This document shows positions 1 to 35,709 of a DNA stretch of 35,709 bases, one piece after another. The notes beneath the pieces were generated by a model. It made no database searches. It saw nothing but the letters and a program-made list of their open reading frames with translations, and had not been told where the DNA came from. Every line of letters begins with the position of its first letter. The stretch's first letter is position 1. The stretch is taken from the NCBI GenBank assembly GCA_028282625.1, contig JANQHP010000171.1:1-35709 (forward strand), read 5' to 3'. Source of the DNA: Rickettsiales bacterium (GTDB taxonomy: Bacteria > Pseudomonadota > Alphaproteobacteria > Rickettsiales > UBA8987). The position numbers were made by a program, and so were the translations under genes.

Positions 1-1455
1 CAGGATACCATTAGCGAAAGCGCCCTGACCCAAAACGCACGCCTGCTGGAAAAGGTCTTGGAAGATTTCGGCGTGCAGGGCAGCATCACCGCCGTGCACC
101 CTGGGCCGGTGGTCACCCTCTATGAGCTAGAACCTTCGCCGGGCACCAAATCCTCGCGTGTGGTAGGCCTTTCCGATGATATCGCGCGCTCCATGAGTGC
201 GGTTTCCGCCCGTATTGCCGTCATCCCCGGGCAGAATGCCATTGGGATTGAGCTTCCCAACCAAAAGCGGGAAACCGTTTTCCTGCGTGAGCTTCTTGAA
301 AGCAAGGAGTTCAAAAAAAGCAAAGCCAAGCTCCCGCTTTCTTTGGGCAAAAATATTGGCGGAGAGTCGGTGATTATCGACCTGGCGAAAACACCGCATC
401 TGCTGGTGGCAGGCACCACTGGCTCGGGGAAATCCGTGGGCCTAAACGCCATGATCCTCTCCCTGCTCTACCGCTACGGGCCGGAAGAGTGCAAGTTCAT
501 CATGGTCGATCCGAAAATGCTGGAACTTTCCGCCTACCAGAACATCCCACATCTGCTGACGCCTGTGGTCACCGAGCCCGCGAAAGCGGTGGTGGCGCTG
601 AAATGGACCGTCAAAGAGATGGAAAACCGCTACCGGTTGATGTCCAATTTGCGCGTCCGCAATGTGGAAGGCTACAACCAAAAAATTGTGGAAGCCAAAA
701 AGAAGGGGGAAGTGCTCACACGCTCGGTCCAAACTGGATTCGATACCGAAACAGGTCAGCCTGTATTTGAAGACGTGGCACTTGATATGACACCCCTGCC
801 CTTCATTGTTGTGATTGTGGATGAAATGGCCGATCTCATGCTAGTTGCCGGCAAAGATATTGAAGTATCCGTCCAGCGCCTAGCCCAGATGGCGCGTGCG
901 GCGGGCATCCATATTATTCTGGCCACCCAGCGCCCATCGGTGGATGTCATCACCGGTATCATCAAAGCCAATTTCCCAACACGCATCAGCTTTCAGGTCA
1001 CCTCCAAAGTGGATAGCCGCACTATCCTTGGTGAGCAAGGCGCCGAACAATTGCTCGGCATGGGTGATATGCTCTATATGTCGGGTGGCAGCCGCATCAT
1101 CCGTGTACATGGCCCCTTTGTGAGCGACCAGGAGGTGGAAGATGTGACTCGTTTCATCAAGCAGCAAGGCGCCCCTTCCTATATTAACGCTGTGACTACC
1201 GATACCAACGATGACATGGGTACTGGCATGATGATGGCTAGCAGCAGCGACGAAAACAAGGATACCCTTTATGATCAAGCTGTGGCACTGGTCTGCCGCG
1301 AGAAAAAAACCTCCATCAGCTTTGTGCAGCGCGCCTTAAAAATTGGCTATAACCGCGCCGCCAATATCATCGAACAAATGGAAGAAGATGGCATCCTCAG
1401 CGCACCCAATCATAGCGGCAAACGTGAAATCCTCACGCCTGATGACAATGTATAA
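1..1455 (+). CDS. ftsK: DNA translocase FtsK, C-terminal motor and gamma domains (5'-truncated by window edge)
   Basis: Frame 1 is open from nt 1 ([19 protein letters not shown] precedes the tracked ORF), so the TTG at 58 is not the true start. Walker A GTTGSGKS, Walker B-like [19 protein letters not shown] motif, and a C-terminal winged-helix gamma domain ([28 protein letters not shown]). Confidence 0.95.
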
Positions 1456-2185
1456 ACTGGCCCACACAACCCTCGCGCCCTACATAACCCTCGCGCTATG
1501 CATGCTGCTAGCCATCACAGGCTACGGGTTGCCGCTTGAGGCACAAACTTCTCGCTTCGACCGCTTCCATAGCGATGCGTTTAAGCACAATACCCCGATA
1601 GACCCTTCGCGCTATACCAAGCAACTGCAGGAAATCGAACAATACCTCAATAGCTTTACCACACTTTCGGCTACATTCACGCAAAGCACCCCACCAAGCG
1701 GCACCCTTACATCCGGCAAGCTTTATATTGCCAGGCCGAACAAGGCACGTCTTGAATACCAAGGCTCTTCTGCCACCGAGCTTGTCATACATGGCAAAAG
1801 GCTGATGTATTACGACAAAGAGTTGGACCAGGTGAGTTACGCCGATGTGCCACCCACACCCTTTATGATATTGCTGCAACACAATATCGAGCTTATGGGG
1901 CCATCGGTCACGCTGCACCATTTCCGCGATAAAACGCACCAATATATTCTGACCTTTTCTTTGAACAACCAAGAGCAAGAAGAAGCGCCCAAAGAATTTT
2001 TTACCCTCACCTTTGAGCGCGAGTTGCAAAATCATCGCTACACACTCACCCTTTCGCGAATTGACATTACCGATAGCAGCTACACCTCAACCGTGGTATT
2101 CTTAAGCAATCTGTTGCTCAATTCCCCTTTGGATAAAGCGCTCTTTTCCCTATCCAACCCGAAAAACCAACGCCCAAGAAAGTAA
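1442..2185 (+). CDS. lolA: Outer-membrane lipoprotein carrier protein LolA-like
   Basis: ATG at 1442 (or 1448) overlaps the ftsK stop codon. N-terminal signal peptide ([26 protein letters not shown]). LolA-like core [53 protein letters not shown]. ftsK-lolA adjacency is a widely conserved proteobacterial arrangement. The tracked start at 1343 lies inside ftsK and was rejected. Confidence 0.85.
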
Positions 2186-2206
2186 TATCAACCCATAGGA
2201 GATAGT

Positions 2207-2692
2207 ATGCCAAGTTTTGACATCGTATCCGAAGTCGATTTGCAAGAAGTAGAAAACGCCATTCAGGGCGTTGCCAGAGAAATCAAGCAGCGCTACGACT
2301 TTAAGGGCAGCCAGTCTTCTATCACACGTGAAGAGCAGACCATCACATTGCTCGCCGATGATGATCTGCGCCACAAGGCCATGATAGATATGCTCAAAGT
2401 GCATCTCACGCGGCGTAAAATAGATGCCAATGCGCTGGATATGGGTAAGGCTGAGCAGGCCTCAGGCAACATGGTGCGCCAAGTCCTCACCGTACGTCAG
2501 GGGATCGACCAGCCGACTGCCAAGCAAATCACCAAATCCATTAAGGAACAGAAGCTTAAAGTCCAAGCCTCGATTCGCGGGGAAGAGATTCGCGTGACCG
2601 GCAAAAAACGGGACGATTTGCAGCAAACCATCACGGCAATCAAAGCGCTCAACATCGCCCTGCCGCTGCAATATATTAATTTCCGGGACTAA
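2207..2692 (+). CDS. yajQ: YajQ family (UPF0234) nucleotide / cyclic-di-GMP-binding protein
   Basis: Characteristic N-terminus MPSFDIVSEVDLQEVENAI and typical 161-aa length. AGGAGA Shine-Dalgarno 7 nt upstream of the ATG. Confidence 0.9.
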   Translation: MPSFDIVSEVDLQEVENAIQGVAREIKQRYDFKGSQSSITREEQTITLLADDDLRHKAMIDMLKVHLTRRKIDANALDMGKAEQASGNMVRQVLTVRQGIDQPTAKQITKSIKEQKLKVQASIRGEEIRVTGKKRDDLQQTITAIKALNIALPLQYINFRD

Positions 2693-2706
2693 TCAGCGGG
2701 CAACAA

Positions 2707-3435
2707 CTATCTGGCGTTCCAAAGAGGGTCCGAAAGTTTGGAAAGGAAGGCCTGATGCGCCTCTTCCTCCTCTTGGGTAGGGGCATGGGGCCGGATCGGT
2801 TGCACCTTCGATGTCGCTGGCGCAAGACTCGCAGAAGATCGCGTAGCAGCGTCCTCCTCTAAAGCAACCTTCGTACGACCCGCATCGTGTAAATTCATAC
2901 GAATTTGTACCCCGCCCATCAACTCCAGATACATATCCGCCAGCAGTTCGGCATCCAACAGCGCCCCGTGCTTTTCACGGGCAGAATTATCCACATGAAA
3001 ACGCTTACACAGCGCATCCAGGCTAGCAGGCGAACCCGGAAAGGTTTTGCGCGCATGTTTTAGCGTACAAAACACCTGGCTATCTGGCAAAGGCTCCTGT
3101 TTGATAGTGCGCAATTCTGCATTGATAAAACGCATATCAAAATCTGCATTATGAATCACAAGCTTGGCATCTCCTACAAACGCAAGAAACGCCTCGGCCA
3201 CTTCGCTAAAAAGCGGCTTGTCCGATAAAAATTCTTCGGAAAGCCCATGCACCCGAAAAGCCTGCTCGGGCATATCCCGTTGCGGATTGATGTACACATG
3301 GAAATTCCGACCCGTACGGATACGATTTTCCATCTCCACACACCCAATTTCAACCAGCCGATGCCCTTCTGTGGGTGAAAGGCCGGTGGTCTCCGTATCT
3401 AGCGCAATTTCACGACGCGTTTCTTCAGACGCCAT
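2707..3435 (-). CDS. dnaQ: DNA polymerase III subunit epsilon (3'-5' proofreading exonuclease)
   Basis: DEDDh exonuclease motifs: ExoI ALDTETTGL, ExoII VIHNADFDMRF, ExoIII HGALLDAELLADMY. 242 aa. Confidence 0.93.
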   Translation of the reverse strand: MASEETRREIALDTETTGLSPTEGHRLVEIGCVEMENRIRTGRNFHVYINPQRDMPEQAFRVHGLSEEFLSDKPLFSEVAEAFLAFVGDAKLVIHNADFDMRFINAELRTIKQEPLPDSQVFCTLKHARKTFPGSPASLDALCKRFHVDNSAREKHGALLDAELLADMYLELMGGVQIRMNLHDAGRTKVALEEDAATRSSASLAPATSKVQPIRPHAPTQEEEEAHQAFLSKLSDPLWNAR

Positions 3436-3440
3436 ATTTT

Positions 3441-3806
3441 CTAAACCGCAAAGCTATTCCCGCAACCGCATGTGGCGCTAGCATTGGGGTTGCGTATCTC
3501 AAAATGAGCTGCCCCCAAGGTTTCCACATAATCCAGCACCGCATTATCTAAAAAAGGTAGGGAAACGGAGTCCACCGCTACTTTAGCCCCATCTTTTTCG
3601 AGCAACATGTCATCTTCTGCAATGCGTTTGTCAAAATCAAACTTATATTGAAAACCCGAACATCCACCGCCATCCACGGCAATACGCAGCACCGTATCCC
3701 CATCAGAATCACTTTCGGATTCCTGGTTCAGTAAAAAAGCAATGCGCTGCACGGCACTATCGGTTAGGGCAAAAGGAGTATCCATTGACGTTGATTTATC
3801 GGGCAT
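3441..3806 (-). CDS. erpA: Iron-sulfur cluster insertion protein (HesB/IscA/ErpA family)
   Basis: A-type carrier signature: GGCSGFQY and C-terminal CGCGNSFAV. The start could alternatively be the ATG at 3785. Confidence 0.85.
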   Translation of the reverse strand: MPDKSTSMDTPFALTDSAVQRIAFLLNQESESDSDGDTVLRIAVDGGGCSGFQYKFDFDKRIAEDDMLLEKDGAKVAVDSVSLPFLDNAVLDYVETLGAAHFEIRNPNASATCGCGNSFAV

Positions 3807-3845
3807 GGTAACAGTAACAAATGGTGAACAAACGATGCGTCATAC

Positions 3846-5051
3846 ATGAATCAATATAATACTATTCCAGGCATTTTTCCAGCCCCTTATGCCTGTTATC
3901 CACAAGAAAGCCGTGGCAGATACCACCGCGAAGAAGAACATCAAGGGCGCTCGCCCTATCAACGGGACCGCGACCGCATTATCCATGCCACGGCCTTTCG
4001 AAGGCTGGAATATAAAACCCAAGTCTTCGTTTACAATGAAGGCGACCATTACCGTACACGCCTCACGCACAGCCTGGAAGTCGCCCAGCTTGCACGCTCC
4101 ATCTGCCGGGAGCTTGGCGCGAATGAAGACGTGGCCGAAGCGGTAGCCCTGGCGCATGATATGGGTCACCCCCCCTTTGGTCACGCAGGCGAGGCCAGCT
4201 TAAACCATTGCATGGCCGAATATGGCGGCTTTGACCACAACGCCCAAACCTTACGCATTCTCACACATTTAGAGCAAAAATATGCCGCCTTTGATGGCCT
4301 CAACCTCACCTGGGAGTCTTTGGAAGGCATCGTCAAGCATAACGGCCCTTTACTCGAGCACAAAAAACCGATTCACCACTCCATCCTTGCTTACAACAAC
4401 CAACATGACCTCATGCTTGGTTCTTGGCCAGCACTTGAGGCACAAATTGCTGCGATTAGCGATGATATCGCATACAACAACCACGATCTGGAAGATGGTA
4501 TCCGGGCCGGGCTTTTTACATTGGAGGAAGCAAGAGAACACATTCCCTTGGTCGAAGAAACGCTGCAAGCCATAGAACAGGACCACCAAGCCCTCTCTTT
4601 ATCGCGCGTCTTGCATGAACTAAAGCGCCGTATGATCCATAAAATGGTCGTGGATCTAGTCCATTTTACCCGCGCATGCTTAAAGCATCACAACATTGAA
4701 ACAGCAGAAGATATCAGAAACCAGAACCAGGGCATGGTCGCCTTTAGCGAAGAGATGGCCACCCATTGCGCATCCTTTAAAACATTCTTGATGCAGCACA
4801 TGTACCGCCACTATAAAGTCAACCGCATGACCCGCAAAGTCCAACAGGTGGTGCACGATTTATTCCATGTATTGTTCGAAGAACCCCAATGCCTGCCACC
4901 AGAATGGTCCAACCGTTTTACTTCCTCCTCCAACAAAACCGAGCAGGCCATTGTGGTCAGCGATTTTATTGCTGGCATGACCGACCGTTTTGCCTTAGAA
5001 GAGCATGCACGGCTACTTAACCCTACCTTTCGGTTAATTGGCAACATGTAA
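3846..5051 (+). CDS. dgt: dGTP triphosphohydrolase-like HD-domain protein
   Basis: SPYQRDRDRIIHATAFRRLEYKTQVF, HD-domain motifs RLTHSLEVAQLARSI and HDMGHPPFGH, and C-terminal DFIAGMTDRFALEEH. Confidence 0.9.
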   Translation: MNQYNTIPGIFPAPYACYPQESRGRYHREEEHQGRSPYQRDRDRIIHATAFRRLEYKTQVFVYNEGDHYRTRLTHSLEVAQLARSICRELGANEDVAEAVALAHDMGHPPFGHAGEASLNHCMAEYGGFDHNAQTLRILTHLEQKYAAFDGLNLTWESLEGIVKHNGPLLEHKKPIHHSILAYNNQHDLMLGSWPALEAQIAAISDDIAYNNHDLEDGIRAGLFTLEEAREHIPLVEETLQAIEQDHQALSLSRVLHELKRRMIHKMVVDLVHFTRACLKHHNIETAEDIRNQNQGMVAFSEEMATHCASFKTFLMQHMYRHYKVNRMTRKVQQVVHDLFHVLFEEPQCLPPEWSNRFTSSSNKTEQAIVVSDFIAGMTDRFALEEHARLLNPTFRLIGNM

Positions 5052-5082
5052 TTGCTTGACCCACTATTAGCCCAAGATACCC

Positions 5083-6852
5083 ATGCACCTCTTTCAGCAG
5101 GCACGCACGCTCATTATTGCCACGTTAAGGGAGTATATTACCTCAGGCTTCTTGCCCGAAGATATCCCCCTAGACGCGATCACCGCTGAACCGCCGAAGA
5201 ACGCCGCACACGGGGATATTGCGCCCAACGCGGCGATGGTGGTGAGTAAGGCGGCGAAAAAACCTCCAAGAGAGATCGCGGAAAAACTGGCAGAAAAGCT
5301 AGGCCACGCAAGCTTTATCACGCATGTCACCATTGCAGGCCCTGGTTTTATCAACCTGCATCTAACAGCTGAATGCTGGCTGGAGCTGCTTCAGTCCATC
5401 CTAAAGCAAGGCACAGCATATGGGGATGGCGCGCTAGACGAAGCAGAAAAAGAGCGTATCAACATTGAATATGTCTCGGCCAACCCCACCGGCCCGGTCC
5501 ATATCGGGCATGCTCGTGGCGCGGTGATCGGCGATGTACTGGCCAATCTTTTAGCCAAGGCCGGGCATCATGTGACCAAAGAATATTACATCAACGATGC
5601 CGGCAACCAAATGGATATCCTGGCAAAATCTGCTTATTTACGCTACCAGGAAGCACTTGGCAAAACGATTGAAACCATGCCGGAGGGCTTGTATCCCGGG
5701 GATTACCTTGTGTCTGTGGGTAAAGCACTCGCCGCATCATTGGGAGATAGCCTGTGCAGCCTGCCTGAAGAGGAGTGGCTTCCACCCGTACGTCACGCGG
5801 CAACCGATCAGATGATGGAGCGCATCCGTACCGATCTTGCTTCCATGGGCATTACCCATGATATTTTTACCTCCGAGCGAGCACTCATAGAGCAAGATGC
5901 CATTGAGAAAGGCCTGGCAATATTGCAAAAAGCGGGGCTGGTCTATACCGGTGTGCTAGATGCCCCCAAAGGCAAAGCGCCGCCAGAAGATTGGGAACCA
6001 CAAGAACAGCTCTTATTTCGCTCCAGCGCGTTTGGCGATGACAGCGACCGCCCTTTAAAAAAATCGGATGGCACTACCACCTATTTTGCGTCCGATGTCG
6101 CCTATCACCACGACAAGCTGAAAAGAAATTTTTATCGCATGATTGTGATACTGGGCGCTGACCATGGCGGCTACGTTAAACGGCTGCAAGCGTTAGTCAG
6201 TGCCCTGGCTTCTGCCATGCACACCCACGCCAACCTGGATGCCTTGCTCTACCAGCTGGTGCATTTTTACGACCAGGGCAAGCCTATGAAAATGTCGAAA
6301 CGGGCGGGCACCTATGTCACGGTGCAAGATGTCATTGATGCCGTAGGCAAAGATGCACTACGCTTCCTCATGCTGACCAGAAAAGCCGATGCACCGCTGG
6401 ATTTTGACCTGCAAAAAGCCACCGAGCAGTCCAAAGACAACCCAATATTTTACGTACAATATGCCCATGCGCGTATTTGTTCTGTGCTAAGACGCGCTAA
6501 AGAGGAAATAGAAGGCGACACACCCCACGCTAAAGAAGAAGTACCCCTTTCCACCCTATCGCTACTCACCCACCCGGCAGAAAAATCGCTGATGCAATTA
6601 CTCGCACAATGGCCTCGTATTGTGGAGTCATCGGCCAAGCTCTCTGAGCCACATCGCATCGCCTATTATGTGCAGGATGTCGCCGCTTCATTGCATGGGC
6701 TGTGGAATTTAGGCAAAGAAGAAGATATTCGCTTTATCGTGCCAGAAGAAAAAACGCTCACACAAGCACGATTAGCACTCCTGCAGGCCACGGCCATCAC
6801 CATTGCATCGGGACTGAAGGTGATGGGCATCACACCGCTGGAATCCATGTAA
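5083..6852 (+). CDS. argS: Arginine--tRNA ligase
   Basis: Class I synthetase HIGH-type motif (SANPTGPVHIGHARG), MSKRAG in place of KMSKS, and a C-terminal anticodon-binding DALR region. 589 aa. Confidence 0.97.
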   Translation: MHLFQQARTLIIATLREYITSGFLPEDIPLDAITAEPPKNAAHGDIAPNAAMVVSKAAKKPPREIAEKLAEKLGHASFITHVTIAGPGFINLHLTAECWLELLQSILKQGTAYGDGALDEAEKERINIEYVSANPTGPVHIGHARGAVIGDVLANLLAKAGHHVTKEYYINDAGNQMDILAKSAYLRYQEALGKTIETMPEGLYPGDYLVSVGKALAASLGDSLCSLPEEEWLPPVRHAATDQMMERIRTDLASMGITHDIFTSERALIEQDAIEKGLAILQKAGLVYTGVLDAPKGKAPPEDWEPQEQLLFRSSAFGDDSDRPLKKSDGTTTYFASDVAYHHDKLKRNFYRMIVILGADHGGYVKRLQALVSALASAMHTHANLDALLYQLVHFYDQGKPMKMSKRAGTYVTVQDVIDAVGKDALRFLMLTRKADAPLDFDLQKATEQSKDNPIFYVQYAHARICSVLRRAKEEIEGDTPHAKEEVPLSTLSLLTHPAEKSLMQLLAQWPRIVESSAKLSEPHRIAYYVQDVAASLHGLWNLGKEEDIRFIVPEEKTLTQARLALLQATAITIASGLKVMGITPLESM

Positions 6853-7033
6853 CGCAACAGGTTTGGCTTTTTAGATACGGTTCTTCAAGTCTTTGCGCGC
6901 AGCATTTTAGAGCTTTTTGCAGCGTAAAAGGGTCAAAAGAATGCCTCAAATGCATTTGAGAGCAGTGTCTAGAGGGTTGCATGTTCAAAATGGTATCTAT
7001 ATTTATGAAGATATCAAAGAGGTTACGAGCCTA

Positions 7034-7963
7034 ATGAACAACACACCTTCCCCTTCCATCGCATCGCCTTCCCATTTTAAACGTATCCTTTCTACCATCT
7101 CCATGGTGGTGGCGATGACCGGGCTTTTCATACTCGGATGGCTTGCCTATGAGGAAAATATCACCCCCACCACACAAGAAGATATTCCTCTTGTTAAAAA
7201 AGACCCCAAACCTTTTAAAGTGAAGCCAGAAGAACGCGGTGGCATGCAGATACCCCACCAGGATAAACAAATTTTCTCTGTTATGCGTCAAGAGACCACC
7301 ACCGGCGATGAAAAAAATATCGACTTCTTATCCAAAGAACCAACCCTGGTCAATCGTGAAGAAGCGCTGGAGCAAACCACCAACACACAGGCCCATCCTT
7401 TACGTCCCGATGAAATGGCGCCTGTACCGGGCATGGCAACCACTCCCACCGCTGCCACTACACCCCACCTCGAAGATGCCATGGCCGCCACGCAAGCACA
7501 GCCTCAGATTAAGGTGAACGTACTCAAGCGTCAAAACACGCAAGGCAAGGAAATCCAGCGCATTCAACTCTCGCAGGTGCCACACACACCCAAGCGCAAA
7601 TATGCTACGGTGAAAAAAGCCTATACCCCACCAGCAAATAGTACATCATCGCCGGCCACTTCCACAGAAACTGCTGCTTCTTCTCAAAAGAGCCGCGTAC
7701 CGCTGAGCCAAATGCGTGGCTATCGTGCGCAACTGGGCTCTTATCGAAGCCTTGATCGGCTGGAGCAAGGCTGGAATGGGCTTCAGTCACGTTTTCCTGC
7801 GCTACTTGATACACTAGACTATACAGCGCAACGGGTCACCATTGCAGGCCGTGGTGTTTTCTTTAGGCTGCAGGCGGGTCCTTTTCCTACCAAAGAGGAT
7901 GTCCGTAGTTTTTGTAAAAAAATGCAGTCTAAAAACGAAGGCTGCTTACTGGCACGCGAATAG
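7034..7963 (+). CDS. SPOR-domain (septal peptidoglycan-binding) membrane protein
   Basis: Start chosen at ATG 7034, with AAAGAGG about 11 nt upstream. One TM segment (ISMVVAMTGLFILGWLAY), a Pro/Thr/Ala-rich linker, and a C-terminal SPOR-like domain (GYRAQLGSYRSLDRLEQGW...VFFRLQAGPFPTKEDVRSFCKKM). The position after argS matches conserved alphaproteobacterial synteny. Confidence 0.8.
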   Translation: MNNTPSPSIASPSHFKRILSTISMVVAMTGLFILGWLAYEENITPTTQEDIPLVKKDPKPFKVKPEERGGMQIPHQDKQIFSVMRQETTTGDEKNIDFLSKEPTLVNREEALEQTTNTQAHPLRPDEMAPVPGMATTPTAATTPHLEDAMAATQAQPQIKVNVLKRQNTQGKEIQRIQLSQVPHTPKRKYATVKKAYTPPANSTSSPATSTETAASSQKSRVPLSQMRGYRAQLGSYRSLDRLEQGWNGLQSRFPALLDTLDYTAQRVTIAGRGVFFRLQAGPFPTKEDVRSFCKKMQSKNEGCLLARE

Positions 7964-7979
7964 GCTCTGTTGAGATTGT

Positions 7980-8930
7980 ATGCCCTTACCCGCTCCGGCC
8001 ATCTTTAGCCTCTCAGGGCTTGTTTTAACAGAAAACGAGTGCGTGCTACTGCGGCAAACAAAGCCCGCTGGCATCATCCTCTTTGCACGCAATATTGTAT
8101 CACCGGAGCAAGTAAAAAAGCTGATAGGTCAGTGCCACGAAGCGGTTGAAACCAAAGAGCTATTAGTCACAGTTGACCAAGAAGGCGGTCGAGTGGCACG
8201 CCTGAAGCCACCCCATTGGCCCTCCTTTCCTCCTGTGGCAAACCTTACCGCAATGGCATCACAAGATATGGCAAAAGCCGAACAAAATGTGTACGACCAC
8301 TATGCTGCGATTGGTAACATACTCAAAGATCTAGGTTTTAATACCAATTGTGCACCGGTGTTGGATATCCCCACACCAGGCAGTGATGCCATTGTAGGTG
8401 ACCGTGCCTTTAGCGATAACCCCGAACGCACAAGCCGTTTGGCAGAAGTAGCCTGCCGTGCGCTGGAAGACCAGCATATTTGGCCGGTGCTGAAACATAT
8501 CCCAGGCCATGGGCGCGCTACGGTCGACAGCCACAAAGCCCTGCCTACGGTCCATACCCCATTGGAAGAGCTTGAAAAAACAGACTTTGTGCCCTTTTTC
8601 CACCTGCGCCACCAGCACATGGCGATGACCGCCCATATTTGCTATACGGCCCTGGATGCCGAAAATTGTGCCACTTTTTCTGCAAAAGCAATCCACACCA
8701 TCCGGCACACCATTGGGTTTGATGGTTTGCTCATGAGCGATGATCTGGCCATGGAAGCGCTTTCTGGCAGCCTGGAAAGCAGAGCATCGCGTGCGCTTGC
8801 AGCCGGTTGTGACATCGTTTTGCACTGCACCGGTAAATTTAAAGAATTAGAAACCCTTGCCGACCACTTGCCCGCCATGTCAAATAAAGCAGCCGCGAGG
8901 TGGAAAAATATCTGGAAATCAGATAGTTAA
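7980..8930 (+). CDS. nagZ: Beta-N-acetylhexosaminidase (GH3, peptidoglycan recycling)
   Basis: GH3 NagZ motifs: VDQEGGRVARL, KHIPGHG, GLLMSDDLAMEAL. 316 aa. Confidence 0.92.
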   Translation: MPLPAPAIFSLSGLVLTENECVLLRQTKPAGIILFARNIVSPEQVKKLIGQCHEAVETKELLVTVDQEGGRVARLKPPHWPSFPPVANLTAMASQDMAKAEQNVYDHYAAIGNILKDLGFNTNCAPVLDIPTPGSDAIVGDRAFSDNPERTSRLAEVACRALEDQHIWPVLKHIPGHGRATVDSHKALPTVHTPLEELEKTDFVPFFHLRHQHMAMTAHICYTALDAENCATFSAKAIHTIRHTIGFDGLLMSDDLAMEALSGSLESRASRALAAGCDIVLHCTGKFKELETLADHLPAMSNKAAARWKNIWKSDS

Positions 8931-9057
8931 ATAAATCCTTTTTGAGGGGAAAATAATCCCCTCTACTCCACCAACTGCACCCCACCAATTTACTAGCCGT
9001 TTAGGGTTTTTTTAATACTTTTTCTTTATACTACAAAGGTAGGTAAAGGAAAATATT

Positions 9058-9387
9058 ATGCGATATACCACATCCATCATGGTCTTGCTTGCTGTGCTTG
9101 GCACTGCTGGCTGCGGCATGGGCACAGGATTAAACGAATGGGGCGGCTATAAGCTACTGAGCCCCAGGCCTTTTATGCAAAATCTACCGGAAGGACACGA
9201 CGATTATAGCCGTGGCTTTCGTGCAGGGTGCAGCAGCTTTACCCGCACCGTGGGGTCAGGATTGCTTCGGATGTACGATAGTGACATGTACGATCCGGAG
9301 GAAGGCATTGAAAACAATGAATACTACGCAGGCTACCGTATCGGCAGCTATTACTGCACCCAATATTTAGACGTAGAGCCCATCTAG
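9058..9387 (+). CDS. Small lipoprotein, array paralog 1 (most diverged member)
   Basis: Signal peptide with lipobox LGTAG|C. Shares the motifs Y-x-x-G-F-x-A-G-C-S-S and Y-Y-A-G-Y-x-x-x-x-Y-C, with 41 residues between the two Cys. AAAGGA Shine-Dalgarno upstream. Confidence 0.7.
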   Translation: MRYTTSIMVLLAVLGTAGCGMGTGLNEWGGYKLLSPRPFMQNLPEGHDDYSRGFRAGCSSFTRTVGSGLLRMYDSDMYDPEEGIENNEYYAGYRIGSYYCTQYLDVEPI

Positions 9388-9396
9388 GAAAGCAGG

Positions 9397-9732
9397 ATGC
9401 AACACACCCTCATACGCTTATCTATTCTTATGCTGCTGCCTCTGTTGATAACAGGGTGCAACGGCAAGAATGGTAGCTTTGATATCCGCAAACCGGCATC
9501 GCTAGATCTCACGCCTCCTCCAGGTCCACCAGAATATGAGCAAGGGTGGAGCGATGGGTGTGAAAGTGGCATGAACGCCTATGCGCATGACTTTTACAAA
9601 TCCCTTCGTGTCTTTGACTTAAGGCTGGACCCTGTACTGCGTCAAAACCGTATGTATTACCAAGTGTGGAAGGACGCCTTCCTCTATTGCGCCATTTATT
9701 ATGATTCGGCCATCAACAGTCGGAAATTGTAG
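9397..9732 (+). CDS. Small lipoprotein, array paralog 2
   Basis: Lipobox LLITG|C. Motifs PPEYEQGWSDGCESG and YYQVWKDAFLYC, with 42 residues between the two Cys. 9-nt gap from paralog 1. Confidence 0.75.
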   Translation: MQHTLIRLSILMLLPLLITGCNGKNGSFDIRKPASLDLTPPPGPPEYEQGWSDGCESGMNAYAHDFYKSLRVFDLRLDPVLRQNRMYYQVWKDAFLYCAIYYDSAINSRKL

Positions 9733-9742
9733 GAGAACCACC

Positions 9743-10075
9743 ATGATACCATCCCCTACATCTTCCATCCTGCTTACCACATTGCTGGTCCTGATGCTTT
9801 CTGCCTGCAGCCCTTTTCCGCCCTGGGCCAGAAAGCTGGAAAAAGGCCCTCCTTCTATGGGCGATAAAGAATATAACCCGCTCTACCTGCAAGGGTGGCA
9901 AGATGGATGCCATAGCGGCATCTCCGCTTCCACCAATCTTTGGTACAAGTTTCAGTATGGCTTTAAGCAAAATGCAGAATTGGCACAAGATACCGTCTAC
10001 TACAAAGGCTGGAAAGATGCTTTCGATCTTTGCCAGCGCTATACGTACCAATATCGCAGGAGGCCTTTCATTTAG
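9743..10075 (+). CDS. Small lipoprotein, array paralog 3
   Basis: ATG 9743 is preceded by AGGAGA (9731-9736), which overlaps the paralog 2 stop codon. Lipobox LMLSA|C. Motifs YLQGWQDGCHSG and YYKGWKDAFDLC, with 40 residues between the two Cys. The tracked start at 9701 was rejected because it lies inside paralog 2. Confidence 0.75.
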   Translation: MIPSPTSSILLTTLLVLMLSACSPFPPWARKLEKGPPSMGDKEYNPLYLQGWQDGCHSGISASTNLWYKFQYGFKQNAELAQDTVYYKGWKDAFDLCQRYTYQYRRRPFI

Positions 10076-10084
10076 GATTAGCCC

Positions 10085-10429
10085 ATGCGTATCATCACCC
10101 TCACCATCTTATGCACTCTGATTGTGACGCTTTCAGCATGTCAGCAATTTACCAAACCGCGCCCCTGGGGCTTGGGTGAAACACCTGATGGCACGCCTGA
10201 ATTCCGCAAAGGGTGGGAAGATGGATGCGACACCGGTTTACGTGCCTATGGTGGCCACTGGTACCGCAACCGCTCCGGCTACAAGCACTTCAAACAGGAC
10301 TTAACCCTCATTCACAATCCGGAATACTACCGCGCATGGCGCGATGCCTTTACCTATTGCCGTTGGTATGTGTGGAATTGGCAAAGGCCCGCGCGTGGCA
10401 CCAATAACAAATATGCGATCTTTTTCTAA
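10085..10429 (+). CDS. Small lipoprotein, array paralog 4
   Basis: Lipobox VTLSA|C. Motifs FRKGWEDGCDTG and YYRAWRDAFTYC, with 43 residues between the two Cys. 9-nt gap from paralog 3. Confidence 0.75.
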   Translation: MRIITLTILCTLIVTLSACQQFTKPRPWGLGETPDGTPEFRKGWEDGCDTGLRAYGGHWYRNRSGYKHFKQDLTLIHNPEYYRAWRDAFTYCRWYVWNWQRPARGTNNKYAIFF

Positions 10430-10992
10430 TGTTTAAACACCCCACCCTCTTGATACTATGCGCCCTCATGTTGGTGAGTGGATGCCGTACCGTGTACGAA
10501 ATTCCTAAAACACCGCCTGAGAATGCACCGCCAGAATATAAAATGGGCTGGAAAGATGGCTGTGAGAGTGGCTTTTCCACCTTTAGTAACTATTACATGA
10601 AAATGCTTTATAGCTTTGCCATGGATATCAAATTAATGCAAGAATCCAGCTGGTATAACAAAGCATGGAACGACTCCTATGCCTACTGCCGTAGCTATAT
10701 GAACCGATTGCTGGCAGGTGACACCTTTAGTACGAGTAGCCCAGCACTTTTTGCGAATGATAGCATGCGGCTAAAAGCCGGTGGTCGCCTGCGTATGGGT
10801 GTCGCCGTTGAGGGTGATGAGGCTGAAAGCTCGCTTTTTAGAGGCCTTAGCCTGCCCGGCTGGGACCATAATGGCTGGGGAGGTAACACAGGCTGCAAAG
10901 AGAATTGGCTTAGCACCGGCTTCTGGGATTGTCCGGGTATGGGCAATCTCAACACACAGCAATGGCCCATGGGTGAGAGCACCTGGCCTTAG
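10429..10992 (+). CDS. Lipoprotein, array paralog 5, with a Trp/Gly-rich C-terminal extension
   Basis: TAATG stop/start overlap with paralog 4. Lipobox MLVSG|C. Motifs PPEYKMGWKDGCESG and WYNKAWNDSYAYC, with 41 residues between the two Cys. An extra tail of about 95 aa follows the shared domain. Confidence 0.75.
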   Translation: MFKHPTLLILCALMLVSGCRTVYEIPKTPPENAPPEYKMGWKDGCESGFSTFSNYYMKMLYSFAMDIKLMQESSWYNKAWNDSYAYCRSYMNRLLAGDTFSTSSPALFANDSMRLKAGGRLRMGVAVEGDEAESSLFRGLSLPGWDHNGWGGNTGCKENWLSTGFWDCPGMGNLNTQQWPMGESTWP

Positions 10993-11282
10993 ACACCGTT
11001 GTGACATAGGAGAATGTTTTGCCATGTGTTTGATTTTGCTTAAGAACAAGAAGATTTTCGACAGAGATGTGGGGGCATCTTTGGAGAACATGTTCGCCGT
11101 TATTAGGCAAAATCAACCATGGCCCTTCGGGTTGCGACTAAAACCGCTATCCACTGCGTCTTTATGCTTGACCATAGGCACACGATGCTCTGCGCATCAA
11201 TCCTTGTGGAGTAACGATTTTAGTCCGCAACAAAATAATTTCCTATCTAACAACAGTGTCTAGGCAAGTGCCAAAACCATCC

Positions 11283-12560
11283 TTAAAAATTCTGCTTAAA
11301 CCACTGCACCATACGGTTAGCCATACTCTTTCTGGCCAGCGTTTCCGTTTCAAAAAGTGAACCCGCTTCCATCTGGCGCTTCTGCTCCGCATAATGAAGC
11401 AAGCCGATTGCCGTTGCAAAAGAAGGCCCACGGGTGGCCTCTGCCAAACCTTCTGCCGTTTTAGGCAACCCAGCCCTGGTGTGGCAATGAAACATCTGCG
11501 ACGCCAGTTCCTGCATACCGCGTAATTGCGAGGTGCCACCAGATAAAACCAGCCGGTTGCCAGCCATGGCATAAGGGCCGCCTTGTTGCAGCTTTTGCTT
11601 GACCATCTCCAATATTTCTTCTGCGCGTGGCCTTATAATGGCACATAAACGTGCCTTGGATACATGCTCACCCGCACGCTGCAGCCCAGGATAAGGCATT
11701 TCTTCTGACCCCACATCCAAACCAAGATCTTCAGCAGGCAGCTCGATATTTTCTTGGTTATCCGCTTCGGTATGAATCACATTGCCATACAGTGTTTTAA
11801 TGCGTTCGGCAGCCTGCACGCTGACCGAAAGACCATACGCAATATCATGCGTAATATGCTCACCGCCCAGTGGCACCGTATCCGTGTGCACCAAATGGCC
11901 TTTGGAAAATACTGCAAGCGAGGTGCTGCTTGCCCCAATATCCACCAGCAATACACCCAGTTGCATCTCATCCTGTGAAAGGCTGACCAAACCAGACATA
12001 TATCCCGAGAAAGCGGCATCTTCCATATCAAGATGGCATTGTGCCAAACAGCTTGTGATATTACGCAACACGGTCGCAGAAACCGTCACAATATGCAACG
12101 TAGTCGCCAACATCTTGCCATACATCCCGCGCGGATCATGCACGCCCTGCATATCATCCAACGTATAGCCAAGCGGCACACAATGCAAAACGGTCGCATC
12201 CGGTGCATTAAAATGCTCATATCCCTTGGCAATAATATGGTTGATATCCCGGTCGGTGACCTCATGGCCTGAGACCTGTGTATTGATATGTATGGTATGC
12301 GAGGTAATGCTTGCACCCGAAAAACTCACAAACACCGCATCAATGGTCTGCTCTGCCATTTTTTCTGCCAAATGCACCGCCGAAAGAATCGAGGTTTCCG
12401 CTTTTTTGATATCTGTGACAATACCGCCTTGAATCCCTTCGGCCACCTGGTGCCCTATACCCGCGATATGCCAGGAACCGTCTGATTGTGGCAACGCAAT
12501 AAAGCACACCACTTTTGACGTACCCAAATCGACGACTGCTATTGGTCCATAGCGGGACAT
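11283..12560 (-). CDS. ftsA: Cell division protein FtsA
   Basis: Actin/HSP70-fold FtsA: N-terminal IAVVDLGTSKVVCFIA, LLVDIGASSTSLAVF, LVLSGGTSQLRGMQELA, and a C-terminal amphipathic tail. 425 aa. Confidence 0.95.
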   Translation of the reverse strand: MSRYGPIAVVDLGTSKVVCFIALPQSDGSWHIAGIGHQVAEGIQGGIVTDIKKAETSILSAVHLAEKMAEQTIDAVFVSFSGASITSHTIHINTQVSGHEVTDRDINHIIAKGYEHFNAPDATVLHCVPLGYTLDDMQGVHDPRGMYGKMLATTLHIVTVSATVLRNITSCLAQCHLDMEDAAFSGYMSGLVSLSQDEMQLGVLLVDIGASSTSLAVFSKGHLVHTDTVPLGGEHITHDIAYGLSVSVQAAERIKTLYGNVIHTEADNQENIELPAEDLGLDVGSEEMPYPGLQRAGEHVSKARLCAIIRPRAEEILEMVKQKLQQGGPYAMAGNRLVLSGGTSQLRGMQELASQMFHCHTRAGLPKTAEGLAEATRGPSFATAIGLLHYAEQKRQMEAGSLFETETLARKSMANRMVQWFKQNF

Positions 12561-12603
12561 CGCACTACCTTATACCATAATGAAGCCACACGCATAAAAT
12601 AGA

Positions 12604-13500
12604 CTATTTTGGTACAATGAACAGCCTGTTTTCAACACGCAAATCAAGGGTTTTGATCTTACGACTAAGCAGCTGGTGTTGCGCGTGCCATTCCACCAAC
12701 TGCGCAAGTGCCTGATCCACACGCTGCTCAGGCAACAATACCACCATACCATCGCGTAAGCGTATATTCCATCGCCGGTTACCCACCCGGTAGACCGCAT
12801 CCAAAGAGGCAAATAGCAAGGGGTGTTGCTGCAACGCCTGAAGCAGCATGGGAAACTGCTCCGGCGCTTGTTCACCCTCCACCAACAACAAGGTTTCAAA
12901 CACATCATATTGCGCCTTTTCATGCCTACGATAAGGCGCAATCACATAGCCCGAACCATCCAAAAGGTAAAATGCCCCTTGGCGATGCCACAAGGCCACC
13001 GCAATGCGCTCTTCAATTTCAATGGAAAGGTGGTCCGGCAAACGACGTGTCACATGGGCAGACTTCACCCACCCGATTGCCTCTACCCGCCGCTGCAAGG
13101 CCTGCAAGTCAATTTGCATCAGCGGAATCTTGTTCCCGTTGTGCCAAAAAGCTTGATCGCCTGGAATTACCGCTTCCACCTCTTCTGCCAAAAGATAGTA
13201 TATCCCTTTAATGGTAATGCCGTGCAGGACCAAGCCGCTAGACTGGCTCACACGGTAAAGCACACCATCGTAATAAGCCTGCATCTCCTCTGTAAGTTGG
13301 TGTCCCTTAGGGTGAGTCAGCAAAAAAACGGTCAGACCGGCAAGCACTAAGGCCATCATCGTACGTTTGATATACCTTAAGGGCTTTTTAGCACCTTTAC
13401 GCCCTGCGGCTGTCTTGGCTCGCTTGGCAACGTATTTTTTGGGCTTCACGCGTCCACTTCCACGCTTAGACACTGTGATGAATGCGGCTGGTAATCGCAT
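12604..13500 (-). CDS. ftsQ: Cell division protein FtsQ
   Basis: Basic N-terminus, single TM segment (MMALVLAGLTVFLL), then POTRA/FtsQ-type periplasmic domain. Located between ddl and ftsA. The start is uncertain. ATG 13500 overlaps ddl by 55 nt, while GTG 13449 would form a GTGA start/stop overlap with the ddl stop. Confidence 0.85.
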   Translation of the reverse strand: MRLPAAFITVSKRGSGRVKPKKYVAKRAKTAAGRKGAKKPLRYIKRTMMALVLAGLTVFLLTHPKGHQLTEEMQAYYDGVLYRVSQSSGLVLHGITIKGIYYLLAEEVEAVIPGDQAFWHNGNKIPLMQIDLQALQRRVEAIGWVKSAHVTRRLPDHLSIEIEERIAVALWHRQGAFYLLDGSGYVIAPYRRHEKAQYDVFETLLLVEGEQAPEQFPMLLQALQQHPLLFASLDAVYRVGNRRWNIRLRDGMVVLLPEQRVDQALAQLVEWHAQHQLLSRKIKTLDLRVENRLFIVPK

Positions 13501-14429
13501 TGCGCACCTTGCAACAATCGCTCCACCAACCTAGGAAATGGCAGCCCTTTGGCCGCCGCTAATTTAGGCACCAAAGAAGTCGGAGTCATGCCTGGGTGGG
13601 TATTAATTTCCAAGACATAGATACGACCATCCCCTCCCACAGCCGGATCACTATAACGCATGTCCGTACGACTAATCGTGCGGCAACCTATTGCCTCATG
13701 CGCGTTACAGGCATAGGCACACGCACGCTCCAACACATCCTCCTCCACACCGGGCGGAGGCGAGAGATACTCCGTATTCCCGGAGGTATATTTATTCTGA
13801 TAGGTATAAAAACCCTCTTTGGGCTTTATTTCCATCACGCCCAAAGGCTCAACCGCCATGCCCGGCGCTTGCAACACGCCCACGGTCCATTCTCTTCCTG
13901 CGATATAAGGCTCCGCAAGCAGCTGCTTATAATGCGTGATAGAAGCGAAAATAGCCGGCTCATCCGCATCCGCGTCCACTATATGCACGCCCACGCTGGA
14001 ACCATCCTCTAGCGGCTTTAAAATATAAGGGCGCGGCAAGGGATCAACAAGCGTTTGACCCGTGCCCGCCAGCGATGCGACCTCTACCACCACACCCGGC
14101 ACCACGCACACACCCGCTTGTTCCATCAATATTTTCGCCGTGGGCTTGTGCATCGCCAGCGCACTGGCCCGCACGCCAGAATGCGTATATTTAAGGCCCA
14201 ATATTTCGCACAAGCCTGCCACGCACCCATCCTCACCATAAGTGCCATGCAACGCATTACACACCACATCAGGGTCGCACGCTTGAAGCTGGTGTGCTAG
14301 GTCCATCCCCATATCAATACGTGTCACATCATGACCAAGAGATTGACACGCTTCTGCCAAAGCCTTCCCTGTATCCAAAGAGACCTCACGTTCGCTGGAA
14401 AGCCCGCCCTCTACCACAGCTATATGCAT
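13446..14429 (-). CDS. ddl: D-alanine--D-alanine ligase
   Basis: ATP-grasp Ddl: MHIAVVEGGLSSEREVSL, ALHGTYGEDG, and C-terminal LEINTHPGMTPTSL. 327 aa. Confidence 0.95.
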   Translation of the reverse strand: MHIAVVEGGLSSEREVSLDTGKALAEACQSLGHDVTRIDMGMDLAHQLQACDPDVVCNALHGTYGEDGCVAGLCEILGLKYTHSGVRASALAMHKPTAKILMEQAGVCVVPGVVVEVASLAGTGQTLVDPLPRPYILKPLEDGSSVGVHIVDADADEPAIFASITHYKQLLAEPYIAGREWTVGVLQAPGMAVEPLGVMEIKPKEGFYTYQNKYTSGNTEYLSPPPGVEEDVLERACAYACNAHEAIGCRTISRTDMRYSDPAVGGDGRIYVLEINTHPGMTPTSLVPKLAAAKGLPFPRLVERLLQGAQCDYQPHSSQCLSVEVDA

Positions 14430-14479
14430 ATAAAATCCTTATAATTTAGTATTTTGTTATGTTTATTTTATGTATATAA

Positions 14480-16306
14480 TTAAGCACGAGAGCGCACATA
14501 AAGCCCCGGCGCATCCACGTGCTCTGCGCCGCGTAAGGCAACTGGCTGTCTTGCCTTAACGCTTTGCCCTGTGTGGCCATTTTGCACCATCCAGCGATCC
14601 CAATGTTCCCACCAGGAGGAAGCCTCATGGTGCATGGCGGAGGCAAACCATTGCTCAGCTTCTTCACCCGCCACACTGCCCTCCCAATACCCATAACGTT
14701 TTTTAGCAGGCGGGTTTACCACACCAGAAACATGCCCAGACTCTGTTAACACAAAACAGGGTGCTTGCTTCATATATTGCGAAGACGCATAGGCCGATTG
14801 CCAAGGCACAATGTGGTCCTCCAACGCCGCAAGAAAATAGGAAGGTGTCGTAATATTGCCAATATCAAGTGGCTTGCCTTTCATAGTGATCTTTTGCGGC
14901 TGAATCAAGGCATTCTCTTGATAAAACATCGTGATATATTCTTGATACATCTTCGCAGGCAAGTCGGTAACATCGTTATTCCAATATAAAATATCAAAAG
15001 GAAAGGGCTGCTTCCCCATCAGGTAGTTGTTGACTACAAAAGACCATATCAAGTCATTGGCGCGGAGCAAACGAAACACCAGCGCCATATCCTTCCCCGG
15101 CAGCACACCTTTTTTGGCAATACGCTCCTCAAAAGCATCCAACAAGCCCACATCCACGAAAGAGCCTAAATCACCGGTAGCGCCAAAATCGATAAGGGTG
15201 GTGATATAAGTCGCCGAGCGAATATGGTCGATAGAAACAGTACCAGGCCCCTTGGAAGCCGCCGAAAGCCACGCCAAGGTGCAAGCCAGTATTGTCCCAC
15301 CAATACAATACCCCATCACGTTGAGTTGCTTGGTTTTTGAAGCATGAAGCACTGCTTCCATGGCCGGCAGCACGCCATCTGCCATATAATCTTCGAACCG
15401 AACATCCGCATGCTTGGCAGTCGGATTCACCCACGACGTCACACAAACGGTATAACCACGCTCCACCAGCCATTTGATCAAGGATTTTTCCGGCGTAAGG
15501 TCCAGGATGTAATATTTATTAATCCATGGGGAAACGATCAACAAAGGTTTGGCATGGACAGTCGATGTCGCAGGCGCATATTGGATCACCTCCACCAAAT
15601 GGTTCCGAAAGATCACCTTTCCCTTGGTGGTAGCCACCGTTTTACCCAAGACAAACGCCGCATCATCGCAGGTCGAGGGCAAGTAGTAGCCTTGATCCTT
15701 CTGCGTCGAGTGCCGAAGATCCTCTAAAAATTGCTTCATGCCCTGCAAAATATTGTCCCCACCCGTGCGGGTAATCTCTTTCCATACCAAAGGGTTGGTC
15801 GCCGCAAAATTAGTGGGGGCCGAAGCATTGAGCCATTGTTGCGTATAAAACTGCATCCGCGCGTGTTGTTTTTCTGGTAACACATCCTGTGATGCCTGCA
15901 ATAAATTAGTCGTATACTGCACCGATAAAAAATAGGCTTGCTTAATGAGAGAAAAAACAGGATGCGCCTTCCAAATACCATCTTGAAATCGCCTGTCCTT
16001 CGGGTCTGGCATAAAAATTTCAGGTAAAGGTTCTCCTGCCGCCTGAGAAGAGATATTACCCCAGAGCGAAAGGGTGGATTGAAACCATTCCTGATAGTTT
16101 TTCCAAAATATTTCTGGCTTTTCCTGCGCAAATTGCATCCATGCCTGCATCATTTCATGCGCCGGTTGCATCGTATTCGTGCCATATTCTTCCTGCCACT
16201 GCAGCCAGAGCGTTTGAGATTCAACAAAAACCTCTTCCCAAAGCTTGGTCAAAGCAAGAAACGTTTCTTCCGAAAACGGAGAATGGGATACCGGACCATG
16301 CTGCAT
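14480..16306 (-). CDS. phaC: Class I poly(R)-hydroxyalkanoate synthase
   Basis: 608 aa. Lipase-box-like catalytic motif GYCIGGT, plus PLLIVSPWINKYYILDL and WNNDVTDLP segments typical of PhaC. Confidence 0.93.
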   Translation of the reverse strand: MQHGPVSHSPFSEETFLALTKLWEEVFVESQTLWLQWQEEYGTNTMQPAHEMMQAWMQFAQEKPEIFWKNYQEWFQSTLSLWGNISSQAAGEPLPEIFMPDPKDRRFQDGIWKAHPVFSLIKQAYFLSVQYTTNLLQASQDVLPEKQHARMQFYTQQWLNASAPTNFAATNPLVWKEITRTGGDNILQGMKQFLEDLRHSTQKDQGYYLPSTCDDAAFVLGKTVATTKGKVIFRNHLVEVIQYAPATSTVHAKPLLIVSPWINKYYILDLTPEKSLIKWLVERGYTVCVTSWVNPTAKHADVRFEDYMADGVLPAMEAVLHASKTKQLNVMGYCIGGTILACTLAWLSAASKGPGTVSIDHIRSATYITTLIDFGATGDLGSFVDVGLLDAFEERIAKKGVLPGKDMALVFRLLRANDLIWSFVVNNYLMGKQPFPFDILYWNNDVTDLPAKMYQEYITMFYQENALIQPQKITMKGKPLDIGNITTPSYFLAALEDHIVPWQSAYASSQYMKQAPCFVLTESGHVSGVVNPPAKKRYGYWEGSVAGEEAEQWFASAMHHEASSWWEHWDRWMVQNGHTGQSVKARQPVALRGAEHVDAPGLYVRSRA

Positions 16307-16333
16307 AGAACTTTTGCCTGATCGTATGTTATC

Positions 16334-16342
16334 TGGTATAAT
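16334..16342 (+). promoter_or_regulatory. Putative extended -10 promoter element (TGGTATAAT)
   Basis: Exact TGnTATAAT match in the phaC / Pro-rich lipoprotein divergent spacer. It lies downstream of the in-frame ATG at 16326, which argues for a GTG start at 16374 or 16380. Confidence 0.4.
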
Positions 16343-16373
16343 ACGTTATCTTTTACACGATAAATTAGGGCTT

Positions 16374-17108
16374 GTGAACGTGGTATTGCCTTTTCGCTTT
16401 CTATTCTTTTGCAGCGTCTGTTTGATCGCTCTTTCTGGATGCAACTGGGTCAAAAATACGTCTGAAAGGCTTGGGTCTTACTTGCCTACCTCCAAAGATA
16501 CCACACCATGTAAAGGCAAAATGTTCTGTAGCGATGAGGACATCGCAGCATCCGCTAAAGCAAGCAGCACATCCTATAGCAACAGGAAACCCGTCAATAG
16601 GCCTGCTCCCACCCAAGCGCAGGCATCCCCCGCGCAGGAAAGGGTGAGCCCACCCTACCCTAGCAACCCAGGAGCAACCCCTTATCCCTACCAATCCCCT
16701 TCCAATGCCGCACCCAATGCCGGCATGCATATCCCACCTGGTATGGTGGCAGTGCCCATGCCAGATAATTTTGTGCCACCTCCAGGCTCCATGGCCTTGC
16801 CTCCTTCTGCTAATACGCCACCTCAAGCATTTCCCGGGGCGCCTCCCTTTCCTCCAAACAACGCCATGTCCCCTTTTCAAGGCATGCCCGCACCACCTTT
16901 GGATGCCGGTGCACCACCCAAGCGCCTGGCGATTGATGCACATGGCAACCTCATTAATGCCGATACAGGCCAACCGGTTATACTGGACAAACACAACCAA
17001 CAAGGCTATAATGATAGCCGCTTAAAACCATGGGAGGCAAACCCGGAGTGGAAACATGACTTGCCCCCAAGTCCAGTTGATGACTTAAAAGAATCGTTGG
17101 ATTGGTAA
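16374..17108 (+). CDS. Proline-rich lipoprotein, unknown function
   Basis: Lipobox LIALSG|C after a hydrophobic h-region (PFRFLFFCSVCLIAL). The mature part is low-complexity and Pro-rich (PPGMVAVPMPDNFVPPPGSMALPPSANTPPQAFPGAPPFPP), followed by a short ordered-looking C-terminus. Start is ambiguous (16326 ATG, 16374 GTG or 16380 GTG). The tracked start at 16245 overlaps phaC and was rejected. Confidence 0.65.
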   Translation: MNVVLPFRFLFFCSVCLIALSGCNWVKNTSERLGSYLPTSKDTTPCKGKMFCSDEDIAASAKASSTSYSNRKPVNRPAPTQAQASPAQERVSPPYPSNPGATPYPYQSPSNAAPNAGMHIPPGMVAVPMPDNFVPPPGSMALPPSANTPPQAFPGAPPFPPNNAMSPFQGMPAPPLDAGAPPKRLAIDAHGNLINADTGQPVILDKHNQQGYNDSRLKPWEANPEWKHDLPPSPVDDLKESLDW

Positions 17109-17146
17109 AAAAGTCCCTGTAACTTAAGTAAAACAAAGGATGACAC

Positions 17147-17326
17147 ATGGCCCTAAAAAGGCACTATTCCCTTATAGCCGCCATCACACTCATCCCCCTA
17201 CTTTTAACAGGGTGCAGTACGGTCAAAGGGTTTTGGTGTAATATCACCGCCTGTCACCGTGAACAGAACATTGATTTGGAAAGACGCATGCCTGAAAACC
17301 AACCCTACCAAGGGCACAGCCATTGA
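17147..17326 (+). CDS. 59-aa Cys-rich small lipoprotein (absent from the ORF track)
   Basis: My own translation: MALKRHYSLIAAITLIPLLLTGCSTVKGFWCNITACHREQNIDLERRMPENQPYQGHSH*. AAGGA lies 6-7 nt upstream of the ATG. Canonical lipobox LLLTG|C, and three further Cys in the 37-aa mature peptide. Confidence 0.45.
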   Translation: MALKRHYSLIAAITLIPLLLTGCSTVKGFWCNITACHREQNIDLERRMPENQPYQGHSH

Positions 17327-17413
17327 TCCTAGGCTCTCCACCCTTGCCTACTAACAACATCTACCTGAATTTTGACCCATTTTTTATCACGTAACCTTAC
17401 ATAAGCTAGTCCG

Positions 17414-17767
17414 ATGGAACACTTAAAAGATATCTGCTACAATGAAGCTGGCCTTGTACCGGCGATTGCCCAGCGCCATGACACAGGCGAAGTCCTGATG
17501 ATGGCCTGGATGAACCAAGAATCGTTGGAAGAAACGGTCAAAAGCGGCAAAGTACATTACTGGTCCCGTTCCAGAAACAAACTATGGTGCAAGGGAGAAA
17601 CGTCTGGCAATACGCAGTCTCTCAAAGAGATTCGTGTGGATTGTGACCAAGATTGCATCCTGCTTCTGGTCGACCAAGCCGGCCCAGCCTGTCATACCAA
17701 TCGTCCCAACTGCTTTTTTTACAAACTCGAAGATAATGGATTTAAAATTATAAGCGATCCGGTATAA
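17414..17767 (+). CDS. hisI: Phosphoribosyl-AMP cyclohydrolase (monofunctional HisI)
   Basis: LVPAIAQRHDTGEVLMMAWMNQESL, YWSRSRNKLWCKGETSGN, and the Cys-rich metal site CDQDCILLLVDQAGPACH. 117 aa. Confidence 0.92.
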   Translation: MEHLKDICYNEAGLVPAIAQRHDTGEVLMMAWMNQESLEETVKSGKVHYWSRSRNKLWCKGETSGNTQSLKEIRVDCDQDCILLLVDQAGPACHTNRPNCFFYKLEDNGFKIISDPV

Positions 17768-17811
17768 AGCAGCCCTTCACTCTAAAAGATGACAAAGCGG
17801 CTTGACAGCTG

Positions 17812-17820
17812 TGGTAGAAT
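17812..17820 (+). promoter_or_regulatory. Putative extended -10 element (TGGTAGAAT) upstream of metE
   Basis: TGn + TAGAAT match. If functional, it predicts a leader of about 135 nt. The adjacent TTGACA (17802-17807) is only 7 nt away, so it is not a usable -35. Confidence 0.3.
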
Positions 17821-17963
17821 AAAAGAGTGCAGTTAGGCCAATAAAAAAACAAGAAACGAAGACAATATGTCCAAGTGAGCCTTAAGCCCGGTATAGGTGG
17901 TGGCTCAAGGCGAAAGTCTAGAAAGCTTTCGTTAGGCATCATTAAACATAAAAGGAGAGAACA

Positions 17964-20258
17964 ATGGTACAGTCAGCAAATTTAGGATTTCCACGTATTG
18001 GTGCGTTTCGTGAGTTGAAAAAAGCGCTGGAAGGTTTCTGGAAAGGCAAAATCTCAGAGGCAGAATTGGATGCAGAGGCGAAGCGTCTGCGTGCCGAACA
18101 CTGGCAATTGCAACGCGATGCCGGGCTGGAGGTCATTCCGTCCAACGATTTCTCGCTGTATGACCAAGTGCTGGATATGATCGCCACCGTGGGTGCTGTG
18201 CCCAAGCGCTATGGCTTTTCCAGCGGCAATGTAGACCGCACCACCTATTTCGCCATGGCACGTGGTCGCCAGGTGGAAGGCCAGGATGTGGTGGCGATGG
18301 AAATGTCAAAATGGTTCGACACCAACTACCACTATATTGTGCCGGAATTTGATAGCCAAACCCAGTTTGCGCTGTCTTCCACGAAAGCGGTGGATGAATA
18401 TAACGAAGCCAAGGCGCTGGGCATTGAAACCCGCCCGGTGTTGATTGGGCCAATCACCCTGCTGCTGCAGGGCAAAACGCGTGAGGAAGGCTTTGATGTA
18501 TTCAGCCTACTGCCTTCATTGCTGGCAGTCTATACCGAGCTGCTGGGCCAATTGGCCGCCGCCGGTGCGAAGGCGGTGCAGCTGGATGAGCCCTGCCTGG
18601 CGCTGGACCTGCCCGAAGGCGCAGCTGAAGCCTATCAAACCGCCTATGCGGAGCTTGCCAAAGCAGATGTAGAAATCACCACCACAACCTATTTTGATGG
18701 GCTGCGCGACAACACCGCGTTAGCGGCAAATCTGCCGGTGGCTGGGCTTCACATTGATCTGGTGCGTGCGCCGGAGCAGTTGGACGCCGTGCTTGCTGCC
18801 CTGCCGCAGAATAAAACCCTGTCGGTGGGTGTGATTAATGGCCGCAATATCTGGAAGGCGAATCTGGCCGAGGCGCTGGCTTTGGTAGAAAAAGCCGTCA
18901 GCGCGCTGGGGTCAGACCGTGTGCAGGTGGCACCAAGCTGCTCGTTGCTGCATAGCCCGGTGGATCTGGATAGTGAAACCAAGCTGGATGCCGAATTCAA
19001 AAACTGGCTGGCCTTTGCCAAGCAAAAACTGGCGGAAATCAAGCTGCTGGCCGATGCGGCCAACGGCAACAAAGATGCCGCCGCGTTTGAAGCCAATGCT
19101 GCCGCGGTTGAAAGCCGTAACACTTCCAGCCGTATTCATAACCCGGCAGTGAAGGAGCGTACCAGCAGCATCAATGAAAGCATGCTCAACCGCAACAGCG
19201 CCTTTGATGAGCGCATCAAGCTGCAAAAAGCACGGCTGGATCTGCCCTTGCTGCCCACCACCAGCATTGGTTCTTTCCCGCAAACCACCGAGATACGTCA
19301 GGCACGCGCCAAGTTCAAAAAAGGCGAACTCACGCGTGAGCAGTATGATGCCTTCTTGGAGCAAGAGACCGAACGCACCATCCGCAAGCAGGAAGAAATT
19401 GGCATGGATGTGCTGGTGCACGGCGAATTTGAGCGCAACGACATGGTGGAATATTTCGGTGAAAAGCTGGAAGGCTTTGCCTTCACCAAGTTCGGTTGGG
19501 TGCAGAGCTATGGCTCACGCTGCGTGAAGCCGCCGATCATCTTCGGCGATGTATCTCGCCCCGAAGCGATGACCGTGCGCTGGTCCGCTTTTGCCCAATC
19601 TAAAACCGACCGTCTGATGAAAGGCATGCTGACCGGCCCGGTCACCATTCTGCAATGGAGCTTCGTGCGTGACGATCAACCGCGCGAAACCACCTGTAAG
19701 CAGATTGCACTGGCCATTCGTGATGAGGTGGTGGATCTGGAAAAAGCCGGCATCAAGATCATCCAGATTGACGAAGCGGCCATGCGTGAAGGCCTGCCGC
19801 TGCGCAAGTCTGACTGGGAAGCCTATCTGAAATGGGCGGTGGATTCGTTCCGCATCACGGCCAGCGGCGTACAGGATGAAACCCAAATTCATACCCACAT
19901 GTGCTACAGTGAGTTTAACGACATCATTGGTGCGGTGGCGGATATGGATGCGGATGTGATTTCCATTGAAACCTCACGCTCTGCCATGGAACTGCTGGAC
20001 GCCTTTGTGGAATTCAAATACCCGAACGAGATCGGCCCGGGTGTCTATGATATTCATAGCCCGCGTATTCCAAAAGAAAGTGAGATGGTCACCTTGCTGA
20101 ACAAGGCGTTGGAAGTGCTCACGCCCGAGCAAACCTGGGTAAACCCGGATTGCGGCTTGAAAACCCGCGGTTGGGCAGAGGTGGAGCCAGCGCTTAAAGG
20201 CATGGTGAATGCCACCAAGGCCGTCCGCGCGACACTGGAGCAACGCCAGGCGAGCTAA
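17964..20258 (+). CDS. metE: Cobalamin-independent methionine synthase (5-methyltetrahydropteroyltriglutamate--homocysteine S-methyltransferase)
   Basis: 764 aa. N-terminus LGFPRIGAFRELKKALEGFW, and C-terminal catalytic half with TTSIGSFPQT, VHGEFERNDMVEYF, HMCYSEF and NPDCGLKTR zinc-site motifs. AAAGGAGAG Shine-Dalgarno. Confidence 0.97.
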   Translation: MVQSANLGFPRIGAFRELKKALEGFWKGKISEAELDAEAKRLRAEHWQLQRDAGLEVIPSNDFSLYDQVLDMIATVGAVPKRYGFSSGNVDRTTYFAMARGRQVEGQDVVAMEMSKWFDTNYHYIVPEFDSQTQFALSSTKAVDEYNEAKALGIETRPVLIGPITLLLQGKTREEGFDVFSLLPSLLAVYTELLGQLAAAGAKAVQLDEPCLALDLPEGAAEAYQTAYAELAKADVEITTTTYFDGLRDNTALAANLPVAGLHIDLVRAPEQLDAVLAALPQNKTLSVGVINGRNIWKANLAEALALVEKAVSALGSDRVQVAPSCSLLHSPVDLDSETKLDAEFKNWLAFAKQKLAEIKLLADAANGNKDAAAFEANAAAVESRNTSSRIHNPAVKERTSSINESMLNRNSAFDERIKLQKARLDLPLLPTTSIGSFPQTTEIRQARAKFKKGELTREQYDAFLEQETERTIRKQEEIGMDVLVHGEFERNDMVEYFGEKLEGFAFTKFGWVQSYGSRCVKPPIIFGDVSRPEAMTVRWSAFAQSKTDRLMKGMLTGPVTILQWSFVRDDQPRETTCKQIALAIRDEVVDLEKAGIKIIQIDEAAMREGLPLRKSDWEAYLKWAVDSFRITASGVQDETQIHTHMCYSEFNDIIGAVADMDADVISIETSRSAMELLDAFVEFKYPNEIGPGVYDIHSPRIPKESEMVTLLNKALEVLTPEQTWVNPDCGLKTRGWAEVEPALKGMVNATKAVRATLEQRQAS

Positions 20259-20308
20259 AAGCCAACAAGCTAAGGTGCACACCTGATCATTGAAATAGTA
20301 CAAAAGCT

Positions 20309-20356
20309 CAACCTACAAGGCACCCAAGCCGTGCTTTGTAGGTTGGGATGTTTTTT
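20309..20356 (+). terminator. Rho-independent terminator, probably bidirectional (metE / fad operon)
   Basis: 15-bp stem 20309-20323 / 20331-20345 (14 Watson-Crick pairs plus one G-U), 7-nt loop CCAAGCC, and a T6 run at 20351-20356. On the opposite strand the hairpin is followed by AGCTTTTG. Confidence 0.75.
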
Positions 20357-20370
20357 ACCTTATCCGCGTG

Positions 20371-20973
20371 TTATCCTATAGTCATAGTGCTACTGCCTGC
20401 TATACCACGTTCCCCCGGTTTTTGTGCACCACCCTCCAAAATAGCCCGCGCTGGGTTTTGTTGGTCTCTTATGTAAGAGTTAAGCGACTCCTGAAGGTTT
20501 TGCACGGACGCTGCGTCCACAAACCCCTTTTCTGCTAACTCTGAAAGCGTTTTCCACAGAGTGTTCACATCCTCTGGTGACTGCACCTCGATATATTGAA
20601 AGCTTACACTTCCATGATAAAGCCTATTTTTTTCTAGAAAATCAGCATGTTTCGTCCCTTGTGCAGACCCACCTGCAAAAAAGCTGTATGCAGGTGTGTG
20701 CTTACAAATACCTTTACTCTTTAATGTATCGGAAAGCGCTTCTGCACAGTCATCAAAATTTCCAGAAGGGCTTATTCTTGGCACGATTTCAATGGTAAAA
20801 TCTTTTTTAGTATTATTCTCGTTATCGTCATCGGAGCAAACAGCGCTTACCAAAACCGCACCAACCTGCTCACATTCAGTGCTAGTGAGCTGTGTAATAA
20901 AAACCCGCTCTAAGGTTGAATCACCGCCACGTGTTACCAGCAGTGTGTTAGTTCTAATTAGCTCCTCACTCAT
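20371..20973 (-). CDS. Hypothetical protein (200 aa), last gene of the fad-type operon
   Basis: ATG lies 3 nt after the upstream stop, with GAGGAA Shine-Dalgarno inside the end of the preceding gene. No motif I recognise. Acidic, with a DDDNENN patch. Confidence 0.6.
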   Translation of the reverse strand: MSEELIRTNTLLVTRGGDSTLERVFITQLTSTECEQVGAVLVSAVCSDDDNENNTKKDFTIEIVPRISPSGNFDDCAEALSDTLKSKGICKHTPAYSFFAGGSAQGTKHADFLEKNRLYHGSVSFQYIEVQSPEDVNTLWKTLSELAEKGFVDAASVQNLQESLNSYIRDQQNPARAILEGGAQKPGERGIAGSSTMTIG

Positions 20974-20976
20974 ATC

Positions 20977-23469
20977 CTAATTCCTCAATGGTTTTCCCGT
21001 TTCCAGCATATGTTCAATCCGCGCAAGTGTATCCGGGTGTTTTACCAGCTCCATAAACACGTCGCGCTCTAAATCCAGCATATCCTGTTCGCTCACCTCT
21101 TTCGTAATATCCGTTTCACCGCCGGAAAGCACTTGGCCCACCCCTTTGCTCACCACCACATCATGCTTGGTGGCCTTGCCGGATTTCTCGAAGCTGCGAA
21201 TCGCCATATCCAGCGCGGTGCGCGCGGTCTTTCCGGGTAAGTGAATGGTATGGGTGTGTGGCGGCACATAATCCTCCGCCAGCTCCAAACACAGCGCCTT
21301 GGCATCGGCCAGCACACGTTTGCGGTTCATCGTGATGCGTGAACGCTCGTTTAAAATCAGCATATCCTGCGCTTCTTCGGCCGATTTCGCCACGCGCGCG
21401 GTGGAAATATTCCGGAAGGCGGGCTCCAGCGCCGGCATGGTGTTGAGCGTTTTCACCGGTGAGAGAAAGCTGAACCAATGGCCGAATTTCGCGGCCAGCG
21501 CATCACTTTCCGCGCGCTTTTTCAGCTGGCGATAGATCATCTCCTTACAACCGCCCCAGCCCGGCACGATGCCTACGCCCACTTCCACCAAACCGGTATA
21601 AAGCTCCACATGCGCATTCACCGCGTCGCAATGCATCAGCATTTCGCAGCCGCCGCCCAGCGCCATGCCCGAAGGCGCTCCGACCACGGGAAACGGCGCA
21701 TATTTCAGCGCCATGTAAGCATCCTGCCCGGTTTTGATAATCTCCTCAATCTGCTTCCACGCGCCCACATTGGCCACAAAGAGCAGCAGGCCAATATTCG
21801 CACCCACGCAGAAATTATCCGCATCATTGCCAATGATCAGCCCTTTAAAATCCTTCTGTACCAACTCCACGGCCTGGTTCACCATCTCCAAGCTCATGAG
21901 GTCTAAGCTGTTCATTTTGCTGGTAAATTCCAGGCACAAGATGCCATCCCCTACATCCCACACAGAGGCGGAAGGATTCTTCAGCACCGGCTTCTTCCCG
22001 CGCTTTTTATCGGCCAGCATCCACGCATCTTCCGGCGTATGGATGGGCGCATAGTCTCCCGTCAAGGTCAGATAATGCGGTATATTCTTATCGCCGTCAT
22101 ACCGCGACTTGATCGCGGTATCCAGAGCCTCACCTTCAGCATCTGCCGTACTGGATCCCGTGGTCGAGCCACGGGATGACGCAGGGTCAACATATAATGT
22201 GCCATCCCCCGCCTTGGCGAGAATCTCCGGCACTGCCATGCCCTCTTTGGCCAACTTTTCGCTAAACCATTTGGTACCACTCATATCGTCCGCACCCAAG
22301 CGGTCAATCAGCTCAAACGGGCCATATTTCCAGTTATAGCCCAGCCGCATCGCTTCATCCACACGGGCAATGTCATCCGAAATCTCCGGCACCAGGCTGG
22401 CCGCATAGCTCAGCGTATCCTTAAGCACGGCCCAGGCATAGTGCCCGCCCGCATCCTCATGGGTCACCAAATCGCGCAAGCCGCCGCGCGCGGCCTCCAC
22501 ACTCGCAAGTTTTGGCTTCACAGATTTCGCATACTCACCCGTGGCAAGATTCTTCGATTCCTTCACCTTAGCCCCACCTTCGCGGTTTAAGCGGTAAAAC
22601 CCGCCCTTGCCTTTGCGGCCGGTATAGCCCTCTGCAATCATCTGCGTGACGATATCATGCTCATGATACACCTCAAAAAACCGGTCTTTTGGATCCAGCG
22701 TATCGGCGAAGGATTTCGCAATCAGCGGCAGCAAATCAATGCCAATCAAATCCATCAGCCCAAACACCCCGGTTTTGGGAATGCCGACAGGCTTGCCCAT
22801 CACGGCGTCTGCGGTTTCCACGTCCACACCCATTTCCAGCGCATGCTTCAGCGCGGCGGCCAGCCAGAACACACCAATGCGATTGGCGATGAAACCCGGC
22901 GTATCCTTACACTCCACCACACCTTTGCCGAGCTTCACATCACAAAAATTGCGGATATCCTCCAACGCATCCTTGCGCGTGTGTGCGCTACCCACCAGCT
23001 CCAACAGACGCATATAGCGCGGCGGGTTGAAGAAGTGGCTAATCAGAAAATCCTGCTTGAACGCATCACTCAAACCATTGGTCAGTGTGTTCAGTGGCAG
23101 GGTGGAAGTGTTGGAAGAGACCACCGAGCCTTTTTTGCGATGCGCCTCCAGCTTTTCATACAGGCTCTGCTTGATATCCAACCGTTCAATCACCGCTTCA
23201 ATAATCCAATCCACCTCGCCCAGTTTTGCCAGGTCATCTTCCAAATTGCACGGGGTAATCAACTTCGCACGGCGCTTATGGATCAGCGGTGCCGGGTCGG
23301 TTTTCAGCAGCGTTTCAATCGCACCTTTGGCGATTTCGCTGCGATCTTTCACGCCGTCTGGCACAATGTCAAACAGCAGCACCTGCGTGCCGGAATTGGC
23401 CACATGGGCGGCAATCGCCGCACCCATCACGCCACTGCCAATCACCGCAATTTTATCGATGTTTGTCAT
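20977..23469 (-). CDS. Bifunctional 3-hydroxyacyl-CoA dehydrogenase / enoyl-CoA hydratase family protein (dehydrogenase N-terminal)
   Basis: 830 aa. N-terminal Rossmann motif IAVIGSGVMGAAIA, the 3HCDH signature region DTPGFIANRI, and a C-terminal crotonase-fold segment (GNDADNFCVGANIGLL ... GMALGGGCEMLMHCD). Confidence 0.92.
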   Translation of the reverse strand: MTNIDKIAVIGSGVMGAAIAAHVANSGTQVLLFDIVPDGVKDRSEIAKGAIETLLKTDPAPLIHKRRAKLITPCNLEDDLAKLGEVDWIIEAVIERLDIKQSLYEKLEAHRKKGSVVSSNTSTLPLNTLTNGLSDAFKQDFLISHFFNPPRYMRLLELVGSAHTRKDALEDIRNFCDVKLGKGVVECKDTPGFIANRIGVFWLAAALKHALEMGVDVETADAVMGKPVGIPKTGVFGLMDLIGIDLLPLIAKSFADTLDPKDRFFEVYHEHDIVTQMIAEGYTGRKGKGGFYRLNREGGAKVKESKNLATGEYAKSVKPKLASVEAARGGLRDLVTHEDAGGHYAWAVLKDTLSYAASLVPEISDDIARVDEAMRLGYNWKYGPFELIDRLGADDMSGTKWFSEKLAKEGMAVPEILAKAGDGTLYVDPASSRGSTTGSSTADAEGEALDTAIKSRYDGDKNIPHYLTLTGDYAPIHTPEDAWMLADKKRGKKPVLKNPSASVWDVGDGILCLEFTSKMNSLDLMSLEMVNQAVELVQKDFKGLIIGNDADNFCVGANIGLLLFVANVGAWKQIEEIIKTGQDAYMALKYAPFPVVGAPSGMALGGGCEMLMHCDAVNAHVELYTGLVEVGVGIVPGWGGCKEMIYRQLKKRAESDALAAKFGHWFSFLSPVKTLNTMPALEPAFRNISTARVAKSAEEAQDMLILNERSRITMNRKRVLADAKALCLELAEDYVPPHTHTIHLPGKTARTALDMAIRSFEKSGKATKHDVVVSKGVGQVLSGGETDITKEVSEQDMLDLERDVFMELVKHPDTLARIEHMLETGKPLRN

Positions 23470-23471
23470 AC

Positions 23472-24689
23472 CTAGCCTCTTCCTCCAAAGCCTTGCCCAC
23501 CGCCGCGCTCTTGTTCGTGCTGCTCCGTAATTTTCTTGGCTAAATCCAGCATATCACTAAATGTTTGGTTTAAGTCAAAGTGATGGATTCCTTCTACTTT
23601 TTCAATCAACATCTTCATCCCGTCAACTAGCACAGTATTCTGCACCAACATACCAAGTTCATTCCAATCTTCCTGCAATTGCTTAAGGTTCCGCATGACC
23701 AGCTGAATACTTGTCTCCGCATGACCAAATGGGCCATGATCCCACTCAATCATATATTGGATGGATTCTGTATTTGCAAAATAAGGATCTTCCGTCATAT
23801 CGTCGGCCAGCTCCAACAAACTATCTGCCTCATCCTCGCTCAGATTTTCGGGCAGGTGATCATCCACTGCCTCATCTGAACATTTGGCTAACGTATTTAT
23901 CAATTTCAGCATCTTGAACAGGCCATGAAAGGCCCTATCCGCTCGCGCGGCCTGCAGCATCTCATCCACGCTTTTGTCACCACCAAAACGCTCTGCATAT
24001 GTTTTTGGTCCGTTATAAAGTGTCAACGCTTTGGATTTATTTACCACCCTTCCCGCTGCAGGCACAGGTTCCTCCACCACCGGCCCCACAATGTCTTCAC
24101 GCAGGGTGAGCAGCTTACCCACCACCGAGCCTATAGCTTCTTTATCCAGATTAATCTTCACATCGCGATGCTCAGCCGGCAATGTCTTCTTCACCTGAAA
24201 TTCAAAGGCATAAGCTGTTAATACTGGAAAAAAAGTTTTTTGAATTTCAGCCAATGCGTTTGCCATTTGTTCTCTTGAAACCGTTAATCGCGCCAAATTA
24301 TCTCTGGCCGTTTGATCCGCTTCTGCTGTATGGCCTTCGCCTAGAAAATACGGTGTTTCTTTGAGCATCGTTGCTAACGAACCCAAATAGTTTTCAACCT
24401 CAGCAACAGTATTATAAAAATATTCTATGGTATCAATAGCAGCAGTTTCTTTTTCATCTTCTTGCAAATGACCAGGACGGCTCATTATAATGTAATCTTT
24501 AAGTGTCTCCTTCCATTTTTCCAAATTCAGCGCCTCGTGCAATACACTAAAAAACAGGGTCAAATCCAAATCATCCCGCGCGGCTTTCAGGAGCGATGCT
24601 TCGCTCGGCGGACCAAACATCTCACTTAATGCCTTACTCGCCGCAGACCCCAAGGCTTGTTCTTCCACCTGATGCTCCTGCTCGGTCAT
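23472..24689 (-). CDS. Hypothetical acidic, probably all-helical protein (405 aa) with an internal two-fold repeat and a Gly/Arg tail
   Basis: Sits between the thiolase and dehydrogenase genes with 3-nt and 2-nt gaps. No recognisable catalytic motif. Repeat anchors FGxxxxxxxLxAARxD, HLxE, PYF and GH(T/A)AE occur once in each half. Ends in ERGGGQGFGGRG. Confidence 0.7.
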   Translation of the reverse strand: MTEQEHQVEEQALGSAASKALSEMFGPPSEASLLKAARDDLDLTLFFSVLHEALNLEKWKETLKDYIIMSRPGHLQEDEKETAAIDTIEYFYNTVAEVENYLGSLATMLKETPYFLGEGHTAEADQTARDNLARLTVSREQMANALAEIQKTFFPVLTAYAFEFQVKKTLPAEHRDVKINLDKEAIGSVVGKLLTLREDIVGPVVEEPVPAAGRVVNKSKALTLYNGPKTYAERFGGDKSVDEMLQAARADRAFHGLFKMLKLINTLAKCSDEAVDDHLPENLSEDEADSLLELADDMTEDPYFANTESIQYMIEWDHGPFGHAETSIQLVMRNLKQLQEDWNELGMLVQNTVLVDGMKMLIEKVEGIHHFDLNQTFSDMLDLAKKITEQHEQERGGGQGFGGRG

Positions 24690-24692
24690 TCG

Positions 24693-25817
24693 CTACACCC
24701 TCTCCAACACGGTTGCAATACCTTGCCCGCCGCCGATGCACATGGTGGCCAGCGCATAGGTGCCGCCTTCGCGCTTCAGTAAACTAGCCGCCTTGCCTAA
24801 AATCCGTGCACCGCTGGCACCCAGTGGATGGCCAAGCGCAATCGCACCGCCATCCAGGTTCAGTTTTGCTTCTGGAATTTGCAAATCCTGGATTACCGCC
24901 AATGCCTGCGCGGCAAAGGCCTCGTTCAGCTCCATCACATCCATATCGTTGATGGTAAGGCCCGCGCGTTTAAGCGCCTTTTTTGAAGCACCCACCGGGC
25001 CAATACCCATAATTTCGGGCGCACAGCCAGAAACGGCGATGCTCTTAACCCGCGCCAGTTTGGGCAAGCCCTGCACATCGGCATAGTCTTCCGAGGCAAT
25101 CAACAGGGCCGAAGCACCATCGGTCAGCGGGCTGGAGGTGCCCGCCGTCACGCTGCCCTTAACGTCAAAGGCGGGCTTGAGTTCCGCCAAGCCTTTGGCC
25201 GTGGTTTCTGCGCGGATGCAGCCATCCTGCGTCACACCAGCCACTTCCGCCACTTCATCGTTGAATTTACCGGCCTGCTGCGCCGCCGCGGCTTTTTCAT
25301 GGCTCTTCGCGGCAAAAATCTCCTGGTCTTTACGCTTAATCTTATATTTCTCCGCCAGATTCTCCGCCGTAATCCCCATCGCCTCATAGGCCGCGGGATA
25401 GCGTTCATAAAGTTCCGGATTCGGCGCCGGGTTAAAGCCTGTCATCGGAATGCGGCTCATGCTTTCCACGCCGGCAGCAATAAATACATCCCCCGCATTG
25501 GCGGCAATCATCCCCACCGCATCGTGTGCGGTTTGCATGGAAGAGCCGCAGAATCGGTTGACCGTATCGCCGGCCACGCTTATCGGCAAATCCACCAGGA
25601 ACGTCGCCAGCCGGCCCAGATTCAGGCCCTGCTCGCCCTCAGGAAACGCACAGCCCAGCTTGATATCTTCAATATGCTCAGGATTCACGCCCGTGCGTGC
25701 CACCAATGCTTTGACCACCTCACCAATCAGATCATCGGGCCGCACACGCGCCAACGCGCCCTTTCTGGCCGGGGTGAAGGGGCTACGCACATACCCCGCA
25801 ATAACCGCAGATTTCAT
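24693..25817 (-). CDS. Acetyl-CoA C-acyltransferase (3-ketoacyl-CoA thiolase)
   Basis: Thiolase motifs: NRFCGSS (active-site Cys), NEAFAAQ, GAIALGHPLGASGARI, CIGGGQGIA. 374 aa. AAGGAAAGG Shine-Dalgarno. Confidence 0.95.
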   Translation of the reverse strand: MKSAVIAGYVRSPFTPARKGALARVRPDDLIGEVVKALVARTGVNPEHIEDIKLGCAFPEGEQGLNLGRLATFLVDLPISVAGDTVNRFCGSSMQTAHDAVGMIAANAGDVFIAAGVESMSRIPMTGFNPAPNPELYERYPAAYEAMGITAENLAEKYKIKRKDQEIFAAKSHEKAAAAQQAGKFNDEVAEVAGVTQDGCIRAETTAKGLAELKPAFDVKGSVTAGTSSPLTDGASALLIASEDYADVQGLPKLARVKSIAVSGCAPEIMGIGPVGASKKALKRAGLTINDMDVMELNEAFAAQALAVIQDLQIPEAKLNLDGGAIALGHPLGASGARILGKAASLLKREGGTYALATMCIGGGQGIATVLERV

Positions 25818-25920
25818 AAGAAGCCTTTCCTTTGGTTATGCATACAGCACAACGTTCAACATAACAGAACTATTAAAATGATGCAATGAAAGGCCATCTT
25901 CCAGCAAAAGAAGCGTCGAT

Positions 25921-25951
25921 CTGTTTCATTTAGAAACATGCTGTTTCATTT
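25921..25951. promoter_or_regulatory. Palindrome plus direct repeat; candidate enhancer (UAS) or operator
   Basis: TGTTTC-ATTTA-GAAACA perfect inverted repeat at 25922-25938. CTGTTTCATTT occurs twice (25921-25931 and 25941-25951). The element is centred about 100-120 nt upstream of the predicted sigma-54 start site and about 35-65 nt upstream of a candidate -35 for the divergent thiolase operon. Confidence 0.4.
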
Positions 25952-25990
25952 TGAGAAATATAGCACAACAGGTCTCAAGAAAAATTTATT

Positions 25991-26003
25991 TAAAATATTG
26001 ATT
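25991..26003 (-). promoter_or_regulatory. IHF-like site within an A/T tract
   Basis: The minus strand reads AATCAATATTTTA, matching WATCAANNNNTTR. It lies between the repeat element and the -24/-12 promoter. Confidence 0.3.
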
Positions 26004-26021
26004 TTTATAGAAAAACAAAAT

Positions 26022-26037
26022 TGGCACGGCAATTGCA
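26022..26037 (+). promoter_or_regulatory. Sigma-54 (RpoN) -24/-12 promoter
   Basis: TGGCACG-GCAA-TTGCA matches the consensus TGGCACG-N4-TTGCW exactly. It is about 40 nt upstream of the response-regulator ATG, in an intergenic AT-rich region. Confidence 0.7.
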
Positions 26038-26076
26038 ACAATAGGGAGCGATCGTAACCTAAAATAGAAAAGAACC

Positions 26077-26979
26077 ATGCGTATTATCGAACAGAACACA
26101 GAAGCACGCTTACTTGAAACCGCGTATAAAATTCGGACCGAATCCAGCAGCTGGCGGTGCATCTATGCACAATTTTCTGCCCTTAAACGCGGAGCGCACG
26201 ATGACATCCGCAGCAAGGTTGCACTCAATGATGCCAAGGCGCTTCTTAAAGAGACACAAAACACAGCCTTTGTGTGCAGCGATTACGACATGTTCATCCT
26301 GACCCAAGGCGTGGGAAGCGATGTGCTTAAACAAGTCCAAAAAAGCTTTCAAACCCTCGTCGAAGCCGAAGGGGGAAACCCAGACTGCATCGCCTGCTAT
26401 GATCTAGGCCCGCACTGGAAAACATTCTTTAAAGTCGTGTGCGATAAAAACCAAACACCTCAAGCCAGGGAAGAAGATACAGCGCCTAAAAAAGCCGCAC
26501 CCGCGCAAACCACCGTAAAGGCGCCTTCAAACACCAGCCCCCTCACCCTTCCCCCTACCGGGGAAAACCTGGCGCTCGCTAAAGAAGCGCTAACACAGCG
26601 TACCCAGCGTGAAGGGCTGCAAATACTCGTGGTAGAAGACGATGCCTTTTCCAGGCGTATCGTGCGCAACGCGCTACGCAATGTCGGTGAAATATTGGAA
26701 GCAGCCGACCTGCAGCAAGCCACAGAACATTACCTGCTTCGTGCACCGGATATCGTTTTCCTAGATATCAACCTGCCCGATGGAGATGGCATTGCCTTTT
26801 TAGAACAAATCGTTGGCTGGGACTCCGAAGCATTCGTGGTCATGCTAAGCGGCAACAGCTTTAAAGAGCACATCATGCAATCGATGCAAAAAGGTGCCAA
26901 AGGATTCGTTGCCAAGCCCTTTTCTAAAGAAAAGCTGCTAGATTATATCCATATGCACAAGGAGAACGGCCGTGGATAA
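26077..26979 (+). CDS. Response regulator with unknown N-terminal domain and C-terminal receiver (REC) domain
   Basis: REC domain at residues ~183-300: [12 protein letters not shown], phospho-acceptor context [13 protein letters not shown], and VVMLSG...GFVAKPF. N-terminal ~130 aa are unrecognised, followed by a Pro/Ala/Thr-rich linker. No DNA-binding, AAA+ or GGDEF-type output domain. Confidence 0.85.
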
Positions 26980-29503
26980 ACCCTATACCCAAAATATAGC
27001 CATAGAATACAGCGCTTCACAGCTTTCTGCGGTTCTCAATAATATCATCGATGGCATTTTGACCATTGATGCCAACAGCATCGTGCGAAGCTTCAGTCCT
27101 GCGGCAGAAAGGATCTTCGGCTATGCCTCACACGATATGGTAGGCAAAGACGTGATGCAACTGGTCGCAGAAAAAGAGCAAGTGTTTCTCAGGCAATATC
27201 TGGACATTTATTTGCAAAGCGGCGAAGCGGGTGAAGAAGGCGATATCGGCTTGGTACACACCATGGATGCGTTGCATCAAGATGGCCGCACTTTCCCCGC
27301 AGAAATAGGGATGACAAAAGTCGCACTGGAAAACGGTGAAACCGTACTCACAATTATCGTAAGGGATATCACAGAACGTGTGGATGCGCGCGAAGCGCTC
27401 AAACAAAAAACCCGCACGGTCAAGCTGATGCAGGATATCGCTACATCCGCCAATGCAGCTACTTCCCTTGAGGAGGCCATTAGCCAGGGTTTAAAGCTGG
27501 TATGTGATTATACCGGATGGCAAGTGGGACATTGCTACATCATGGAAGAGGATGGCATGGCCCTTTCCAGCAGCGGCATCTTACACCGCGCAACCACGGA
27601 AGCAAACATGGAAAGCTTTATCCAGCATTCCCTCAAGATGCAGTTCCATGTCGGAGAAGGCATCATTGGTAGTGTGGCTAAAACCGGCAAACCTTTTTGG
27701 GTCCAAGACCTTACCCAAGAAAAAAACTTTTTACGCCATAAAGAAGCCAAGCAATGTGATTTACACGCGGCCTTCTTCTTTCCCATTGTGTTTAATGAAG
27801 ATGTCGTAGGCGTCATGGAATTCTTCTGCAACACTCAGCAGGAGGAAGATACGCAAATTTTGCAAGTGATGGAAAATGCCGGCACCCAGTTTGGGCGTGT
27901 GATTGACCGTATTCAGTCAGAAGAAGCGCTTCGAAAAGCCAAAGAACTGGCCGAAGAGGCCAATATCGCCAAAAGCGACTTTCTGGCCAATATGAGCCAT
28001 GAACTGCGCACACCCATGAATGGTGTGATTGGGCTTTCCAACCTGCTTTTGGATTCCACCTTGGATGATGAGCAGGAGAAATTCATTACCGCCATTCGTT
28101 CCTCCGGCGAACAGCTCCTCTCCATTTTAAACGATATCTTGGACCTTTCTAAGATCGAGGCTGGCATGGTGGAGGTAGAAAATGAGCCCTTTAGTATCCG
28201 CGCTGCGATCGATGAATTGGCAGACCTCTATTTGCCCATTGCCAAAGAAAAGAATGTGATGCTACACGCCGATTATTGTACCGATATTCCGCCTGTTTTG
28301 ATAGGAGATGTGCACAAGATCCAGCAGTTGCTCCGCAATTTAGTTAGTAACGCCCTTAAATTTACCAAAACAGGCAGTGTGACCATCAACACCTCCTACC
28401 ACATGCAAGCCAACCAGTTTACCTGTGAAGTACGCGACACCGGCATCGGCATCCCCGCAGACCGTCTGGAACAGATTTTTGATAAATTCACCCAGGCCGA
28501 TGAGTCCACCACACGCAATTATGGTGGCACAGGTCTTGGCCTGGCCATTTGCAGGGAGCTATCCCTGCTCATGGGAGGTGAAATTGAAGTGGAAAGCACC
28601 GAGGGCAAAGGCTCCACCTTCCGCTTTATCTTGCCGCTTGCCGTGGCCAAAGAAGGGGAAAAGCCTGTCAATGCCATCCACACAGAGGAGGATGAAGAAA
28701 AGGTAGAAATCAACACGCAAAGCCGTTTGCTTATTGTCGATGACCATCCCGTCAACCAGATGTTTGCACAAAAGCTGCTCCACAAGATGGGCTTTTCCAA
28801 TGTTTCCTTGGCAGAAAATGGAGAAGAGGCACTCCAGCAAGTAGCAGAAGAGACCTTCGACCTTATCTTTATGGACTGCCAGATGCCTTGCATGGATGGC
28901 TATGAAACCACCGGCTGGATCCGCGATCAGGAGCTGGAAACAGGCAAGCATGTCCCCATCATTGCCATGACGGCCAATGCCATGGTCGGTGATAGGGATA
29001 AATGCCTCAAAGCAGGCATGGATGACTATATCAGCAAGCCGATCAACATCAACAAGCTGCGCGCTAGCATGCACCGCTGGCTTGGCAACCAAACCAGCCT
29101 GGCAACGGCCGATACGGTGACAAACGCCAAAGAACAAGAAGCAAACCATGCTGATATGCCGGTAGATTTAGACCATCTGCACATGTTTAGCGATGGCGAT
29201 GCGGAGGAAGAATATGCCTTGCTTGAAATCTTTTTCTCCCAAGCCAAGCAAAATATCGAGCAACTGCACAGCTGCATTGAAGCAAGCGGTGAGAACTGGG
29301 AAAGCTTGGCGCATGCCCTAAAAGGCTCGGCTGCCAATCTGGGAGCCACCACCCTTTCTGACTATTGCTTAAAAGCCGAGCAATCCCCTGAGGCAAGTAA
29401 GAGCGAACAAGAGGAAATGCTCAAGCATATCACCGAAGAAATTGAGCGCGTGCATCTTTTCCTCAACGAAAAACTTGCCAAAGTGCCCGCTTATTCAAGC
29501 TAG
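26972..29503 (+). CDS. Soluble hybrid sensor histidine kinase (PAS-GAF-HisKA-HATPase-REC-HPt)
   Basis: GTG start with AAGGAGA 8 nt upstream; overlaps the regulator gene by 8 nt. H-box [12 protein letters not shown]-box [10 protein letters not shown]-boxes DTGIGI and [12 protein letters not shown]: [11 protein letters not shown]...[15 protein letters not shown]...DDYISKPI. HPt: [12 protein letters not shown]. No hydrophobic TM segment at the N-terminus. Confidence 0.93.
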
Positions 29504-30430
29504 ACACTGTTCCACCTGCTGCCAAAATTGCGCGGCAGGGTCCGTCCCATATAAATCGGCAATCTCCTTAAACCCAATAGGTGAGGTTACGTTGACCTCG
29601 GTCACATAATCACCAATCACGTCAATACCACAAATATGCAGGTCTTTTTCCTGCAAGAAGGGGCTCAGAACTTGGCATATTTCATGCTCTTTTGGGGTGA
29701 TTTCACACGGCTGAAGGCTGCCACCGGCCATTAAATTGGCACGTACACTTCCTTCCTTTGGCACACGCAAAAATGCACCCGCAATCTCCCCTTGCAGCAG
29801 CAAAATACGCTTATCCCCCTGCACCACCTCAGGAATATAGCGCTGCACTACCACAGGCAACGCGGTGTTTAAAAGCATCTCATCCAGCGTGTCTTCTAAT
29901 GCCTCATCCTCATAGCGCAAACGCTCAATGCCCTGGCCACCAAACAGGTAGAGCGGCTTGAAAATCACATCTTGATGCTCCTTGATAAAACGCTGCACCA
30001 GCGCTTTTTCACGCGTGACCAATGTAGGCGGTGTATAAGGCTTTAACAGGTCGGGCAAAAATTTCTCCGGCGCATCCCGCACCGCCCTGGGTGGATTGAT
30101 CACCCGCACCGCATCCGACACATATTCCAACATATACGTACTGGTGACATACGCCATGTCAAAAGGCGGATCCTGACGCGCCATAATCACATCCATATCA
30201 TCTAGTGCCCTATAGCTTTTCTCTGATTCCTTAAAAAAGGGGGATTGTTGCATATCAAGCGTCACCTCAGAAACAAAAGCCATCACTTGCCCATCGCGTA
30301 GAGAAAGGCTCTCCGGTGTATAGTGAAACACTACGTGCCCGCGCTCTTGTGCGGCGATCATCAAGGTGAGGCTATTATTCTTTTGAGGATTGACATCCTC
30401 CATGGGCTCCATCTGGAAAGCAATACGCAA
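29495..30430 (-). CDS. gshB: Glutathione synthetase (ATP-grasp)
   Basis: N-terminus [32 protein letters not shown], and C-terminal ATP-grasp [17 protein letters not shown]. 311 aa. 9-nt convergent overlap with the kinase gene. Confidence 0.93.
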
Positions 30431-30474
30431 CGTATAAGACTCTTTAGTTGATCTTAAGCGCCGTGATGCAAAAA

Positions 30475-31068
30475 TTAATGGCGCTCAGGTGCATCGCGAA
30501 GCCGCATATGGCTCACCACTTTTTTGACACCCTTCACCTTGCTTGCAATCTCTAGCGCCGTGCTGAGCTCTTGCTGGCTTTTGGCCACGCCAATCAGGTA
30601 AACCGTGCCAGCGGCCACCTCCACGTTATAATTAATGGAGGAAACGCCTTTACCAAAAAGCAGCTTGGTTTTGACCTGGGCAGAAATCCACGCATCTTGC
30701 GCCAATTCTTGGGGTGTAATATCCCTATCGGAGACCTCAATCTCATTGATCACCTCAATCACCCCACGTGGCTGCCATGCGAGGCGAACCGCTTCCACCC
30801 GATGCGATTTTTCGCGCACCTTGCCTGTAAGCAACACACGCCCTTCATTCACCTCAATCCCCACACGATTAAACAAATTATTCACATGTTCCTGGATAAA
30901 ATAGGAATTAATCTGCGAATAAATGGTGGTATCATCCACAGCATTGCCAAGCGAACGCTCTTGCGCCGCGGCGTAACCCACCGCACCGGCACCGCCTGCC
31001 ACCACTGCCACACAGCCCTGCAACATCGGCAGCAAAAACAACATCAAAATCAAAGCAACGCCACGCAT
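30475..31068 (-). CDS. Dual-BON-domain lipoprotein (DolP/YraP-like)
   Basis: Lipobox PMLQG|C and two BON-type repeats (e.g. VEVNEGRVLLTGKV and VEVAAGTVYLIGVAKS). Positioned next to yraN and rsmI, as yraP is in E. coli. Confidence 0.85.
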   Translation of the reverse strand: MRGVALILMLFLLPMLQGCVAVVAGGAGAVGYAAAQERSLGNAVDDTTIYSQINSYFIQEHVNNLFNRVGIEVNEGRVLLTGKVREKSHRVEAVRLAWQPRGVIEVINEIEVSDRDITPQELAQDAWISAQVKTKLLFGKGVSSINYNVEVAAGTVYLIGVAKSQQELSTALEIASKVKGVKKVVSHMRLRDAPERH

Positions 31069-31117
31069 ATCCTTATCCTTTTTTCCTTTTACTCCTCATG
31101 CAAAACCAGGCCCTTCA

Positions 31118-31486
31118 TTACGCCGCATCAAAGGCATGTTTTGTGTGATACACACGGCCAAATGGGGCACACCATATCAAATCAAACCGCGGCTGAAGCC
31201 TAGCATACTCCGGATGCTTTGCAATAAAGAATGCAAAAGCGCGCGTAATCCTTTGTTGCTGTTTTTTTGTGAGCACCTCTCCTCCAAGTAGCGTTTTGTG
31301 CGCCTTGACTTCCACCGCCACCAAATACTGCCTGTTGCGCACAATCATATCAATTTCACCGACTGCCACCTTGTAGCGTCGCTGGACCAGCCGATATCCT
31401 CTTAGCCACAAATACGCGCAAGCCCAATATTCCGCCAAAATCCCACGACGATACGCACGTTTGCGTTTGGCCCGATTTGGATGCAT
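31118..31486 (-). CDS. yraN: YraN family (UPF0102) endonuclease-like protein
   Basis: Start set at ATG 31486, giving 122 aa, the typical family size. GILAEYWACAYLWLRGYRLVQRRYKVAVGEIDMIV...LVAVEVK matches the YraN core. The tracked start at 31582 runs into rsmI and was rejected. Confidence 0.85.
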   Translation of the reverse strand: MHPNRAKRKRAYRRGILAEYWACAYLWLRGYRLVQRRYKVAVGEIDMIVRNRQYLVAVEVKAHKTLLGGEVLTKKQQQRITRAFAFFIAKHPEYARLQPRFDLIWCAPFGRVYHTKHAFDAA

Positions 31487-31499
31487 GCGCGTCCTACCC

Positions 31500-32378
31500 C
31501 TACCGATCTTTGATCTCAAGTGCACGCGCATAGACCTGCTTTTTCGACCAGCCGCACTGCGTTGCGACCAAGCTTGCCGCATCCTTGACCTTCAAATACT
31601 CCAACGCTTCTTCAATCGCTTTGTCCACCATCTCCTGCGACCATTGCTCATGTATAACAGCCCCTTCCACCATAAGTATCACCTCACCCTTCACCCCCTT
31701 ATCCTGGTAATGGGCGACCACCTCCTCTACCGGTGCACACATCACTTCCTCGTGCCGCTTGGTCAGCTCCCTTGCCACCGAAACCCTTCGGTTTCCAAGC
31801 ACCGCATGAATCGCTTCAAGGCTCGCAACCAAGCGCCCGGCCCGCTCCATCCACACCAAAGTGGCTTCTAGCGCCGCCACCTTAAGCAACAAGGCCTCGC
31901 GCGCTTTTTGCTTCACCGGCATAAAGCCCATAAACAAGCATTGGTCGGTCGGCAACCCGCTTAATGTCCACCCGGCAATCACAGAACAGGCACCCGGCAC
32001 CACCGAAACATCAAAGCCCAACTCACGCACATATTGCACCAGCTTATAGCCAGGGTCATTCACAAGAGGTGACCCCGCATCGCTCACAAGCGCACCCGAC
32101 TTCCCCAAGCCAAGCTGCATTACAAGATGCTCCCTGGCTCTTTGATCGCTATGATCATGATAGACCTGCATCTTGGTCGTAATACCATAATGCTTGAGCA
32201 ACTTGCTTGTCACACGGGTATCTTCGCAGTAAATGAGGTCCACCGTACGCAGCACATCCAACGCACGCAGGGTGATATCGGCCAAATGCCCTATCGGTGT
32301 TGCCACCAGATAAAGACCGGGCGCAAGCCCCAAACCCATACCCTCTTCTTGGCTTTTATTGGCAGGCGGTGTATGCAT
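31500..32378 (-). CDS. rsmI: 16S rRNA (cytidine1402-2'-O)-methyltransferase
   Basis: Tetrapyrrole-methylase-fold RsmI: LYLVATPIGHLADITLRALDVLRTVDLIYCEDTR, SDAGSPLVNDPG, and C-terminal ELTKRHEE. Confidence 0.93.
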   Translation of the reverse strand: MHTPPANKSQEEGMGLGLAPGLYLVATPIGHLADITLRALDVLRTVDLIYCEDTRVTSKLLKHYGITTKMQVYHDHSDQRAREHLVMQLGLGKSGALVSDAGSPLVNDPGYKLVQYVRELGFDVSVVPGACSVIAGWTLSGLPTDQCLFMGFMPVKQKAREALLLKVAALEATLVWMERAGRLVASLEAIHAVLGNRRVSVARELTKRHEEVMCAPVEEVVAHYQDKGVKGEVILMVEGAVIHEQWSQEMVDKAIEEALEYLKVKDAASLVATQCGWSKKQVYARALEIKDR

Positions 32379-32408
32379 AAGAATACCAAAAACAATGCCC
32401 TCTCTTGT

Positions 32409-33692
32409 ATGCTTCTACCATACCGCACCAATTGCTTGCTATGCCTTTTTTTGCTGCTCGTGCTTGTGGCTAAACCCGCCCTTGCCGAGGAATCAGACCT
32501 GCCCGAAGCACCCCTCACAGAAGAAACACTGCCTACAAACGAGCCAAACCCCATCATCGGGGAAAGCCTGCCCGTGATGCGCCTCCACCCTCCTACTACT
32601 CCTCTTGTATGCCACACCACCGAGCAGACGCCCCGTATTGCAGCACTCTTGCCACTGTCCGGTGCCTGGCAAGCCATCGGCAATATACTGCTTCAGAGCA
32701 TGCTGCTTGCCTATGAGAACACGGCTACCACACCCACCATTTCGCTGAATTTCTACGATACAAAAAGCAGTGAAGAAGGAGCCAGGAGCGCGTTTCTTCA
32801 TGCCACATCTGAAGGCGCGTCGCTAGTGATTGGGCCCGTTTTTGCAGACCACACCCAGGCCATTTCCGCCATGGCCGAACACACCAAGACCATGACTTTT
32901 TCCTTGTCCAATATTTCTTCTAATACAACGGATAATCCTTATATCTTCAACTTTGGCATTAGACCTGAACATGCGCTTGAAACCTTAGCAAGCGCGGCTA
33001 TTTTTCACGGCAAAACACATTTTTTGGCGGCCCTACCGGATACACCTGAGGGGCTTCGTTACCACACCACGCTAAGTGCCATCTTAAAGGCAAAGCAGCA
33101 CCGCTTGGCACACACCATTTGGTACGGCGTCGACCATTACAATATGTCCGAAACACTCGCAGCATTTGATGCCATCTTAGAGCAGAACCAAAACGACCCC
33201 TCTTTTCCGGCGCACGCCGCACTTTTTGTACCCTCCGCCAGCACGCAAACCCTTTCTCTCTTAAAGCAACTGGAAAGTCACCATAAGCTCAAAGGGATGC
33301 AAATCCTTGGCAGCGGCGAGTGGGATACTATGTATACCAAACAAGATCCATGGTTTACCAACCTATGGTTTGCTTCAACCGACCCTGCCTTGCAGCAGCA
33401 CTTTCACACCCTGTTTCTAGAACGATATGGCGTGGCTCCCCTACGCATTGCAAGCATTGCTTACGATGCTACTGCCATGGCGGTAGCGCTGCTGACACAG
33501 CAAGAAGCATTGCTGCCATCTTCCTTATACCATAAGCGCTTTGAAGGATTTAACGGGGTTTTTGCATTTCAAGATAACGGTCAGGCGGCATACCATCTGA
33601 CCACCCTCAAAATGACAGGGAAGACGCCCCAAAAAGTTACAACAAAATCCTCCCAAGCACCTGATGTAACACCAATCGGCCCCTTGCCGTAA
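32409..33692 (+). CDS. LpoA/LppC-like penicillin-binding-protein activator (type-1 periplasmic binding fold)
   Basis: Signal peptide ending ALA|EE, and RIAALLPLSGAWQAIGNILLQSMLLAY typical of LppC/LpoA-family proteins. Divergent from rsmI, as yraM is in E. coli. Start at 32409 is preferred; 32373 is possible. The tracked start at 32127 lies inside rsmI antisense and was rejected. Confidence 0.7.
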   Translation: MLLPYRTNCLLCLFLLLVLVAKPALAEESDLPEAPLTEETLPTNEPNPIIGESLPVMRLHPPTTPLVCHTTEQTPRIAALLPLSGAWQAIGNILLQSMLLAYENTATTPTISLNFYDTKSSEEGARSAFLHATSEGASLVIGPVFADHTQAISAMAEHTKTMTFSLSNISSNTTDNPYIFNFGIRPEHALETLASAAIFHGKTHFLAALPDTPEGLRYHTTLSAILKAKQHRLAHTIWYGVDHYNMSETLAAFDAILEQNQNDPSFPAHAALFVPSASTQTLSLLKQLESHHKLKGMQILGSGEWDTMYTKQDPWFTNLWFASTDPALQQHFHTLFLERYGVAPLRIASIAYDATAMAVALLTQQEALLPSSLYHKRFEGFNGVFAFQDNGQAAYHLTTLKMTGKTPQKVTTKSSQAPDVTPIGPLP

Positions 33693-34857
33693 CCCATAAC
33701 CGCCCATCCTCATAGACAACTATCCCCTCTTTTTGCAGCAACGCAACCTGTTGCAAATCGACCACCTCCTCCATGGCCAAACCGGTTTGCTGCAACAAGC
33801 CTTCCGCACACACGCCCTCTTTTAAGCGCAACCCCATCATCCAATACTCATGCGCCATTGTCTTGGCATCCAAACGCTCTGCCTGCTGCAAACCGTGGCC
33901 TGTTTCCTCCACCTGATTGTACCACGCTGTTGGGTTGTGCAGCATCATCGTACTTTCGCGACAAGGCTTCCCTTCTGCCGTCAATGTCGGCATCCTGCCA
34001 TGCGCACCTGGGCCAATACCCAGATAAGGCTGATAGCGCCAATAGGCCAGATTATGCTCTGAATCCTGCCCTGCTTTGGCATAATTGGAGACCTCATACG
34101 CCACAAACCCTGCATCTTTAGTCAAGGCATCGGTCAACTCATACAAAGCAGCCGCCCTTTCACCGCTTGGCATCGGAATATCCCCCTTACGCCAATCGCT
34201 ATAAAACGGCGTCCCCTTCTCAATTGTCAGCTGATAAAGCGAAAGATGCTCCGTACCGATCGCCATCGCCTGCTGCAGCTCCTCTTCCCACTGCTGCTCC
34301 GTTTGCCCAGGCAGCGCATAGATCATATCCAGGCTCACACGTGGAAATATCTCTGCAGCCATGGCCACCGCCGCCTTTGCCTCATCCACACCATGCTCAC
34401 GGCCTAAAAACCGCAAATCTTCTGTGTTTAGCGCCTGCACACCCACCGAAGCGCGATTGACCCCAGCCAAGCGAAAAGCCTCAAACCGCTCCGCCTCACT
34501 GGAGGTAGGGTTGGCTTCCAGGGTCACTTCCGTACCTTCTGAAAACATGGCATGCTCTGCTAATACGCAAAGGATTTCCTCCACCAACGAAGGTGGCATC
34601 AATGATGGCGTTCCACCACCAAAAAACACACTCTGCACACGCAGCTTCTTCCCCGCACCCTCTTCTGCCCTTTGCAGCATGGTCCGCAATTCCTTAAGAT
34701 AAGCAGGCTGCCAATCGATCGCCTTTTCTTTACCCGAAGCCACATGGCTATTAAAGTCGCAATAAGGGCATTTGGCTTTGCAAAACGGCCAGTGCACATA
34801 AACAGCCACCGGCTGTTCTGGCTGCTCTACTGTGGCCAACGCCTTGTTACGGGGCAC
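33637..34857 (-). CDS. hemW: Radical SAM heme chaperone HemW (HemN-like, oxygen-independent coproporphyrinogen oxidase family)
   Basis: CxxxCxxC radical-SAM cluster motif in [18 protein letters not shown], plus FFGGGTPSL. 406 aa. Follows rdgB as in many Proteobacteria. Confidence 0.9.
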
Positions 34858-35479
34858 GGTGTTGCAAACTTTGCATCATCGCATCAAAGGCACGTGCACG
34901 GTGGCTCATCGCATGTTTGGCCTCAGGCTCCATTTCCCCAAAAGTCTGCTCATAGCCCTGCGGGATAAAAATCGGGTCATACCCAAAACCCTTCGTGCCG
35001 CGTGGTGGAAAAGTCAGCGCACCTTCCACTTTCCCTTCCCAATGCTGCACCGTGCCACCCGGCAAGGCTAGCGCCAATGCGCAAATAAAGGCGGCTTCCT
35101 GGCCCTCTGCCTGCCCGGTGCGCTCACACAAGGCCTGCTCCACACGCCCCATCGCATACATAAAATCACGACCAGAACCATCCAGTCCAGGCGAGGCCCA
35201 ACGCGCGGAATAAATCCCCGGCGCGCCATCCAATGCCGCTACCGCCAGACCCGAATCATCCGCCAGCGCTGGCTTACCGCATGCCTGGCACGCCGCCATC
35301 GCTTTTAATTCCGCATTGGCAACAAACGTCGTGCCTGTTTCTTCTGGCTCTTCCAGTTGAAGTGCTGCCGCACCTTCCACCTTGATCCCAAGTGGCCGAA
35401 GCAAATCTTCAATTTCCTTCACCTTGCCTGCATTGTGGCTTGCAATCACAAGCTCGGTTGGCAAATTTTGAGGCATCAC
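34847..35479 (-). CDS. rdgB: Non-canonical purine NTP pyrophosphatase (RdgB/HAM1)
   Basis: [42 protein letters not shown] and SHRARAF motifs. The start is GTG 35479 or ATG 35476; the latter forms a TGATG overlap with the upstream stop. Confidence 0.93.
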
Positions 35480-35709
35480 TCTATCCCAAGCGCGTTGCGT
35501 TGCGCTTCACAAAGCTCCGCCACTCCCTGCTTTGCCAGCGTAAAAAGTGAAGAAAATTGTTCTTCGCTAAAGGGCTTTTCCTCATCTGTAAGATTATCGT
35601 AACCTACCTCGTCTAAGTGAATAATCTTCTCCATCAGGCCAATTAGGTACTCCTTCTCTGACTGATTCATATCTGAATACTTAGGTGACAAATAAGTTCT
35701 AGTCCCTTT
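35476..35709 (-). CDS. rph: 3' end of a CDS open to the window edge; probable divergent ribonuclease PH
   Basis: The frame is open to nt 35709, so the TTG at 35691 is not necessarily the start. The C-terminal [29 protein letters not shown] resembles the RNase PH C-terminus as I remember it (PF[ST]xEEL..LL.LA..GI......Q..AL). rph-rdgB-hemW is conserved synteny. The region upstream of that segment is poorly RNase PH-like. Confidence 0.45.

Follow-up and report, generated by a model that had tools for sequence, protein, structure and literature searches.

Tandem small periplasmic lipoproteins are a known format of T6SS immunity genes and of lysozyme inhibitors. The DNA analysed here, a stretch of 35,709 nucleotides from a Rickettsiales bacterium (the window), carries five consecutive genes of this kind on the plus strand (positions 9058-10992), which raises the question whether they are a set of antidotes or the parts of one assembly. 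The original prediction named both options, immunity or inhibitor lipoproteins against cell-wall-targeting effectors and a heteromeric envelope complex. Since dozens of uncultured Rickettsiales-like bacteria have the same five in the same order, one cell-envelope complex is probable here, rather than an antidote set. The genes, named LpA to LpE, and their parts are:

8931..9057, plus strand: intergenic region between nagZ and LpA (127 nt), presumed from its position alone to be the operon promoter region
9058..9387, plus strand: LpA, putative position-1 subunit, ORF of 109 aa; lipobox Cys19 at nt 9112-9114 (plus strand); core at about aa 43-104 with Cys58 and Cys100 (GFRAGC ... YYAGYRIGSYYC)
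9397..9732, plus strand: LpB, putative position-2 subunit, ORF of 111 aa; lipobox Cys21 at nt 9457-9459 (plus strand); core at about aa 40-102 with Cys55 and Cys98
9743..10075, plus strand: LpC, putative position-3 subunit, ORF of 110 aa; lipobox Cys22 at nt 9806-9808 (plus strand); core Cys56 and Cys97
10085..10429, plus strand: LpD, putative position-4 subunit, ORF of 114 aa; lipobox Cys19 at nt 10139-10141 (plus strand); core Cys48 and Cys92; Trp-rich C-terminus (CRWYVWNW)
10429..10992, plus strand: LpE, putative position-5 subunit, ORF of 187 aa; lipobox Cys19 at nt 10483-10485 (plus strand); core at about aa 29-91 with Cys45 and Cys87
10702..10989, plus strand: C-terminal tail of LpE (about aa 92-187), Gly/Trp-rich and poorly conserved, with a second Cys pair (C-KENWLSTGFWD-C)

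The five ORFs have the lengths that were originally reported and the spacing is also as claimed: 9, 10 and 9 nt separate LpA-LpB, LpB-LpC and LpC-LpD, and the LpD stop and the LpE start overlap by 1 nt (TAATG). AGGA-like Shine-Dalgarno motifs lie upstream of genes 1-4. A longer LpC ORF of 124 aa begins at an upstream ATG at 9701, which is probably not used; an independent gene call on the same DNA in another assembly chose the 110-aa start. Because the gaps are short in the window and also in 48-52 other arrays (medians of 2-4.5 nt, with about 40% of junctions overlapping), it is plausible that the array forms one tightly coupled transcription unit, as first proposed. A consensus promoter scan of 8931..9057 found no sigma-70-like site above chance and a scan downstream of LpE found no terminator above chance. 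Minus-strand ORFs overlap the array, for example at 9713-10051 and 10771-11091. These were given no weight because conserved homologues of the plus-strand genes number in the hundreds. The array has the same GC content as its flanks and its neighbours are housekeeping genes; on these grounds a phage origin or horizontal transfer was rejected.

Judged by sequence, all five proteins are lipoproteins. A signal peptide with a lipobox is present in five of five (TAG/C, ITG/C, LSA/C, LSA/C and VSG/C in LpA to LpE). The residues at +2 are G, N, S, Q and R; the outer-membrane sorting first suggested on this basis leans on the E. coli +2 rule, which has yet to be established in this lineage. The lipobox reported for each ORF is confirmed by the relatives: among 280 family members the lipobox Cys column shows 88-100% conservation, whichever of the five positions is taken. 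A strict lipobox pattern matches 47-49 of the 56 members per position, the remainder having relaxed forms such as LPGC or LQSC, and the Pfam model LPAM_1 matches 11 of 121 members. LolA is also encoded in the window and lipoprotein trafficking would thus be available.

Each protein further contains a core of about 65 aa with two conserved Cys, which are 42, 43, 41, 44 and 42 residues apart in LpA to LpE. The Cys pair had been described before with a spacing of 40-43; the pair stands, but the measured range is 41-44. Likewise, the sequence blocks quoted for the five proteins are all present, but they had been listed out of gene order. Counted on the columns of an HMM alignment, both Cys are aligned in 269 of the 280 members, and nine further members have a loop insertion followed by a retained second Cys. 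The first Cys is missing in only two members, which also lack the second. Loss of the lipobox or the Cys pair from orthologues had been named as a possible refutation; both are conserved.

The paralogy of LpB to LpE is far beyond chance (BLASTP E 1e-8 to 1e-14, 28-42% identity). LpA has diverged furthest of the paralogues (26% identity, E 7e-4) but is a true family member, since it is matched at E 1.3e-9 by a core-only HMM made from positions 2-5 of other genomes with the signal peptides excluded. Near-invariant Trp, Tyr, Asp, Lys and Asn residues run through all paralogues and each of the five positions has conserved signature residues of its own. The AlphaFold2 model of LpB (pLDDT 90.8, pTM 0.77) is a small helical hairpin with helices at residues 45-62, 65-69 and 85-106 and one Cys on each long helix. 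On this model, a disulfide probably staples the two long helices of each core hairpin. In most arrays it is the position-5 gene that is long, its mature product having a median length of 166 aa. An alignment of 56 position-5 proteins shows that the LpE tail differs in length and sequence among relatives, and the tail motifs PGWG/GWG and C..DWL.R....C are common only to the near relatives of LpE.

That the core falls in no known family was also part of the original prediction, and this holds. The five window proteins gave no Pfam or NCBIfam match over the core. A Pfam scan of 121 family members found the lipobox model alone and nothing over the core, with no match at E<=1 to CHCH, Sel1 or pilotin folds. 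The core was equally unmatched in a PHROG scan of the five proteins and in a PDB profile search, in which the sole match (E 0.16) lies in the signal-peptide region. Foldseek with the LpB model gave best E values of 2 against PDB and 0.56 against BFVD; these are weak negatives, because the signal-peptide helix was part of the model and a hairpin of two helices is difficult to search with. Literature searches, with exact motif strings included, found no description of the family, and wherever a member has a name in the sources, it is 'hypothetical protein'. The family was previously uncatalogued and lies outside Pfam, NCBIfam, PHROGs and PDB.

Several known proteins are similar in format. CHCH proteins (twin Cx9C) and the Helicobacter Hcp/Sel1-like repeats are likewise small alpha-hairpins of an oxidising compartment with Cys on the helices; going by the secondary structure of the AlphaFold2 model and general knowledge of these proteins, this is a resemblance and not a tested homology. 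The window family differs from them in having a lipid anchor and one Cys per helix, 41-44 residues apart, with no twin Cx9C or Cx7C, and it has no Pfam match to CHCH or Sel1 and no Foldseek match. Pilotins of the PulS/OutS type share size, lipid anchor, helical content and a disulfide, which in the window family is predicted. However, there is no Pfam or PDB match to them and no secretin or T2SS genes occur near the array, and pilotins are single genes whereas this family comes in ordered sets of five. Lastly, Rz1-like outer-membrane spanins are also small Pro-rich lipoproteins and LpE has a weak match to phrog_456 (E 0.052). This identity was rejected, as the match is limited to residues 7-36 (the signal peptide/lipobox region) and the array has no phage context, housekeeping neighbours and the GC content of its flanks.

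The family is narrow, with 621 representatives among 1.84 billion. A genome scan that used two peptide patterns only gave 75 loci, all in MAGs, plus one single-cell assembly, with the labels Rickettsiales or Alphaproteobacteria. In 55 of the 64 arrays that are not cut by a contig end, one same-strand run has five family domains, no more and no fewer, always in the same order, and three more untruncated arrays have four domains in the run and one elsewhere in the locus. The best match in another locus occupies the same position in 80, 71, 76, 62 and 53% of comparisons for positions 1-5. For the window genes, the best match of LpA is the position-1 gene in 51 of 55 other loci, that of LpC the position-3 gene in 52 of 55 and that of LpD the position-4 gene in 43 of 55. 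Orthologues of LpA to LpE reach 51, 71, 61, 71 and 39% identity, against 26-42% among the paralogues. The fixed gene number and order and the positional orthology span about 63 assemblies. Because orthology follows position, the duplications are old and have been maintained, as had been proposed.

Four 4-gene arrays (L052, L053, L059 and L060) have a second gene with two domains, in which domains 2 and 3 are fused. In a large protein database, 11 clusters of two-domain fusions were found (45-57% mutual identity) and in all of these the lipobox of the second domain has been lost. The AlphaFold2 model of a natural fusion is poor (pLDDT 56.9) and uninformative on any interface; its alignment was shallow, with 11 sequences, as single-domain homologues were kept out because MAFFT split them across both domains. 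Duplication acts on the array as a whole: seven assemblies contain two complete five-gene arrays and one further assembly has a 3+2 split. Partial extra arrays of 2-3 genes occur in a few assemblies (L027, L034, L037 and L049), so subsets may also function.

The neighbours of the array are variable housekeeping genes. The window array has nagZ on one side and ftsA-ftsQ-ddl on the other, with a gene for a SPOR-domain protein also adjacent. This cell-wall neighbourhood had been taken as a functional clue, but it is particular to this genome and has not been conserved; in other loci the array adjoins nuoL, thiL, fabD, band-7 and other genes. The 137 nearest flanking ORFs of the 75 loci match 139 different Pfam families, led by NuoL (8), ThiL (7), glycosyltransferases (4) and Band 7 (4), and a clustering of all flanking ORFs found no neighbour common to more than 11 of the 75 loci.

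We favour the reading, at about even confidence, that the five genes encode the subunits of one hetero-oligomeric periplasmic lipoprotein complex with a housekeeping role in the envelope; its assembly, stoichiometry, membrane and function are what we infer. One operon would yield five distinct, non-interchangeable subunits of a single lipoprotein family, each of which would be exported, anchored by a lipid on its N-terminal Cys and facing the periplasm. Every subunit would fold as a helical hairpin of about 65 residues, probably with a single disulfide joining the long helices. One copy of each, placed side by side, would give a single membrane-anchored hetero-oligomer with five-domain stoichiometry, to which subunit 5 may add a long, flexible Gly/Trp-rich tail. 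Such a complex would serve a clade of uncultured Rickettsiales-like Alphaproteobacteria.

This second option of the original prediction is favoured by the comparative evidence, namely the five-domain rule, the positional orthology, the 2+3 fusion (a Rosetta stone), the duplication of whole arrays and the tight coupling of the genes. The autonomy from neighbours, the paired Cys, the LpB fold, LolA in the window and the GC content equal to the flanks favour it as well. The array has a fixed set of paralogues with positional orthology and a natural subunit fusion, as in the operon-encoded hetero-oligomers of paralogues that we use as a working class. Against a complex it counts that fixed sets, fusions and co-duplication are also seen in proteins that work in sequence or in parallel and form no stable complex, and that partial extra arrays exist. 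Among known assemblies, the BamBCDE, LptE and Pal-type lipoproteins resemble the window set as we picture it, being of Sec/Lol type, periplasm-facing, encoded among housekeeping genes and presumed assembly parts. Those subunits, however, are mutually unrelated in sequence and dock on an integral membrane partner, whereas the window five are paralogues of one small domain with no linked partner gene and no sequence or fold match. More tentatively, and with the balance somewhat against it, the complex could be a closed, pseudo-symmetric 1:1:1:1:1 bundle or ring of disulfide-stapled hairpins on five lipid anchors, which arose once in a deep Rickettsiales-like clade and was later duplicated whole into two array types in some lineages.

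The five could instead act in parallel as independent periplasmic binding or chaperone-like modules, which would bind different variants of one ligand class (such as peptidoglycan or glycan fragments, LPS or client proteins) through a common surface of aromatic and acidic residues (W, Y, D, K, N) and would not assemble with each other. A composition of Trp, Tyr, Asp, Lys and Asn is typical of carbohydrate-binding sites, and the near-invariant residues of the family resemble it, with the position-specific signatures added on top. Cell-wall genes (nagZ and the SPOR-domain gene) adjoin the window array and MurJ flanks the array in three loci, but such context is not shared among loci. The copy number of parallel modules usually varies by lineage, yet here five domains are held even through fusion, and duplications copy the entire array and not one gene at a time. 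Moreover, many of the invariant residues (GxxxG-like G-C-x-S-G and A-x-x-x-C) seem to resemble helix-packing positions more than a binding site. We therefore consider independent modules rather unlikely.

Less likely still is that the five are accessory lipoproteins of a larger envelope or respiratory machine encoded elsewhere, such as a periplasm-facing addition to complex I, a cell-wall synthase or a division complex. Mitochondrial complex I has helical hairpins stapled by disulfides (CHCH proteins) among its accessory subunits, which is an analogy only. In 8-11 divergent AT-rich loci nuoL follows the array by about 230 nt on the same strand, and the position of the window array between nagZ and ftsA-ftsQ-ddl could point to cell wall or division. 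However, the nuoL linkage is limited to one related group of loci and no partner gene is shared more widely than the 11 of 75 given above, and the Pfam, PDB and Foldseek searches showed no sequence or fold likeness to known accessory subunits.

An array of immunity or inhibitor lipoproteins that neutralise cell-wall-targeting effectors in the periplasm, although consistent with the tandem format and the strong divergence of the paralogues, is very improbable, since no effector, toxin, T6SS or Rhs family occurs among the 25 top-ranking Pfam families of the 137 closest flanking ORFs or among recurrent neighbour clusters, gene number and order are fixed where immunity arrays typically vary in copy number and content, orthologues are conserved at up to 71% identity and two members are fused into one protein throughout a lineage. 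T6SS Tsi/Tai-type immunity proteins and the MliC/PliC and LprI lysozyme inhibitors are likewise small periplasmic lipoproteins, sometimes in tandem, but the window array differs from these in its fixed, ordered five with positional orthology and fusion, and it has neither a linked effector nor a Pfam match to an inhibitor or immunity family.

If the preferred reading of a heteromeric complex is correct, the array provides a clean natural case of a hetero-oligomer built from paralogues, through duplication, subfunctionalisation, fusion and duplication of the whole operon, and a closed bundle or ring of five subunits, if true, would make a new type of envelope complex in bacteria. It also follows that tandem arrays of small lipoproteins should not be taken as immunity genes by default. 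Dozens of species-level lineages keep the ordered five-domain module, all of them uncultured Rickettsiales-like bacteria, a group to which the closest free-living and protist-associated relatives of major intracellular pathogens belong. Being lineage-specific and strictly maintained, it would be useful as a taxonomic marker, and it may represent a new structure or function of the envelope in these bacteria.

The five small lipoprotein genes of the window, LpA-LpE, follow one another closely on the forward strand.

The five lipoprotein genes of the window
9058-9387, +, LpA, ORF of 109 aa
9397-9732, +, LpB, ORF of 111 aa
9743-10075, +, LpC, ORF of 110 aa
10085-10429, +, LpD, ORF of 114 aa
10429-10992, +, LpE, ORF of 187 aa

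Successive gaps from LpA to LpD measure 9, 10 and 9 nt, and LpD and LpE share a TAATG stop/start overlap, which confirms the packing and lengths of the original prediction. AGGA-type ribosome-binding motifs precede genes 1-4, and a second assembly of the same DNA, with an independent gene call, has the identical five genes. An in-frame ATG at 9701 would lengthen LpC to 124 aa (adding 9701-9742) with a 32-nt overlap with LpB; an AGGAG motif precedes the start at 9743, and the independent gene call uses this start. Each protein has the predicted hydrophobic signal sequence closed by a lipobox (TAG↓C, ITG↓C, LSA↓C, LSA↓C and VSG↓C, in gene order). Position +2 is occupied by G, N, S, Q and R, and the E. 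coli +2 sorting rule is not transferable to this lineage. Delivery to the outer membrane is possible, since LolA is encoded in the window.

The proteins were said to share a two-cysteine domain. Pairwise BLASTP (E 1e-8 to 1e-14, 28-42% identity) makes LpB-LpE clear paralogues. LpA matches them weakly in pairwise BLASTP (E 7e-4); it is recovered at E 1.3e-9, together with 56/56 position-1 proteins at E<=1e-3, by a core-only HMM of positions 2-5 of other genomes from which signal peptides were left out. The Cys pair is present in every copy with spacings of 42, 43, 41, 44 and 42 residues, slightly wider (41-44) than the 40-43 proposed, and the sequence blocks quoted for the domain do occur in each mature part, although the original prediction did not list them in gene order. 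The tail of LpE (10702-10989) carries a second Cys pair in C-x2-(D/N)WL-x-(R/T)-x4-5-C, plus PGWG/GWG motifs. These are common to the near relatives L001, L002 and L005 but not family-wide, and the tail is long, poorly conserved, Gly/Trp-rich and probably flexible.

The claim that the core can be placed in no known family stands. Pfam and NCBIfam gave no core match for the five window proteins, and Pfam on all 121 aligned members returned only the lipoprotein attachment-site model (11 members) and scattered one-off noise. PHROGs gave a marginal match in the LpE signal-peptide region (E 0.052), and the lone match of the family profile to all PDB sequences (E 0.16) lay in signal-peptide/linker columns. 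The AlphaFold2 model of LpB (121-sequence alignment; pLDDT 90.8, pTM 0.77) has two long helices, 45-62 and 85-106, joined by a short helix (65-69) and a loop and preceded by a signal-peptide helix and an extended Pro-rich segment; Cys55 sits on the former long helix and Cys98 on the latter. Foldseek found no likeness to this model in PDB (best E 2) or BFVD (best E 0.56); two-helix hairpins suit such searches poorly, and this negative carries little weight. A literature search that included exact motif strings found no description of the family, and any member that the sources name at all is called 'hypothetical protein'. The feature is real, conserved and outside every catalogued sequence or structure family tested. 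We know of no named counterpart to such an ordered operon of five paralogous mini-lipoproteins, nor was one found. We rate the array as new at family and module level, although in general terms a 'lipoprotein envelope complex' is a familiar category.

Among 280 complete-array members in an HMM alignment, both Cys were aligned in 269. A loop insertion of ~30 residues occurs in nine position-5 proteins of one AT-rich clade, which keep the second Cys in its motif. This insertion (…IRxRYKKELxxxNW…) lies between the long helices in position-5 genes of loci L065-L075 (e.g. L072 9319-9840), with both Cys motifs kept. Only two members, L036 position 2 and L003 position 5, are without the first Cys, and in both the second is gone as well (each C->L with C->G). 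Two such independent paired losses are what a structural disulfide predicts. The nearly invariant G-C-x-S-G of helix 1 and A-x-x-Y-C of helix 3 resemble small-residue motifs for helix packing around this putative disulfide; subunit interfaces or a common ligand site could be built from the conserved Trp, Tyr, Asp, Lys and Asn.

A word-indexed profile search yielded 146 proteins, 0 with a Pfam domain, and HMMER, run exhaustively over 1.84 billion cluster representatives, yielded 621 at E<=1e-3 (292 at E<=1e-10), with lengths of 78-233 aa among the best 150 of the 621. Scanning one genome per GTDB species with two peptide patterns gave 75 loci in about 63 assemblies; these are MAGs except for one single-cell assembly, and their labels read Rickettsiales, Rickettsiaceae, Alphaproteobacteria or similar. 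No cultured organism came up in this two-pattern scan, which for cultured Rickettsiales means not found rather than absent.

Six-frame ORFs were called in all loci and searched with the family HMM. A single same-strand run with exactly five family domains was present in 55 of the 64 arrays uncut by contig ends (window included), and 3 more had four in the run and a fifth elsewhere in the locus. The remainder are partial second arrays in assemblies with a full one, or a 3+2 split over two contigs of one MAG (L028 and L055). Four-gene arrays fit the five-domain rule, because their second gene encodes two family domains and keeps the total at five.

Position-2/position-3 domain fusion genes
6773-7474 in L052
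7992-8612 in L053
7953-8630 in L059
7941-8636 in L060

A large protein database has eleven clusters of such fusion proteins, with 45-57% identity between them; in every one the linker is conserved and the second domain has lost the lipobox. The structure model of a natural fusion was poor (pLDDT 56.9) and carries no information on an interface.

Gene order within the array is conserved. For positions 1-5 the best match in other loci was at the same position in 80, 71, 76, 62 and 53% of the comparisons, and for LpA-LpE in 51, 46, 52, 43 and 32 of 55 loci. Orthologues of LpA-LpE are up to 51, 71, 61, 71 and 39% identical to them, against 26-42% between paralogues, and conserved signature residues beyond the shared core distinguish every position. 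Junctions are tight in all arrays (median gaps 2-4.5 nt, about 40% overlapping). Seven assemblies have two complete five-gene arrays (L003+L038, L030+L032, L033+L036, L035+L041, L043+L044, L029+L050, L057+L061). The second copies resemble each other, e.g. in position 4 'GM.DGAP.GT..FR.GWK.GC', a hint at two ancient types of array.

In the window, ftsK, lolA, DUF520, an RNase T-like gene, erpA, a dGTPase gene, argS, a SPOR-domain gene and nagZ precede the array, which is convergent with ftsA-ftsQ-ddl and has the GC content of its flanks (0.48-0.50). The cell-wall neighbours noted originally (SPOR-domain gene, nagZ, ftsA-ftsQ-ddl) are real in the window, but they are not conserved elsewhere: clustering of all flanking ORFs found no neighbour common to >11/75 loci. 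The 137 nearest flanking ORFs matched 139 different Pfam families; the 25 most frequent, which were listed, are led by NuoL (8), ThiL (7), glycosyltransferases and Band 7 (4 each) and SelO, MurJ and FabD (3 each). With this non-conserved neighbourhood the array behaves as a self-contained cassette moved between housekeeping contexts. In the divergent AT-rich loci L066-L075 it precedes a same-strand nuoL by ~230 nt (e.g. L071 5383-7344, L070 9043-11055), and in 7-9 other loci it is downstream of thiL; these adjacencies could reflect shared ancestry of the loci and not functional linkage. In four loci a small Cys-rich protein (~150-170 aa, with signal sequence) is encoded on the opposite strand downstream of the array (e.g. 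L035 4507-5019 (-), L043 11819-12277 (-)), at a median distance of 17 nt, and ~2.3 kb in L043.

Further genes in the window
16245-17108, +, ORF of 287 aa without Pfam match
20371-20973, -, ORF of 200 aa without Pfam match
23472-24689, -, ORF of 405 aa without Pfam match
30475-31068, -, BON-domain protein
31118-31582, -, UPF0102/YraN
31500-32378, -, rsmI
32127-33692, +, LppC/LpoA-like periplasmic-binding lipoprotein

The 405-aa ORF is flanked by a thiolase gene and a FadB-like 3-hydroxyacyl-CoA dehydrogenase/enoyl-CoA hydratase gene. At 26077-29503 a response-regulator gene precedes that of a large hybrid histidine kinase (PAS, GAF, HisKA, HATPase, REC, Hpt). The region 29495-33692, which also holds gshB, matches the E. 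coli rsmI-lpoA-yraN-diaA-dolP region, and this neighbourhood makes the LpoA-like protein a candidate PBP activator in the source organism.

The original prediction favoured an immunity or inhibitor array, with a heteromeric envelope complex as second option. The second option fits better. We favour a hetero-oligomer of the five paralogous subunits because of the fixed five-domain set, the fixed order, the position-specific conservation, the translational coupling, the Rosetta-stone fusion of neighbouring subunits and the duplication of the array as a unit, and give this model about an even chance. That the lipoproteins are instead independent binding modules seems unlikely. More doubtful still is that they are accessory subunits of a machine encoded elsewhere, of which the nuoL linkage in one clade is the sole hint. 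Immunity lipoproteins are very improbable: the 25 listed families of the nearest flanking ORFs include no toxin, Rhs, T6SS or secretion component, copy number is fixed at five domains, and the expected effector linkage, variable copy number and rapid turnover all fail.

In the favoured hetero-oligomer, one copy each of five lipid-anchored helical hairpins, each stapled by the putative disulfide, would assemble on a periplasm-facing membrane leaflet, and subunit 5 would contribute its long Gly/Trp-rich tail with the second Cys pair. The host organisms are uncultured and the array bears on no long-standing question yet; still, as an envelope module it is well defined, lineage-specific and open to direct tests.

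Follow-up and report, generated by a model that had tools for sequence, protein, structure and literature searches.

A probable enhancer-dependent sigma-54 promoter ahead of a phosphorelay operon in an uncultured Rickettsiales bacterium

Which promoter transcribes the signalling operon at 26077-29503 of this Rickettsiales genome, and which activator would serve it? The DNA analysed is a single stretch of 35,709 nucleotides (the window), which is the whole of contig C97 in an assembly of 203 contigs that is 93% complete. The first gene of the operon (26077..26979, + strand) encodes a 300-aa protein with a Pfam Response_reg domain at residues 183-291 and an uncharacterised N-terminal region of ~130-150 aa, for which no Pfam family was matched. 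Its ATG at 26077 fits the N-termini of the orthologues, which start with MxI(I/V)xEN, and the Shine-Dalgarno sequence before this ATG is weak. The second gene (26972..29503, + strand) overlaps the first by 8 nt and encodes an 843-aa cytoplasmic hybrid histidine kinase with the Pfam domain order PAS-GAF-HisKA-HATPase-REC-Hpt. An earlier note on this DNA had placed a two-component operon, led by a regulator gene, behind a sigma-54 promoter. The two-component operon stands, whereas the term regulator does not: the 300-aa protein has no recognisable DNA-binding output, and we therefore call it the receiver protein. A locus search with this protein recovered no orthologues, only proteins from Rhizobium and Clostridia that resemble it in the receiver domain, and a homologue search with residues 1-170 recovered the query alone. 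The divergent neighbour is a thiolase gene with its ATG at 25817, the first gene of a beta-oxidation-type operon. The intergenic region between the two operons, 25818-26076, contains 34% G+C, compared with 51% in the window.

Within this region, the sequence TGGCACGGCAATTGCA (26022..26037, + strand) contains a -24 element, TGGCACG, and a -12 element, TTGCA, with a gap of exactly 10 nt between the GG and the GC. Written as TGGCACG-GCAA-TTGCA, it agrees with the consensus TGGCACG-N4-TTGCW at 16/16 positions, and it lies 40 nt 5' of the ATG. An exact RpoN -24/-12 match at this place, ~40 nt before the ATG, had been described in the earlier note, and both the coordinates and the consensus agree. 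The whole-genome weight-matrix scan that the note had proposed was run, and the window site obtained the top sigma-54 score of the 1.51-Mb genome (19.4), in an intergenic position and aimed at a gene; the matrix is approximate, with frequencies based on published compilations, so that these scores are relative only. Taking the C of the GC (26036) as -12 and the usual distance from the -12 GC to +1, transcription is predicted to start at G26048 (26047..26049, + strand), which would give a 29-nt leader. No sigma-70-like promoter was found in 25700-26200 by a simple E. coli-type sigma-70 scan. The earlier reading had been made to depend on the presence of rpoN, and the genome indeed carries an intact rpoN gene on contig C63; its 507-aa product matches Sigma54_AID, CBD and DBD, all above cut-off.

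Counts of the motifs are less informative. The strict sigma-54 16-mer occurs twice in the genome versus 1.2 times in first-order Markov resamples, which is not above chance, and the consensus for integration host factor (IHF) occurs twice in the window versus 1.7 expected. Since motif counts alone are close to chance, the case rests on position and conservation. It may be argued that the -24/-12 match arose by chance in A/T-rich DNA and that an unrecognised promoter of the sigma-70 type drives the operon, as about 1.2 exact matches are expected per genome and a scan of the E. coli type can miss sigma-70 promoters of alphaproteobacteria. This explanation can be weighed against the related loci. 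The pair of receiver-protein and kinase genes is conserved in six other genomes (G007, G013, G016, G033, G004, and G115), and tblastn identified five full-length orthologues of the first gene (G033, G016, G007, G013, and G004) with 31-38% protein identity. In all five, the sequence TGGCAY-N6-xGCW precedes the start codon by 27-56 nt, and the DNA around it is unalignable.

The N-terminal domain alone was also searched in 300 genomes of the order, and it is found in three architectures: as a stand-alone protein (~155 aa), joined to a receiver domain (~295 aa), or joined to an EAL-like region (~410-450 aa), which matches Pfam EAL below cut-off only. Seven new stand-alone or receiver-fused genes came from other families, and in 7/7 a strong -24/-12 element is located at -39 to -56. 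Altogether, the element is present in 13/13 short or REC-fused members (our own and 12 others) from several families of the order, versus 0/16 scorable genes with the weak EAL-like fusion. This distribution argues against a chance match. With the element at the same place at 12 other loci whose flanks cannot be aligned, and absent before the EAL-like fusions, a chance origin is almost certainly not the explanation. A separate observation concerns the domain itself: a stretch of the form 'C-x-D-x-D-I/M-F-I-L' is conserved in the N-terminal domain (window 26077-26520, loci L136-L163) and looks faintly GGDEF-like, with no Pfam match.

Upstream of the promoter core lies an A/T-rich spacer (25960..26021) with 19% G+C. 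It contains the IHF-type site AATCAATATTTTA (25991..26003, - strand), an exact match to WATCAANNNNTTR that is centred at ~-51 and ends 18 nt before the TGG. This is the minus-strand IHF match that the earlier note had located near -50. The 60 nt 5' of the -24 element were compared in 13 related promoters with composition-matched shuffles. Allowing one mismatch at most, WATCAANNNNTTR was matched in 12/13 promoters versus 2.3 in the shuffles, and 0/2000 shuffles reached 12. In six of these genomes (our own, G016, G007, G013, G115, and G068), the IHF-like site shares its strand with the others, with 15-18 nt between its end and the TGG. Because its position is kept across promoters, the assignment to IHF is supported by both position and sequence, and we regard 25991-26003 as a predicted IHF site between the enhancer and the -24 element. 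The genome has three genes of the HU/IHF family, whose products match IHF-alpha (C180), IHF-beta (C58), and HU (C187) best among the NCBIfam models. The IHF-alpha-like and IHF-beta-like matches, scored on trimmed pieces, are slightly below the NCBIfam cut-offs.

Further upstream are two candidate upstream activating sequences (UAS). Site 1 (25922..25938, + strand) is the dyad TGTTTCA-TTT-AGAAACA, which contains the palindrome TGTTTC-ATTTA-GAAACA and is centred at ~-118. Site 2 (25942..25958, + strand), TGTTTCA-TTT-TGAGAAA, is centred at ~-98, which is 20 bp or about two helical turns from site 1, and a second copy of the shared word, CTGTTTCATTT, is located at 25941-25951. A repeat search extended the two copies to direct repeats of 19 nt with 84% identity and a spacing of 20 bp. 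The earlier note had reported the palindrome TGTTTC-N5-GAAACA and a second copy near -100 to -120, and the two centres fall within this range. It had also suggested searching the genome for the palindrome; this search returned one occurrence, that in the window, against 0.1 expected.

Sites of the same form as the window copies are found 60-130 nt 5' of the -24 element in four relatives of the same family. The operon promoter of G016 has TGTTTCAAATTGGGATT plus TGTATCATTTTGAATCC on the opposite strand, that of G007 has the perfect dyad TGCATCAAAATGATGCA, that of G013 has TGTATCAAAATGGCTCA, and that of G004 has AGTTTCATAATGAGAAA, which is near-identical to window site 2 and occurs twice, and AGTATCATAATGAGAAA. 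The TGTTTCA-type motif is absent from the operon promoters of G033 and G115. Our own genome contains another such promoter, TGGCACGGCAACTGCA (C80:3737-3910), whose -24/-12 element is 15/16 identical to the window site and which has TGTTTCATTCTGAGACT, near-identical to window site 2, 158 nt upstream. It precedes a gene for a 121-aa XRE-family regulator (C80:3961-4323). Many relatives have -24/-12 elements before their orthologues of this XRE gene, and some (G004 and G006) have the same upstream motif. The presence of the same enhancer type before the XRE gene and the operon suggests a small regulon.

We note that our broad UAS pattern was defined after the sequences had been viewed. A cleaner test was therefore made with a pattern taken from the two window copies only, TGTTTCANNNWGA, allowing at most one mismatch. 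The test zones were the upstream regions of four same-family operon orthologues and 13 sigma-54-headed XRE-gene orthologues. The pattern was found in 8/17 of these independent zones versus 0.59 in shuffles, and the TGTTTCA-N3-WGA family is thus kept upstream of both operon orthologues and sigma-54-driven XRE genes. When a degenerate UAS pattern was searched genome-wide in G000, G004, G007, G013, and G016, matches exceeded the control, and no sigma-54-linked sites were added beyond the operon in these five genomes. When k-mers shared among the upstream regions were enumerated, A/T-rich words dominated the result. A UAS look-alike at C165:3270 has no promoter near it and was taken as a chance match. 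Overall, the layout of enhancer, DNA bend and closed complex put forward in the earlier note is supported by the comparison with related loci (13/13, 12/13, and 8/17 for the three elements, respectively). Position and conservation lift the promoter, IHF, and enhancer elements above chance.

The palindrome and repeat at 25921-25959 could also be read as an operator through which a conventional repressor would control the divergent thiolase/beta-oxidation operon, or both operons. The thiolase ATG at 25817 is preceded by this element at a distance of 105-140 nt, and between the two there is a minus-strand sequence TTGCAT-N17-TATGTT (25858-25886), which matches only 7/12 consensus positions of a sigma-70-type promoter; the sigma-70 scan reported nothing in the region, this sequence included. 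In G033, G004, G016, and G007, the thiolase orthologues are located away from the operon, and no TGTTTCA-type site is found within 300 nt of them. The neighbours of the operon vary among genomes, and the motif stays with the receiver/kinase operon despite these differences. The absence of the motif at thiolase orthologues, together with the differing neighbours, argues against a thiolase operator, as does its occurrence before sigma-54-driven XRE genes. We consider a repressor operator quite improbable, and in what follows the repeats are treated as candidate enhancer sites of the sigma-54 promoter. Another direct repeat, ATACAGCACAAC / ATATAGCACAAC, is present in the window at 25842-25853 and 25958-25969, with its copies 116 nt apart. 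One copy lies near the thiolase start and the other just past enhancer site 2, and this repeat might be part of the thiolase promoter region.

A sigma-54 promoter of this kind would depend on an AAA+ activator. The earlier note had held that this activator is not encoded in the window, and no Sigma54_activat match is present in contig C97; the activator genes are elsewhere. Only one Sigma54_activat protein of the assembly is intact; it is NtrX-like (C65:21766-23202, + strand) and has NDDIHAKGR at the position of the GAFTGA loop. NtrX proteins are known to lack this loop (bioRxiv 10.1101/2023.06.06.543975). Lacking GAFTGA, the NtrX-like protein was rejected as the activator. In addition to NtrX, five relatives each encode an FlbD-like protein (group A) and a receiver-AAA+-HTH protein of the NtrC family (group B). 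Proteins of both groups contain GAFTGA or GSFTGA, and there are 2-3 such activators per relative. In our assembly these groups are represented by fragments at contig ends: an FlbD-like C-terminus (C66:5159-5680, - strand), a group B receiver domain (C148:2914-3147, + strand), and a group B C-terminus with its HTH (C30:3-449, + strand). No GAFTGA peptide occurs in our assembly, and the AAA+ cores of both candidates fall in assembly gaps. Because these cores are unassembled, simply counting the activators would give the false impression that sigma-54 lacks a partner.

The top sigma-54 sites of our genome fall into two exclusive enhancer classes, and no promoter has both types of site. Besides the TGTTTCA class, promoters of a GGCA-N5-TGCC class precede flgI (C163:3932-3947, - strand), an flgF/G-type rod gene (C16:678-693, + strand), and a gene for a 238-aa protein (C181:7501-7516, + strand), each with one or two GGCA-N5-TGCC sites 90-210 nt upstream. 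A -24/-12 element is also present at a fliK-like gene (C49:3414-3429). A further sigma-54 match, on C104 upstream of dnaN, was judged to be due to chance. The GGCA-N5-TGCC class is presumably FlbD-dependent. Judging by these motifs, the TGTTTCA regulon appears to be distinct from the flagellar, FlbD-type sigma-54 regulon.

The flagellar promoters nevertheless bear on a rival assignment, in which the sigma-54 promoter is real, the activator is the FlbD-like protein, and the operon belongs to a late flagellar or motility set. Apart from group B, close relatives have the FlbD-like protein as their only GAFTGA-type activator, and the stand-alone homologues of the N-terminal domain in G045 and G068 have GGCA-N5-TGCC sites like those of our own flgI and flgF/G promoters. 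Class III/IV flagellar promoters of Caulobacter combine an ftr enhancer, an IHF site between enhancer and promoter, sigma-54, and FlbD, so that sigma-54 together with IHF is a late-flagellar layout there (PMC3096577). The window promoter shares this three-part layout with the late-flagellar promoters, and our own flgI and flgF/G genes have such promoters as well. Unlike in Caulobacter, the enhancer here is TGTTTCA-N3-WGA, and the genes encode signalling proteins rather than flagellar parts. The ftr consensus, as we take it to be, resembles GGCA-N5-TGCC. This sequence is absent from the operon-type and XRE promoters of the relatives, and the flagellar promoters have no TGTTTCA site.

Linkage in two other genomes also speaks against the FlbD-like protein. 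In G004, an extra activator gene (L169, C107 3648-5072, + strand) is divergent from the operon and shares its motif-bearing intergenic region, and in G115 a similar activator gene (L167, C7 14763-15998, - strand) lies just downstream of the operon. In a tree, group B and these operon-linked activators make up one clade (support 97/96) that is separate from the FlbD-like and NtrX proteins, and the recognition helix of their HTH resembles the STLYRK-like helix of group B. The surroundings of the operon in G004 and G115 also contain extra genes for single-domain receivers and Hpt proteins, and the G115 cluster is partly duplicated. We consider control by the FlbD-like protein unlikely. With two GAFTGA-type activators and two enhancer classes, and with the G/C-rich class on flagellar genes (FlbD), the TGTTTCA class is left for group B. 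By this exclusion, and by linkage in other genomes, the group B protein encoded by the C148 and C30 fragments is the best candidate for the activator of the window promoter.

Taken together, these results suggest the following mechanism. RpoN-RNA polymerase would form a closed complex on TGGCACG-N4-TTGCA, and IHF would bend the 19% G+C spacer at ~-51. A receiver-bearing activator of the NtrC family would bind the tandem TGTTTCA-N3-WGA dyads at ~-118 and ~-98 and open the promoter using ATP, and transcription would begin near G26048. This activator would be the group B protein, whose gene is apparently split over the ends of C148 and C30 and which is sister to the operon-adjacent activators in two lineages. 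The receiver fragment of our own group B protein shows an acidic pocket of the usual kind (VVDND ... LMVLDLSMP), and it should therefore need a kinase. Because the operon kinase ends in an Hpt domain, its relay may phosphorylate the group B activator, and the kinase-Hpt relay would then feed back on its own promoter. Such positive feedback is plausible. The genome contains at least 19 HisKA and at least 7 Hpt domains, so that the pairing of the operon kinase with this activator is not unique. The motifs and their conservation are seen at these loci, and the genome has both rpoN and genes of the IHF type. We think it probable that 25922-26048 is a genuine enhancer-dependent sigma-54 promoter of the bicistronic operon 26077-29503.

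The arrangement may be compared with known systems. At the enterobacterial glnAp2 promoter, two adjacent NtrC dyads of 7-3-7 layout lie ~100-120 nt upstream and are bound by a phosphorylated receiver-AAA+-HTH activator. Similarly, the window has two tandem 17-bp dyads of 7-3-7 layout ~100-120 nt upstream, and the G007 dyad, TGCATCA-AAA-TGATGCA, differs from the NtrC consensus TGCACCA-N3-TGGTGCA by one position per half-site. Unlike glnAp2, which works without IHF in nitrogen assimilation, the locus involves neither an ntrBC pair nor nitrogen genes, and the NtrX-like protein without GAFTGA is the one ntr-type protein that was found.

The nearest functional analogue may be the ShkA-ShpA-TacA system of Caulobacter, in which a hybrid kinase and an Hpt step feed the activator (PMC7010744). 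Caulobacter has four activators, with GAFTGA only in FlbD and TacA (bioRxiv 10.1101/2023.06.06.543975). TacA drives the transcription-factor gene staR, and its sigma-54-dependent targets are staR and spmX. We take StaR to be an XRE-type protein. The parallels, which are suggestive, are that both organisms are alphaproteobacteria with FlbD or an FlbD-like protein, one receiver-bearing non-flagellar activator of the NtrC family (both of GAFTGA type in Caulobacter and in the relatives of our genome), and an NtrX without GAFTGA, and that both have a hybrid kinase with an Hpt step and a regulator gene as a target (staR there, by prediction the XRE-type gene on C80 here). By analogy, the locus may work like this system. 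The two differ in that Hpt is here fused to the kinase, whose sensors are PAS and GAF and which contains a single REC, and in that the relay operon here itself carries a sigma-54 promoter. Among the Pfam domains of the operon kinase we saw no c-di-GMP-binding pseudo-receiver; a pseudo-receiver of this type with a DDR linker is, next to a TacA orthologue as the activator, the feature by which a TacA relay would be recognised. Because the kinase architecture differs, we do not file the locus as a member of ShkA-ShpA-TacA. A search of the literature for a binding motif of TacA found none.

The promoter is an ordinary and well-known type of control element, and since this type is textbook knowledge, the finding is mainly a sound annotation. 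The added interest, which is modest, lies in a conserved small regulon and its enhancer motif. In this genome, sigma-54 promoters appear to be split into flagellar and non-flagellar ones, each with an enhancer motif of its own, and the number of classes equals that of the two GAFTGA-type activators. The non-flagellar class would link the phosphorelay operon with an XRE regulator, which recalls the TacA circuit of Caulobacter and provides a testable motif for the activator family. A wider reading, which we put forward tentatively as possible rather than probable, is that the promoter is a node of an undescribed sigma-54 regulon that is conserved across an order of uncultured alphaproteobacteria with small genomes. 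This regulon would comprise a TacA-like activator, a new TGTTTCA-N3-TGA enhancer, an XRE regulator, and a self-amplifying phosphorelay with the uncharacterised N-terminal domain at its core, as a counterpart of the developmental TacA switch of Caulobacter. If this reading is true, it would mean a TacA-like developmental switch in a lineage where none is known. Proteins with the uncharacterised N-terminal domain, in their stand-alone and receiver-fused forms, are consistently under predicted sigma-54 control in several families. For this uncultured alphaproteobacterium, the promoter offers a way into the regulation of a signalling operon that otherwise lacks annotation.
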